This document shows positions 1 through 32,000 of a stretch of 32,000 nucleotides of DNA, one piece after another. Under the pieces are notes generated by a model. It was given only the letters and a program-made list of their open reading frames with translations, was not told the DNA's origin and did not search any database. The DNA comes from Candidatus Heimdallarchaeota archaeon (GTDB lineage Archaea > Asgardarchaeota > Heimdallarchaeia > Heimdallarchaeales > Kariarchaeaceae). The stretch is from NCBI GenBank assembly GCA_030149205.1, contig JASBSB010000001.1, positions 660,001 to 692,000 of the forward strand, in the 5' to 3' direction. The position numbers were made by a program, and so were the translations under genes. How positions within the stretch are numbered: position 1 is the first letter of the stretch; every line of letters begins with the position of its first letter.

Positions 1-242
1 TGAATCATTTTATCTGTAGTTCCAAAGCCACCGTGATCTAAAATTGTAAGTGTGTTTTCTACAAAATATGGATTTAAACGCTTAGCCCCAGTCATTCTAA
101 ATTTAGGAATCGCAACCATGGGTAACATTTCGTTGCTGAGAATAGAAGAGGGACCCACATCTACCCTGTCCCCTGCAAACACAGGTTCTTTTTGCAATGA
201 ATGCTCACTGAGGATTTTTTCTGTAACTGTTTGGTCTTCCAC
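1..242 (-). CDS. Aconitase-family large subunit (LeuC/HacA-like), N-terminal part; runs off the window start
   Basis: Not in the ORF track. Manual translation from GTG at 242 gives MEDQTVTEKILSEHSLQKEPVFAGDRVDVGPSSILSNEMLPMVAIPKFRMTGAKRL...TILDHGGFG, matching the TxTEKIL...V.xGD.V...DH N-terminus of isopropylmalate/homoaconitate dehydratase large subunits. In-frame stop at 264-266 and no ATG upstream. Confidence 0.65.
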   Translation of the reverse strand, partial: MEDQTVTEKILSEHSLQKEPVFAGDRVDVGPSSILSNEMLPMVAIPKFRMTGAKRLNPYFVENTLTILDHGGFGTTDKMI

Positions 243-308
243 AGGTTTATAGTAATTAAAAGTTTAAAGCTCTATTTTCTTGTGAACTTAAATTTATCAA
301 CTTTTAAC

Positions 309-896
309 TCAAATTCTATATCTTGCATGCAAGAATAAACGAAAAGTTTTGCTTTTGTTATTAACATATTTTACAAATCTTTGATACCCTGATAATGTAT
401 GAACAATACCTACGCTATTTGGGGCAATAGGTAGGGTGTAATACTGATCAGAACCCAAATAATAGGTGATCTGGCCTCCTGCAGTTACATCATCCCAACC
501 TTCAGTGAAATCAATAAAGACATCAAGTCCTTCCTCCAGATTTGCATCATCGTGCATTACAGTGTAATCTTTCCATTCATATTTCGAGACTGTAAGTTTG
601 TTTAATTTAAGCCCTTCGATTTCTGTGACTCCTTCAAGGAAAAGTAGTAATTCCTTAGATTCAAATAAATTTGTTAACCGTTCTGAAATTTTATCCTGTG
701 AAGAATATGAATACATTATGGGATTTATAACTTTTACAAAGCTTCCATCAAGAATCTCTTTCCTCAACTCTTGATACATCTCTGGTTTTAAAAATTCAAA
801 AAGAACAACACTCTGAAAAACATTGTCAGACTTGAATTGTTCAGTTAAGACAGGAAAGTTGTCCACTATTGTATATACATCATTCATCAGATTCAT
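309..896 (-). CDS. Ofd1/Tpa1/OGFOD1 C-terminal (non-catalytic DSBH) domain as a stand-alone protein
   Basis: DYTVMHDD...LDVFIDFTEGWDD..AGGQITY...TLPIAPNSVGIVH....RFVKYVN parallels the recalled human OGFOD1 C-domain (HYTLIHD...[22 protein letters not shown]...LTVNPESNSLALVYRD...KFVKHIN). Start could be the ATG at 887. Confidence 0.8.
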   Translation of the reverse strand: MNLMNDVYTIVDNFPVLTEQFKSDNVFQSVVLFEFLKPEMYQELRKEILDGSFVKVINPIMYSYSSQDKISERLTNLFESKELLLFLEGVTEIEGLKLNKLTVSKYEWKDYTVMHDDANLEEGLDVFIDFTEGWDDVTAGGQITYYLGSDQYYTLPIAPNSVGIVHTLSGYQRFVKYVNNKSKTFRLFLHARYRI

Positions 897-1503
897 ATAA
901 CCACCCTGTTAAACTGACTCTAAAGTATTCACCCACCACTTCCTCAACTTCATGGAATGAGGTCGGGGTAACTTCAAAAAACATCAACCGATTGTATCGC
1001 GGTATGATTTTCTTTGTAACTATAGTTGGATAAGAATGCTCAGACTCAAATAAATTTAAAGATCCTCCAATTTTTTCTTTTAGATCGGTTAAGTAAAAAA
1101 TGAATGCAATTTTCCTCTCTGGTAACTTGTCATCATGACATATAAGATAGTCCGTGTCTGAATAGATATTTCCCGTCACATCCACCTTTTTCCGACTTAG
1201 TTTACACGAAGTTATTGCTTCAATAAAACTTTGAAATTCTTCAGATAGTAAAAAAGAAACAAACTCTCGAAATATTGGATTAGAGCTTTCTGAAAGGTCA
1301 CTTGTTTGTATAAATTGGAAGAGGTCAGCCTCTTTCAGAAAAAATTCTTCATCCTCCAACGCAGAAATGACCTCGTCAAGTTTCTCTTCTATGAAGAACT
1401 CATCAATTGCTAGATGAGGAAATGGTGAATTTTGCTTGTACTCCTCCTGGTACTCATCAACCTTCAGTTTGTGTGATGGATTGAATAGATCATTCACAAA
1501 CAT
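880..1503 (-). CDS. 2OG-Fe(II) prolyl hydroxylase, OGFOD1/Tpa1 N-terminal catalytic domain
   Basis: PFPH, DLFQFIQTSDL, YLICHDD (HxD), RKIAFIFYL, GGSLNLF, PRYNRLMFFEVTPTSFHEVEEV (distal His) and RVSLTGW (2OG-binding Arg) follow the OGFOD1/Tpa1 motif order. Confidence 0.9.
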   Translation of the reverse strand: MFVNDLFNPSHKLKVDEYQEEYKQNSPFPHLAIDEFFIEEKLDEVISALEDEEFFLKEADLFQFIQTSDLSESSNPIFREFVSFLLSEEFQSFIEAITSCKLSRKKVDVTGNIYSDTDYLICHDDKLPERKIAFIFYLTDLKEKIGGSLNLFESEHSYPTIVTKKIIPRYNRLMFFEVTPTSFHEVEEVVGEYFRVSLTGWLYESDE

Positions 1504-1527
1504 AAATTGAATGAACTAACTATTAAC

Positions 1528-2730
1528 TCACTGGTAAGAAACTAAAATATTACCGATTACCAAGATTAACACTAAAACTTGTACAGATATTGACAAGAAA
1601 TTTCTAAATCCTTCTTTCACATATTGCAGGAGAAAAGAAAGAATCTTCCCCCCATCTGTGAAAGTGAATGGTAGAAGATTGTAAACCCCTACAGCTAAAT
1701 TCAGATTGGAAAGCCAAATTAAACTAAATGTTACAAAATATGGAAGAAGTGGAAGGAACCCAAAATTTGGGTAGTAGTTGGAAACTTTAATTCCTAAAGT
1801 TGATTTTGTATTATCTCCCCCAGTTTTTACAAGAACATCTGAATTTAATAGGTGAATTAACAATGTTGTATTTGCAGGGGTATGGTTCAAAACCCTAGTT
1901 AAGTCATAAACTGATGTGATAGCAACTTTGCCATAACTCTGATTGAACTCATTTATTCTGCTTATTCCAACTATTATATCTCCAGTATGCAATGGCTGAT
2001 AGTTAGGACTATAAGTGCTAAATCCATCAACTACAACACCTCCTGGACTCCCATAGAGATATGGCACAAAAAAGAGTAGAATTAAGAACAACAAGCTGAA
2101 GACTATATTTAATGTTACACCTGAACTTAGAATAGATAGCTTTCTAATTGATTTTTCTTTATCATTCATCCTAAATTGCTCTGAATTGTTTTTTGATTCC
2201 TCTGAATTATTTCCATTCTCGATTATTATTGATCCATCTTCTTCAGATTCCTCACCTAAATCCACAAAAGCACCTATAAAAACCAAGAAAACTCCAATCC
2301 CAATCCTTTTCACTTGAACTCCCATTGCGGTTGCAGCCATTAAATGTCCAAATTCGTGTAAAAGCAACGCAATAAACACTGCTATCAATATTATCAACAC
2401 CTCAGGTATTGAATAAAGATATATCGGGGTTGCAACTATTAAACCTCCAGAGAATTGAAAAAGGTTCCAAGCTAAGACAAGTGGGACTGTGAAGAACAAG
2501 GTAAGAGTGATTACAACTGAAAGCTTGAGGTATGACCTTACCAGACCTTTTAGACCTTCAATTCTTTCTATGAGCTTAGAAGAATCACTAATCTGGTACT
2601 GATAAATTGCATAGAAATAGGAGACAAAAATACCAAATTGTCTAAAATCAATGAAATAGGCAGAGATAATTAAGACTACCCAAAGGGATACAATTATTCC
2701 AAAAAATATGAGTAGGCTATAAAGAGACAA
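1528..2730 (-). CDS. Site-2 protease (M50 family intramembrane zinc metalloprotease) with a PDZ-like insert
   Basis: HEFGH zinc motif, GAFVD, C-terminal NLLPxxxxDGG, multiple hydrophobic segments; soluble region resembling PDZ (GVVV...LHTGDIIVGI). Confidence 0.9.
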   Translation of the reverse strand: MSLYSLLIFFGIIVSLWVVLIISAYFIDFRQFGIFVSYFYAIYQYQISDSSKLIERIEGLKGLVRSYLKLSVVITLTLFFTVPLVLAWNLFQFSGGLIVATPIYLYSIPEVLIILIAVFIALLLHEFGHLMAATAMGVQVKRIGIGVFLVFIGAFVDLGEESEEDGSIIIENGNNSEESKNNSEQFRMNDKEKSIRKLSILSSGVTLNIVFSLLFLILLFFVPYLYGSPGGVVVDGFSTYSPNYQPLHTGDIIVGISRINEFNQSYGKVAITSVYDLTRVLNHTPANTTLLIHLLNSDVLVKTGGDNTKSTLGIKVSNYYPNFGFLPLLPYFVTFSLIWLSNLNLAVGVYNLLPFTFTDGGKILSFLLQYVKEGFRNFLSISVQVLVLILVIGNILVSYQ

Positions 2731-2763
2731 TTATTTTTCCTTCATCTTCGCAACTTAATAAAT

Positions 2764-3132
2764 TCATCTAATTGCAGGAGAATTTTTTATTAGTATGTGA
2801 CTGTCCAAATACGCTAGAAAAGCAAAAATTGAAAGAAAGATCAAGTTTAAAATTAGCAATGAATTAGAGCCAAAGGGTAGGAAAATACTACTAAGGCTAT
2901 TCAGGTAATCATATCCATAAATTCTGAAGTTAATATTTCTGCTGATAAAATAAAAATTCATAAGGGATAGAACCAAGCCTATAAACCCTAGATTAAAGGA
3001 GAGAATGATGACGGTTTTTTTAACGAAGCCAATTTTTTCAAATTTCTCAGAGGTACTCAAGTACTGTTCTTCCAGCTCATCAACTATTTCTTCCTGTTCT
3101 TCCTCAGAGAACTTAGAATTTTCTTTCTCCAC
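2764..3132 (-). CDS. Hypothetical membrane protein: acidic N-terminus and two hydrophobic segments
   Basis: 122-aa ORF co-oriented 33 bp upstream of the site-2 protease gene; composition seen directly in the translation. Confidence 0.6.
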   Translation of the reverse strand: MEKENSKFSEEEQEEIVDELEEQYLSTSEKFEKIGFVKKTVIILSFNLGFIGLVLSLMNFYFISRNINFRIYGYDYLNSLSSIFLPFGSNSLLILNLIFLSIFAFLAYLDSHILIKNSPAIR

Positions 3133-3276
3133 AAATTCAGTTAAACTAATGATTGAAAAAAATTTTCCTAACCAAAGCAGTGTTTGCTAGAAAAATTGAG
3201 TCAAATTATCTTAAACACTTAGTTTAATTTTGCAATTATCAAGAAAGTTTAATGTGTAAACATCCATTGAAGTTCA

Positions 3277-4020
3277 ATGAAAAAGATTGATAAACTCCTT
3301 GAATTTCTCAACGATACTTCTAATGATCCATGGAAAAGAGGGGAGGTAGCTACTGAAATTGGTGACCTTGGAGATTCTAAGGCTTTAGCTCCGCTCATTA
3401 AACATCTTCACAATGATGAACATGATTTCGTAAGAAGAGATTGTGCAGAGGCATTAGGGTTGCTTGAGGATGATCGTGCTGTTGATGACTTAATTAAAGC
3501 AATGAAAGAAGACAGCTTTAGATATACCAGAAATGAAGCCGCTGAAGCACTGGGTAAACTTGAGGATACAAAGGCGATACCAGCACTCCTAGACTTTTTA
3601 CATAATGAGACATGGGAATTTGGCAGAGCTTCTGCTGCACTTTCGCTTGCTGAGATTGGAGATAAATCAGTTGTCACGGAAATTGTTGATCAAATTAAAA
3701 AAGAGGATCAGTTTTTCGTCAGAAGAGATATGTTAAAAGCTCTGCTAAAGTTAAAAGACCCGAGATCTACTTCTCTAACCATAGACCTGTTATTAAATGA
3801 TGAAAATTGGGAAGTTAGGTTACAAGCTGCAACAAACTTAGGATGGATACAGACAAAAATGGGAACCAAAGCCTTGGTCCAGGGACTCAAAAGAGACCCG
3901 CATATGTTTGTTAGGAAGGAATGTGAGAACTCACTAATTCACATAGCAGGTGATCATCGAATAAAATGGACGACTGCTGAGGCATTACTTGCGAATCTTG
4001 AGGAAATGGAGTTTGATTAA
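3277..4020 (+). CDS. HEAT-repeat (PBS lyase HEAT-like) protein
   Basis: About six repeats of the form D...vRxxAAxALGxLxDxxAvxxLixxL. Confidence 0.85.
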   Translation: MKKIDKLLEFLNDTSNDPWKRGEVATEIGDLGDSKALAPLIKHLHNDEHDFVRRDCAEALGLLEDDRAVDDLIKAMKEDSFRYTRNEAAEALGKLEDTKAIPALLDFLHNETWEFGRASAALSLAEIGDKSVVTEIVDQIKKEDQFFVRRDMLKALLKLKDPRSTSLTIDLLLNDENWEVRLQAATNLGWIQTKMGTKALVQGLKRDPHMFVRKECENSLIHIAGDHRIKWTTAEALLANLEEMEFD

Positions 4021-4325
4021 CCCCTTGCTTTTTTAGTTAGTATCTCAAGAAGCTTCAGTTCGTCTTTTGATAATCCATCTGTCAATTCAGCAAGTTCATA
4101 AGATTGTAAAATTATTTGTTCTTTAATACCCTCGAGGAGTTCTTTTTCATCATCAGAAATAAAACCATCCTCTAAAGCCTCATTTAATGCTTCATCATAC
4201 AGCATGAGGTTAATTTGAGCTTCTGTTAACAACTCAACCTCTTCTTCAGTTAATTTACCATCTGCTTGTGCAATCTTAGTCATTTGTTCTATAATTTTAG
4301 AAAAAACTTCATCATCAGTAGCCAT
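4017..4325 (-). CDS. Small acidic TerB-like protein with three xDGx[LI][ST]xxE repeats
   Basis: ADGKLTEEE, EDGFISDDE and TDGLSKDE. Start placed at the ATG at 4325; the ORF track uses 4340. Confidence 0.7.
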   Translation of the reverse strand: MATDDEVFSKIIEQMTKIAQADGKLTEEEVELLTEAQINLMLYDEALNEALEDGFISDDEKELLEGIKEQIILQSYELAELTDGLSKDELKLLEILTKKARG

Positions 4326-4435
4326 AGTAGTGACATGCAATAGAACAAACTAAAACCTTTTGCCAATTCATTGTATAATTATAAGATAAACACACGTTAT
4401 CTTAAATTTCTTAAATAGATAAGATATTTCATCTT

Positions 4436-4699
4436 ATGAGTAACAACCCAACAAGTTTGCTGCTTGATTTTGATGGATGGAAGCGAGCGGTAAACCCTGC
4501 GGTGAGGGTGATCGGTTACACTGCAGCCCTATTTGTACTACTGTATATCGTGATAATTTTTCCTGCATTTTTTTTAGGAGCACAAGTTTTTTCATTTGCT
4601 GGAACGTTGGTAACCTTCCTGACCACCTTTGGATTTGTGGTATCTTTTTTTAAAGTGATTGAGGAGGAGCAGAACAAGGGCAGAATTAAACTGTTATAA
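4436..4699 (+). CDS. Hypothetical small two-helix membrane protein
   Basis: 87-aa ORF with two hydrophobic stretches, 11 bp upstream of the oxidoreductase gene. Confidence 0.6.
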   Translation: MSNNPTSLLLDFDGWKRAVNPAVRVIGYTAALFVLLYIVIIFPAFFLGAQVFSFAGTLVTFLTTFGFVVSFFKVIEEEQNKGRIKLL

Positions 4700-4710
4700 C
4701 AGGTGGAATC

Positions 4711-5457
4711 ATGGAAAAATACAAACTAAAAATAATTGAGATAATTAAAGAAACAGAGAATATACATAGCTTTAAAATTGAAAAACCATCAAATTTCAAC
4801 TTTTTTCCAGGTCAATTCTGCTGGTTGAACACTGAATCTGAGGATGTAAACTTTACTCCGATGGCAATAGCATCTGGGATACTAGAAAATGAATTGAAAT
4901 TTACTGTTCGGGTATGGGGTGATACAACAAAGGCATTGTTCAACTTAAAAGAGGGAGACATTCTTACGGTTTCAGAACCTCAAGGAACTGGAATACCATT
5001 AAATATACTTTCAACGAAAAAGGTAATTGGGATTGCTGGTGGAACAGGGATAACACCAATAAGAAGTTTAATTTTTTCTAGAACCGACAAATCACTTACT
5101 GAAGTTGCATATGGAGCAAAAGAATCAACAGACTTGCTTTATAAAAATGAGTTATCTAAGCTAAGTATAAATTCTTACCTTACTACTGAAAAGGAGGAAC
5201 CTGGGTTTCATAATGGATTAGTTACTGATCTCCTTTCGAAAATAGTCCCTGCTAATGAAAATTCATTCTATTTTATAGTTGGCCCTAATCCCATGATTAC
5301 AGCTGTACTATCTAAATTATACGAGTTGAAAGTTCCCACTAGCCACATTTTTCTAAGTGTTGAAAAATTTGTAAACCGTGATGTTTTCGGCCCTGTTTTC
5401 CCTCTAGAGGAACTTGTAAATCTAAGACAGTTTTTGGTTAATCTATTACCTGAGTAA
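4711..5457 (+). CDS. FAD/NAD(P)-binding oxidoreductase, FNR superfamily (PyrK/AsrB/HydG-like), lacking the [2Fe-2S] cysteines
   Basis: FxPGQF, PMAIAS, GxTTxAL..LKEGD, IAGGTGITPIRS, YGAK, VGPNPM, terminal GPVF. Confidence 0.85.
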   Translation: MEKYKLKIIEIIKETENIHSFKIEKPSNFNFFPGQFCWLNTESEDVNFTPMAIASGILENELKFTVRVWGDTTKALFNLKEGDILTVSEPQGTGIPLNILSTKKVIGIAGGTGITPIRSLIFSRTDKSLTEVAYGAKESTDLLYKNELSKLSINSYLTTEKEEPGFHNGLVTDLLSKIVPANENSFYFIVGPNPMITAVLSKLYELKVPTSHIFLSVEKFVNRDVFGPVFPLEELVNLRQFLVNLLPE

Positions 5458-5506
5458 ACTATTGGCTTTGAAAAATTTCCTATTAAGTTAAAATATTAAA
5501 TTTGAT

Positions 5507-5971
5507 TTATTCTGCTTGCTCTGCAGTAAGGGTCACTGACCCACCAGCAGCTTCAACCTTTTTGACAGCCTTTACAGTTGCCTTTTGAACGGTTATGTTT
5601 AATTTGTGAGTGACTTCTCCCTGAGAGAGCAGCTTTTTGTACCCAAGTTTATCAAGGTCAACATTGAAAACGTCTCCATCTTTGGTTACTAATTGTTGTT
5701 TAACCAAACGTTCTACCGATGTATTCAGATGTGATACATTAATGGTTGGAGATTTTTTCAGATATTTTTGAGGTCTGATAAATCCGTATTTTCCACTAAA
5801 TTTCTTTCTGTTAAGCTTTGCTTCTTTGATTACACTGATCCAATTATGACTGAACCTTCCTGCGTTTCCAGCTCCACCAGACATTCCTTTGCCTTTGTGA
5901 TCCTTAACCACACCATATCCATGTGATCTTGAACCTCTCATTCTTCTGACTTTCTTTCTTTTTCTGATCAT
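5507..5971 (-). CDS. rpl15: 50S ribosomal protein uL15
   Basis: RKRKKVRRMRGSRSHGYG..K.H.G.G..GG.G.AG; AVKKVEAAGGSV; spc-operon position. Confidence 0.97.
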   Translation of the reverse strand: MIRKRKKVRRMRGSRSHGYGVVKDHKGKGMSGGAGNAGRFSHNWISVIKEAKLNRKKFSGKYGFIRPQKYLKKSPTINVSHLNTSVERLVKQQLVTKDGDVFNVDLDKLGYKKLLSQGEVTHKLNITVQKATVKAVKKVEAAGGSVTLTAEQAE

Positions 5972-5972
5972 T

Positions 5973-6452
5973 TTAAGCCATCCTCATGATTAACTTCGAC
6001 ATCTCTTCACCTCTGTATCCAAGGTCTCCATTTCTGGTTACTGGATTTTTAAGGGATTTAAATCCCTTCTTAGGGGGGGAGAGTCTGAAGACAGGTCTGA
6101 ATTCAGGAATATCAGTTAGTTTTGCATTTCCCTCCAATAAAGCCTTTGCAAAATCGCTGATCGATTTGAATTCAGTATTCTTTTTTATGTAAGCATCGGT
6201 AATTTTCTTTCTACCGGTTAGTTCACCTCGCTTTTTGATGAGGTGGATCAGGGTTTTTTTGTCAACTGATCCCCATGTTACCCTATCCTTAGCCTTATCT
6301 AGCATTCCTTCCAAAGTGGGATTCTTCTGAAATACCACAGCGTGATTCACCTTATGAAGCCTAAGAAGCGAAAGTGTCTTTTTGACTGAATGTTCAGTAT
6401 CAGCTTGTCCTCTCAGCCTAACTATAACAATCATTTCATTATTTTCACTCAT
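5973..6452 (-). CDS. rpl30: 50S ribosomal protein uL30 (archaeal long form)
   Basis: VIVRLRG, TLSLLRLHKVNH, FRLSPPKKGF. Start placed at the ATG at 6452, 2 nt after the uS5 stop. Confidence 0.96.
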   Translation of the reverse strand: MSENNEMIVIVRLRGQADTEHSVKKTLSLLRLHKVNHAVVFQKNPTLEGMLDKAKDRVTWGSVDKKTLIHLIKKRGELTGRKKITDAYIKKNTEFKSISDFAKALLEGNAKLTDIPEFRPVFRLSPPKKGFKSLKNPVTRNGDLGYRGEEMSKLIMRMA

Positions 6453-6454
6453 GA

Positions 6455-7078
6455 TTACCACTCCGTTGGGGGAAGAACATCATAGGTTCTTTTCAAGGCA
6501 TCAAATGTTGCCAAAGCATAATTGCTTGTTGTTGATGTGGATCCTGATGTGCGGCTCCAAATATCATTGATTCCAGCAAAAGAAAGAACTGTTTGTCCAA
6601 CTTCACCTGCTGCAAGTCCAAGACCTCTAGGTGCAGGTATAAGTTGAACTTTAACTGAACCAGTTGATCCAGATGTCTTGAATGGGATGGAGTGTTTACC
6701 ACCACAGTTACATTCCCAAGAACCACAGCCTCTACGGATGGGTGCAATGTTTAATTTGGCGTTAAGAATCGACTTTCGGATAGCTGGCCCAGCTTCTCTC
6801 AGCTTAGCCTCACCGACACCGACATATCCACCTCTGTTGCCAACCACTGCTGTAGCTCTAAATTGCCTTTTTCTTCCAGCTCTGCTCATCTTTTGCACGA
6901 GTTTTATCTGAAGTAACTGATCCTCCAGATTTGGAAGTAGAAGATCCACGATTTGCCACTCTCGGATAATTAATCCTTTTTGAAAAATCTCATCAATAGA
7001 AGTGACCTTTCCTTCGAGTACATCTCTTCCAAGTCTTGTTTTTGGTTCCCAATCGTCCATTACACTGGTACTACTCAT
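6455..7078 (-). CDS. rps5: 30S ribosomal protein uS5
   Basis: WEPKTRLGR.V..G, RRGCGSWEC, LIPAPRGLGL.AG, NYALATFDAL. Confidence 0.98.
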   Translation of the reverse strand: MSSTSVMDDWEPKTRLGRDVLEGKVTSIDEIFQKGLIIREWQIVDLLLPNLEDQLLQIKLVQKMSRAGRKRQFRATAVVGNRGGYVGVGEAKLREAGPAIRKSILNAKLNIAPIRRGCGSWECNCGGKHSIPFKTSGSTGSVKVQLIPAPRGLGLAAGEVGQTVLSFAGINDIWSRTSGSTSTTSNYALATFDALKRTYDVLPPTEW

Positions 7079-7082
7079 AATC

Positions 7083-7670
7083 TTAGAACTCCTTGTCTAT
7101 TGCCTTTACAGTTTTGTCAAAGAAGCTCGCAATTTTCTCTGGGGCCTGTTTTGCCTTCAAATAACCTGCATATCTTTGTTTGTAAAGTTTATTGTCTTCT
7201 TTTTTCAAGGCTTCACTGTATTTTGCAATGTGTGAACCTTTGATTATTTCTTCATCTGGGAAAATATCCTCACCGGCGGGAATCTCTATTCCTGCGTCAA
7301 TCACACCTTTCAGGCATGCGAAGAGCCTCGTTTTGTTTTGAGGGTTCTGTACTCCTAAATCGAGAATAGCAAAATCAATACCGCTCTTAAGTGCCTTTTT
7401 CCCTGCTAAATAACCTGTTAGGTAAGCTGCGGGGATATTTCCACCATTGATATTCCAACCAAACTGAGAAAGATTCATTGAACTAGCGGATGTTAAAGTT
7501 TTGTCTCCATCAGCAAGTGATTCAACCATTTGAACTCTAATGTTTTTGGTTGATTTTCTTATTACTAATCTGATACTCCTTGATTTTAGAAGCTCTTTTC
7601 TTCTGTAAAAATTGGTCTTTCCCTCTCTTCTTCTTCGAAGAGCAACTCTATATCTAGGTCCATTTGCCAT
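7083..7670 (-). CDS. rpl18: 50S ribosomal protein uL18
   Basis: MANGPRYRVALRRRREGKTN, RLVIRKS, AAYLTGYLAG, LKGVIDAG; GGTGA Shine-Dalgarno upstream. Confidence 0.98.
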   Translation of the reverse strand: MANGPRYRVALRRRREGKTNFYRRKELLKSRSIRLVIRKSTKNIRVQMVESLADGDKTLTSASSMNLSQFGWNINGGNIPAAYLTGYLAGKKALKSGIDFAILDLGVQNPQNKTRLFACLKGVIDAGIEIPAGEDIFPDEEIIKGSHIAKYSEALKKEDNKLYKQRYAGYLKAKQAPEKIASFFDKTVKAIDKEF

Positions 7671-7675
7671 TTATA

Positions 7676-8155
7676 TCACCTGTTGTAGGGAGGGATTTTT
7701 TTCTCTGCAAGACCTCGCTCAGAAATGACACTTGAAAGATATCTGACACTTCTGAATAGATTCCCTTTTGCTTGCAGGTATAATGTTCTGTAGGTATTAG
7801 GAGTGATGTACCCCTCATCTCTAAGTTTCTTCAGGTACTTTCTTTGAGCCCTGATTTTATTGATCCATACGGTCTTTTGATTGCTTCTCGCATTCAAACT
7901 CCCTTTCCTGGATCCTAAGCCTTTACGTTGACCACGTTGACGTTTTGGGTGATTTTTCCTCGCGTTTCTTCTACTGGTGCCAATTACCTTTCTTTTTGAA
8001 ATCACACCAGAAGAGATCAATTTTTCTATGTCTGCACGAGTTAAAGCCAAAGCTACATCATTTATCTTATGATGTTCTGGATCGATGTGAACACGATTCA
8101 CTCCAACCTTCAATATGCTGGATGCCATCTTACGCTGAGCCTTTAAATTGGTCAT
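7676..8155 (-). CDS. rpl19e: 50S ribosomal protein eL19
   Basis: NLKAQRKMASSILKVGVNRV.IDP, RKGLGSRKG, WINKIRAQR, YRTLYLQAKG. Confidence 0.98.
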   Translation of the reverse strand: MTNLKAQRKMASSILKVGVNRVHIDPEHHKINDVALALTRADIEKLISSGVISKRKVIGTSRRNARKNHPKRQRGQRKGLGSRKGSLNARSNQKTVWINKIRAQRKYLKKLRDEGYITPNTYRTLYLQAKGNLFRSVRYLSSVISERGLAEKKIPPYNR

Positions 8156-8685
8156 TCGGTCTCCTCCTTAAATTCTTCTTCAGCCTCTTCTTCAAGAGGT
8201 TCCTCTTCTTCAAGAGCGTCTTCCAATAGTTCATCCTCCTCATCTTCAAACTCGAAGTCATCCTCTGAGAATTCTTCATCCGTGAATTCTGATTCATGAC
8301 GCCTTACAATTGGATTGAGGATGTGAATTTCCATCTCTTCTGCTCTTTCAATGATCAAGGTTCTCTTTCTGCTACCGACAGTCCTTCCAATCTGTGCGAC
8401 TTGTGTGTCGGGATCAACTTTTTGTAAATCATCCAGGTTGTGCACTCGCACAATCTCGAAACCTGATGGGTGAAGCCCTCTAACCAGTTTGGGATTTCTA
8501 TAGCCCACATTTGGAGATTTACGTTTTCCCTTCAGCTTGTGACGCATCTTACTGTCAATACCACGAGGTCTTCTCCAAGTGGTTTGAATACGTTTTAACC
8601 TGTGCCATTCGGCTCTTAGAAACTTTGGTCTTCTCTTGTTTTTCTTAGACCTAAGTCGCAATAGTCTATCTTTCTTTTCACTCAT
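8152..8685 (-). CDS. rpl32e: 50S ribosomal protein eL32 with a long acidic C-terminal extension
   Basis: RPKFLRAEWH, WRRPRGIDSKMR, P.VGYRNP...RGLHPSG; final ~45 residues are E/D-rich; AAGGAG Shine-Dalgarno upstream. Confidence 0.97.
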   Translation of the reverse strand: MSEKKDRLLRLRSKKNKRRPKFLRAEWHRLKRIQTTWRRPRGIDSKMRHKLKGKRKSPNVGYRNPKLVRGLHPSGFEIVRVHNLDDLQKVDPDTQVAQIGRTVGSRKRTLIIERAEEMEIHILNPIVRRHESEFTDEEFSEDDFEFEDEEDELLEDALEEEEPLEEEAEEEFKEETE

Positions 8686-8827
8686 AGTAATTACTCCTTG
8701 AGTTATATTGACTAATCCGCTTCAATCAATCGTCAAATTCGATATCAAACAGTTGTTGATCGACGTTGGTGCTTTACGCAGAGGAAACGACCGACCGAAG
8801 TGGTTTCACACTTGGAAACCTAATGAT
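8686..8827 (-). promoter_or_regulatory. Structured 5' leader (~140 nt) of the rpl32e operon
   Basis: 14-bp helix 8800-8787/8733-8720 with four G-U pairs, two nested hairpins and a 5' hairpin at 8802-8820. The transcription start near 8827 is inferred from the TATA position. Confidence 0.6.
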
Positions 8828-8849
8828 TATACTTCTCCATCAATTATGT

Positions 8850-8857
8850 TATTAAAA
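8850..8857 (-). promoter_or_regulatory. Probable TATA box for the rpl32e operon
   Basis: TTTTAATA on the minus strand, about 30 nt upstream of the first leader hairpin. Confidence 0.45.
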
Positions 8858-8914
8858 GCTAAATGGTAAATTACAGATTTCGTGGCTTGAAAGAATCAGC
8901 GAACTATTCATGTT

Positions 8915-9220
8915 TTATTCTGCTTCGATCGCATGAACCTTGTCTTCCATGACTCTTTCTTTATCCCTTCTGTCATCAATTTTTAGTGTGGTTACAACAC
9001 GATCTGCTCCCATCTTAAAGATAGCCTCATGTGCTAGTTTTGTGACCTTTAAGATCTCATCAACTGAATTTGCCTCTATCACAGTTCCCATAGGATGATG
9101 AAGGACCCGAATCTCAGGATACGCATCTATCTCCCTTACAGCTGCTCTTACATATTTACTTAATGAAACACTCTCTCCTACAGGAGAACATACCAATTCT
9201 GCAATAACCTTGTACGACAT
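8915..9220 (-). CDS. MTH1187/YkoF-family thiamine-binding protein
   Basis: IAELVCSPVG..VSLSKYV, PMGTVIE, RVVTTLKIDDRRDK. Start placed at the ATG at 9220 after GGAG. Confidence 0.9.
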   Translation of the reverse strand: MSYKVIAELVCSPVGESVSLSKYVRAAVREIDAYPEIRVLHHPMGTVIEANSVDEILKVTKLAHEAIFKMGADRVVTTLKIDDRRDKERVMEDKVHAIEAE

Positions 9221-9294
9221 AAACTCCAATTCGGACAAACTTTATAGCTTCAATGATAACACCATTGTTAATACATCTGTTTCAAGTCACTATA

Positions 9295-9302
9295 TTTAAA
9301 AA
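9295..9302 (+). promoter_or_regulatory. Probable TATA box for the rpl1-rplP0-rpl12 operon
   Basis: TTTAAAAA preceded by TATA; implies a transcription start near 9325. Confidence 0.5.
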
Positions 9303-9345
9303 ACAGAAAAGTTCAGGTAAATCACAGAGGTTAATCAATCTCTAA

Positions 9346-9379
9346 CCTGCGTTTGACTGAAGGTTAATTCAGGAGCAGG
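9346..9379 (+). promoter_or_regulatory. uL1-binding RNA element (autoregulatory operator) in the rpl1 5' UTR
   Basis: CCUGC-GUUUGA-CUGAA-(GGUUAA)-UUCAG-GA-GCAGG: two helices flanking a 6x2 internal loop with G-GA-G / C-G....A-C, the known uL1 target geometry. Confidence 0.7.
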
Positions 9380-9386
9380 AGGTGAT
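9377..9386 (+). promoter_or_regulatory. Extended Shine-Dalgarno sequence for rpl1
   Basis: AGGAGGTGAT is complementary to the usual archaeal 16S 3' end (…AUCACCUCCU) and ends 5 nt before the ATA at 9392. Confidence 0.8.
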
Positions 9387-9391
9387 GACAG

Positions 9392-10042
9392 ATAGATCAC
9401 AACACAATACTAACAGCAGTAAACAAGATGAAAGAAGTCTCAAAGGAAAGAAAATTTGTCGAAAGTGTTGATATCTCTATAGGTCTGAAAGATGTAAACT
9501 TAAAGGATCCAAGTAAGAGGTTTAGAGCAGAAATTGTTCTACCTCATAAGCCAAACAAAGCAGCAAGAATTGCAGTTGTCGGAACCACAGATATCTTAGA
9601 ACGAGTGAAAGAACTCAATGTTCAACAGATGTTGAGTGATACCGATGTTGAAAACATTGCAAAAGACCCCAAGGCTGCTAAAGGCTTTGTCAAAGACATA
9701 GATTATGTCCTTGCGATCCCTCAGATGATGGCGATAGTTGGTAAAAATCTTGGACGATTTTTAGGGCCAGTTGGTAAAACACCCAGTGTGTTACCACCTA
9801 ACGCTGAGTTTGAAAGTTTCTTAGACCGATATCAAAGAATCTGCAAATTACGACTTAGGCAGAATCCTGTGATTCATGCAAGAGTTGCAACCAGAGATAT
9901 GGAAAACAACGACATAGCTGAAAATGTGGAAGTGGTGTTAAGAGAGCTTGAAAAAAGACTCGATAATGGCCCACACAATATTAAACATGTCCATATCAAA
10001 ACCACAATGGGTCCAGCTGTCGAGATAGGAGGCACAAACTGA
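9392..10042 (+). CDS. rpl1: 50S ribosomal protein uL1 (start re-assigned to ATA 9392; the ORF track uses ATG 9428)
   Basis: RKFVESVDISIGLK, EIVLPH, LGRFLGP.GK.P, IKTTMGPAV. The 12 codons before ATG 9428 encode the conserved N-terminal helix. Confidence 0.97.
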   Translation: MDHNTILTAVNKMKEVSKERKFVESVDISIGLKDVNLKDPSKRFRAEIVLPHKPNKAARIAVVGTTDILERVKELNVQQMLSDTDVENIAKDPKAAKGFVKDIDYVLAIPQMMAIVGKNLGRFLGPVGKTPSVLPPNAEFESFLDRYQRICKLRLRQNPVIHARVATRDMENNDIAENVEVVLRELEKRLDNGPHNIKHVHIKTTMGPAVEIGGTN

Positions 10043-10971
10043 TGAATCCAAGACGAATCAGGAAACAAGAGGCCTTAGCTAAATTGACAGATTTAATCAC
10101 GTCTCACAAAAACATAGGTGTGATTACTATGCAACCAATGAGTGGTTCATCAATCCATCAAATACGTCGAGACCTGAGAGAGAGCAATGCCAAATTGGTG
10201 GTGAGCAGAAATACCATCATGAGAATGGCTCTTGAACAAACGAAAAAGAAAAAGAAAAATGTGGAAGCTCTGGAACAATATGTGACAGGAAATGCTGCAT
10301 TTCTCTTTTCTGATGAAAACGTGTTCCAAGTAGCAAAATACCTTGATTCTAACAAGGTACCTGCGCCTGCTCGCCCAGGACAAATTGCTCCAATAGATGT
10401 GTTAGTTCCAAAAATGAATACTGGAGTTCCACCTGGAACGTTCATTGGAGAACTTAACGCAGTTGGACTTCCAACCAGAATTGAGAGAGGTACAATTGCT
10501 ATACCCGACGATACAGTAGTCGTTAAGGCTGGAGAAAAAGTCAGTAAAACATTGGCTAATATCCTTAGTAGACTGGGTATAACCCCATTCAAAGTTGGCC
10601 TTCAACTTGACGCAGCCGTATCTGATGGTATCCTTATAGAAAAGGATGGATTATTAACAGATTATCCTGGTATGCTGGCAACAGCACATCATCAGGCAGT
10701 TAATTTAGCCGCTAGAATTGGATATGTCACAGAAGAGACTGCTAATGCAGTTATTGGTTCTGCACAATCTGAGGCACTTGCTCTCCTGAGAGTGATTGTC
10801 AGTGCAGACCCCAACGCTGTGCCTGAAGAACTTAGGACTTTAGCTCAATCCGCAGCTCAAGTTCAAACAACACCCTCTGAAACTGATTCAGCTGATACAG
10901 CAGAAGATGAGGAAGAGGAAGAAGAAGAGGTGGACGAAGCAGACCTTGGTCTCGGTTCACTGTTCGGATAA
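10042..10971 (+). CDS. rplP0: 50S ribosomal protein uL10 (archaeal P0)
   Basis: VSRNT.M..AL, PAPARPGQIAP.DV.VP..NTG.PPG, acidic tail ending GLGSLFG; TGATG overlap with rpl1. Confidence 0.98.
   Translation: MNPRRIRKQEALAKLTDLITSHKNIGVITMQPMSGSSIHQIRRDLRESNAKLVVSRNTIMRMALEQTKKKKKNVEALEQYVTGNAAFLFSDENVFQVAKYLDSNKVPAPARPGQIAPIDVLVPKMNTGVPPGTFIGELNAVGLPTRIERGTIAIPDDTVVVKAGEKVSKTLANILSRLGITPFKVGLQLDAAVSDGILIEKDGLLTDYPGMLATAHHQAVNLAARIGYVTEETANAVIGSAQSEALALLRVIVSADPNAVPEELRTLAQSAAQVQTTPSETDSADTAEDEEEEEEEVDEADLGLGSLFG
10909..10971 (+). repeat. P0 C-terminal 20 codons; identical in protein to the aP1 tail at 11229-11291
   Basis: Both encode [20 protein letters not shown] and differ at many synonymous positions. 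Confidence 0.9.
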
Positions 10972-10988
10972 AACAATAGGTGAAAACA

Positions 10989-11291
10989 ATGGAATATTTA
11001 TATGCCGCTTTATTATTACACAAAGCTGGAAAAGATGTAACTGAAGATACCCTCACCGCTGTCTTAAAAGCTGCTGGTGTTGAGGTTGATGAAAACAGAG
11101 TAAAATCCCTGGTTGCCGCCCTTAAGGGTGTAAACATTGATGAAGCTCTTCAATCTGCTGCAATGGTAGCTGCCACTCCTATGGCTGGTGGTGCTGGCGC
11201 AGCTGAAGCAGAGGAAGAAAAACCTGCTGAAGAAGAGGAAGAGGAAGAAGTTGATGAAGCAGACCTTGGATTAGGTTCATTATTTGGTTAA
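10989..11291 (+). CDS. rpl12: Ribosomal stalk protein aP1 (L12p)
   Basis: [14 protein letters not shown]...E..L..VLKAAG; GGTGA Shine-Dalgarno supports ATG 10989 over GTG 10980. Confidence 0.98.
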
Positions 11292-11345
11292 AATTAGTTT
11301 AGTACAAAACTCAAAAGTTCTTTAAACCTTAACTTAAATTTAATT

Positions 11346-12350
11346 ATGGATTATTCGATCTTAACTATTGGTTCACATTCAGCCCTTCAGATATTAAAAG
11401 GTGCAAGGGATGAAGGATTCAACACCATAGCAATAGTCAAAAAAGGGACGGAAAGACCATACAGGAGCTTTGGGGTTGCAGACCAAATTATTACTTTGGA
11501 TGATTGGAGAGACTTTGAAGATAAGCTGGATGAAATAGATTCTGGAAACCCGATTTTAATTCCCCATGGTTCTCTAATTTCATATCTCGGAATAGAAAGA
11601 ATAAAAAATTTAAAAGGTTTGTATTTTGGTGACAAAGAGATCCTTAAATGGGAAGCTGATCGAAATCTCGAGATGGAATGGTTCAAGAGTGCTGGGATAA
11701 GGACTCCTATAACCTTTGAAACTCCTGATGAGGTTGATCGTCCAGTTATTGTCAAATTCTTTGGGGCTGGAGGAGGAGATGGATATATATTTGCAAAAAA
11801 CCATGATGATCTGGAAAAGAAATTACAGGACATTCCGACCTCTGCAAGATATTTGATCCAGGAGTATCTAATAGGAACACCCTTCTATATTCATTATTTT
11901 TATTCCCCGTTAAATCAGGAACTTGAAGTTATGAGCTTTGACAAGAGGTACGAGACCTCTGTGGATGCCCTTGGGAGAATCCCCGCAGCAACTCAGATTG
12001 AGCTTGACATAAAGCCAAACTATTTGGTTATAGGAAATCAACCACTGGTGATAAGAGAATCATATTTATCCAAAGTTTTCGAATTGGGAGATAAAATGGT
12101 GGAATCTGGAAAAAATATAAGCTCTAAAGGGCTGATTGGACCTTTTTGCCTTGAGACAGTTATCACAGAAAAAGGAGAAATCGTCCCATTTGAAATTTCA
12201 GCACGAATCGTCGCGGGAACGAACCCCTTTATCAATGGCTCACCCTACACATGGTTGAGGTATAACGAACCGATGTCAACTGGAAGAAGAATTGCCAGAG
12301 AGATTAAAAATGCAATTGCTGATAATAAATTGGATGAAATTACCACTTGA
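11346..12350 (+). CDS. purP: 5-formaminoimidazole-4-carboxamide ribonucleotide synthetase (ATP-grasp)
   Basis: TIGSHSALQILKGARDEGF, IPHGS, IVKF.GA.GG.GY, D.RYE, GN.P.V.RES, GPFCLE, FEISARIVAGTN. Confidence 0.93.
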   Translation: MDYSILTIGSHSALQILKGARDEGFNTIAIVKKGTERPYRSFGVADQIITLDDWRDFEDKLDEIDSGNPILIPHGSLISYLGIERIKNLKGLYFGDKEILKWEADRNLEMEWFKSAGIRTPITFETPDEVDRPVIVKFFGAGGGDGYIFAKNHDDLEKKLQDIPTSARYLIQEYLIGTPFYIHYFYSPLNQELEVMSFDKRYETSVDALGRIPAATQIELDIKPNYLVIGNQPLVIRESYLSKVFELGDKMVESGKNISSKGLIGPFCLETVITEKGEIVPFEISARIVAGTNPFINGSPYTWLRYNEPMSTGRRIAREIKNAIADNKLDEITT

Positions 12351-12362
12351 GTTGAGAAATTT

Positions 12363-13493
12363 ATGACTGAGTTAAAAGAAAAAATTGACAGAGTACTTGA
12401 ATCGTATGATCTTGATGACTTAACTATTGGTGTTCTTGGAGGTCACTCAGCGTTGGATGTCTGTCGTGGAGCTAAAATAAAGGGTTTGAAAACACTCGTG
12501 GTTGCGATGAGAGGAAGAGAGAAAACGTACACTAAATATTACAAATCATCTCAAAAACATGGTGTGGTTGATGAAGTGATTGTACTTGATCATTTTTCGG
12601 ACATTGTCAGCGAAGAGGTTCAAGAACAGCTAAGAAAGAAAAACACGATATTTATTCACAACAGATACTTTTGGGTCTATTGTAATTTTGAGGAAATTGA
12701 GAGCAAATTTATTGTCCCTATTTATGGATCTAGAAAGATGCTGAAGCTAGAAGAAAGACATTTACAACCTAATCAATATGATCTACTTCGTCAGGCAAAT
12801 ATTCGCATTCCCAAAATATTCAAGAACCCAGAAGATATTAATTCTCTGGCAATCGTGAAAGCAAACGAGGCATTGAGAGGTTACGAAAGGGCATTCTTTT
12901 ATGTTACTAACTATGATGACTATCACCGGGTTTCAAAACAGCTTATAGAGAAAGGTCAAATTTCAGAAGAAGGACTAAAAAGCGCTACAATTGAAGAATT
13001 TGTTCTTGGGGCTCAAGTAAATTTTAACTTCTTTTATTCCCCCCTGGATGAATCTATAGATTTTATGGGTACAGACACCAGAAGACAAACTAACCTAGAT
13101 GGCATTCTTAGACTACCTGCAGACCAGCAATTAAAGATTTTAGAAAAGGTAAAGGTAAAAATGATTGAAAATGGACATCAAGCAGTTACTATTAAGGAGA
13201 GTCTCATTGAAAAGGCATTTTCAATGGCAGAAAAGTTTGTGCTGTCTTCAAAAAAATTTAGTCCTCCAGGAATAATTGGCCCATTTGGACTTCAAGGAGC
13301 AGTAACAGCCGAAGAGGGAAAAGAGGAGATTGTGATTTTTGACGCTTCGCTCAGAATTCCTGGTTCACCTGGAACAATCTTTACACCTTACACAGGTTAC
13401 AAGTATTTAGAACACCTCAGTTATGGAGATCGAATTGCAATGGAAATAGTGGAAGCAGTTAAACAAAATAAACTGAAAGAAATTTGTACCTAA
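12363..13493 (+). CDS. purP: PurP-like paralogue (ATP-grasp)
   Basis: IGVLGGHSALDV, GYERAFF, DTRRQTNLDG, GIIGPF.LQ, RIPGSPG, G.RIAMEI. Confidence 0.85.
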   Translation: MTELKEKIDRVLESYDLDDLTIGVLGGHSALDVCRGAKIKGLKTLVVAMRGREKTYTKYYKSSQKHGVVDEVIVLDHFSDIVSEEVQEQLRKKNTIFIHNRYFWVYCNFEEIESKFIVPIYGSRKMLKLEERHLQPNQYDLLRQANIRIPKIFKNPEDINSLAIVKANEALRGYERAFFYVTNYDDYHRVSKQLIEKGQISEEGLKSATIEEFVLGAQVNFNFFYSPLDESIDFMGTDTRRQTNLDGILRLPADQQLKILEKVKVKMIENGHQAVTIKESLIEKAFSMAEKFVLSSKKFSPPGIIGPFGLQGAVTAEEGKEEIVIFDASLRIPGSPGTIFTPYTGYKYLEHLSYGDRIAMEIVEAVKQNKLKEICT

Positions 13494-13571
13494 ATTAAGA
13501 TCATCCTCCTAAATTCAATTATTCCTTCTCTATGTGGAAACTGATTTCTAGCGTGATTTCTAGAGCTTTGA

Positions 13572-14384
13572 TTAGATACCATAGATTATAGGTAAAACTA
13601 CATAATTTACTTTTACTACAGAACCCGGGGGTATATCGGGAAAGTTTATGCTTTGATACACAGTTTGAGTATCTACCTGAGTCAAAACCAGACCATTTGT
13701 GTTAGCTTGGACTGAATTTGTGGTAATCACGGTAGCTCCACGGGTTAACCGTAATGTCCATTGAGGTGCAGATATTGGGAAGTCTACTGAATCTGCTGTA
13801 ATCTGCACTATAAAAATATTTAACGTAAATGTGTTAGATTGGTTTACTAGATTCACATTACCTCTAAAATACTGCCAGTAGGTTGCATTTCCAGATTTTA
13901 TATCAACCCTTGAAACTGAAAAGGCAAAGGTTGTAATTGTTTGATTCGTTAGCAATGTGTTTTCTTCTACTGCTCTTCCTAAATAATGTGAATTGCTCAC
14001 TCCCTGGTAATTTTTGAGAACTTCAGCCTTAAACAATCCCAAATCGGTCGAAAACTGTGACGTGTTTTGACCAGAAACTGCAAAGGTGACCTGTTTGCCT
14101 GAATTAACAGAGAACGATGCATCGTTGGATAACATATGAACCTGAGTTGTACTACTTTGAGGAAGAGAAACCAGCTTTGCAACTTGAGTTTCTATATTCA
14201 AAAACGTGAATTCTTGGTTACTTGATTTAGAGGATGCATCATAACCAATTACTGTAGGAGATATCTGACTGTACAATAAACTCATTGCTACAGACATCAT
14301 CATAAAAACCAGCATCGTTGCGATGATACTTGATCCAGATTTCCTTGCATTAAGAAAACTTTTGAATTTTGGAATCATTATCAT
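13572..14384 (-). CDS. Archaeal type IV pilin-like protein (class III signal peptide)
   Basis: Basic N-terminus ending RKSG followed immediately by SSIIATMLVFMMMSVAMSLLY, then a polar, beta-rich body. Confidence 0.55.
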   Translation of the reverse strand: MIMIPKFKSFLNARKSGSSIIATMLVFMMMSVAMSLLYSQISPTVIGYDASSKSSNQEFTFLNIETQVAKLVSLPQSSTTQVHMLSNDASFSVNSGKQVTFAVSGQNTSQFSTDLGLFKAEVLKNYQGVSNSHYLGRAVEENTLLTNQTITTFAFSVSRVDIKSGNATYWQYFRGNVNLVNQSNTFTLNIFIVQITADSVDFPISAPQWTLRLTRGATVITTNSVQANTNGLVLTQVDTQTVYQSINFPDIPPGSVVKVNYVVLPIIYGI

Positions 14385-14434
14385 TAAAGTACAAATAACT
14401 ATGAGGAATAATTTATATTAAGTTTTGTGAATAC

Positions 14435-15430
14435 TTAAGAACTAAAATGTGTCCATCCTCTAAATTCTAAAATTTCACCGCTATCTAATGAAACAGAATG
14501 AGCTTCAGAAACTGCACCAATTTGGATGGCGTTATATTTTGCCAATATTTTCAGTTCTAGATCTGTAAGGTGTTGATCCGCAGCAAAAATTATTCCTAGT
14601 TCTTCTCCACCGTAATAAACAGCCTCATCAATGATCATCTGGTATTCCTGTTGAGAAAACAGGTTGTGAGAAATATTGATTCCTATTTTTCTCTTGTCAA
14701 GAACAATCCCTCTTTCAGTTCCTTTGATCAGTTGATACAGCGATTTAACCAAACCATCAGAGCAATCTATTGAAGATTTAATTTTATGACCCAATGAACC
14801 GAGTACCTCTCTAAATTCAGGGTAAGTATTGGGATACTCATAGTCTGTCACTAACTTTGAAGAGTAGGTAGTTTCTGGAAGTTTCCCAAGTAAAAGTTGT
14901 AATGCTAAGGCAGTTTCACCAAACTTCGGACCAATCCAATAAAGATGGTCGCCAACTAAAAGTGTATTGCTAATTCTTGGTACGGGGCGATCGAGTCTGT
15001 TATCAAGGGTTCCCACCACTACAACATCGACTACCACATCATTAGCTTGGTTAAGGTCCCCCCCAAGAAATTTTAATTCATATTTATCACATGCCTTCCT
15101 AACCCCTTTGATGATCTCTAAAGAGTCTTCTATAAAATAGGTATTAGGGAGGCTTAATGATAGAAGAATCGTCTGAGGAATCCCTCCTTTCACAATTATG
15201 TCACTAATTGCATTTATTACAGCCCTGTACCCAGCAGGTTTTGGCTTTAAAGCAATAGGGACATCCGTTGAAAACACCAAACCATCAATATTTATTAGCT
15301 GTATAGAATCACTGGGAGGAATTGCCACAGCATCGTCCTCTTTACCAAGGTATTCTGGAGTATCTAAATAGCTCTGAATTAAAGTGATCCACTCATCTTC
15401 ACCGACTTGTGCTAAGACTCTCTTTCCCAA
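14435..15430 (-). CDS. thiL: Thiamine-monophosphate kinase (TTG start)
   Basis: GEDEWI, DDAVAI, NAISDI..KGG.P, LGGD, SSIDCSDGL, GGEE. Confidence 0.85.
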   Translation of the reverse strand: MGKRVLAQVGEDEWITLIQSYLDTPEYLGKEDDAVAIPPSDSIQLINIDGLVFSTDVPIALKPKPAGYRAVINAISDIIVKGGIPQTILLSLSLPNTYFIEDSLEIIKGVRKACDKYELKFLGGDLNQANDVVVDVVVVGTLDNRLDRPVPRISNTLLVGDHLYWIGPKFGETALALQLLLGKLPETTYSSKLVTDYEYPNTYPEFREVLGSLGHKIKSSIDCSDGLVKSLYQLIKGTERGIVLDKRKIGINISHNLFSQQEYQMIIDEAVYYGGEELGIIFAADQHLTDLELKILAKYNAIQIGAVSEAHSVSLDSGEILEFRGWTHFSS

Positions 15431-16395
15431 TATAACTCTTGATTCATAACAACGCTTCTTATCTTAAAGACTTGTGTTGAACCTTCAATAATTTCATAAC
15501 TCTGCGCCAGCATTTCTCCCAAGCCAATCAATTCTCCTTTTGCAGTTTTTGCTGCAACAAGGGAACCAGGTACAAGGTTAACTGAGTAACCTAAGACCCC
15601 ATTTGATCCTAGGGGGATACCATGGCATACATTTTTGACGGCTGAGTTTTTTACAATGATCTCTGGAAGATGTGGTACGGCTACCTCAACTGGCAAAATC
15701 AATTTACGGAGCTCACTTTCATCATTTGACTCCTTATAATCCATGTATGCATCAAATAATTGATGCAAGGTTACACAGGTGTCTTCCGTAAACACACCTG
15801 TCTTAATTCTTCTAAGTTCTGACATATGTGATAGACAGCCATTTGCTCGACCCATATCTTCACATAAAGTACGAATGTATGTGCCTGCCTCACAACTGAC
15901 CTCAAACAAAAGCTCATTTTCCTTGGTTTCAAGAATTTCTAAGGAATAGATCTCCCTTTTTCTTAGTCTTCTTTTTACATTTGACTCCAAGGGTGGAAAC
16001 TGATAAATTTCCCCTAAGAAATTTTCTCTGACTGACTCCCAACTACCTAAAGGTTTTGATGTTGATTTAAGCACTGCTATATAGGATTTGGGAAGTAGAT
16101 GAAGTGTGTGCAATACTTTGGTTGATCTTAACAACCCGATCGGTAAAACTCCAGAGACATGAGGGTCTAAAGTTCCAGCATGACCTGCTTTTGAAATTCC
16201 TAAAATTTTCTTAACTGTGGCAACCACATCGTGAGAGGTTGGTCCGTAAGGTTTGTCTAAATTGATAAACCCTGTTTCGATGAGGGCTTCTATAGGTCTC
16301 TCAAATGGAGTAAAGCCAATATCTGCAGTTTTATCTGCTTGAAACTCATCATCATCTATAATTTTAGTGTTTAGCTTAAATTCAATATGGCTCAT
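15412..16395 (-). CDS. cbf5: H/ACA RNA-guided pseudouridine synthase Cbf5
   Basis: INLDKP.GPTSH, GHAGTLDP (catalytic Asp), YQFPP.ES.VKR.LR.R, CEAGTYIRTLC, ELRR, C-terminal PUA domain. Confidence 0.96.
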   Translation of the reverse strand: MSHIEFKLNTKIIDDDEFQADKTADIGFTPFERPIEALIETGFINLDKPYGPTSHDVVATVKKILGISKAGHAGTLDPHVSGVLPIGLLRSTKVLHTLHLLPKSYIAVLKSTSKPLGSWESVRENFLGEIYQFPPLESNVKRRLRKREIYSLEILETKENELLFEVSCEAGTYIRTLCEDMGRANGCLSHMSELRRIKTGVFTEDTCVTLHQLFDAYMDYKESNDESELRKLILPVEVAVPHLPEIIVKNSAVKNVCHGIPLGSNGVLGYSVNLVPGSLVAAKTAKGELIGLGEMLAQSYEIIEGSTQVFKIRSVVMNQELYWERES

Positions 16396-16857
16396 TTAAC
16401 GCTCTTCTAAGGCAATTTCAACGTGTGTAAGTACATCATTCTTAGCAGAAGAAGACCTAAAAGCTCGGTAGAACATTCTTTTGGTTAATCTACCTTTTTG
16501 AGCTGCTGCGTGAATGACCTGAAGTTTGTCAACCTCTAATCCTTTGAATTCTGCATTTTTTTCAGCTGATTCTAATAAATCTAACATAATTTTTGAGACT
16601 TTAACAGGATATCTTCCAACATCCCAACCAATAAGGTCAGAGCGATGTCCACCTTTCTTATGGTGTCTTTTGAAAGGAACAGATCTTTTCATTGCAATCA
16701 CATCCTCTAAGTACTGTTTTGCATCATCCAACATCATTCCCTTTATCGTGTTACAAACTTCTCTTGCATGTTTATGAGACATGCTGACCTCTCGTGCTGA
16801 GGCAAGTGCTGTTTTATCTGGGTCTAACCCAATTACTGAATACTTGAATCTTGGCAT
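16396..16857 (-). CDS. rpl22: 50S ribosomal protein uL22
   Basis: KHAREVC..IKGM, VPFKRH, GRYPVK, NAEFKGL, HVEIALEE. Confidence 0.98.
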   Translation of the reverse strand: MPRFKYSVIGLDPDKTALASAREVSMSHKHAREVCNTIKGMMLDDAKQYLEDVIAMKRSVPFKRHHKKGGHRSDLIGWDVGRYPVKVSKIMLDLLESAEKNAEFKGLEVDKLQVIHAAAQKGRLTKRMFYRAFRSSSAKNDVLTHVEIALEER

Positions 16858-16867
16858 AATTTTTCAC

Positions 16868-17281
16868 CTATTTCAGAGGTACGAACATGGATGACCGTGT
16901 TGCACCAATACCTGGAGCAGAATGTTTCACAACTTTACGGGCATGTGAGAACTCTCCAAAGTAATTACCTATCTTATCAAATGTCACCTCAATAGGGGAA
17001 AAGGCTTGTCCATTATAAACCTCAACTGTTAGTCCCACGAATTCTGGAAGTATAACAAAATCTCGGATGTGAGTCTTGACAACAATCTGCCTTCCTTGAT
17101 CCATGGCTTGTTTTGCCTTTTTAAGTTTGTTCAAGAGCTTTTTCCTCTCATGATTCCAGTAATCTGGACGTGTAAGACTCCTTCTCTGCCTGGCAGGGAA
17201 GAACTCAACCACCTCATCAAGTGAGAGCTCCTGTAACTCACGTAGAGTCTTACCTCGGTATGTTGTTAATCTTTTACTCAT
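16868..17281 (-). CDS. rps19: 30S ribosomal protein uS19
   Basis: YRGKTL.EL, FPARQRRSL, VKTH.RD, YNG..F, GEFS, HSAPGIGATRSSMFVPLK. The alternative start at 17293 cannot be excluded. Confidence 0.98.
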   Translation of the reverse strand: MSKRLTTYRGKTLRELQELSLDEVVEFFPARQRRSLTRPDYWNHERKKLLNKLKKAKQAMDQGRQIVVKTHIRDFVILPEFVGLTVEVYNGQAFSPIEVTFDKIGNYFGEFSHARKVVKHSAPGIGATRSSMFVPLK

Positions 17282-17626
17282 AGTTACATGCAAATGTAAA
17301 ACTTACGTTATTTTAAATTAACTAAAGAGTTCTAGTTAACTGATGCTCAAGTCTTAAGATTTCTTTGAGATATTAATAAGGTACACTTGGCTATCGCCTC
17401 TACGTTTAAGAGTTTCTTTGATTGTGAGTGTAGAAGAGTTGATGAGAATAGAAGATAAAGAATTTCAATTCTCATTTCAACACTAAAATTTTGTTGTAAT
17501 ATGACAATCATAATTGAAACCTTTGAAACCATTTGTTTAATTTGCGAAAACAACTTGAATGGTAAATTACGAGTTTGGGAAGAACTAATAGAATCCTTTT
17601 TGAATGAGTATGTTAGATTACAATTA

Positions 17627-17812
17627 ATGTCTATTCGTCAAAAGAGGAGTAAAAACACAGCACCGATGCCTTCAACAGGTGCAGGTCTGATGAGATATTT
17701 TGATGAGGAACTTCCAGGTCGAAAAATTAGTGCACGAGGTGCACTCATCTATACTGCTGTTCTGATTGCAGTTGTTGTGTTTCTTAAAAGCACATTCAAA
17801 AGTACCCTCTAA
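17627..17812 (+). CDS. secG: Preprotein translocase subunit Sec61beta
   Basis: PSTGAGLMRYFDEE..G.KI followed by one C-terminal hydrophobic segment. Start placed at the ATG at 17627. Confidence 0.9.
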   Translation: MSIRQKRSKNTAPMPSTGAGLMRYFDEELPGRKISARGALIYTAVLIAVVVFLKSTFKSTL

Positions 17813-18047
17813 TCAACTCAAAAAATCCAAAGTTCATAAAAGATCTACTTGATTCTAAAGTTTTTAATTGAACAAAGTTGTAAAATACTTCTCATAACAA
17901 ATTACTCTATAAATTCTTTAATTTGACGACTTAAGACACTAAAATAAGTTTACAATTCATTGCGTCTGACATCGTTCAGTTAAACGTTCCTAGAGTTAAA
18001 TTACATCCATGGTGGTTAATAACTCCAGTTTAATTTTTAAATTTCAG

Positions 18048-18536
18048 TTACCTTTTGGAGAATATTTCTAATTCTCTCGCTTCAGTCTTAGGGTCGACCT
18101 CAGTTAAATCTATAGAAAATGAATCCATTTGTTTTATGCTCAGAGCCACCTTGATGCTCTCTTCATCTGAAAGCTTTCCGAAAACTGTGTGTACGCCATT
18201 TAGATGCCTAGTGTTTGACTCATTCAATACCACGAAAAATTGTGATCCACCTGTGTTCTTTCCTGCATGAGCCATTGAGAGAGCACCTAGAACATGTTCT
18301 TGACGAGGGGCATCAGTCTCACATTTAATTGTGTAACCTGGTCCACCTGTCCCTGTTTTATTAGGACACCCTCCTTGAATCACAAATTCATCTATTACCC
18401 TATGAAAAGCTGCATCATCATAAAATCCTTTTTGAATCAAACTTACAAAGTTTTTCACGGTATTTGGTGTTGCCTCATCATACAATTCGAAGTTCATGTT
18501 ACCCTTTGGGGTCTTTATTACTCCTCTTGTTGTCAT
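18048..18536 (-). CDS. ppiA: Cyclophilin-type peptidyl-prolyl cis-trans isomerase
   Basis: P.TV.NF..L...GFYD...FHRVI..FVIQGG, GALSMAHAGKNTGGSQFF, HL.G.HTVFG. Confidence 0.96.
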   Translation of the reverse strand: MTTRGVIKTPKGNMNFELYDEATPNTVKNFVSLIQKGFYDDAAFHRVIDEFVIQGGCPNKTGTGGPGYTIKCETDAPRQEHVLGALSMAHAGKNTGGSQFFVVLNESNTRHLNGVHTVFGKLSDEESIKVALSIKQMDSFSIDLTEVDPKTEARELEIFSKR

Positions 18537-18703
18537 AACTATTGGTAGGAGGATATATCATTATAAGGTGTTGATAGTGTCAACTTATTGTCTGCTTATT
18601 CTACAGAGATTTCTCGCGCATACAGTCTTTAAGTTTATAAATCAACTGAAAATAGAAATTTGCTTCATCGCCTATGGAAATAGGGGCAAGCAGGATGAAA
18701 AAC

Positions 18704-18970
18704 ATGAGTGTAAGAATCGGAAGAATTGTTACAAAATTAGCTGGAAGAGAAGCTGGACAGAGAGCAGTCATTGTTAAACTGATAGATAGAAACTTTGCTC
18801 TGATCACTGGTGCTGGAATCTCTGATGTAAAAAGAAGAAGAGCAAATATCAGACACATTGAACCTATGGCTGCAGTTGTTGATATAAAACAGGAAGCCTC
18901 AGATGACGAGGTTGCAAAAGCAGTGCGTGGTAATGCTGAAGCTCTTAGCCTTTTAGAAAACAAAGCTTAA
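18704..18970 (+). CDS. rpl14e: 50S ribosomal protein eL14
   Basis: IGRIVTKLAGREAG...VIV..ID.NF.LITG...VKRRR.NI.HIEP. Start placed at the ATG at 18704 by comparison with family length. Confidence 0.96.
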   Translation: MSVRIGRIVTKLAGREAGQRAVIVKLIDRNFALITGAGISDVKRRRANIRHIEPMAAVVDIKQEASDDEVAKAVRGNAEALSLLENKA

Positions 18971-19087
18971 ATTACAAATTTTTGAAAAATATATTGCTAT
19001 ACTATAAATTATAAAAAGTCTAAACTATAATTTGAGACAAGTAATGTTAAGCTAAATTGGATTTTTATGAGAAATCTTTTATCAAAA

Positions 19088-19996
19088 CTATTCATACTCT
19101 GTGGATGAAGTTTCCCTTTTTGTCACCAATCTAACTCCAGAGATGATCAAGAAAAATGCAAGGATATAAATGTAAGAGAAGTTCTCACCAAGGAGTAGTG
19201 TAGCGAGAATTGCCCCCAAAATTGGCACAAGATTCACAAAGATTGAGGTCTTTGAGGGACCGATTGATTTGATACCAAAGGAAAAGATTGAATTGGCAAT
19301 TGCTGCTGCAAAAAGACCAAGGTAGATTAGGATTAGCCAGCTTGTCGTTGAAGGGCGAACACTGAGTGGGTTTTCAAACAGTGAGACTACCCCCAACCCC
19401 AACCAACCATAAAACGAGGCCCAAGCCTGATAGGTAATGGGTTCAACATGTTCATATACTGGTCTTGAAAAGGTGGAGTACAGAGCCCAGACCAAGGCTC
19501 CACCAAAAATAATCAGGTCTCCAAGGATTCTGTTGCTTACTTGTGTGTTTGGTGAAAAAAGAAAAATCATAAGTTCTCCAGAAAACGCCAGCAGAAATCC
19601 CATAGACTTTCTCTTTGTTAATCGCTCATCTGCATAGACAAATGAGGCAAATATAGCAGTTAAGATAGGATTAATCGCAATTATAAGAGCTGCATCAGAA
19701 GCACTTGTAAATCTCAGACCCGTAAAATAGAGATAGTTATACAATGCCACCTGGAGCAACCCTAGCACAAATATCTGTTTATGAAAACTTCGGGGAATTG
19801 ATATCTTCTTATAATACAGCTTGGAGATGAGAAAGAGAAATGGAAAAGCAAAACTGAACCGAATAAAAGCCGCGGTTATAACCTTATCACCGAACTCAAG
19901 TGAGATGAATCTCCCCGCTGGCCAACTCAATCCCCAGAACATTACAACAAACATCATCCCTAAATAGGCCTGGGATTCTGCGTTACCTTTGTTCAT
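19088..19996 (-). CDS. DMT/EamA-family transporter
   Basis: FWGLSWP, two EamA halves, ten hydrophobic segments, LLLGE. Confidence 0.92.
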   Translation of the reverse strand: MNKGNAESQAYLGMMFVVMFWGLSWPAGRFISLEFGDKVITAAFIRFSFAFPFLFLISKLYYKKISIPRSFHKQIFVLGLLQVALYNYLYFTGLRFTSASDAALIIAINPILTAIFASFVYADERLTKRKSMGFLLAFSGELMIFLFSPNTQVSNRILGDLIIFGGALVWALYSTFSRPVYEHVEPITYQAWASFYGWLGLGVVSLFENPLSVRPSTTSWLILIYLGLFAAAIANSIFSFGIKSIGPSKTSIFVNLVPILGAILATLLLGENFSYIYILAFFLIISGVRLVTKRETSSTEYE

Positions 19997-20460
19997 AAAA
20001 ACTGCTCTAGCTGATCTAAGTGTGAGTTTAAATGGTTAATTGTTGCCTCATAAAGCTGTTGAACTGTTACCTCACCAGATTCTGTGTGAGTTCCAATTCG
20101 TTCAAGCTGATCAGTAGAGAGTCTACGAGCAACAGAACCCAATTTCCGCAGATTTGCATTAATCAATGGAAATGTAACAATAGTTGTTAAATTAGAATCA
20201 AGGTAATAAGATAAATTGGCCCATCTATCTTGATCCCATGCAGTTAAGGTCGGATTAGCCTCAGCTAATACGTATTGAATCCTGACTGTGCTCATCATGG
20301 TTGCATCAGCCATGTGGTTTAATACCTGTGAGATTGACCAACCACCTTCTTTGATTTTGTGTGACTGTTTTGGAAAAACTTTTGGGATGATCATTTCCGT
20401 TCTTTCAAGAAGGTCTCTTATTTTATCATGTAACTCTAGCCCGAGTTTGGTTGTTTCCAT
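19993..20460 (-). CDS. DinB/YfiT-family protein
   Basis: GGWSISQVLNHMAD, AWDQD.WA, L.R.G.H...G.VT, H...HL.Q. Confidence 0.85.
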   Translation of the reverse strand: METTKLGLELHDKIRDLLERTEMIIPKVFPKQSHKIKEGGWSISQVLNHMADATMMSTVRIQYVLAEANPTLTAWDQDRWANLSYYLDSNLTTIVTFPLINANLRKLGSVARRLSTDQLERIGTHTESGEVTVQQLYEATINHLNSHLDQLEQFL

Positions 20461-20680
20461 TGTGTTCTCAAGTTTTCAAGAGTTTAAAAAATAATTCTAT
20501 GACCAATGAAAACAATGAGAATTTAATCTTTATTATTAATCTGATTTTATTTAAATTAATTCAATCTATAAAAAACTAAATTGTCCTCAAATCCGTAAAG
20601 AATTAGTAAATAAATTCTATGTCATCAATATTTAAATTTTTTCTTTTTTTAGCCCAAATTGCATAAGCATTGATTAAAAT

Positions 20681-21148
20681 TCACTTACGTTTCTTCCTAA
20701 TAGATTTTGGTGAAATTGCTGCCATAGTGTTTGTGGAATTAATACTGTAAGATGGTTCACCAAATTGATTAATGTATTCATATTTTATTACATTACTTAC
20801 TACACAACGAAATTTTATTGTAGTTCCATCAGATAAAATATATTCATTCCTCGGTTCTTCTATGGGGCGAAATTCAATATCTTCAGACTCTAATTTTTCC
20901 AGATCAGGTGGTAATTTGTTGTTAGATGGTTCACTTCGTAATTCCTGAGGAACAATTGCTGAGACGATTGTCTGAGATAGAACATGATAAATAGGTGAAC
21001 CTCGATTATCATAATCTGAAGTTCTAAATATTTTAATAGGTATGACTGCAATTCTCAATATTGTCCCATCATCTAATTCGTATTTGTTATAATCAAATTT
21101 TTGTACTTTAAAGTCAACATCTTCTTCTATTGATATTTCTCTCTTCAT
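20681..21148 (-). CDS. Hypothetical protein built from two ~65-aa internal repeats
   Basis: Repeats ED(V/I)xF...NxYxLxDGT.(L/I)...G.P.Y. Start placed at the ATG at 21148 (ATGA overlap with the upstream gene). Confidence 0.75.
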   Translation of the reverse strand: MKREISIEEDVDFKVQKFDYNKYELDDGTILRIAVIPIKIFRTSDYDNRGSPIYHVLSQTIVSAIVPQELRSEPSNNKLPPDLEKLESEDIEFRPIEEPRNEYILSDGTTIKFRCVVSNVIKYEYINQFGEPSYSINSTNTMAAISPKSIRKKRK

Positions 21149-21330
21149 GTAGTAACTTCCCATGTTTTGTTCACAACAATGTAACCGTCTCCTCTGCAAG
21201 TAACTGTTTGTGTTTTGTGTGAATTTTTTATTTGTTTGACAGTTGGCTTAGAAATTTTTCTAGCTGTGACAGAAGCTCCTTTAAATCTGAATTTATCGCC
21301 TTCCTTTAAATTGGCTGTGAAATCTGTCAT
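21145..21330 (-). CDS. Small basic hypothetical protein (61 aa)
   Basis: ATGA overlaps with both neighbours support it being a real gene. Confidence 0.6.
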   Translation of the reverse strand: MTDFTANLKEGDKFRFKGASVTARKISKPTVKQIKNSHKTQTVTCRGDGYIVVNKTWEVTT

Positions 21331-21719
21331 TTTATTTTTCCACCTTCCTTTAATTCATCTAATATTTCAAGAATCTCCCAATCATCATAATTAACTAGAT
21401 TCAATATGTCAGTAGTTAAAATTTTAGGAGTTTGCTTTACTAATTTGAATATTGCTTCTTTTGCTTCTTCTCGATTTTTTGGGAAAATTTGCTCTTTAAA
21501 TCGACCTTGTTTTGCAGTTGAAAAATCATATCTAAATTCTTTTACATCTAAAATAACCTTGCCTAAATAATCGTTTTTGACTTTCAAATTTTCCGCTTTA
21601 GATGATTTACCTTCTTCAACACTTAATTCAATAAACTCTCCTATTCTTACAGAATCAGTTAATTCAGATTCATCTTTGAAATCATCATAATTAACCATCA
21701 TAGTATTTTGTTCAGACAC
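21327..21719 (-). CDS. Hypothetical protein with a C-terminal winged-helix-like segment
   Basis: REEAKEAIFKLVKQTPKILTTDILNLVNYDDWEILEILDELKEGGKI. Start is GTG 21719 or a nearby ATG. Confidence 0.65.
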   Translation of the reverse strand: MSEQNTMMVNYDDFKDESELTDSVRIGEFIELSVEEGKSSKAENLKVKNDYLGKVILDVKEFRYDFSTAKQGRFKEQIFPKNREEAKEAIFKLVKQTPKILTTDILNLVNYDDWEILEILDELKEGGKIK

Positions 21720-22496
21720 AATACAACATTCAATAATATCAATATAAATTTAACTAAATCAGTATAAATTATTTTATCCTTTCTAAAATATTTTTTTTTC
21801 ACAGAATGAATTAAGACAAGTTATAAAACTCGTTAAACATATTGTCCCCCTTTAGTTTAACTCAATATTGGTATAAAGGTTATTAGAGTTCGGACAACAT
21901 ATATTTCTAAGAACTTTTTTTCAACAAATTTGAGTTATAGAAAAGATTTTTAATTAATTGCTGATCATTAGTTTTTATAGGTTTATATCTTATAGATTAA
22001 GTTTAGAGACAACAAAGTTACTTTGTAGATGTTATTATCTCGTTTTGAACTCTTGATCTACAAGAATTTCAGTCCAATTGATTCTGCAATCTTCCAGAAT
22101 CATTTGTATTTTTAATAGCTAAATTGTTGCATCAAATGTATGAAAAGCTCTTTTCCAAGCTTACACTAGTATCAGTTTATTTTAAATTCAAGTTGTACTG
22201 ACACAAAAGCATAAATTCTGAAATATATGACTAGTATTTTATCTAAAGTTAAATAGCGTTACATTCAAAATTTTAAAATTATCTCTAAATTTCAATTATG
22301 TACTTTGGTATATTTAGAAAGAATTGAACATTAAGTTTTTCACTCAAGATCTAAAACCTGTTGAAAGAAAAATTATTAAAGAGATTAGCAAAAAAATTTT
22401 CGCATTTTAAACTAAAGAATTTATCGTTGGGTATATCTTGGAAGGGTTCGGGGAGGTAGGTGCATAGTTTATAAACAAAATACAACACTTTTCATA

Positions 22497-22934
22497 ATGG
22501 AACGTCCAAGTTGGGATGTGTATTTTATTGAGCTGGCGCAAAAGGTCGCCACTCGAAGCACTTGTCCTCGAAAGCAGGTTGGTGCGGTTATTATCAAGGA
22601 TAAAAACATCCTTTCAACAGGGTATAATGGGTCTTTACGGGGTTTGCCTCATTGTACAGAAGTTGGATGTCTAATTGAGGATGATCACTGCGTTAGAACT
22701 ATTCATGCAGAGGCAAATGCCATTATCCAAGCAGCAAAACATGGTGTAGAGATTGATGGATCACATATCTATGTCACTGCTTCCCCTTGTTTTAACTGTT
22801 TCAAGCTTATAGCAAACTCTGGGATATCTAAGATCTATTTTCTTGAATTTTACCGAGACAAGCGCATAACAGATTTTGCAGATCAGGTAGGAATAGAGCT
22901 AATTGATTTATCTTCAAGATTGAATACTGAATGA
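22497..22934 (+). CDS. dCMP deaminase / ComEB-family zinc deaminase
   Basis: RSTC.R.QVGAV, TGYNG, HAEANA, PCFNC; TTTATAAA about 22 nt upstream. Confidence 0.93.
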   Translation: MERPSWDVYFIELAQKVATRSTCPRKQVGAVIIKDKNILSTGYNGSLRGLPHCTEVGCLIEDDHCVRTIHAEANAIIQAAKHGVEIDGSHIYVTASPCFNCFKLIANSGISKIYFLEFYRDKRITDFADQVGIELIDLSSRLNTE

Positions 22935-22993
22935 TGTCGATTGAGTATTTGCAGACTAGAACTTTTATTAACTCATTCTACTTCACATGATTT

Positions 22994-25834
22994 GTGAATT
23001 CTTTACGAGCAGGTGATCAGTATCTTGATGAGAGAGCTGAGGGAGTAAAGGAGATCATTAATGAACTAGTCCAATCAATTCTAATCGAACAGGCAGGACG
23101 TGAGGTGTTTCAGAGAGAAGAAACCATAGTTCTTCTGATTTCTAATTATACAGGTCAGGAAGGCTGGAGAGAATTTGTACAAGTTGAAAATGAGTTACAC
23201 ACAATCCCTTTGTTTCAGAAGTCCCTGATCATTCGCTCGTTAATTATCAAATTTGAGTTATTTGAATTGTTGCAGCAGGTTATACAGATATTGCAGCTTC
23301 AAGAAAACCGAGAGACCGGGTTAAAATCACTGGTTGAGCATGTGCATAAATTAGGGATAAATGACTCAGGGTTTGTTGAGATGCTTCACAAGTCACAATT
23401 TCAACTGATTTTTAGTTCTCATCCATTAGGGTTGGTTAGAACCAGTCATCTTAAGCTTCTCAAACAGACATCTATTATATTAGAAAAATTGCTAACTCAG
23501 GAGTTCAGCCTTTTTGAAAGAGAAAGAGAGATATCGAAACTACACGCTCTCTTGGTTCTAATTTGGAATTCTGAGGAAACATTCAGTGATCATTTTGAGG
23601 GCAATGAGCTTCAAAGGATCAAATATACTCAATTTTTTTTCAAAGAGACTATGATTTCAACTGTCACTAATTTTTATACCTCTCTAACAAATCTAGTTTC
23701 GGCAAAACTAGCAAGCGGGTATGGAGAGGGCAGAAAAAAGACCTTCAGTCTACCCCTGTTTCTAACTTTAGGATATTTGGTTGGGTCAAACATCAGTACC
23801 GATAGATTACTACCAAGTGATCACCCAATAAAGATAATTCTACTGCAAAAACGGCTTATTTTAAAAGACTATATTCAAGAGATAACTCAACTTCTTTCAA
23901 TTTTTTCAGTTAACTCTCATTACATGAAGGTAACCAGAGATTTAGACCTCAGTATTGAACAAGACAAGACAGAATTTCAAGAGTTTACATTTAGCACACA
24001 GGGCCTAAATATAGATGAGCCATATCGACAGAAGCTGGACTTTATTAGGTTAAAGTTGGAAAATACATTAAATTACACAGGACATATTGCAGAGGAGCTA
24101 GGATTAGAAAGAACAAAAATTGGGTATAACCCTCTAAAGATAGTGAGGTTAGGTGGAAAATACTATAAGAATTCTAAAGAGTTCTTGAAGGATTTAAAAC
24201 TAATAAATCATTCCCTCAAAATTAATAAAGGGAAATCCTTGTCAAACGAGTATATCCTCCCTCTTATGAATAAAGTAAGGGTTTTTGGATTTCATCTCGC
24301 ATCCCTAAATATACTGATAAACTCAAAATTTGTAACAAGTACATTTGATGACATAGCCACTCATCTTTATCCTAACAAGGACTCTCAAAGTCAGATTTTT
24401 GTAGAATCTGAGTTACGGAGTGTGCGTCCTCTCGGTATAGACAGTTTAATGTCAAGAAATGTTCTTAAAAGAGATTCTATTGATTTATTGGCACTACTCT
24501 TATCGATTAGATCCTGTGCCACGTACCTTTCTAGTTCGTCAGTTAATTCAATAGTCCTGACAAATTTAAAATCTGAATCTAGTATCTTTAAGCTTTTACT
24601 TCTATTAAAAGAGATCGGCTTGATAGAGGTTCAAGATGAAAGGGTTAGTAGAGTTGATGTGGGTATTATCATATCTATTGACACACCTGAGCTACTTTAT
24701 TCATCAGGTACATTCATATCTAATCTTTTTGAAAATCAGACATATAAGGAGTTTATCAAGAGAGGAGGGGGCATTCAAGAGGTTATGTTCGATTATACTG
24801 AACTCTCTAAGACTATAGGTTTGCTCAAAACAAGTGTAGAGTCTTATAAATTTCAACAGAGCTTATCCCTAATTGGCCAAAAACATGGAGTTAGATTTAG
24901 GTTCTTTCATGGAAGAGGAGGAGCAATTTCAAGAGGGGGGATTCCATCAAATTTTGCAATTCGAAGCTTACCTCTGGGAAGTTCGAGATTGCTAAAATTC
25001 TTAGAACAGGGGGAGTTATTTGAGAGCAAGTTTCTAAAGGGGGAATTGGCTTTTCAAGACTTAGAAGACGTGTTTCATGGAATTATTGTAAAGCGGTTGG
25101 ATGATAAGTTAATGAAGGGGAAATCTGGGGAGCTGAGTGAGAAAAAATTAGAAAAATTAGAATATCTAGCTGAAGTTGTCAATGGTAAATACAATGATCT
25201 TCTGGCTACAGATGGGTTCTTTGAATTTTTTGCTCAAATTACTCCAATCGAGCTACTAAACAAATTCTTCATTAATGAAGAGAGCAAAGAACTACCCAGA
25301 GATGTTGGGGAATTAAATCAAACAAATGGTAAACTTTGGATGACTGCATGGAATCATAACAGACTTATGATACCAATTTACTTTGGACTCGGTACGGCAA
25401 TCGAAAAATTTACAAGAAAATATGGGAAAGGAGAGCTACAGAATCTCTATAATTCCTCTAGGATATTTGCAACCTACATTGACCATGTGAACATGGTTCT
25501 AACCAAGGTAAACCTAAAGGTAGCACAGCAATATTTGTTACAAGCAAAAGACACACAGAACTCCAGAAGATTTTATAAAGAAATTACTACTGAATTTCAC
25601 CTTATTCAAAAATCATTCCAGTCTCTTAGAATTAATTCACTGACTGAACCAACTATTCAAAAACAAATCAACGAAAGAAACAGTCTTGTGGAACCATTAG
25701 AATTGATATTCACACATATGTTTAAGCTTTGGAGAACAGATTCTACAGTCGATCCACATGAAAAATCACTTATTGAACTAGATCTTCAAAGACTGCTTCG
25801 TGTTATAATGAATGGGTTGAGAAACACAGGATAA
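22994..25834 (+). CDS. ppc: Bacterial/plant-type phosphoenolpyruvate carboxylase homologue with a degenerate active site
   Basis: SSHP, EPYR.KL, FGFHLASL, QEVM, FHGRGG.ISRGG.P, EQGE, TPI, GLRNTG C-terminus; 946 aa uninterrupted ORF with a GTG start. Confidence 0.9.
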   Translation: MNSLRAGDQYLDERAEGVKEIINELVQSILIEQAGREVFQREETIVLLISNYTGQEGWREFVQVENELHTIPLFQKSLIIRSLIIKFELFELLQQVIQILQLQENRETGLKSLVEHVHKLGINDSGFVEMLHKSQFQLIFSSHPLGLVRTSHLKLLKQTSIILEKLLTQEFSLFEREREISKLHALLVLIWNSEETFSDHFEGNELQRIKYTQFFFKETMISTVTNFYTSLTNLVSAKLASGYGEGRKKTFSLPLFLTLGYLVGSNISTDRLLPSDHPIKIILLQKRLILKDYIQEITQLLSIFSVNSHYMKVTRDLDLSIEQDKTEFQEFTFSTQGLNIDEPYRQKLDFIRLKLENTLNYTGHIAEELGLERTKIGYNPLKIVRLGGKYYKNSKEFLKDLKLINHSLKINKGKSLSNEYILPLMNKVRVFGFHLASLNILINSKFVTSTFDDIATHLYPNKDSQSQIFVESELRSVRPLGIDSLMSRNVLKRDSIDLLALLLSIRSCATYLSSSSVNSIVLTNLKSESSIFKLLLLLKEIGLIEVQDERVSRVDVGIIISIDTPELLYSSGTFISNLFENQTYKEFIKRGGGIQEVMFDYTELSKTIGLLKTSVESYKFQQSLSLIGQKHGVRFRFFHGRGGAISRGGIPSNFAIRSLPLGSSRLLKFLEQGELFESKFLKGELAFQDLEDVFHGIIVKRLDDKLMKGKSGELSEKKLEKLEYLAEVVNGKYNDLLATDGFFEFFAQITPIELLNKFFINEESKELPRDVGELNQTNGKLWMTAWNHNRLMIPIYFGLGTAIEKFTRKYGKGELQNLYNSSRIFATYIDHVNMVLTKVNLKVAQQYLLQAKDTQNSRRFYKEITTEFHLIQKSFQSLRINSLTEPTIQKQINERNSLVEPLELIFTHMFKLWRTDSTVDPHEKSLIELDLQRLLRVIMNGLRNTG

Positions 25835-25897
25835 TAGAAAAGAATTTTTGATATAATTCGTGGGATTGGATATAAAAATTTTAAGCATTATATTATA

Positions 25898-26425
25898 TTG
25901 ATCAGTTACTTGTCTAAAAAAGCAAAGAAAACCAAAAATACACAAGCAGACAAAAATAGTTCCAAGAAGAGTGAACCACAAAATAATTTTTTCCAAAACT
26001 TCTTGTTCCTCACCCCCCCACAGAAGCTGTTTTTAACAGTGTTATCTATCTTTGTAGTATTTCAAATATGGAGTGCTGTGGTACTGGGGATTGTGATTGC
26101 TGGTGGAAGAAAAGTGGATATATTAGCAGGTAGTTTGTTCATTATAGTCTTTGTCGGTGGAATATTGGCCTGGTATGGATATTTCAATAATAAACCTCCC
26201 TTCCATCAGTTTATATATCCGACACTGCTGGCAAATCTTATTCTTTCATTTTCTTTTAACCCAAACAGTTTGCAAATATCATCTGTCAATTATTTTTACG
26301 TTCTTTACACCTTGTTCATGATTTATTTATTGATTAGATATCCCATCCCTGTCTCTCCATATTCTTCAATCTATAGAAGACCTAAAGGAAAAGCAAAGAA
26401 ACAACGATTTTTAAGACCGAAATAA
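25898..26425 (+). CDS. Hypothetical four-helix membrane protein with basic termini
   Basis: Hydrophobic segments flanked by K/R-rich ends; no family recognised. Confidence 0.65.
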   Translation: MISYLSKKAKKTKNTQADKNSSKKSEPQNNFFQNFLFLTPPQKLFLTVLSIFVVFQIWSAVVLGIVIAGGRKVDILAGSLFIIVFVGGILAWYGYFNNKPPFHQFIYPTLLANLILSFSFNPNSLQISSVNYFYVLYTLFMIYLLIRYPIPVSPYSSIYRRPKGKAKKQRFLRPK

Positions 26426-26538
26426 CCTTTGATTCAATTGAAATAAATAGTCACATAATTAACCTAACAATTTTGTTAAAAATAAAAAAAACCTCAATAA
26501 GATAACAATTCATATGTTTATTCGAACTTTAAGAAAAT

Positions 26539-28068
26539 TCAAAACTTGGATTCTTGGGATTTCAAACGAGAGATGACCATCCCAGTCAGATTGACAGGTT
26601 TGTAAGTATTTGCAACCTGTACTGCGTTAGAAAGCTTTGTCTCAGAGTTGGAGTAGATGGTGAACAGCGGATCACCCTCTTTGATGAAAGCCCCAAGTCT
26701 GGTGTGAATAACCATTCCACTCTCTTTCACAGAAGGTGTGCCGGCTGCTGAACATATTTGCTTCACCCCTCTGTTTGAGATTGATTTGACGTAACCATCA
26801 TGAGGGGCATAAACAGTCTGAGAATATGAACCGACAACAACCTTCTCAGAGGAAACTGTGGGGTCTCCGCCCTGAGCCTCAATAATTTCTTTAAATTTCT
26901 TTAATGCTTTACCACTCTTAATTAAATCCGCAGCCAGATTTAATCCTTTATTCTCACCAGCAAGACCTCCCATTTCGAGAAGATTTCCAGCAAGTTCAAT
27001 TGATTTGTTGTAGGCTAAATTGGTTCTTTTTCCTTCTAAGATCTCTAGTGCCTCTTTTGCCTCTAAAGCTGGTCCGATGTTTGAACCTATCGGTTGATCA
27101 CCCATTGTCATGACTGCCTCAACATTTATTCCAACTTTGCGACACAGACCAATCAGTTTATGACCAAAATCTAATCCCACTTTTGTTGAAGGCATTTTTG
27201 TGTATTTTCCTGTTGGGATATCAATAAGCAAATTGTTGATGCCCATTGCGACTTTGGTAGAGATTATAGCAGCAAGCATCTGATCCTGCGGATCAATATC
27301 CAAAAACTTCTTCACATTGACCACTATCTCATCCATTGGACTAAGCTTTAAAGGCCCATTATGAACTATCATGCCACGTACCTTAGGCGCAAGTTCTGTT
27401 ATCTCTTCCGGGGTAAAATTCACCTCTGCGAGCACGTTCATTGAATCAGCAGTTCCAGATGGAGAGGTAATTGCTTTACTGCTGGTTTTAGGTATAAGTA
27501 AACCCGCTGCTGCAACTACGGGGACAATAATCAATGACACCTTATTTCCGGGTACTCCTCCGATAGAATGTTTATCAAAGGTCTTTTCTTGAAAATCAAA
27601 TTGTGTTCCATATTCTGCCATACTGGTTGCAAACGACTCTAGCTCTCGATCTGTGTATCCTCTAAATTCACTGGTAAGGGCAAAGGTAGCAATTTCTAGG
27701 TTTGTGTAGACACGTCTAGAAATGTCCGCAACTATTGAATGTACCTGTTTAGTCTTCCATGGTTCTCCATGTATCCTGTTTTTCACATGATCAAAACTTT
27801 GAGGGGTTCTCCTATTGAAAACCACCACCACATCCCCATCCTTCACATTCAACCAATTGGCATCACGTTGAGAGATTCCTACGACATTATCCTCTATTAT
27901 CCCTTCTGTCACTACGGGAGCGGCAGAAAAAAGTTTATCGACAGTTTCATTTTTGATTGCCAATACTGCAGTGTGCTTAAATTTCAACTTGGATGCTGTG
28001 TTATGAGACATCATGACGATAGGCTCTACTGATCGAATATCTAAAATTTTAATGGGGAGGTTAATCAT
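26539..28068 (-). CDS. deoA: AMP (nucleoside monophosphate) phosphorylase
   Basis: N-terminal extension domain, DKHSIGGVPGNK, IPKTSSKAITSPSGTAD, PIG..IGPALEA.EAL, GDPLFTIYS. Confidence 0.93.
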   Translation of the reverse strand: MINLPIKILDIRSVEPIVMMSHNTASKLKFKHTAVLAIKNETVDKLFSAAPVVTEGIIEDNVVGISQRDANWLNVKDGDVVVVFNRRTPQSFDHVKNRIHGEPWKTKQVHSIVADISRRVYTNLEIATFALTSEFRGYTDRELESFATSMAEYGTQFDFQEKTFDKHSIGGVPGNKVSLIIVPVVAAAGLLIPKTSSKAITSPSGTADSMNVLAEVNFTPEEITELAPKVRGMIVHNGPLKLSPMDEIVVNVKKFLDIDPQDQMLAAIISTKVAMGINNLLIDIPTGKYTKMPSTKVGLDFGHKLIGLCRKVGINVEAVMTMGDQPIGSNIGPALEAKEALEILEGKRTNLAYNKSIELAGNLLEMGGLAGENKGLNLAADLIKSGKALKKFKEIIEAQGGDPTVSSEKVVVGSYSQTVYAPHDGYVKSISNRGVKQICSAAGTPSVKESGMVIHTRLGAFIKEGDPLFTIYSNSETKLSNAVQVANTYKPVNLTGMVISRLKSQESKF

Positions 28069-28256
28069 CAAAGAAAATTGGTATTCTAGTATTTGAATTG
28101 TAGCTTATGAAAACAATGTCAATTAAAAGTTTTAAGCTTATTTAATCGAATGGCTAGATAAAAACCTATTACGTTGTTAAGATTCTCAAAGAAAAAGACG
28201 CAAATTTATTTGTGATATTCATCAACTGTATATAACTAGCTTTCTGGGTTAGATAA

Positions 28257-29435
28257 ATGATAGAATTAAAGATTCCCAAAAATACTGATGTTTTCAAGCC
28301 AAATTCTCCTGGAGAGAAGTTGAACTCAGGCGAATTATCAAAGCGAATCAAGGAATCAATAATTATTCAAGAACTAAAGGAAAAGCCCACCTTGCTTATA
28401 ATCAATGATCATCATAGATCTACACCAACCAAGGTTATTGCAGATATCTTGCTTGCGCAAGATGACCTCAGAATAGAAGAGGTAATTATTGCCACAGGTA
28501 CCCATAAAAGTCCAAAAATAGATGAACTTCGTGACCTTATAGATGGTCAGCTGTCCAACCTTCAGCTTACAATCCATGATGGACATTTACCCCTTGAAGA
28601 ATATGTATTTTTGGGATACACCAGTCGTCAAACACCGATATACATTAACCCAATTGTCATTAAATATAAACAGATCCTTGCAATAAATTCGGTTGAACCC
28701 CATTATTTTGCAGGATTTACTGGTGGATTTAAATCAATAGTACCTGGACTTGCTTCGATCACCACGGTCGAAAAAAATCATTCTTGGGCTTTAGATCCAA
28801 ATTCTCTCCCAACGAAAGTCCCAGGAAATCCTCTTCAGGATGACCTATGGGAAATTTATGAAAAATTGGTTGATCATCACCTATTGGGTATTCAATTGGT
28901 AAGCGTTGGTGAAGATATTTATGAGATAGATATTGGAGAGTTAAAGGAAGCATATTTTAACGCATTGAACACATCATTGAGTATCTTTGCGCATAAAGCA
29001 GATGTTGAGTACGATATCATAATTTCAATTGTGAACCCTCCATTGGACAGGAGTCTCTATCAGGCACAAAAGGGTTTGGAGAATGTCCGAGGAGCTCTAA
29101 AAAAAGGGGGCACAATTATCCTTGTAGCACGATGTACTGAGGGAATAGGAAATGATGCCTTCTATACCACACTAAAAAAATATGATACTGTGGATGGAGT
29201 GATTGTTTCTCTTAATCGTGAAAATTACAGATTTGGGGATCATAAGGCACATAAGTTTGCGACATTAGCGAAGTACTCAAAATTATTTATCCTTTCAGAT
29301 TTAACAGTTGAAGAAACAGAGAACGTTTTTGCAAAAAAAATCTCACTAGAAGAAGTAAATGAGTTGTTGGCCTCCACAGAGGATAAAAATGTAGCTCTTG
29401 TTCTTGATTCTGGGATAACTGTCCTTTACAAATAG
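28257..29435 (+). CDS. larA: LarA-family nickel-pincer-dependent racemase/epimerase
   Basis: DHHRS, ATGTH, EPHYFAGFTGG.KSIVPG, NH, LYQAQKG, KKGG.II. Confidence 0.88.
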   Translation: MIELKIPKNTDVFKPNSPGEKLNSGELSKRIKESIIIQELKEKPTLLIINDHHRSTPTKVIADILLAQDDLRIEEVIIATGTHKSPKIDELRDLIDGQLSNLQLTIHDGHLPLEEYVFLGYTSRQTPIYINPIVIKYKQILAINSVEPHYFAGFTGGFKSIVPGLASITTVEKNHSWALDPNSLPTKVPGNPLQDDLWEIYEKLVDHHLLGIQLVSVGEDIYEIDIGELKEAYFNALNTSLSIFAHKADVEYDIIISIVNPPLDRSLYQAQKGLENVRGALKKGGTIILVARCTEGIGNDAFYTTLKKYDTVDGVIVSLNRENYRFGDHKAHKFATLAKYSKLFILSDLTVEETENVFAKKISLEEVNELLASTEDKNVALVLDSGITVLYK

Positions 29436-29508
29436 CCAATCCGTTTTTAATCTTTTGTTGGTAATGTTGTCGCTATGTATTTATTCTATTGATTGAAGAG
29501 AATTTAGT

Positions 29509-30348
29509 TTGGTCAAAATAGTTACTGATTCTGCTTCGGATTTACCAATTGAATTCCAAGAAAGGTATAACATAACAGTTGTGCCATCAAGAATTTGGTT
29601 TGGGTCTGAATCCTACCTTGATGGTGTTGATATCTCAACCTCTCAATTTTTGTCAATTCTCCAAAAGAATCCTCTAATTCCAAGGACCACTCATGCAAAA
29701 CCAAGCATGTTTATGAAAGCATTTGAGTCAGATAATGAGCCTGTGTTAGCTATATTAACCTCAAGCAAATTATCCCCCTTTTACAGCTCAGCGGAATATG
29801 CAGTGTTTCAGGCGGGTTTAACTCATGTTACATTATTTGATTCCATGAATGTAAGTGCGGCACTTTCAACATTCGTAATTTTTGCTGCTGAAATGGTTCA
29901 GAAAGGATATTCTATAAGGGAGATCGTGAGGGTTTTAGATGATTTACGCAAAAGAACACGATCATTTATCATGTTTGATACATTAAAGTATGTTGTGAGA
30001 GGCGGAAGAACATCAAGTACTCAAGGGTTAATTGTGAGTGCGCTTAACCTAAAACCAATACTATCTATTGATGAGGGGTTATTGGAGTCACATACAGTCG
30101 CTTTTGGATATTCTAAAGGAATGGATAAACTAATTGATTTAACTAGAAATGAGTTTCATCCAAACGAACCACTTTATTGCAATGTAGTCTACGCTGGAAA
30201 TCCCCTTGACGCTCAACAATTAACTTCCAAGGTAAAAGACCAGTTAAGGTGTAAAACATTAAGAACAAGCTCAATTGGTCCTAGTGTTGCCAGTAATACA
30301 GGCCCTGGTGCATTGGGAGTTATGACAGTGCCTTATCCAAATTTCTGA
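29509..30348 (+). CDS. DegV-family fatty-acid-binding protein (TTG start)
   Basis: KIVTDSASDLP, SSKLS..YSSA, DS...S, TLKY..RGGR, LNLKPIL, IGP.VA..TGPGALG. Confidence 0.92.
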   Translation: MVKIVTDSASDLPIEFQERYNITVVPSRIWFGSESYLDGVDISTSQFLSILQKNPLIPRTTHAKPSMFMKAFESDNEPVLAILTSSKLSPFYSSAEYAVFQAGLTHVTLFDSMNVSAALSTFVIFAAEMVQKGYSIREIVRVLDDLRKRTRSFIMFDTLKYVVRGGRTSSTQGLIVSALNLKPILSIDEGLLESHTVAFGYSKGMDKLIDLTRNEFHPNEPLYCNVVYAGNPLDAQQLTSKVKDQLRCKTLRTSSIGPSVASNTGPGALGVMTVPYPNF

Positions 30349-30366
30349 GGATAAGATCAGAAGTTC

Positions 30367-31440
30367 ATGAAAGTCAAACAGAAAAATAAATCCAAAAACA
30401 CCTTTATCATTACACCTGAGACTGAAGAAGACATATATCAATTGTTTTTAAAGATCAGGATTGGTGATCTGGTTGGAAGCCGTACAACAAGAAAAATTAC
30501 CCTACAGCAAAACGAGGGAAAGTCTGCAAAGGTTACCAGAGAATTGGTTTTTTTGGTTGTAAGGTGTGAAAGGCTAGAATACAAGGGACTTGGTGACCAT
30601 ATTAAAGTCAGTGGACCTATAGTTGAGTCATCAGATGACAAAATCTCTCTACATTCACATCATAGCATCAGCATCGCTCCACTTCAAGACGTGGAATTAA
30701 CTCGAGAAGTTTGGACTGATGGAGATATAGATGATCTTTATACTGAGAAAGATACAATTGGAAAAAGTGTGTTTATACTGGTGATTTCTGAGTCAGAGGC
30801 GATTTTTGCTAAATTTGGCAGAATTGCTATCAGAATACTGGCTCAGGTCACACCATCCATCCCCCGAAAATCATCATCCTCAACACAACATCAAGAGGCA
30901 CTTGAAAGGTATTTTGATGAATTGGAAGAATTAGGGTTACGATATCTGGATGAAATGGAAAAACTGGTTTTATTGGGGACTGGGTTCACGAAAAACAATT
31001 TTAAAGATTACCTAGATTCAAAGCCTTCAAAGCTCGTGAGACTTTTGGAGGTTAAAGATACCCTTTCAGAGGGTAAAAACGCACTTACAGAGTATGTTAG
31101 GAGCATTACTGAAACTGATGACCCCAACTTCAAGAACGCTGTTGAACAAGTTAATTACACTGACAAGCTTTTAGAGGAGCTTGGTAGAGATTCAGGAAAG
31201 GTTGCCTATGGAGTGGATCATATTGAGAAGGTAATTGAGATGGGAGCAGTAGATGTCCTGATAATATTAGATGAATTAATCTATTCAGAACCACTTAATA
31301 GAGAACAGATGGAAAAGATAATCGATAAAACTAAGAAGTATGGTGGAACTGTATTTATAGCCAAGGCAAACCTCCCCAATAGTGAGGTAATAAAAGGATT
31401 AGGAGGGCTAGTAGGCTTGTTGAGGTTTCCTGTGGATTAA
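30367..31440 (+). CDS. pelA: Ribosome rescue factor pelota/Dom34
   Basis: PETEEDIYQL...I..GDLV...TTRKI, HHSISI, GKVAYG...I......GAVD.L, LGGLVGLLRF. Confidence 0.93.
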   Translation: MKVKQKNKSKNTFIITPETEEDIYQLFLKIRIGDLVGSRTTRKITLQQNEGKSAKVTRELVFLVVRCERLEYKGLGDHIKVSGPIVESSDDKISLHSHHSISIAPLQDVELTREVWTDGDIDDLYTEKDTIGKSVFILVISESEAIFAKFGRIAIRILAQVTPSIPRKSSSSTQHQEALERYFDELEELGLRYLDEMEKLVLLGTGFTKNNFKDYLDSKPSKLVRLLEVKDTLSEGKNALTEYVRSITETDDPNFKNAVEQVNYTDKLLEELGRDSGKVAYGVDHIEKVIEMGAVDVLIILDELIYSEPLNREQMEKIIDKTKKYGGTVFIAKANLPNSEVIKGLGGLVGLLRFPVD

Positions 31441-31961
31441 TGTGCATGATAAAAAAGCTTGTCTGAATAATGTGTCCTTTCAACGAATGATTGAGAGACA
31501 AAATCTTCAAGTATATCTCGAACTTGTTTTTTGGTAAGCTGAGGTAAAGAATCCATAATATCTGCCTCAGAAACCATTGATCCATCAGTTCCTGCTTGCA
31601 ATTTCAAGATACATAAAGCAACAGAAAGTTCATCCTCAGTTAAAGATTTTTTGACATTCCAGTCATCCAGAGATGGAAATGAAGACTGAATCTCTTGAAT
31701 AAATACATCTAATGCTTTTCTGACAACATCCTGAACACTAAAAACCAAAAATTGTGTCCTCACAAATTTTTTTAAGAGAAGATTTTGAATATGTACAAAA
31801 TATTCAGGGTCAATTTTAATTCCCTCATTTGAACTTGCAACAGATATACAATACCTGATGCATTCTGTGTTTGTCTTAAAGTTATGCTCCTTTTTTATCC
31901 TTTGAAACAGCTCGACCTGATCATCATCTAGCTCAATCCTCAGGCTTAAACTTTTATCCAT
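31437..31961 (-). CDS. Putative DNA-binding protein (RHH-like N-terminus, winged-helix-like C-terminus)
   Basis: LSLRIELDDDQVELFQRIK...TNTECIRYCI resembles a ribbon-helix-helix; LTEDELSVALCIL...VSEADIM..L..LT..QVRDILEDF resembles a wHTH. Confidence 0.55.
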   Translation of the reverse strand: MDKSLSLRIELDDDQVELFQRIKKEHNFKTNTECIRYCISVASSNEGIKIDPEYFVHIQNLLLKKFVRTQFLVFSVQDVVRKALDVFIQEIQSSFPSLDDWNVKKSLTEDELSVALCILKLQAGTDGSMVSEADIMDSLPQLTKKQVRDILEDFVSQSFVERTHYSDKLFYHAH

Positions 31962-32000
31962 AAAATTTTACCAGATTAATTCCCTAAAAATATAACAGGT

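Follow-up and report, generated by a model that had tools for sequence, protein, structure and literature searches.

The window analysed in this study, a 32,000-nucleotide stretch of DNA from a Heimdall-group Asgard archaeon, almost certainly carries a genuine split pair of the OGFOD1 family, in which the two domains of the eukaryotic enzyme are encoded by separate, overlapping genes on the minus strand. The overall explanation that we favour, with moderate confidence, is that these genes specify a two-subunit prolyl hydroxylase of the OGFOD1/Tpa1/Ofd1 type that is directed at ribosomal protein uS12, belongs to a family centred on DPANN archaea and was acquired laterally. A first-pass annotation had matched the two gene products, in order, to the N- and C-terminal halves of OGFOD1/Tpa1/Ofd1, and coordinates, sequence and predicted fold all agree with that assignment. 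The relevant features are as follows.

880 to 1503, minus strand: N-half gene, an ORF of 207 aa encoding a putatively catalytic 2OG/Fe(II) double-stranded beta-helix (DSBH) protein, counterpart of the OGFOD1/Tpa1 N-terminal domain (NTD).
309 to 896, minus strand: C-half gene, an ORF of 195 aa (192 aa from the second ATG) encoding a predicted non-catalytic DSBH protein, counterpart of the OGFOD1/Ofd1 C-terminal domain (CTD).
1129 to 1137, minus strand: HxD Fe(II)-binding motif (ICHDD), codons CAT GAT GAC, corresponding to H123-D124-D125 of N-half.
952 to 954, minus strand: codon of the distal Fe(II)-binding His, H184 (SFHEV) of N-half, from sequence.
919 to 921, minus strand: codon of the predicted 2-oxoglutarate C5-carboxylate-binding Arg, R195 (RVSLTGW) of N-half, from sequence.
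880 to 906, minus strand: junction with putative translational coupling, comprising GGGTGG (901–906), the C-half ATG (894–896), an alternative ATG (885–887) and the N-half stop codon TGA (880–882).

Three eukaryotic enzymes serve as the principal comparators, namely human OGFOD1 (PDB 4NHX/4NHY), the trans-3-prolyl hydroxylase of uS12/RPS23 Pro62, Saccharomyces cerevisiae Tpa1 (PDB 3KT1/3MGU/4NHK), the 3,4-dihydroxylase of Rps23 Pro64, and Schizosaccharomyces pombe Ofd1 (CTD structure 6E0T), a prolyl dihydroxylase that acts as the oxygen sensor for Sre1. The OGFOD1 subfamily has been described as ‘found only in eukaryotes’, prokaryotic prolyl hydroxylases being single-domain proteins (PMC4396695), which matches the first-pass description of the family as usually regarded as eukaryotic, while a 2015 review regarded protein modification by 2OG oxygenases as a common feature of eukaryotes and of many prokaryotes ‘but not archaea’ (PMC4543633). 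The carrier in the current study is, in contrast, an Asgard archaeon, and relatives of the pair are carried by 6 of the 400 Asgard and 75 of the 401 DPANN genomes sampled. Our search of the literature retrieved no paper in which Asgard or Heimdall archaea are linked to OGFOD1 or to prolyl hydroxylases.

The N-half protein matches PF13661 in a profile search (E 1e-27), and a phmmer search of the PDB returned human OGFOD1 (4NHX) at E 4.4e-29 and Tpa1 at E 5.9e-21, the next unrelated match being at E 0.0035. Its AF2 model (pLDDT 90.6), when compared using VIA, has its best structural match in Tpa1 residues 24–250 (Z 26.3, rmsd 2.0 Å over 206 residues, 31% identity), followed by OGFOD1 residues 24–242 (Z 25.1, 31% identity), while the next family, that of other prolyl hydroxylases, reached only Z 19.6. 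No other 2OG oxygenase is therefore as near to N-half as OGFOD1/Tpa1, by sequence (PDB phmmer) or by fold (VIA). Single-domain prokaryotic prolyl hydroxylases, such as the EF-Tu-modifying PPHD of Pseudomonas (PDB 4IW3/4J25), have the DSBH fold and the cofactors in common with N-half and modify a translation protein, but represent a far weaker match (Z 18.6–19.1; sequence E above 0.2) and have neither a second, inactive domain nor a partner gene. Assignment of N-half to the NCBIfam YhhC peptide-oxygenase model was rejected, its score of 39.8 bits, with the cut-off at 150, amounting to superfamily resemblance only.

The complete catalytic set that had been read from the upstream gene was confirmed: H123, D125 and H184 are invariant in an alignment of 53 prokaryotic and 5 eukaryotic N-domains, as is R195 with the exception of a single gap, and the HxD...H...R residues are identical to those in the NTD of human OGFOD1. 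The N-half locus is the sole PF13640-type oxygenase locus in the genome. Judged from its sequence, N-half would be an active oxygenase dependent on Fe(II), 2-oxoglutarate and O2.

The C-half protein scores 44.1 bits (cut-off 27) against PF10637 (Ofd1_CTDD), the Pfam family named after Ofd1, and its sequence match to OGFOD1 spans residues 462–541. The top Foldseek match of its AF2 model (pLDDT 96.9) is OGFOD1, with a TM score of 0.89, and VIA aligned the model to OGFOD1 residues 267–542 (Z 23.7, rmsd 1.8 Å over 191 residues, 24% identity) and to the Ofd1 CTD 6E0T, with which it shares its fold (Z 20.6 over 188 residues, 23% identity). A word-index search limited to proteins of near length retrieved no C-half relative, which reflects the sensitivity limit of that search and not rarity; an exhaustive search of representatives recovered 415. 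The profile, PDB and fold searches thus bear out the proposal that both genes are specific relatives of OGFOD1/Tpa1/Ofd1 rather than generic bacterial 2OG oxygenases.

With respect to the residues reportedly lost from the downstream gene, the first-pass annotation was correct in part. The distal His is indeed missing, its position being occupied by V175, and His occurs in this alignment column in none of 58 C-half relatives (53 prokaryotic and 5 eukaryotic), while H115 and D117 are retained. Loss of the Arg, however, is not supported by the alignment, since R186 is placed at +11, as is the 2OG-binding Arg in N-half, and this Arg is kept in 31 of the 53 prokaryotic C-halves. N-half and C-half are paralogous (hhalign probability 99.2%), and C-half (309–896) may be regarded as a catalytically dead paralogous partner of N-half (880–1503). 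An inactive second DSBH domain is likewise found in Tpa1, and in OGFOD1 the CTD, which also lacks the distal His, follows the NTD in the same order.

The architecture nevertheless differs from that of the eukaryotic enzymes. OGFOD1 is one chain, with an interdomain linker at residues 239–269 (PMC4396695), whereas the window contains two ORFs in different frames, with a stop codon at 880–882. On the OGFOD1 sequence, the N-half model reaches residue 242 and the C-half model begins at residue 267, so that the gene boundary stands in place of this linker, which is missing here, as is an acidic insert of approximately 60 residues in the OGFOD1 CTD (195 aa compared to 273). Tpa1 is similarly a single chain, of approximately 640 aa and with a larger CTD. 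Furthermore, the present host is archaeal, and the pair is known here from sequence and models.

The two ORFs overlap by 17 nt, or by 8 nt if C-half starts at ATG 885–887, and the SD-like GGGTGG, which constitutes the Gly-Trp codons of N-half, may act as the ribosome-binding site for C-half. The same layout, GGGTGGTTYYATG, is repeated in relatives, with the C-half start just past the invariant Gly-Trp codons. N-half followed by an adjacent C-half on the same strand was observed in 51 of 54 related prokaryotic genome loci, which argues that the split is no artefact, and the same order was seen on several metagenome contigs; in one exception (locus L013), N-half lacks a C-half within 2.6 kb. Overlap sizes among related loci include 8 nt (20 loci), 11 nt (11), 4 nt (8) and 14 nt (6), the frame of C-half relative to N-half is +1 in 43 loci, +2 in 12 and 0 in 1, and every C gene starts at an ATG of its own in a conserved position. 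Given this variable offset and the individual start codons, programmed frameshifting to yield a fused product is unlikely. No fused prokaryotic form was found among the relatives searched. Among the best 150 C-half relatives are five long forms, all of them fused; three come with an organism name, eukaryotic in every case, and a fourth has a name that gives its function only. The archaeal profiles, N as well as C, align with fused eukaryotic proteins over full length. The overlapping junction would probably couple translation of the two genes and provide N-half and C-half in equimolar amounts.

It is likely that N-half and C-half form a heterodimer. In OGFOD1 the minor beta-sheets of the NTD and CTD form a tightly packed contact (PMC4396695), and by analogy C-half probably packs on N-half in the manner of the domains of the single-chain enzyme, a prediction that is supported indirectly by the strict co-occurrence of the genes and their coupled junction. 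Among the partners of Tpa1 are Ett1, eRF1/eRF3 and Pab1 (PMC8153317), which are eukaryotic.

With regard to substrate, uS12 of this genome contains the loop KQPNSALRK, in which Pro65 is the candidate target. The corresponding loop of eukaryotic uS12 is nearly identical; the proline loop is common to archaea in general and, being present in all of them, is non-discriminating. By analogy with the eukaryotic enzymes, we consider the chances that uS12 is the target of the pair to be about even, in which case hydroxylation of Pro65 might adjust decoding or termination under oxic conditions. It is less probable that the same two-subunit oxygenase acts on another substrate, be it an elongation or release factor, some other protein, free proline or a small molecule: no conserved neighbour ties the pair to uS12 or to ribosomal genes across the 54 loci, the substrates of single-domain relatives with this fold include EF-Tu, HIF and small molecules, and N-half shows the aforementioned resemblance to the YhhC model. 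Against this, the uS12 hydroxylases are clearly the nearest proteins in sequence and fold, the family-specific second domain is present, and the uS12 loop closely resembles the eukaryotic one.

Ribosomal-protein genes lie near the pair in the window (5507–8685 and others). A functional tie to these genes was considered, and their proximity attributed to coincidence, as no ribosomal neighbour recurs across loci.

The six Asgard genomes that carry the pair represent two genera of one aerobic family. Split pairs in DPANN archaea (MAGs of Woese-, Pace- and Nanoarchaeia) and in rare CPR bacteria, which are hypothetical proteins in the databases, share both genes, their order and the overlapping junction with the pair described here, at identities of 36–55% for N-half and approximately 25–34% for C-half, while the present copy differs in residing in a 3.3-Mb aerobic Asgard genome and in belonging to a small subclade made up of Asgard sequences alone. 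These form a clade of their own in the tree (support 100/99), nested in a DPANN-dominated clade (95/83) that leaves out the eukaryotes, and the five eukaryotic sequences included (from Stramenopila, Fungi and Amoebozoa, plus two metagenomic) group as a single clade (100/100) lying outside every prokaryotic sequence, which disfavours a recent transfer from a eukaryote to an archaeon followed by fission. In a paralogue-rooted tree (N versus C), eukaryotes were placed near the base of both subtrees, with weak support (54–63) and a risk of long-branch attraction, and never grouped with the Asgard sequences.

Lateral acquisition is likelier than descent towards eukaryotes in view of the rarity of the pair in Asgard archaea, its nesting among DPANN sequences and the separate position of eukaryotes, and we consider a lateral origin within the Asgard archaea reasonably probable, branch support being modest. 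The pair belongs to an extensive archaeal family with its centre among the DPANN archaea, and the aerobic Heimdall-group family of this host most likely acquired it laterally. The first-pass annotation had instead suggested a pre-fusion form of the eukaryotic system; the split does stand as a conserved state, while descent from Asgard archaea to eukaryotes is weakened by the distribution and the nesting. Vertical inheritance, with the pair as a pre-fusion ancestor of eukaryotic OGFOD1 kept in the Heimdall-group lineage ancestral to eukaryotes, would accord with an aerobic Heimdall-group carrier, with the collinear N+C fusion of the two units in eukaryotic proteins, with the monophyly of eukaryotes, from which the archaeal genes did not derive, and with an AU test in which an Asgard+eukaryote clade was not rejected (p 0.21). 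This scenario is nonetheless improbable considering how few Asgard genomes possess the pair, the best tree, which sets them inside DPANN and apart from eukaryotes, and the failure of eukaryotes to join them in the paralogue-rooted tree.

The host genome contains three COX1 genes and cytochrome bd, which indicate an aerobic Asgard archaeon, and COX1 is present in 11 of 12 genomes of the host family. DPANN carriers are for the most part regarded as anaerobic, which sits oddly with an O2-dependent enzyme.

An M50 (site-2 protease) gene (1528–2730) lies on the same strand just 24 nt upstream of the pair and is itself preceded by a gene for a small membrane protein. Together with the role of S. pombe Ofd1 in oxygen sensing, this arrangement might evoke an oxygen-sensing proteolytic module echoing the fungal Ofd1-Sre1/SREBP pathway. 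Such a module is, however, very improbable and was rejected: at all other Asgard pair loci (approximately 6–8.6 kb examined at each), the M50, hairpin and HEAT genes that accompany the pair here are absent. No neighbour is conserved over the 54 loci, M50 is not among the recurrent ones, and, as judged by the M50 gene at these loci, the conserved association with a membrane-bound transcription factor and its protease that characterises an Ofd1-type pathway was not found. Sre1 and Nro1 are fungal proteins, and such partners are not known outside fungi.

Finally, although the overlapping frames could in principle be joined by a single indel, an assembly or sequencing frameshift in one fused gene can be given next to no credence when the two-gene layout recurs in so many independent genome loci and metagenome contigs, the second gene keeps its own ATG at varying frame offsets, and prokaryotes yielded no fused form.

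The tandem-DSBH architecture is thus older than eukaryotes, or at least not confined to them, and the separate archaeal subunits provide a natural two-piece system for probing the role of the inactive domain. Oxygen-dependent ribosome hydroxylation in archaea also becomes directly testable. We tentatively suggest that the uS12 proline at the decoding centre may be converted to hydroxyproline by this two-subunit enzyme in this archaeon and in many DPANN archaea, and that OGFOD1/Tpa1 may have arisen by fusion of such an archaeal pair; if true, oxygen-dependent tuning of decoding would be older than eukaryotes. Because it is rare among Asgard archaea but frequent in DPANN, the pair does not by itself point to the ancestor of eukaryotes, and it advises caution in the study of eukaryogenesis, as a ‘eukaryote-like’ Asgard gene is in this instance better explained by exchange with DPANN than by direct ancestry.

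The pair comprises two overlapping genes, termed here the N-half and the C-half, which lie beside three further genes as follows:

309-896 (-): C-half ORF (P0002), 195 aa
880-1503 (-): N-half ORF (P0001), 207 aa
1528-2730 (-): M50 site-2 protease gene, upstream of the N-half with a gap of 24 nt
2764-3132 (-): gene of a small membrane protein (122 aa, two helices) preceding the M50 gene
3277-4020 (+): gene of a HEAT/PBS-lyase repeat protein (247 aa, repeats throughout), divergent from the membrane-protein/M50/oxygenase string

The N-half matches PF13661 (E 1e-27) and PF13640, and among solved structures its matches to human OGFOD1 (4NHX; E 4.4e-29) and Tpa1 (E 5.9e-21) are followed by a next match at E 0.0035. 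Its AlphaFold2 model (pLDDT 90.6) resembles the N-terminal domain (NTD) of Tpa1 (residues 24-250; Z 26.3, rmsd 2.0 Å, 206 residues, 31% identity) and OGFOD1 24-242 (Z 25.1), whereas the best Z to other prolyl hydroxylases was lower, at 19.6. The C-half scores 44.1 bits against the Pfam family Ofd1_CTDD, above the gathering score of 27, and its sequence aligns with OGFOD1 residues 462-541 and the Ofd1 C-terminal domain (CTD). The top Foldseek match of its model (pLDDT 96.9) is OGFOD1 (TM 0.89), with a Z of 23.7 to OGFOD1 267-542 (rmsd 1.8 Å, 191 residues) and of 20.6 to the isolated Ofd1 CTD (6E0T). Profiles of the two archaeal halves match the eukaryotic fused proteins full-length in the order N then C. 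The two halves are also paralogous to one another (hhalign probability 99.2%, E 7e-20). OGFOD1 has been divided into an NTD (24-238), a linker (239-269) and a CTD (270-542) by Horita et al. (PMC4396695); since the N-half model ends at OGFOD1 residue 242 and the C-half starts at 267, the archaeal gene boundary falls at the eukaryotic linker.

The N-half residues H123, D125, H184 and R195 do not vary across the 53 prokaryotic and five eukaryotic sequences aligned. No C-half has a His in the distal-His column (Val, Ile, Phe and others occur), 26 of 53 retain the first His, and the residue in the ligand-Asp column varies, for which reasons the C-half is predicted from sequence to be non-catalytic throughout the family. 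The C-half of the window retains H115 and D117, as well as R186, which by alignment stands 11 positions after the distal-His column, the same sequence spacing as R195 in the N-half; an Arg occupies this column in 31 of 53 C-halves. The first-pass annotation had identified the upstream product as a relative of the OGFOD1/Tpa1 catalytic domain with a complete catalytic set and the downstream product as a relative of the OGFOD1/Ofd1 C-terminal domain, all of which is borne out; of the two losses it ascribed to the downstream gene, that of the distal His stands and that of the Arg is unsupported by the alignment.

The two-gene split is natural and old. The contigs of the nearest N-half relatives all carry an overlapping C-half gene directly downstream, and scanning a single genome for each prokaryotic species recovered 54 loci, in 51 of which the C gene follows the N gene on the same strand. 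Two of the three exceptions (L009 and L043) are contig ends; the third, L013, is a Woesearchaeota contig on which the 2.6 kb downstream of an intact N-half hold no recognisable C-half, the only such case among loci not cut by a contig end. An exhaustive profile-free search for C-half relatives (E up to 1e-3) returned 415 representatives at 50% identity, and the best 150 of these comprise 145 stand-alone proteins of approximately 100-230 aa and five long ones (445-610 aa). The three long relatives with an organism name are all eukaryotic (Pythium, Basidiobolus and Balamuthia), one is named by function only and one is unnamed; the named long relatives of the N-half are likewise eukaryotic, all from insects. 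No fused prokaryotic form was seen among the 54 loci, the best 150 of the 415 C-half relatives or the N-half relatives.

The junction of the two genes is stereotyped. In most of 56 loci (L002-L059; window 880-906) the C-half ATG lies within the codons that immediately follow the N-half's invariant Gly-Trp, as in 'GGGTGGTTYYATG'. The N-half gene of the window ends in ACA GGG TGG TTA TAT GAA TCT GAT GAA TGA, and the C-half may start at the ATG at 894-896 (17-nt overlap) or at that at 885-887 (8-nt overlap), the latter being used by the database gene call (P0003). Overlaps in related loci measure 8 nt (n=20), 11 nt (n=11), 4 nt (n=8) or 14 nt (n=6), and the frame offset is +1 for 43 of the loci and +2 for 12. 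We infer that translation of the two genes is coupled and that GGGTGG may bind the ribosome; the conserved Gly-Trp protein motif would then also provide the C-half gene with its ribosome-binding site.

As the genomes sampled are incomplete MAGs, absences denote genes not found in those searched. The C-half profile matches six of 400 sampled Asgard genomes, all in the family of the window (genus g1, 3/3 plus the window's own genome; genus g4, 2/2), and none of 389 from other families. Of 401 genomes sampled from the DPANN phylum to which locus L014 belongs, it matches 75. MAGs of 1.0-1.4 Mb titled 'uncultured Methanosarcinales archaeon' also carry the pair (L010, L012, L015, L020, L023, L024, L036, L042, L044, L048, L056-L059), and in the tree these copies fall with those of DPANN archaea; a 'Methanobacteriota archaeon' MAG (GCA_003696825; L002/L006) shares its protein and gene order with a contig of the window's Asgard genus (G055). 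The titles of both sets of records look unreliable. Two bacterial MAGs (L030 and L041), one a CPR Buchananbacterium, hold pairs nested among DPANN copies, a placement that hints at gene exchange between ultrasmall archaea and the bacteria occurring alongside them.

A concatenated maximum likelihood tree (N+C, 58 taxa, 396 columns, LG+C20+F+G4), in which eukaryotic sampling is thin at five sequences, recovered a eukaryotic clade (support 100/100) and an Asgard clade of six that includes the window (100/99), the latter within a 30-sequence prokaryotic clade that leaves out the eukaryotes (95/83). A constraint that unites Asgard sequences with eukaryotes lowers the log-likelihood by 5.7 units, and the AU test does not reject it (p 0.21). 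When the N and C paralogues are mutually rooted they separate with a support of 100, and since eukaryotes and prokaryotes occur on both sides the duplication predates their divergence; eukaryotes lie near the base with weak support. A recent origin of the archaeal genes from crown eukaryotes is disfavoured. Distribution and phylogeny together argue against simple vertical ancestry of the Asgard copies, which were apparently acquired laterally from a donor of DPANN type.

The spacing of the M50 gene suggests, from gene layout, one transcript with the oxygenase pair, and aconitase-family subunits are encoded downstream. None of the other Asgard loci has the M50, hairpin (small membrane protein) or HEAT gene beside the pair within the stretches covered (about 6-8.6 kb each), and across loci the neighbour families recur among close relatives only. 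The window is also rich in ribosomal-protein genes, an association that is not conserved across loci. These clusters are unusually broken up for archaea: uL15, uL30, uS5, uL18, eL19 and eL32 lie at 5507-8685, uL1 and uL10 at 9428-10971, and uS19 and uL22 at 15412-17293; immediately after this last pair, where uS3 would be expected, come Cbf5 (TruB/DKCLD/PUA) and an AIRS-domain gene. Two tandem paralogous PurP-like DUF1246/DUF1297 ATP-grasp genes occupy 11346-12350 and 12363-13493 (+).

The genome of the window (3.3 Mb, 12 contigs, 93.5% complete) encodes three heme-copper oxidase subunit I proteins and cytochrome bd, by which gene content the host respires oxygen; of 12 genomes of the family, 11 have COX1. 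The pair is the only PF13640-type locus in this genome, and its uS12 carries the conserved proline loop with Pro65, a loop common to archaea which thus does not tell carriers from non-carriers. The N-half has its full catalytic set, sequence and fold are specific to the OGFOD1/Tpa1/Ofd1 family, and the C-half gene is an obligatory partner, probably coupled to it in translation. The two halves would form a heterodimer mimicking the single-chain enzyme and, by analogy with the eukaryotic hydroxylases, may hydroxylate uS12 Pro65 in an O2-, Fe(II)- and 2OG-dependent manner. Such a modification might affect decoding or termination, as uS12 proline hydroxylation does in yeast (PMC4543633, PMC8153317). 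The first-pass annotation rightly described the family as one usually regarded as eukaryotic: the OGFOD1 subfamily has been stated to be eukaryote-only (PMC4396695) and such protein modifications not to be found in archaea (PMC4543633). A literature search found no paper that links either OGFOD1 or prolyl hydroxylases to Asgard or Heimdall archaea. The window contributes an Asgard host with an aerobic background, together with the distribution and phylogeny of the split pair.

Follow-up and report, generated by a model that had tools for sequence, protein, structure and literature searches.

We identified a structured RNA leader upstream of the ribosomal protein gene eL32 in a Candidatus Heimdallarchaeota genome, and this RNA is conserved, with compensating base changes, across one Heimdall family (f1). 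It was found in the window, as we call the whole stretch of 32,000 nt of DNA that was analysed, where it lies on the minus strand in front of the operon eL32-eL19-uL18-uS5-uL30-uL15. By analogy with ribosomal protein (r-protein) leaders described elsewhere, it is probably an autoregulatory operator, acting in cis as the 5' leader of this detached operon. R-protein leaders are the chief means known for balancing the synthesis of r-proteins and of rRNA in prokaryotes. Very few are known from archaea (four candidates, PMC7247131), and we found none described for Asgard archaea or for the eL32/eL19/uL18/uS5/uL30/uL15 block.

The leader of the window and its genomic setting

The eL32 gene (8152 to 8685, minus strand; Pfam PF01655, E 5e-40) is the first of the operon in the list of open reading frames, with its ATG at 8685 to 8683. 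It is followed on the same strand by eL19, uL18, uS5, uL30 and uL15 (5507 to 8155), recognised from the open reading frames and from Pfam, which confirmed the gene order eL32-eL19-uL18-uS5-uL30-uL15. The stop codon of eL32 overlaps the start codon of eL19 in the sequence ATGA, and adjoining genes of the operon either overlap by 4-7 nt or are separated by gaps of 1-5 nt. This tight packing of six genes fits control from one 5' site. The gene upstream (9238 to 8915, minus strand) encodes a Thiamine_BP protein of 107 aa, and a spacer of 229 nt separates it from eL32. At the other end, uL15 is the last gene of the operon, and the next one, across the gap from 5457 to 5507, is a plus-strand FAD/NAD-binding oxidoreductase (4711 to 5457). 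In the canonical archaeal spc cluster secY stands after uL15; no secY follows uL15 in the window.

The sister family f2 has uL5, uS14, uS8, uL6 and eL32 contiguous. In the leader-bearing family f1 the eL32 block is detached, and its upstream neighbours vary.

A preliminary description of the window had placed a hairpin and a three-way junction in front of eL32. Every one of these helices could be read in the sequence where it had been placed on the minus strand, and the minimum free energy (MFE) fold reproduces them on that strand only: RNAfold of 8686 to 8827 (minus strand) gives exactly the hairpin P1 and a three-way junction with two inner hairpins, closed by 14 bp, at -32.9 kcal/mol. P1 (8802 to 8820) is the hairpin GGUUUC/GAAACC, in which 8820-8815 pair with 8807-8802; it is supported by the MFE fold, by covariation and by MAFFT-based recovery, and is directly followed by an invariant CA (8801-8800). 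The 5' strand of P2 (8787 to 8800) reads CUUCGGUCGGUCGU and pairs over 14 uninterrupted base pairs, four of them G-U, with a distal 3' strand, ACGAUUGAUUGAAG (8733-8720), which closes the three-way junction and whose pairing is kept in relatives. The energy of this duplex is -20.3 kcal/mol (z -4.9 against shuffled tails). Less stably, the same 5' strand can pair with a proximal strand at 8758-8767, part of the segment CCAACGUCGAUC (8758 to 8769, minus strand) that the covariance model R2, described below, aligns as the ancestral P2 3' strand. The GUUUC and pyrimidine bulge of P2 (8781 to 8788, minus strand) read GUUUCCUC in the window and GUUUCUCU in most relatives. Both inner hairpins come from the MFE fold: P3, UGC-GUAAA-GCA (8770 to 8780, minus strand), is shortened to 3 bp, compared with 6-8 bp in relatives, and P4 (8739 to 8763, minus strand) is an inserted, variable hairpin restricted to a long form of the leader. 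A Shine-Dalgarno sequence, AAGGAG, was read at 8694 to 8699 (minus strand), 8 nt before the ATG.

The energy of the minus-strand fold is not beyond chance (z -1.29, with 23 of 200 shuffles as stable), and the case for the leader therefore rests on its relatives. Folding of the plus strand is less favourable (-24.6 kcal/mol, z +0.72), in agreement with the four G-U pairs and with the strand specificity that had been claimed from them. The higher GC content reported for the segment was likewise recovered, with a G+C fraction of 0.42-0.43 over 8700-8849 against 0.30-0.32 in neighbouring spacers. A plus-strand open reading frame of 53 aa across the same region (8708 to 8869) was taken as mechanical, because close relatives differ there by indels that are not multiples of three. 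Four DNA runs contained the same strain only, with a single SNP at 8872, outside the structure.

A conserved core and its distribution

We drew eL32 loci from 12 species in 6 genera of family f1, from metagenome contigs, and from twelve further assemblies found via eL32 homologues. These yielded 24 different leaders, together with one locus of the same eL32 protein group (L067) in which no recognisable core was found and where the leader may have been lost or have diverged extremely. A TATA-like box, P1, P2 and a variable hairpin P3 are common to all 24 leaders. Across them, P1 has an inner stem of 7 bp and an outer stem of 3 bp with a bulged purine between them, and the invariant CA comes directly after it. 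The top of P2 consists of four invariant GUUU/AAAC pairs, with three pyrimidines (CUC, CCU or CCC) bulging from the 5' strand, and GUUUC is unchanged in 23 of the 23 aligned relatives.

The pairs of this core are maintained through changes of sequence. In a model-guided alignment of the 23 relatives, 89% of the cells are paired and 18 of the 24 pairs show compensatory changes, including 9 of 10 pairs in P1 and 5 of 6 in P3; double changes occur in 135 cells, compared with 48.8 +/- 5.3 in shuffled alignments, and none of 500 shuffles scores as high as the real alignment, these counts being somewhat inflated by the fitting of the alignment to the model. Controls out of register, with one strand slid by 1-3 columns, are 36-45% paired. 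A structure-blind MAFFT alignment of nine sequences from outside the window's genus, read with a manual structure, likewise gave 89% paired cells, with compensatory changes in 14 of 24 pairs and 0 of 500 shuffles reaching the score, indicating that the covariation signal does not depend on model fitting. RNAalifold, run on a MAFFT alignment of 13 leaders including that of the window, recovered P1 independently. Conservation and covariation among relatives had been set beforehand as a check on the leader, and the P1/P2/P3 core covaries strongly across the family.

Three covariance models were used: R1, from nine seed sequences without the window's genus-mates; R2, from 23 sequences without the window; and R3, limited to P2 and P3. 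R1 matched three unseeded genus-mates of the window (E 2e-4 to 5e-3) and 11 of the 12 newly fetched eL32 loci (E <= 2e-5), and gave only 5.4 bits on the window's own copy. R2 matched the window weakly at 8758-8827 on the minus strand, beginning at 8827, with 23.4 bits and E 0.0024 in 69 kb; this is its sole match in the 3.3-Mb genome, where the genome-wide E is 0.11. The window's copy is the most degenerate member of the family, with a 3-bp P3, a change from AAAC to CAAC and a score of 23 bits, and its low score is explained by the CAAC decay and the short P3. Model matches fall on one strand only.

We searched 83 genomes of the class with R2 at E <= 0.001, a cut-off that the window's own copy does not reach. 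Ten of the eleven other f1 genomes had exactly one match each, and in every case it lay directly before eL32; in the eleventh (G004) neither R2 nor the query used for eL32 gave a match. There were no R2 matches at this threshold in 71 genomes of six sister families, in which eL32 still follows uL6, and R1 gave the same picture. A recurrent weak R1 match in family f2 was dismissed as noise, as it lies antisense inside the uS14 gene.

The core is also preceded by a conserved putative promoter element. A TATA-like box, TTTTAATA, occupies 8850 to 8857 (minus strand) of the window and recurs upstream of P1 in relatives: a (C)TTTTAAtA-like box precedes the P1 outer stem by 29-38 nt in 13 of 13 first-round leaders and is visible in the 11 later ones. 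The usual archaeal spacing from TATA box to transcription start is about 26 nt. Judged by this spacing, the box would act as a promoter, with a predicted transcription start zone at 8821 to 8830 (minus strand). No T-run terminator was found between the structure and the eL32 ATG, and the box before P1 together with the absent terminator would place the structure inside the eL32 5' UTR. In the short forms of the leader, the Shine-Dalgarno sequence begins 0-5 nt after the P2 3' strand, which leaves no room for a second promoter for eL32.

Other sequences near the predicted promoter were noted. Most family members (L002-L006, L010, L011, L033, L064-L066 and L068-L072) carry a CGCG-containing motif (GCGCGCA, CGCGC or similar) some 17-20 nt ahead of the TATA-like box. 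It may be a transcription-factor site, and is absent from the window, which reads CCACG at 8870-8880. In one genome of genus g3, a tRNA gene (L009, 2267-2340, minus strand) ends about 80 nt upstream of P1. In family f2, where uS14, uS8, uL6 and eL32 are contiguous (L018, 1495 to 3283), the eL32 ATG is nevertheless preceded by a conserved TATA-like box rich in A/T and by some 45 nt of conserved sequence, which may represent an internal promoter. An equivalent leader structure in f2 was considered and rejected, as alifold gives one weak hairpin of 8 pairs (-2.6 kcal/mol) and no convincing consensus.

Short and long forms of the leader

The three-way junction of the preliminary description is present in the MFE fold of the window, and is not the conserved unit: the core found across the family is P1 followed by a simple P2/P3 stem-loop. 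The 14-bp helix with the inserted hairpin is a later elaboration, confined to the genus of the window and a small number of relatives. This long form occurs in 10 of the 24 leaders, belonging to the window's genus g1, genus g5 and the loci L061, L063 and L065. It has 40-70 nt, containing the non-conserved P4, inserted after the ancestral P2 3' strand, and a second, distal strand that forms a helix with the P2 5' strand and with the linker preceding it. The ancestral form is the short one, with its P2 3' strand abutting the Shine-Dalgarno sequence; in the lineage of the window, the insertion has lengthened the closing helix into a three-way junction, the new distal strand taking the place of the ancestral P2 3' strand.

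Distal duplexes of the long-form leaders have energies of -11 to -24 kcal/mol (z -2.2 to -7.9 against shuffled tails), and the distal strands stop 10-31 nt short of the start codon. In the window, in its three genus-mates L002-L004 and in L006 of genus g5, the 14-bp helix is 97% paired, with changes on both sides, hence compensatory, in 2 pairs and one-sided, wobble-compatible changes in 5, a comparison of five sequences that has little statistical power. The sequence of P4 is not conserved even among genus-mates. An attenuator or terminator in P4 was rejected, since a run of five U is present in L004 only and is not conserved.

The proximal strand is still complementary to the P2 5' strand in the long form. 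In L002 and L003, a U-to-C change in the P2 5' strand is met by A-to-G changes in both the proximal and the distal strands, and the MFE fold of L004 takes the proximal partner. The proximal motif is CAAC in the window's genus, and the homologous sequence is AAAC(A/G) in all other genera. The two partners of the P2 5' strand may represent either a functional switch or a takeover in progress.

The distance from the core to the Shine-Dalgarno sequence also differs between forms, being 20-90 nt in genus g3 and in the long forms, so that simple occlusion cannot be the whole mechanism there. In six short-form leaders (L010, L011, L062, L068, L070 and L071), P2 is flanked by the invariant CAC that comes after P1 and by the GUG within a GAGGUGA Shine-Dalgarno sequence, and pairing between these two could lengthen it. 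In single-sequence folds the mean unpaired probability of the Shine-Dalgarno sequence ranges from 0.24 to 0.73, and its pairing is inconsistent. We rejected the pyrimidine bulge as a co-evolving anti-Shine-Dalgarno sequence: cognate combinations average -4.05 kcal/mol and non-cognate ones -3.6 kcal/mol, which is no meaningful difference, and two rows had the wrong GUUUC.

Predicted function, rival explanations and known systems

If the leader is an autoregulatory operator, one of the operon proteins, when in excess over free rRNA, would bind the invariant top of P2, comprising the GUUU/AAAC helix, the 3-nt CYC bulge and the base of P3. The bound protein would lock the closing helix beside the Shine-Dalgarno sequence and so block 30S loading on eL32, and the packed or overlapping genes downstream would be co-repressed via translational coupling. 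Here we infer the transcription start, the protein binding, the identity of the ligand and the translational repression. Among candidate ligands, eL32, as the product of the first gene, and uL18, a strong autonomous RNA binder, are weakly favoured guesses. A new operator might plausibly arise in a block that has lost its link to the spc control region upstream. We regard as rather doubtful the further-reaching proposal that this is the first RNA operator for an r-protein confined to archaea and eukaryotes (eL32 or eL19), which would have arisen in one Heimdall family after the break from a uS8-controlled spc operon and be becoming, in the window's lineage, a two-state switch in which the proximal and distal strands compete for the same P2 5' strand.

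The leader might instead act in cis with another effector, stabilising the 5' terminus against 5'-3' exonucleases, serving as a processing site or as a site for some other regulator, or sensing a small molecule or temperature. We consider this unlikely, although it carries appreciable weight: P1 would stand where the transcript is predicted to begin, mimicry of 16S, 23S or permuted 5S rRNA was not found, and the mutually exclusive P2 5' partners of the long forms, together with the proximal choice of L004, have a switch-like appearance. Against it, the conserved nucleotides are concentrated in one helix and a 3-nt bulge, which, to judge from the sequences, is the typical look of a protein site and not of a metabolite pocket; no riboswitch family was matched; and the element was found only before this one r-protein operon. 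To our knowledge, conserved structures so placed have almost always turned out to be r-protein operators.

An independent small non-coding RNA gene upstream of eL32, which the preliminary description had offered as an alternative, is improbable. The compact structured unit of about 75-110 nt with a TATA-like box of its own would suit such a gene, yet that same upstream box and the lack of a T-run terminator before eL32 argue against it. Furthermore, the short-form Shine-Dalgarno sequence directly after P2 would leave eL32 without its own promoter, and wherever the element occurs eL32 goes with it, even though the genes upstream differ. It is more improbable again that there is no functional RNA, the signal being promoter-proximal DNA conservation or chance folding. 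The fold energy of the window taken by itself would allow this, as it is not significant, whereas compensatory changes keep the pairs while the sequence shifts, and both the G-U pairs and the model matches are strand-specific.

We found no match in the window to any Rfam 15 family at the gathering threshold. Below the threshold, the best matches to the leader were unrelated snoRNA and lncRNA models (E 0.35-2.8), and six representative relatives gave none except for a neighbouring tRNA. A comparison with Rfam had been named beforehand as a check, and neither the window nor the six relatives matched a known family. Similarly, the earlier statement that no leader was known for this operon agrees with the survey of archaeal r-protein leaders (PMC7247131), from which it is absent, and with literature searches, in which full-text queries returned no description of an eL32 leader or of an Asgard r-protein leader.

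Resemblance to the rRNA site of the ligand is common, though not obligatory, among r-protein leaders, and has identified the ligands of many of them. R1 and R2 gave nothing at E <= 10 against the 16S and 23S rRNA of the window's own genome. R3, run with filters off against 16S, 23S and five permuted 5S loci, gave only matches of 7-10 bits with E > 2, and a strict pattern scan (GUUU, bulge, hairpin, AAAC) found none in the 16S or 23S of the window's genome. Motif look-ups placed GUGUUUCUCU in 16S helix 16 and GGUUUCUAUCU in 23S domain V/VI. Both of these short matches were set aside: we estimate that the 23S match is at chance level and that the exact 16S 9-mer would be expected about 0.02-0.05 times, and neither site is tied to an operon protein.

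A 5S mimic read by uL18 was also rejected, as the likeness is one of loose topology only, a capped helix followed by a two-helix arm, with no similarity of sequence or model. RF00001 gave no match to the leader at E <= 10, and the leader models gave none in the permuted 5S genes of the family. These 5S genes form an observation of their own. RF00001 had no match above its cut-off in 12 of 12 f1 genomes, where the sub-threshold matches are circularly permuted 5S genes, with the 3' half first, helix I capped by a short loop, then the 5' half, and complementary flanks. The copy in the window's genome lies at G000:C2:377444-377596 (minus strand; locus L074, nhmmer E 2e-17), with relatives L055-L057 and L059.

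In a K-turn, the bulge must be followed at once by tandem sheared G.A pairs. In the leader, U-C, U-U or U-A comes next on the bulged strand, with A, G or U as pairing partners, and the bulge (CUC or CCU) is flanked by U-A, C-G and similar Watson-Crick pairs that covary; we therefore rejected a K-turn on account of the absent G.A pairs. K-turn operators, such as the archaeal L7Ae 5' UTR and yeast RPL30, in which L7Ae or eL30 recognises an element in its own mRNA, share with the leader the succession of helix, 3-nt bulge and second helix, and differ from it in these G.A pairs and in their ligands, neither L7Ae nor eL30 being encoded in the operon.

The archaeal candidates described so far are two types of S15 leader (Halobacteria and Methanomicrobia), eL15 and L4, four in all (Eckert and Weinberg 2020, PMC7247131), and L32, L19e, L18 and uL30 are not mentioned in that paper. 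Like them, the eL32 leader is a conserved, lineage-restricted RNA defined by covariation in the predicted 5' UTR of an archaeal r-protein operon, with presumed binding of an operon protein; unlike them, it belongs to another operon, has another fold and is found in an Asgard host. The S15 and eL15 leaders show rRNA mimicry, and none was found for the eL32 leader.

In the spc operon of Escherichia coli, uS8 binds one mRNA site at the start of uL5, which mimics helix h21 of 16S rRNA, and acts further through translational coupling. This bacterial operon also holds uL18, uS5, uL30 and uL15, and feedback from a single site, established there, is what we propose here. In contrast, uS8 is not encoded in the detached operon, and the eL32 leader stands at the 5' end and bears no resemblance to rRNA; sister family f2 still has both uS8 and uL6 ahead of eL32. 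The operator of the L1 operon of Methanococcus vannielii copies the uL1 site of 23S rRNA. It shares with the eL32 leader an archaeal r-protein operon and a 5' structure near the ribosome-binding site, which there binds protein, whereas no copy of a 23S site was detected in the eL32 leader. By its fold, operon and lineage, the eL32 leader is most likely a new class among autoregulatory r-protein leaders.

With a length of about 75 nt the leader is a compact RNA, in which the GUUU/AAAC helix and its 3-nt bulge form a sharply defined candidate site for protein, and the six candidate proteins are small. As an operator it would be a natural example of new control emerging after an operon split from its old regulator, and the short and long natural variants could show how an operator is remodelled. 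Were the ligand eL32 or eL19, the leader would define the RNA motif recognised by a protein that eukaryotes also have.

The eL32 protein itself varies within the group. In f1 it carries a long acidic C-terminal tail (8152-8300 of the window), with 177 aa against about 108 aa for the Pfam domain, and in L067 (451-1209) the tail has grown to 252 aa, with DDENLDKLDL repeats. The eL32 genes of a g2-like lineage have no in-frame ATG where one is expected (L005, at about 1972-1974, minus strand; L068 and L069, just after 451). There, an ATT about 9 nt past the Shine-Dalgarno sequence (AGGAGCG or AGGUGA) yields the conserved N-terminus in three independent sequences, which suggests an AUU start codon.

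Follow-up and report, generated by a model that had tools for sequence, protein, structure and literature searches.

In the window analysed here, a 32,000-nucleotide stretch of a Heimdall-group genome, the leader of the uL1 gene (rpl1) contains a two-helix RNA element that stands directly before the Shine-Dalgarno (SD) sequence. The element reproduces the uL1 site of 23S rRNA, the H77/H78 junction, in circularly permuted strand order; it is kept by compensatory changes in related genomes and occurs once per genome. We consider it probable, by comparison with known uL1 sites, that the element is a uL1 translational operator of the uL1-P0-P1 operon, at which uL1 would bind and repress translation by a steric mechanism.

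The outer helix of the element pairs CCUGC (9346-9350) with GCAGG (9375-9379), and the inner helix pairs CUGAA (9357-9361) with UUCAG (9368-9372) around a hairpin loop GGUUAA (9362-9367); between the two helices the 5′ strand GUUUGA (9351-9356) faces the 3′ strand GA (9373-9374), all on the + strand. Two helices enclosing GUUUGA opposite GA had been proposed in a sequence-only reading of the window, and the proposal is borne out by the sequence itself, by the minimum free energy (MFE) structure of 9335-9400, which is the same two-helix fold, and by the comparative pairing described below. For the hairpin without protein we predicted −11.5 kcal/mol, with −6.6 kcal/mol due to the outer helix, and the first SD bases are paired in the predicted structure with probability near 1. 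The folding energy itself is not exceptional (z = −1.27 for 9335-9400, with 25 of 200 shuffled sequences as stable; z = −0.63 for 9240-9480); a z-score of −1.27 means that energy alone cannot tell the element from chance. We also considered an outer helix that is marginal and forms only together with uL1; this variant was rejected, the helix being predicted to form alone.

The likeness to rRNA was seen in comparison with the genome's own 23S rRNA. Its L1 stalk (23S positions 2216-2273) reads GUCAG, GA, GCGU...AUGC, GAUAAUGGAACA and CUGAC in succession; the leader reads CCUGC, GUUUGA, CUGAA...UUCAG, GA and GCAGG. The two RNAs share the 8-mer UCAGGAGC (UCAG-GA-GC) and, on the other strand, the frame GC-G...A-CUGA; thus the inner helix is a copy of H77 and the outer helix a copy of H78. 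In fact, the CUGA/UCAG of the leader is identical to the corresponding part of the genome's own H77 (GUCAG/CUGAC). Strand by strand, CCUGC mimics the 3′ strand of H78, GUUUGA is a short counterpart of the 12-nt 23S strand GAUAAUGGAACA that leads from H78 to H77, the inner hairpin CUGAA-GGUUAA-UUCAG (9357-9372) is a loop-capped mimic of H77, GA is the same as the 23S GA between H77 and H78, and GCAGG, which overlaps the SD, mimics the 5′ strand of H78. The GA short strand was present in all five Heimdall-group 23S sequences examined as well as in E. coli 23S rRNA (2125-2126). Both closing C-G pairs are invariant in the leaders and in rRNA, and all invariant leader positions, the third H77-like pair included, have the same bases in rRNA. 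The internal loop had been interpreted from the sequence as the uL1 motif; it does match the H77/H78 junction of the genome's own 23S rRNA as well as the E. coli rplK operator.

While the closing pairs and the flanking bases are the same as in the 23S L1 stalk (2120-2178 in E. coli, 2216-2273 in the window's own genome), the leader differs from the stalk in several respects. The long strand has 12 nt in rRNA versus 5-6 nt in the leaders; H78 of 23S rRNA is a long hairpin with a loop that contacts domain II of uL1, and H77 continues into H76, parts that the leader does not have; finally, the opposite helix is closed. A shortened and weaker site is what one would expect of a regulatory mimic, judging by published work on uL1 and its mRNA (PMC2175363). 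The 23S rRNA of the window's order has two H77 variants, CAG/CUG and, in family f4, CGG/CCG, and both are found as the inner helix of leaders. We asked separately if the leader and 23S H77 covary genome by genome, and had to reject this: it is true for f4, with CGG/CCG in both RNAs, and fails in Heimdallarchaeaceae, where the leader has CGG/CCG and the rRNA CAG/CUG.

The order of strands is what sets the element apart. The rRNA order is H77 (5′), GA, the H78 hairpin, the long strand, H77 (3′); the order in the Heimdall leader is H78 (3′-like), the long strand, the H77 hairpin, GA, H78 (5′-like). The 23S rRNAs of the window's genome and of E. coli are built alike: H77 has 5 bp, 2 nt lead from it to the H78 hairpin, and 12 nt lead from there to the return strand of H77; in E. 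coli these parts are GGUGG (2120-2124), GA, GGCU...AGCC, GACCUUGAAAUA and CCACC (2174-2178). In the rRNA-like connectivity the short strand comes first and a loop caps the H78-like helix; in the leader the long strand comes first and the loop caps the H77-like helix. Since strand polarity and sequence frame are kept and only the capped end differs, the element qualifies, as judged by sequence, as a true circular permutation of the uL1 site. In this one respect it differs from every reference site that we examined. The permuted connectivity, already suspected in the sequence-only reading, therefore stands against both 23S rRNA and the E. coli rplK operator.

The latter operator, GGG-GA-GCCUC-uca-GAGGC-GUUAUUA-CCC, has the same loop motif, G-GA-G opposite C-G(N)A-C. 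Similar to the Heimdall leader, it resides on the mRNA of an operon that encodes uL1 (the L11 operon, rplK-rplA), has two short helices and is located just before the SD; it is an rRNA mimic serving translational feedback (PMC3616713, PMC10931766). Opposite to the Heimdall leader, it has the short strand 5′ and the H78-like helix capped, as in rRNA; besides, the E. coli site regulates L11 together with L1, whereas the Heimdall operon is uL1-P0-P1, with rpl11 located separately. In archaea, the uL1-P0-P1 operon of Methanococcus is regulated by L1 via a 23S rRNA mimic (PMC3616713). This MvaL1 operon (M. vannielii / M. jannaschii) is of the same type, uL1-P0-P1, as the operon in the window. Its L1 site (Hanner 1994; Kraft 1999; structures 1U63, 1ZHO and 2HW8) is reported to lie within the beginning of the L1 reading frame or close to it, and to have rRNA-like connectivity. 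In comparison with the Methanococcus site, the Heimdall site is wholly in the 5′ UTR and is permuted.

One more archaeal site turned up in the rpl1 leader of a Thermoplasmata MAG (L128). It reads CUGUAG-GA-GAGACCC...GGGUCUC-GUUUA-CUACAG and extends from −74 to −12 with respect to the rpl1 start. Like the Heimdall site it is in the 5′ UTR; its outer helix runs into GGAGGUG, followed by a UUG start, and its loop is G-GA-G / C-GUUUA-C. Unlike the Heimdall leader, it has rRNA-like connectivity, which shows that location in a 5′ leader does not require permutation in archaea. By its sequence, this site is probably another unannotated archaeal uL1 operator. An rRNA-like site was noticed also upstream of rpl1 in locus L111 (ACGG-AA-GCUU...AAGC-GUUAUUA-CCGU); we characterized it as coincidental, given its overlap with the TATA box and the disruption of its closing pair in the sister locus L119.

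Conservation of the element was analyzed in the rpl1 loci of 38 relatives. The named relatives are Candidatus Heimdallarchaeota MAGs, including Ca. Heimdallarchaeum aukensis and endolithica, with a ‘Kariarchaeota’ MAG in the window's own family; the source of the DNA, described from its letters as a probable Asgard archaeon, was thus named correctly and belongs to the Heimdall group. Inspected by eye at the 38 loci, every readable rpl1 leader had the same architecture directly before the SD. In our main alignment (MAFFT, 16 compact rpl1 leaders), 96.3% of cells pair, and six of the ten pairs have changed on both sides; in a control with partners slid along the same alignment, pairing falls to 19-61%. 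A wider model-fitted set gave 94.8% pairing with double changes in eight of the ten pairs. Covariation in the outer helix involves three of its five pairs in the MAFFT alignment and all five in the wider model-fitted alignment (A3), with the compensatory series CCUGC/GCAGG to ACCGC/GCGGU to AUCAC/GUGGU; the inner helix alternates between CUGA/UCAG and CCGU/ACGG, and between CUG/CAG and CCG/CGG. The U-G pairs in AUCAC/GUGGU are compatible with the mRNA strand only.

Within this varying frame some positions did not change at all. In the 16-leader MAFFT alignment, the invariant columns are those of the two C-G pairs that close the loop, of the A at the end of either loop strand, and of the G-C pair that is third from the loop in the inner helix. 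In window coordinates, the closing pair C9350-G9375 is the same in 16 of 16 sequences, and C9357-G9372 and G9359-C9370 are invariant while the other inner-helix pairs covary; A14 and A38 are invariant in the leaders, with covariation present in both helices. The long strand begins with G in 37 of the 41 distinct leaders and has a length of 5-6 nt in 38 of them; its terminal A, present in all 41, was demanded by the scan, but it is invariant independently in the unconstrained MAFFT alignment. In the short strand the A is invariant and the first base may be G, A or U: the strand is AA in 27 of the 41 distinct leaders, UA in three and UAA in two, with AA, unlike the GA of rRNA, in most leaders of Heimdallarchaeaceae. 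Covariation across related rpl1 leaders, the check proposed along with the original reading, was therefore observed, with the loop nucleotides conserved along with the helices.

From the 16-leader MAFFT alignment we built a covariance model, R1, and searched 83 genomes of the class. A single match was present in each of 34 genomes; these genomes all belong to the window's order, and in every one of them the match directly precedes rpl1. The match in the window's own genome (E = 2.4e-12) is the element at 9346-9379. The element was found in every Heimdallarchaeales rpl1 leader examined and, in addition, in a sister lineage of Heimdallarchaeia (family f7); it is kept with compensatory changes in four families of the window's order (f1-f4) as well as in f7. 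Leaders with large insertions in the inner arm (some members of f1, together with f3 and f7) were missed by R1, with the motif visible by eye. The element was not seen in Hodarchaeales-type leaders, which are A-rich and unstructured, nor in a sample of 20 further Asgard families, most of which have rpl1 next after rpl11 with hardly any spacer; in these lineages control by uL1, if any, must use something else. Six other Asgard genomes gave weak R1 matches (E = 8e-4 to 0.04), which were judged to be chance matches, none of them being near rpl1.

The insertions deserve a separate description. They expand the H77-like arm in f1 (L006-L008, L011), in f7 (L061, L107, L113, L116-L118) and in f3 (L018/L085). 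In part of f1, the window's family, the arm has acquired an A-rich bulge along with an additional CAG...CUG hairpin; the f7 insertion is ∼65 nt long and includes a CCAUGC/GCAUGG hairpin that is conserved. In the inserted leaders of f1, f3 and f7, the uL1-like loop and the closing pairs are intact. A leader of the f7 type (as in L107, L113, L116-L118), along with the uL1 N-terminus of this type, was present also in L109, a genome labelled Candidatus Bathyarchaeia; its public taxonomic label may be wrong.

The uL1 gene itself (9392-10042, + strand; Pfam Ribosomal_L1, E = 4.8e-42) is followed on the same strand by the uL10/P0 gene (10042-10971), with an ATG that overlaps the uL1 stop, and by the gene of the P1 (L12) stalk protein (10980-11291; Pfam Ribosomal_60s), the last one in the operon. 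The gene upstream of rpl1 is divergent, on the minus strand, and codes for a Thiamine_BP protein; rpl11 sits 34 kb from rpl1, and a search of the rpl11 site revealed no second copy of the element. In TGATG (10040-10044) the stop of uL1 overlaps the start of P0, with GGAGG 10 nt upstream; given this overlap, P0 is likely to be translationally coupled to uL1. The uL1 protein is of the standard type: the conserved RNA-binding segments are in place, with the invariant F22 in RKFxES and the KTTMG segment. It aligns over the full length with M. jannaschii L1 (E = 1e-37), as well as with the L1 proteins solved with mRNA or rRNA (1U63, 1MZP, 1ZHO, 2HW8).

The genome's own 16S rRNA has the 3′ end ...GGAUCACCUCCU; hence GGAGGUGAU at 9378-9386 (+ strand) is a perfect 9-nt SD, and the SD of the window's genus is the longest and strongest of the group. 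In AGGAGGUGAU (9377-9386) the outer helix covers A9377-G9379, so the number of SD bases inside the helix is two, or three if A9377 is counted. The outer helix does cover the SD AGG, as had been claimed from the sequence; the overlap amounts to just 2-3 nt in the window's genus. In Heimdallarchaeaceae the helix only abuts the SD, without overlap. Overall, the site in the relatives ends either 0-2 nt away from the SD or 2-3 nt inside it, and the position of the element relative to the SD and the start is the same in all relatives examined.

The start codon of rpl1 required closer consideration. The uL1 frame is closed by an in-frame TGA (9386-9388) inside the SD, and there is no ATG, GTG or TTG before 9428. 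In alignments, all relatives outside the genus have their ATG at the position of the window's ATA at 9392, and the second residues of the window's uL1 and of M. jannaschii L1 fall in the same column. The three further genomes of the genus (L002-L004) have AUC at the start position; in these genomes the first ATG, GTG or TTG is located 33-59 codons downstream, past the conserved RNA-binding N-terminus. With no canonical start nearby, and with the alignment to the ATG of relatives and to M. jannaschii residue 2, the rpl1 gene in the window's genus most likely initiates at AUA/AUC, 5 nt past the SD; in the window this would be the AUA at 9392.

We then have to consider whether features other than uL1 binding could account for the element. 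The strongest competitor, albeit an improbable one, is a hairpin acting without any protein, which would tune SD access or mRNA stability or sense temperature, its likeness to rRNA being coincidental. Hairpins abutting the SD are common in leadered archaeal genes, and the present one is predicted to be stable alone (−11.5 kcal/mol) with the first SD bases paired; in the folding model, such a stable hairpin could modulate SD access on its own. However, a hairpin independent of protein would not hold unpaired loop bases and closing pairs invariant while its helices covary, nor would it have any reason to copy the H77-GA-H78 of its own genome or to be confined to rpl1.

We see a still smaller chance that the element is a kink-turn (K-turn) bound by L7Ae or another K-turn protein rather than by uL1. 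The K-turn consensus consists of a C-stem, a 3-nt bulge and tandem sheared G.A/A.G pairs, and the long strand of the window can be read as a bulge plus G-A opposite the G-A of the short strand; indeed, the window and three relatives from its genus have (3-4 nt)+GA opposite GA beside a Watson-Crick stem. Archaeal L7Ae binds K-turns in many RNAs, the leader of its own mRNA included, and the H77/H78 junction was reportedly classed as a composite K-turn (Klein et al. 2001). Beyond the genus the resemblance is lost: tandem GA/GA is present in just four of the 41 distinct leaders, the short strand mostly has A or U in place of its G, and in 15 of 41 the long strand ends in UA, AA or CA, which removes the essential G.A pair. 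On the other hand, the closing C-G pairs, the 5′ G of the long strand and the H77-like CUG/CAG match the uL1 site in rRNA, and the element occurs once per genome, solely before rpl1.

Slightly less credible than the kink-turn is an operator for the stalk proteins P0 and P1, similar to the leader bound by L10(L12)4 in bacteria. P0 and P1 are indeed encoded by the downstream genes of the operon, and the bacterial L10 complex is known to autoregulate via leader RNA (PMC10931766). Yet the motif precedes rpl1 and not rpl10, and it matches the L1 stalk rather than the P0 site (H42-H44), likeness to the L1 stalk alone having been compared; moreover, the counterpart operon in Methanococcus was reported to be regulated by L1 (PMC3616713). 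A chance inverted repeat without function, for which the energy z-score of just −1.27 could be quoted, is refuted for practical purposes by the compensatory conservation in f1-f4 and f7 and by the single, highly significant model matches per genome.

With the element taken as a uL1 operator, the following mode of action could be suggested. Protein uL1 present in excess of free 23S rRNA would bind the weaker mimic in the leader. As the hairpin would, by prediction, form on its own, uL1 would meet a pre-formed site rather than induce the fold. The site ends inside or against the SD, so bound uL1 should exclude the 30S subunit; bound uL1 and the locked outer helix would together keep the subunit off the initiation region. 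P0 would then be shut off through translational coupling and P1 probably too. The AA short strand in most Heimdallarchaeaceae, along with the half-length long strand, means that affinity for uL1 cannot be assumed.

One could speculate about the origin of the site. Possibly, though we would not call it likely, the permuted operator did not descend from the bacterial or euryarchaeal operators and arose separately in Heimdallarchaeia, after rpl1 had gained its own promoter apart from rpl11; in the window's genus it would then have been joined with the AUA/AUC start and the maximal 9-nt SD. A separate origin, if true, would mean that rRNA mimics were re-invented in another topology and that uL1 reads a local three-dimensional motif whatever the strand connectivity. 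The combination of an operator, a near-cognate start and a 9-nt SD would make a two-layer throttle, with uL1 synthesis unusually dependent on free SD pairing.

Textbooks describe feedback by r-proteins via rRNA mimicry, with uL1 as the most widespread example; very few cis-regulatory RNAs, to our knowledge, are known in archaea. For bacteria and for Methanococcus, autoregulation of uL1 through rRNA mimics is established knowledge (PMC3616713, PMC10931766). The survey of archaeal r-leaders by Eckert & Weinberg (2020) contains no uL1 leader and no Asgard lineage (PMC7247131). Our literature search found no account of an r-protein mimic in permuted form, nor of r-leaders in Asgard archaea; also, no description of any cis-regulatory RNA in these archaea was found. 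In a search against Rfam 15, the region 9240-9520 had no match at E ≤ 10, and nothing in the window reached gathering score. The same search missed the E. coli uL1 operator: the classical E. coli rplK leader (L158) had no match at E ≤ 10. The Rfam blank thus says nothing on the novelty of the element; it does indicate that uL1 leaders in general are left unannotated by Rfam-based pipelines.

The Heimdall group comprises the archaea usually placed closest to eukaryotes, and the idea had been put forward in the sequence-only reading that eukaryotic L10a autoregulates via a related RNA element. This is contradicted by Takei et al. (2016), who described the eukaryotic L10ARE as "not related" to the L1 stalk in sequence or predicted structure (PMC4937301). 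What is common to L10a/L10ARE and our proposal is that an orthologous protein feeds back on its own transcript by binding; the difference is that L10ARE acts on splicing, whereas translation initiation would be the target in the Heimdall leader (PMC4937301).

What is added here is an RNA motif that is supported by covariation and is specific to the Heimdall group. The circular permutation and the group specificity are the new part; the regulator, the target and the logic are already known, so that the advance is incremental rather than conceptual. A natural circular permutation of a putative protein-binding RNA site offers a ready test of whether uL1 recognises only the local H77-GA-H78 shape. 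In practice, the motif can be used for annotation of rpl1 leaders, and it helps to fix the non-AUG rpl1 start in the window's genus.

Several other features were noted in the rest of the leader. A TATA-like box, TATATTTAAAA (9291-9301, + strand), is by archaeal consensus the probable promoter of the uL1-P0-P1 operon; it would put the transcription start near 9320-9325 and give a 5′ UTR of ∼70 nt. The stretch CACTATATTTAAAA is common to the window and the same-genus locus L004, and the leaders of Heimdallarchaeaceae have TTTAAAA-type boxes at the equivalent place. In the MFE folds, an upstream 7-bp hairpin, AGAGGUU-AAUC-AAUCUCU (9326-9343, + strand), is formed in the 5′ leader; it is not conserved in Heimdallarchaeaceae, and relatives from the window's family (L006-L008, L011) have at this place hairpins of different sequence, e.g. 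AGAAGCUC...GAGUCUUCU followed by UUUUA. The MFE folds also pair, in 9382-9400, GUGAU of the SD with AUCAC (uL1 codons 2-3), which leaves the AUA in a 9-nt loop; this pairing is not conserved in the genus relatives. In L002-L004, an upstream (G)UCUAC, located ∼10-20 nt before the motif and without equivalent in the window, is the complement of the long strand of the loop, GUAGA(C); such pairing could compete with the uL1 motif, either as an anti-operator or as a mere trace of shared ancestry.

Follow-up and report, generated by a model that had tools for sequence, protein, structure and literature searches.

Results

The rpl1-rpl10-rpl12 locus

The window, a 32,000-nucleotide stretch of DNA (G000:C4:660001-692000) from a Heimdallarchaeota genome of 3.3 Mb in 12 contigs (93.5% complete), carries the archaeal operon order rpl1-rpl10-rpl12, with the three genes directly consecutive on the + strand. 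The names given to homologous proteins assign the genome to Kariarchaeaceae, a family of the Heimdall group. The rpl1 coding sequence, encoding ribosomal protein uL1, is placed here at 9392..10042 (+; 216 codons and a TGA). Its identity follows from the Pfam family PF00687, found on the called protein, and from a sequence search of solved structures, in which uL1 chains in the PDB matched at E values of 1e-37 to 1e-46 over residues 3-215. The rpl1 stop is overlapped by the ATG of rpl10 (TGATG), which encodes uL10/P0 (10042..10971, +), and the open reading frame of rpl12, encoding the stalk protein P1, follows at 10980..11291 (+), with a likely start at ATG 10989. A Shine-Dalgarno (SD) core, GGAGG, was read directly at 10028..10032 (+), 9 nt before the rpl10 ATG. 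This start geometry (GGAGG, 9 nt) is the same as that described below for rpl1, but with a canonical ATG.

The 5' end of rpl1

A first-pass annotation of this DNA had claimed that rpl1 starts at a non-canonical AUA codon, in a frame that lacks ATG, GTG or TTG up to position 9428, behind a 10-nt SD that has no counterpart before ATG 9428. It had further aligned the frame so started with the beginning of M. jannaschii uL1 and expected automated annotation to shorten the protein by 12 amino acids. The sequence features underlying this proposal were all confirmed. Two adjacent in-frame stops, TGA TGA, at 9383-85 and 9386-88 (+), the first of which is part of the SD, close the rpl1 frame on its upstream side, as does a further in-frame TAA at 9365, so that no upstream open reading frame is able to feed into rpl1. 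From 9389 onward the frame is open and reads CAG ATA GAT CAC AAC ACA ATA CTA ACA GCA GTA AAC AAG ATG. Both direct reading and the list of open reading frames place its earliest ATG, GTG or TTG at the ATG at 9428..9430 (+), which is codon 14 of the open frame and codon 13 of the proposed protein, and in whose place congeners have GCA (Ala). The automated call starts at this ATG, and the public gene call on this contig is indeed the 204-aa form, 12 residues short; in the congeners, uL1 is called at 183-186 aa. Another ATG, at 9385, lies out of the rpl1 frame and opens a 28-codon open reading frame.

The proposed start codon is the AUA at 9392..9394 (+). The SD in front of it, AGGAGGTGAT (9377..9386, +), comprises 10 nt complementary to the 3' end of the genome's own 16S rRNA (...GGATCACCTCCT); it ends 5 nt before the ATA, and the distance from its GGAGG core to the ATA is 9 nt. 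Genome-wide, ATG codons behind a strong SD (at least 7 nt) peak at 7-10 nt after the GGAGG core (20, 13, 12 and 11 cases), and the spacing of ATA 9392 falls inside this peak. Direct reading of the 24 nt before ATG 9428 gave no SD match comparable to that of rpl1. Moreover, the Asp at residue 3 of the open frame aligns with residue 2 of the solved L1 proteins of M. jannaschii and M. thermolithotrophicus (1cjs and 1dwu), which puts the ATA codon at the position of Met1.

The start codon in the genus, the family and other Asgard archaea

The genus is represented by four species-level genomes, and the uL1 proteins of the three congeners (G001, G002 and G003) are 62-67% identical to that of the query. 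A common leader, ttcaggagcaggaggTGA, is followed in the three congeners by CAA ACA ATC GAT, CAT ATA ATC GAT and CAT AGA ATC GAG; in each of G001, G003 and G002, caggagcaggaggTGA is followed by two codons and then by ATC GAT or ATC GAG. The congener ATC also lies 9 nt after GGAGG and precedes the same Asp or a Glu, with the SD and spacing as in the query. The congeners have no canonical start for 33-59 codons, and the first one, codon 34 or 60 counting from the beginning of the open frame, already belongs to the conserved fold. Comparison with related genomes provides the decisive evidence and supports the AUA start that had been claimed from the window: the congeners have ATC, not ATG, at the start codon, and in none of them is there an ATG that the gain or loss of one nucleotide would put into the rpl1 frame.

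In other genera of the family, ATG occupies exactly the homologous codon, for instance in the arrangements caggagcaggagg, 9 nt, ATG GAT and GGAGGT, 6 nt, ATG GAC CAT. We extended the survey of uL1 starts to the rest of the class (83 genomes searched) and to 60 further Asgard genomes from 23 families. Outside the genus, every readable uL1 gene had ATG, GTG or TTG at or near its N-terminus (in one, an ATG 11 codons upstream), so that a near-cognate uL1 start was seen in 4/4 species of the genus versus 0 of about 130 other Asgard uL1 genes examined. As the four members of the genus are kin, the AUH codon may stem from a single ancestral change.

The codons that follow the proposed start behave as coding sequence. 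Over the first 33 codons, most differences within the genus affect the third position of the codon, with counts at positions one, two and three of, for example, 5:2:11, 7:3:17 and 4:3:14. When the three ATC species are compared with one another, more of the changes are synonymous than non-synonymous. This dominance of third-position changes indicates coding constraint from the ATH codon onward, and a D..I..AV.K pattern is kept in the codons upstream of ATG 9428. The AUA/ATH codon is, on these comparisons, the only conserved candidate start of rpl1.

An exact search for the 17-mer TCAGGAGCAGGAGGTGA across metagenome contigs returned 120 unrelated matches, none of which encoded uL1. Among public uL1 calls, P0003 (206 aa, with V first) and P0012 (184 aa) are short as well, and they probably represent further lineages with a non-canonical uL1 start.

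Leader and RNA structure

A putative TATA-box or promoter element, CTATATTTAAAAAAC, lies at 9290..9304 (+), approximately 100 nt upstream of the start, and each of the four species of the genus has the same ATATTTAAAA element equally far upstream. If this element acts as the promoter and sets the transcription start, the mRNA would have a leader of approximately 70 nt. A two-helix structure is predicted within this leader at 9346..9379 (+), with helix P1 formed by CCUGC (9346-50) and GCAGG (9375-79) and helix P2 by CUGAA (9357-61) and UUCAG (9368-72); P1 reaches into the SD with its 3' strand. The minimum-energy folds predicted for all four species of the genus contain the two helices, and the consensus fold of nine family members has 10 pairs, 3 of them with compensatory changes. 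A scan of 9200-9560 against Rfam at E values up to 10 gave no family for the leader and only a chance snoRNA match on the opposite strand. In these predicted folds, a conserved helix-internal loop-helix adjoins the rpl1 start, as expected of a uL1 autoregulatory mRNA site. The structure is present with an ATG or an ATH start alike and is therefore independent of the weak codon.

The first-pass annotation had also pointed to a fold around the start codon itself, a hairpin of GUGAU and AUCAC (9382..9400, +) with the AUA in its loop. This pairing does exist and is part of the minimum-energy fold; with -4.3 kcal/mol and z -1.6, however, it is weak, and it occurs in this species but not in the three congeners, so that we rejected it as a conserved element. 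In archaea, uL1 is known to repress the translation of its own operon (PMC2175363), and the predicted leader helix adjoining the SD is therefore a more likely candidate for the site of uL1 feedback than the start codon.

Near-cognate starts on other genes

The whole genome was screened for SD-led open frames without a canonical start, and the candidates were compared with relatives. Another ribosomal protein gene, that of uL3, reads aGGTGA TGC TTT ATT ACA GCA, and the alignment to the Pfam L3 profile begins with residue 5 at profile position 5; a canonical start first appears 49 codons past the ATT. All four species of the genus share the ATT, as does a second genus, and in a third genus the sequence reads ATA ATT ATA. 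ATG is found at this site, following the same leader, in the sister family and in three other genera. In dnaG, GGAGGT and 6 nt are followed by ATC, ATA, ATC and ATC in the four species of the genus and by ATA in a second genus, the same codon being ATG in two other genera. The ppdK gene begins AGGTGA ATT AAT CTG AAA, with CTG where two congeners have ATG and with its first canonical start beyond the LLGGKGA motif. A secreted subtilase-like protein has GGAGGA, 7 nt and an ATA at the start of its signal peptide, where the homologues of two congeners have TTG.

The gene for the initiation factor aIF1 belongs to this group as well. It has no canonical start before the zinc knuckle and begins ATA TTC GAT GAT in this genome; its start codon is ATA or ATT in six other genomes of the family and TTG in one, with in-frame stops one to three codons upstream in most family genomes, and sister families have ATG or GTG. 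Three further candidates from the screen, a small GTPase, a RAMP protein and a dCMP deaminase, were dropped, as each has a plausible canonical start a few codons downstream.

Behind SDs of at least 6 nt, the codons found at a spacing of 7-10 nt were ATG (106), TTG (26), ATT (12), ATA (7), GTG (5), CTG (4) and ATC (3), and an off-peak control spacing gave ATT 4, ATA 5, ATC 2 and CTG 0. From this modest enrichment, the number of strongly SD-led genes with near-cognate starts in this genome may be estimated at roughly ten. The recurrence of such starts on uL3, dnaG, ppdK, aIF1 and others argues that near-cognate initiation is a habit of the lineage, as judged from these gene comparisons, and not specific to uL1.

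Shine-Dalgarno length and the initiation machinery

The SD complementarity of uL1 genes spans 9-10 nt with an ATH start versus 5-7 nt with an ATG start, and that of uL3 genes 7-8 nt with ATT versus 4-6 nt with ATG, a contrast which amounts to one or two evolutionary events per gene because the genomes are kin. In the genes with a weak start codon, the extra SD length seems to make up for that weakness.

Two possible causes in the initiation machinery were considered and rejected. The initiator tRNA is an ordinary one, with an A1:U72 pair, the GGG/CCC anticodon stem and the anticodon CAU, which speaks against an unusual initiator tRNA, although aragorn gave few tRNAs overall and a second species may exist. 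Loss of aIF1 as a cause of relaxed stringency is likewise set aside, as aIF1 is present in the genome.

Discussion

Reviews list only AUG, GUG and UUG as archaeal start codons (PMC7531240, PMC4705826), and ribosome profiling of H. volcanii saw near-cognate alternative sites, which were set aside (PMC7261190). In the literature searched, we found no report of an AUA, AUU or AUC (AUH) start conserved on an archaeal core gene. In the genome studied here, we consider it very likely that rpl1 is translated from AUA 9392, with the long SD compensating for the weak codon, as part of a lineage-wide tolerance of near-cognate starts. Initiation would then proceed with the small ribosomal subunit held by the 10-nt SD duplex, so that AUA 9392, 9 nt past the GGAGG core, comes to lie in the P site. 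This geometry is the same as that used with ATG by rpl10 and by the uL1 orthologues. The ordinary initiator tRNA (CAU) would pair with AUA despite the mismatch at the third position, and the long SD duplex could hold the complex long enough to offset the weak codon. The protein would begin Met-Asp-His-Asn; a start with Met at the AUA would give the tryptic peptide MDHNTILTAVNK, and Ile in its place would give IDHNTILTAVNK. The AUA of rpl1 would in this way be one case of a tolerance of AUA, AUC, AUU and CUG on SD-led genes in the Heimdall family, one which would extend to aIF1, the very factor that rejects such codons.

Why the weak codon is retained could be explained in two ways. It may be a substitution that is tolerated because the SD compensates for it, or it may have been kept because the output of the gene then depends on the stringency of initiation, and thus on the level of aIF1; we regard the odds between these two as about even. 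The longer SD fits either, being what compensation would call for and also what would be seen if output were high and depended on initiation stringency. On the other hand, it argues against a weak codon that exists to lower uL1 output. This bears on a proposal of the first-pass annotation, namely that a weak codon combined with a strong SD serves to tune uL1: the combination itself stands, whereas tuning specific to uL1 does not, given the same habit on uL3, dnaG, ppdK and aIF1. It seems unlikely, for this reason, that the AUA is a selected throttle by which this gene lowers uL1 output relative to uL10 and P1 within the operon. Such a throttle could account for the pairing, in one operon and with one geometry, of GGAGG, 9 nt and ATG at rpl10 with AUA at rpl1, and for the lack of reversion to ATG in any of the four species despite heavily diverged synonymous sites. 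However, the genus with the weak start has a longer SD than the relatives that start with ATG, which works against lower output, and in addition to the presence of near-cognate starts on unrelated genes, the approximately 130 other Asgard uL1 genes examined do without a weak start. We found no evidence for start-codon-based control specific to uL1.

Translation could, in principle, start at ATG 9428 in this species, giving a uL1 of 204 aa without its first 12 residues and leaving the upstream codons untranslated. This ATG is the sole canonical start near the 5' end, it is the one chosen by automated calling and, being unique to this species, it could be a newly gained start. We nevertheless judge this reading to be improbable, since ATG 9428 has no SD, and the 10-nt SD that lies 45 nt upstream of that ATG is positioned precisely for ATA 9392. 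The congeners, moreover, lack the ATG and have no canonical start there for 33-59 codons, and the codons that would be skipped keep the D..I..AV.K pattern. In uL1, helix α1 covers the core of RNA-binding domain I, and a start at ATG 9428 would delete most of this helix (PMC2175363). As an addition to the AUA start, the same ATG, in frame 12 codons downstream and found in this species alone, could give a second, shorter and minor product.

A start out of frame, at GTG 9382 or ATG 9385, from which ribosomes would reach the rpl1 frame by a programmed +1 frameshift, is a still more distant prospect, which we regard as very improbable. In its favour, all four species share the GTG (within GGAGGTGA) at a distance of 10 nt upstream of the ATH codon, GTG 9382 is itself preceded at 6 nt by a second GGAG, and the GTG ACA TAG of G002 faintly recalls a stop-stimulated shift site. 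Yet the out-of-frame reading would comprise 2, 13, 20 and 28 sense codons in the four species, with no slippery site or stop in common, and ATG 9385 is absent from the congeners. Being located inside the SD core or only 2 nt past it, both codons are closer than SD-directed initiation would allow, given its peak at 7-10 nt, and family members that have an ATG use the same leader with that ATG 9 nt after GGAGG. Frameshifting of the prfB or antizyme type requires a conserved upstream start and, where the shift occurs, a slippery codon along with a stop or hungry codon; this combination was not found here, and the type was rejected. Least probable of all is a sequencing or assembly error (position 9394 misread as A instead of G, or one nucleotide gained or lost within 9385-9391) hiding a normal ATG: although a one-base deletion after ATG 9385 would give M-Q-I-D, similar to the M-S/P-I-D with which other Asgard uL1 proteins begin, independent assemblies of the three sister species have the same frame relation and a third base other than G, the ATA site is not a homopolymer, ATG 9385 lies only 2 nt after GGAGG, and other genes have the same pattern with different codons (ATT, ATC and CTG), which no single type of error fits.

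Among known systems, the closest analogue of an AUA start on rpl1 appears to be bacterial infC, and the next closest the autoregulation of eIF1 and near-cognate initiation in eukaryotes. In bacteria, infC is under autocontrol by IF3. The AUU start of infC and the discrimination exerted by IF3 are reviewed in PMC4705826. Similar to E. coli infC and the bacterial AUU genes, rpl1 is an essential translation gene with a conserved AUH start behind an SD, which would be read by a normal initiator tRNA; it has no canonical start upstream of the conserved N-terminus, an AUH codon where orthologues have AUG, and an SD at functional spacing. As with infC, too, a fidelity factor's own gene, that of aIF1, has a near-cognate start in this lineage. 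The two cases differ in that aIF1, aIF1A and aIF2 take the place of IF3, that rpl1 encodes a ribosomal protein and not a factor, and that the third base of the start drifts between A and C within the genus.

Asgard archaea are the closest relatives of eukaryotes, and the comparison with eukaryotic near-cognate initiation is of interest in that a factor of the e/aIF1 type sets stringency and weak starts make output dependent on it. The eIF1 gene is autoregulated by means of a poor start context, according to the account of Ivanov et al. (2010) given in PMC6237735. Unlike in eukaryotes, there would be no scanning and no Kozak context here; the SD duplex positions the start, and the weak feature is the codon itself. 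The SD of rpl1 has a near match in the aEF1A mRNA of P. abyssi, in which GGAGGUGAU and 4 nt precede an AUG (PMC6237735): the SD is nearly identical and the spacing is 5 nt here versus 4 nt, with AUA in place of AUG. How well such a codon is used may depend on the factor, since aIF1 of S. solfataricus rejects AUU on a model mRNA (Hasenohrl 2009, as summarized in PMC4705826), and by analogy efficiency at the AUA may be low. The predicted RNA structure next to the rpl1 start offers a further point of comparison, one that concerns feedback by uL1 itself.

In Methanococcus, the L1 site lies just inside the coding region. The helix described here, in contrast, lies in the leader and abuts the SD, and the start is AUA, whereas M. 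vannielii has AUG. The M. vannielii protein, MvaL1, binds its own mRNA in the autoregulation of the L1 operon (Mayer 1998; Kraft 1999, as cited in PMC2175363). The likeness lies in the same L1-L10-L12 operon and in a conserved structured RNA by the rpl1 start, which is a candidate binder of uL1.

If aIF1 rejects AUU in S. solfataricus and itself has an AUA start in this lineage, then a regulon linked to stringency is conceivable. More tentatively, therefore, start-codon stringency may be a regulated variable in these Asgard archaea, with aIF1 limiting its own synthesis by way of its AUA start, and with uL1, uL3 and dnaG, which have AUH or CUG starts and long SDs, forming an aIF1-dependent regulon; we think of this as a possibility suggested by the sequences and considerably less likely than the AUA start itself. 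Were it true, ribosome production and replication would, through this regulon, be tied to how the initiation machinery is faring.

In summary, gene finders assume AUG, GUG or UUG, and the universally conserved uL1 and other core genes of this lineage are without any of these at their conserved 5' ends. Because AUH starts stand in place of AUG, gene finders cut these proteins short, and the 5' annotation of these genomes is systematically wrong, with uL1 called 12 to 36 residues short and uL3 liable to lose approximately 50. If the starts proposed here are used, near-cognate codons must be acceptable to the initiation machinery of this Asgard lineage on mRNAs held by a long SD duplex, a point relevant to the evolution of stringent start selection towards eukaryotes. 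The weak start of aIF1's own gene would be a concrete candidate for control based on that stringency.

Probable near-cognate starts elsewhere in the genome

Outside the window, the gene for initiation factor aIF1 (SUI1; locus L230:1471-1794, contig C4:157383-157706 of the source genome G000, minus strand) has no canonical start (ATG, GTG or TTG) in frame before its zinc knuckle and opens at ATA, in the context aGAGGT TGA ACA ACA ATA TTC GAT GAT. At this codon, six other Kariarchaeaceae genomes carry ATA or ATT and one further genome carries TTG; the aIF1 start in the sister families is ATG or GTG. In the three congeners, an extra ATG lies two codons 5' of this codon, just 4 nt past GAGG.

The uL3 gene (L159, contig C2:413661-414659, minus strand), also outside the window, starts at ATT in this genome, 9 nt past the GG of AGGTGAT. 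This ATT is kept in three genera, and three other genera have ATG at the same place. A motif, GGCCTCT(A/G)G...AGGTGA, is conserved 5' of uL3 in ATT-start and ATG-start genes alike and may represent a structured ribosomal protein leader.

Near-cognate codons were found in further genes. The start of dnaG (L161, C4:94022-95521, minus strand) is ATC in G000; one congener and a second genus have ATA there, and two other genera have ATG. The CTG start of ppdK (L213, C4:532119 onward, plus strand) is confined to the G000 species, and two congeners have ATG there. The apparent start of a secreted subtilase-like protein (L160, C2:183871-185370, minus strand) is an ATA 7 nt past GGAGGA; beginning at the first canonical ATG would halve the protein's signal peptide, and the equivalent position of its homologues is TTG in two congeners. 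Candidate near-cognate starts were also listed at C4:293655 (ATT, with 83 codons lacking a canonical start), on the minus strand of contig C8 (ATA, Cas10-like), at C4:923392 (ATT, membrane protein) and in Rpo6 (ATT or TTG).

Across the whole G000 genome, only about 140 genes carry a Shine-Dalgarno (SD) match of at least 6 nt at 7-10 nt spacing, and among these GTG starts (5) are fewer than either ATT (12) or ATA (7) starts.

Within the window, at 10028-10044, the rpl10 ATG and the rpl1 stop overlap as TGATG, and a separate GGAGG for rpl10 lies 9 nt 5' of this ATG, inside the rpl1 3' end. As the operon's second gene, rpl10 is thus coupled to rpl1 and at the same time led by an SD of its own.

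Two truncated public uL1 calls, P0003 (206 aa, beginning with V) and P0012 (184 aa), share 62-64% identity with the uL1 of the window and probably mark additional lineages without a canonical uL1 start.

Follow-up and report, generated by a model that had tools for sequence, protein, structure and literature searches.

The locus described here raises the question of what a protein of the phosphoenolpyruvate carboxylase (PEPC) family does when the residues of its catalytic site have been replaced. It lies in a Candidatus Heimdallarchaeota MAG (GCA_030149205.1, JASBSB010000001.1:660,001-692,000, forward strand), and the whole 32,000-nt stretch that was analysed is referred to as the window. The gene under study is:

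22994..25834, + strand: PEPC-like pseudoenzyme gene (946 aa, GTG start, protein P0001)

The unbroken 946-codon reading frame claimed in an earlier note on this DNA was borne out. The frame runs without a stop in DNA of 35% G+C, and residues 20-946 of the product align to positions 6-919 of the Pfam PEPcase profile (PF00311) with 403.5 bits (cut-off 22.4). Judged by this full-length match, the gene is a member of the bacterial/plant-type PEPC family (the long bacterial type). Against the NCBIfam equivalog PRK00009 / NF000584 the protein scores 381 bits, below the cut-off of 815, and it shows just 27-30% identity to any other sequence compared. The usual PEPC of archaea is PpcA. Assignment of the window protein to this archaeal type (PF14010, PEPcase_2) was rejected: a profile search gave no PF14010 match above cut-off in the window's genome or in five relatives, and the best signal in the window's genome was a 23-bit cross-hit on a canonical PEPC. 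The barrel of PpcA (3ODM) is related only distantly (Z 18.0, 463 residues), and PpcA belongs to a different family.

The canonical PEPC is encoded on another contig of the window's genome (G000:C8:58883-61687; Pfam 927 bits, NCBIfam 883 bits). It carries all canonical motifs and scores above the 815-bit equivalog cut-off, and is thus the second intact ppc for which the earlier note proposed to look. The window protein and six sequences from relatives, six of the seven being full-length, make up what we call the dead clade. Its members score 381-496 bits against the equivalog (428-496 for the non-window copies), compared to 850-883 bits for canonical copies of the same genomes. In the IQ-TREE phylogeny, the seven dead copies form a single group (SH-aLRT 99) whose sister group is the canonical PEPCs of Heimdall; the dead PEPC arose via duplication inside Heimdallarchaeia, from the lineage's own Ppc. 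A downstream membrane-protein gene common to the loci gives independent support for the orthology of the dead copies. No terminal branch in the tree is longer than that of the window copy (2.09 substitutions/site vs 0.57 for the canonical copy), and the dead copy evolves approximately three times faster than the canonical one. Five genomes with a dead copy were examined for a canonical PEPC, which was detected in G000, G001 and G002; G003 and G007 (89% and 80% complete, respectively) yielded none. Its being missing from two of these five genomes counts against an obligate partnership of the dead copy with a live PEPC and, if the absence is real, rules out an obligate hetero-oligomer.

Residue equivalences were taken from alignments to E. 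coli Ppc (MAFFT L-INS-i) and maize PEPC (HMMER), and residues are numbered below for E. coli Ppc first and for the window protein second. We take H138, R396, E506, D543, K546, R581, R699, R703/704 and R713 to be catalytic-site residues of E. coli Ppc, with E506 and D543 presumably the Mn2+/Mg2+ ligands and R396, R699 and R713 presumably the arginines that bind the PEP phosphate. The following motifs of this site are replaced in the window protein:

23783..23806, + strand: GSNISTDR replacing the universal GGDRDGNP (D252N, R253I; from the alignment)
24308..24325, + strand: NILINS replacing D(I/L)RQ(E/H)S (R396 to L441; from the alignment)
24671..24685, + strand: ISIDT replacing PLFET (metal ligand E506 to D563; from the alignment)
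24791..24814, + strand: DYTELSKT replacing GYSDSxKD (metal ligand D543 to E603; K546 = K606 kept)
25271..25294, + strand: INEESKEL replacing the GSRPxxRR mobile loop (R699 to E763, R703 to E766, R704 to L767)
25322..25339, + strand: TNGKLW replacing LRAIPW (R713 to N778; from the alignment)

Every one of the losses that the earlier note had listed (R396L, E506D, D543E, GGDRDGNP to GSNISTDR, the INEESKEL loop and R713N) was recovered in the MAFFT and HMMER alignments. No variation is seen among 72 aligned canonical PEPCs at H138, D252, R396, E506, D543, K546, R587, R699, R703 and R713, and at R581 and R832 a single sequence each deviates, so the substitutions in the window protein go far beyond the usual variation of the family. 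R396, E506, R699, R703 and R713 are lost throughout the dead clade, as is the R703/R704 loop; D543 is lost in six of the seven members, and the GGDRDG motif is degenerate in the clade. The replacing residues are L/V/V/V/I/S at R396 (six residues given), N/D/N/N/T/D/N at R713 and, with the window copy first, D/Q/G/R/S/S/G at E506 and E/T/V/V/N/N/D at D543. That the lost positions are replaced differently among the seven members points to a relaxation of constraint there and speaks against a new catalytic set having taken their place. The swaps in the window copy at the two metal positions are conservative (E to D and D to E), and weak metal binding by this copy alone may have been retained. The expectation that relatives would share the substitutions held in that the same class of losses is found in them, the full-length copies are without stops, and K773, R832, N881 and R587 are fully conserved.

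A second group of motifs is kept:

23414..23425, + strand: SSHP, remnant of TAHPTE (H138 = H143; kept in 6/6 full-length clade members)
24410..24436, + strand: ELRSVRPLG (E433/R438 = E473/R478; invariant in the dead clade)
24905..24940, + strand: FHGRGGAISRGG, the intact glycine-rich loop (H579/R581/R587 = H639/R641/R647; R587 is in the Asp/malate motif)
25493..25510, + strand: MVLTKV (K773 = K838, Asp/malate motif; kept 7/7)
25670..25684, + strand: NERNS (R832 = R895, Asp/malate motif; kept 7/7)
25817..25831, + strand: C-terminal LRNTG (N881 = N944, Asp/malate motif; kept 7/7)

The alignment confirmed the retention of H138, the glycine-rich loop, K773, R832 and N881 as read earlier. E433 and R438 presumably form an inter-subunit salt bridge in E. 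coli Ppc. The six full-length dead copies agree at 99 alignment columns, and of 146 well-conserved columns only 43 have survived in all of the dead copies. All four residues of the inhibitor motif, R587, K773, R832 and N881, are kept in 7/7 dead copies; the probability of finding all four of these pre-named columns kept is P ~0.007, a value that is indicative only since N881 lies under the 85% threshold of the column set. The motif corresponds to R641/K829/R888/N964 of the Flaveria enzyme (PMC3586729). Structural reasons may explain why R587, R832 and the C-terminal tail are retained, since PEPCs in general hardly vary at these places. The claim that the PEP/bicarbonate site had been selectively lost and the effector site kept stands for the effector residues, but its first half has to be narrowed: H138, K546 and R581, which had been listed as catalytic, are kept throughout the dead clade as well. 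With these three residues of the old active centre still in place, the function that has been preserved could reside in that centre instead of the Asp pocket, and the centre may contain a residual or a new ligand site.

The AF2 model of the window protein (pLDDT 89.7, pTM 0.91) superimposes on E. coli PEPC 1JQN with a VIA Z of 39.6 (rmsd 2.4 A, 846 residues aligned) and on maize PEPC 6MGI with a Z of 41, and Foldseek gave TM values of 0.83-0.89. In this model the complete PEPC fold is retained over the whole chain, and the structural comparison to the E. coli and maize enzymes that had been proposed thus returned a fully PEPC-like predicted fold. The pLDDT falls below 50 at residues 763-766, within INEESKEL at the former mobile loop.

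Selection on the gene was analysed at two depths. Saturation of dS in all orthologue pairs leaves the NG86 dN/dS undefined, and a strain-level count of synonymous and non-synonymous differences was used in place of the classical ratio. Of the 12 differences between close strains that fall within the window gene, I608L alone alters the protein, the other 11 being synonymous at third codon positions (P ~5e-7). At greater distance, two orthologue pairs of the dead PEPC give a dN of 0.17-0.33 with saturated dS. For G001 and the P0035 organism, the dN of the dead PEPC is 0.17-0.20, again with saturated dS, which equals that of the neighbouring phosphopantothenate synthetase gene (0.18-0.21). The dead PEPC is under purifying selection, in the lineage of the window as well as clade-wide. 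All of the computational checks suggested in the earlier note thus favoured it. That note's main proposal, a maintained non-catalytic protein and no decaying pseudogene, is supported by the shared losses, the open frames, the purifying selection and the intact predicted fold.

Still protected by selection, the window protein is probably a non-catalytic, ligand-binding protein, neither a working enzyme nor a dying gene. The function of such a maintained PEPC-derived pseudoenzyme would most likely be that of a dicarboxylate-binding regulator or sensor. We lean towards a reading in which the window gene is a selectively kept, catalytically dead paralogue of the organism's own bacterial-type PEPC that acts as a C4-dicarboxylate-binding regulator or sensor. 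The protein would have lost PEP carboxylation, and its old inhibitor pocket would still bind a C4-dicarboxylate of the aspartate or malate type. The bound dicarboxylate would trap the glycine-rich loop, like in the T state of a real PEPC, and this ligand-dependent conformational state would be relayed in a regulator or sensor role. The acting form could be the protein's own tetramer or mixed tetramers with the live PEPC, and the 4-TM membrane protein encoded downstream is a possible working partner. A more specific proposal, which we offer tentatively, is that the 'dead' PEPC of Heimdallarchaeia senses Asp/malate and either retunes anaplerotic flux via mixed tetramers with the live enzyme, which would be an archaeal counterpart of prozymes or of Class-2 PEPC, or signals via the 4-TM protein. 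If true, this would be the first time that the allosteric module of PEPC is seen reused to sense a metabolite on its own.

The kept residues allow another explanation, namely that of a neo-functionalised enzyme in which H138, K546, R581, R587 and the glycine-rich loop serve another, metal-independent reaction or act on another carboxylate or phosphate substrate. The occurrence of H138, K546 and R581 in every clade member beside the Asp-site residues would agree with this, as would the strong purifying selection and the 11 clade-specific conserved positions (e.g., I31, R36, Q40, K409, K414, N787, W913). These positions are, however, scattered, mostly in N-terminal helices, and by sequence position lie outside the barrel mouth. 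With the ex-catalytic positions varying freely and showing no new conserved polar residues, and with the two metal ligands and every arginine of the phosphate site gone, we regard a new enzymatic activity as unlikely.

The regulator or sensor reading, which we prefer, leaves the role of the neighbouring gene to be considered:

25898..26425, + strand: small 4-TM membrane protein gene (175 aa, without Pfam family; directly downstream of the dead PEPC)

This gene adjoins the 3' end of the dead PEPC in 7/7 loci, with a gap of 4 nt in two of them, and a basic C-terminal tail of its product (YRxPQ, then K/R-rich) is found only in copies beside a PEPC-like gene. Both observations would suit a membrane structural or scaffold role, in which the PEPC-fold protein mainly regulates or anchors the 4-TM partner and the Asp-site residues serve fold stability only. 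The seven loci are all from close kin, though, so that the adjacency may be inherited synteny, and the same caution follows from four other genera of the family, in which the 4-TM protein occurs without a PEPC-like gene and is paired with a Zn-ribbon protein of ~210 aa. Searches of Pfam and ESM Atlas and a fold search of AFDB clusters gave no informative family for the 4-TM protein. Complex prediction for the whole PEPC-like chain and the cytoplasmic C-terminal tail of the 4-TM protein (residues 130-175) scored 0.00, with a partner pLDDT of ~42, and speaks neither for nor against an interaction. We consider a role confined to the membrane partner improbable.

A very divergent yet working PEP carboxylase was rejected and is, in our view, very improbable. 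Its full-length predicted fold, the acidic D563 and E603 at the metal-ligand positions and the kept H143, K606, R641 and R647 could be read in that direction; against it, the acidic metal-site residues are missing from other clade members, R396, R699, R703 and R713 are all lost together with the GGDRDG motif, the score is under half of the equivalog cut-off, and a canonical copy exists in the same genome. A decaying pseudogene with a frame open by chance, for which the long terminal branch and the low identity to anything else might be quoted, was likewise rejected and is almost certainly wrong, as it is contradicted by the strain differences and by a dN far under saturated dS, and the full-length orthologues are open too and the fold is confidently predicted to be intact.

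The regulator or sensor that we favour can be compared to several known systems. With bacterial and plant Ppc (EC 4.1.1.31; PF00311; E. coli 1JQN/1FIY, maize 1JQO) the window protein shares the family and the full-length fold (Z ~40) as well as the FHGRGG..RGG loop, H138, K546, the C-terminal RNTG and the Asp/malate motif; unlike Ppc, the dead clade is without the Mn2+ ligands (at the level of the clade), R396/R699/R713, the R703/R704 loop and GGDRDG. In trypanosomatids, the AdoMetDC prozyme is a dead paralogue that activates a metabolic enzyme by heteromerisation. Like prozymes, the dead PEPC is a duplicated enzyme minus its catalytic residues that is under selection and coexists with a live paralogue; fold and pathway are different, and activation by heteromer formation is hypothetical for the window protein. 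Plant Class-2 PEPC is a hetero-octamer of plant-type and bacterial-type subunits in which one paralogue alters the malate sensitivity of the complex, and the bacterial-type subunit (BTPC) is described as both catalytic and regulatory (PMC3010082, PMC13172252). There too, one organism has a pair of divergent PEPC paralogues, and the system provides a model for a regulatory PEPC-fold subunit. Unlike BTPC, the window protein lacks the catalytic residues, and two of the five dead-copy genomes yielded no live copy.

No publication on a PEPC-derived pseudoenzyme or on an inactive PEPC paralogue came up in a literature search. For PEPC, a textbook example of allostery, the dead clade presents the allosteric pocket and the catalytic site separated by nature, and could help to trace the Asp/malate signal through the PEPC fold. 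In Asgard archaea, which among archaea are most closely related to eukaryotes, the dead PEPC may represent a new type of metabolite sensor or regulatory subunit. Pfam-based labels of 'phosphoenolpyruvate carboxylase' on the dead copies would lead metabolic reconstructions to wrongly credit anaplerotic CO2 fixation; this annotation error would arise in G003 and G007, in which the dead copy is the sole PEPC-family gene found.

Two further features were noted at the ends of the gene:

22963..22970, + strand: TATA-like box TTTTATTA (~24 nt 5' of the GTG start; read by eye)
25720..26352, strand not assigned: duplicated segment of 633 bp (96% identity to contig C11 of the same genome)

The spacing of the TATA-like box to the GTG start suggests a possible leaderless transcript. 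The duplicate on C11 spans the 3' end of the PEPC-like gene, the spacer and most of the membrane-protein gene.

We found that the window encodes a maintained paralogue of phosphoenolpyruvate carboxylase (PEPC) which is without the metal- and PEP-binding residues of the enzyme and has kept its fold, its glycine-rich loop and its inhibitor-binding motif. The gene is located as follows:

22994-25834, plus strand: PEPC-like open reading frame, 946 codons, GTG start directly after an in-frame TGA, no internal stop

The Pfam PEPcase model (PF00311) covers the whole length of the window protein with 403.5 bits, and the NCBIfam PEPC equivalog model gives 381 bits, which does not reach its cut-off of 815. 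The protein was aligned with its relatives and E. coli ppc (L017); window residues are given in brackets after the E. coli number. R396 (L441), E506 (D563), D543 (E603), R699 (E763), R703 (E766) and R713 (N778) are lost, and the GGDRDGNP motif is lost and reads GSNISTDR. D252, R396, E506, D543, R699, R703 and R713 are each invariant across 72 aligned canonical PEPCs, which came out of a profile search against 1.84 billion representatives. Kept are H138 (H143), K546 (K606), the glycine-rich-loop residues H579/R581/R587 (H639/R641/R647), and K773 (K838), R832 (R895) and N881 (N944). R587/K773/R832/N881 represent the motif with which PEPC binds malate/aspartate (Flaveria numbering: R641/K829/R888/N964; PMC3586729). 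An independent HMMER alignment to maize PEPC gave the same result at every motif, and both the unbroken frame and all residue equivalences described in the earlier note proved correct.

A search of 40 related genomes and the representative library identified six further sequences that are damaged in the same way [G003_C207, G001_C25, P0035, G002_C182 (= P0038, partial), G007_C77 and P0036]. It had been proposed to look for the same substitutions in relatives, and the same positions are indeed affected: R396, E506, R699, R703, R713 and most of GGDRDG are lost in all dead copies and D543 in six of the seven, while H138, K546, R581, R587, K773, R832 and N881 are kept in all. Canonical PEPCs have 77 columns with a conservation of 95% or more; every dead copy keeps 24 of these, another 24 have been lost from all of the copies or from all except one, and the other 29 are mixed. 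At a conservation of 85% or more, 43 of 146 columns are kept. Four columns named in advance would all be kept by chance with a probability of about 0.007, which is indicative only, N881 itself being below the 85% threshold of the column set. The clade is small: at 50% clustering, the profile search gave only four representatives of dead copies above 660 bits, a range in which the canonical P0037 also scores. All dead copies that could be placed are from one Heimdall family.

An AlphaFold2 model of the window protein, built on a 65-sequence alignment, reached a pLDDT of 89.7 and a pTM of 0.91. Confidence is notably low only at the far N-terminus, at residues 375-379 and at residues 763-766, where the arginine-rich mobile loop used to be. 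The model superimposes on E. coli PEPC 1JQN with Z 39.6 (rmsd 2.4 Å, 846 residues) and on the maize and Arabidopsis PEPCs with Z of about 40; Foldseek gave TM values of 0.83-0.89. The structural comparison suggested earlier matched the full fold, and in the model the whole PEPC architecture is preserved. E433 and R438, which we take to link subunits of the E. coli enzyme by a salt bridge, fall in a motif that is ELRSVRPLG in the window protein and invariant within the dead clade.

The window genome, a 3.3-Mb MAG of a Candidatus Heimdallarchaeota (Asgard) archaeon with 12 contigs, does contain the second intact ppc that the earlier note proposed to look for. This protein (P0034, contig C8; 948 aa; Pfam 927 bits, NCBIfam 883 bits) has every catalytic motif intact and is 27% identical to the window protein. 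A search of this genome and of five relatives gave no gene for archaeal-type PpcA. In a quick IQ-TREE run (LG+C20, 40 sequences) the seven dead copies form one group (SH-aLRT 99); canonical PEPCs from their own archaeal order are its sister group (support of the union 99). No terminal branch in the tree is longer than that of the window protein (2.09 vs 0.57 for the canonical copy), and long-branch effects may distort the exact duplication point.

The window protein would no longer carboxylate PEP and would still bind an Asp/malate-like ligand; its candidate role is that of a regulator or sensor, either by itself or mixed in with the live PEPC. The closest known parallel is the hetero-octameric Class-2 PEPC of plants (PMC3010082, PMC13172252). 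Canonical PEPC was not found in the relatives' genomes G003 (89% complete) and G007 (80% complete), which counts against an obligate partnership with a live enzyme. Neither the PEPC family nor the concept of a pseudoenzyme is new; a description of the two combined, a PEPC pseudoenzyme, was not found in the literature searched. The earlier reading of a selective loss with the effector site retained is borne out by the catalytic losses and the kept inhibitor motif; its exclusiveness is not, since H138, K546 and R581 are also retained. With these residues the old active centre might have kept an anion site or gained a new activity, which we consider unlikely; the residues replacing the catalytic positions vary from member to member, indicating relaxed constraint at those sites, unlike a new catalytic constellation.

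Directly after the PEPC-like gene, a gene for a small membrane protein (134-175 aa) without Pfam family is present in all seven loci, in two of them at a distance of only 4 nt, which supports orthology of the dead copies beyond the tree. The features in the window are:

22963-22970: TATA-like element TTTTATTA, about 24 nt 5' of the GTG start
about 25871-25879: similar A/T-rich element, 5' of the membrane-protein gene
25898-26425, plus strand: membrane-protein gene
25720-26352: 633-bp segmental duplication, 96% identity, with contig C11 of the same genome (L016:980-1612), opposite strand

The membrane protein is modelled with four TM helices. Its family (the window copy and L027-L030) has invariant P, H, Y, R and P and a KPPFH loop, and is restricted to one Heimdall family. 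Genes for dCMP deaminase, LarA-like and AMP phosphorylase-like proteins form a wider block common to the window and the relatives' loci, and the neighbours in the window also include a Pelota/eRF1-like gene, which together with the AMP phosphorylase-like one agrees with the Heimdallarchaeota assignment. A basic C-terminal tail (YRxPQ, then K/R-rich) occurs only in membrane proteins encoded beside a PEPC-like gene, a hint of co-adaptation at the sequence level. A membrane-associated scaffold role of the PEPC-like protein together with this neighbour is nevertheless improbable in our view: four other genera of the family have the membrane protein without any PEPC-like gene, beside a Trm112-like Zn-ribbon/methyltransferase-like protein of about 210 aa, so that adjacency is only suggestive and no proof of a functional link. 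In the window genome a protein of this type is encoded at C4:697377-697910, about 11.5 kb from the 4-TM gene. The TATA-like element would yield a leaderless or near-leaderless mRNA, and each of the two genes may have its own promoter in the window genome, though they are 4 nt apart in relatives. The duplicated segment takes in the final 115 nt of the PEPC-like gene, the spacer behind it and 455 nt from the start of the membrane-protein gene. On C11 the membrane protein is preceded by an orphan PEPC-like remnant of 40 codons and has a new tail with a zinc ribbon (PF13240) at its end. One contig from a hydrothermal-vent run joins 25897 to 29283 with 19 other letters between, skipping 3385 nt with the membrane protein, the AMP phosphorylase-like gene and most of the LarA-like gene; with a shorter side of only 21 letters, this join may come from an artefact or from a rearrangement in a strain.

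Maintenance of the PEPC-like gene was assessed with close strains of the window's organism from two metagenomes of other studies (hydrothermal vent, marine). Eleven of the 12 best-supported strain differences inside the gene are synonymous third-position changes and the twelfth is I608L; with a synonymous share of about 22% of possible single changes, this outcome has P ~5e-7. Read depths were low, yet sequencing errors would show no preference for synonymous sites. Between the orthologues of G001 and the P0035 organism (73% amino acid identity) dN is 0.17-0.20 with dS saturated, equal to dN of the neighbouring phosphopantothenate synthetase gene (0.18-0.21) and lower than that of a neighbouring 200-aa protein. 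All full-length dead copies have open frames (927-956 codons) in AT-rich DNA. A decaying pseudogene, against which the earlier note had already argued, is therefore rejected.

The profile search also gave P0098 (1011 aa), a member of the PEPC family that seems to lie outside the dead clade. It has E506Q, K546R and R703T and a gap in place of R713, and its active site may have eroded independently. Three PEPC-family matches have long N-terminal extensions and are possible fusion proteins: P0063 (1321 aa, match from residue 404), P0140 (1932 aa, from 972) and P0145 (1180 aa, from 254).
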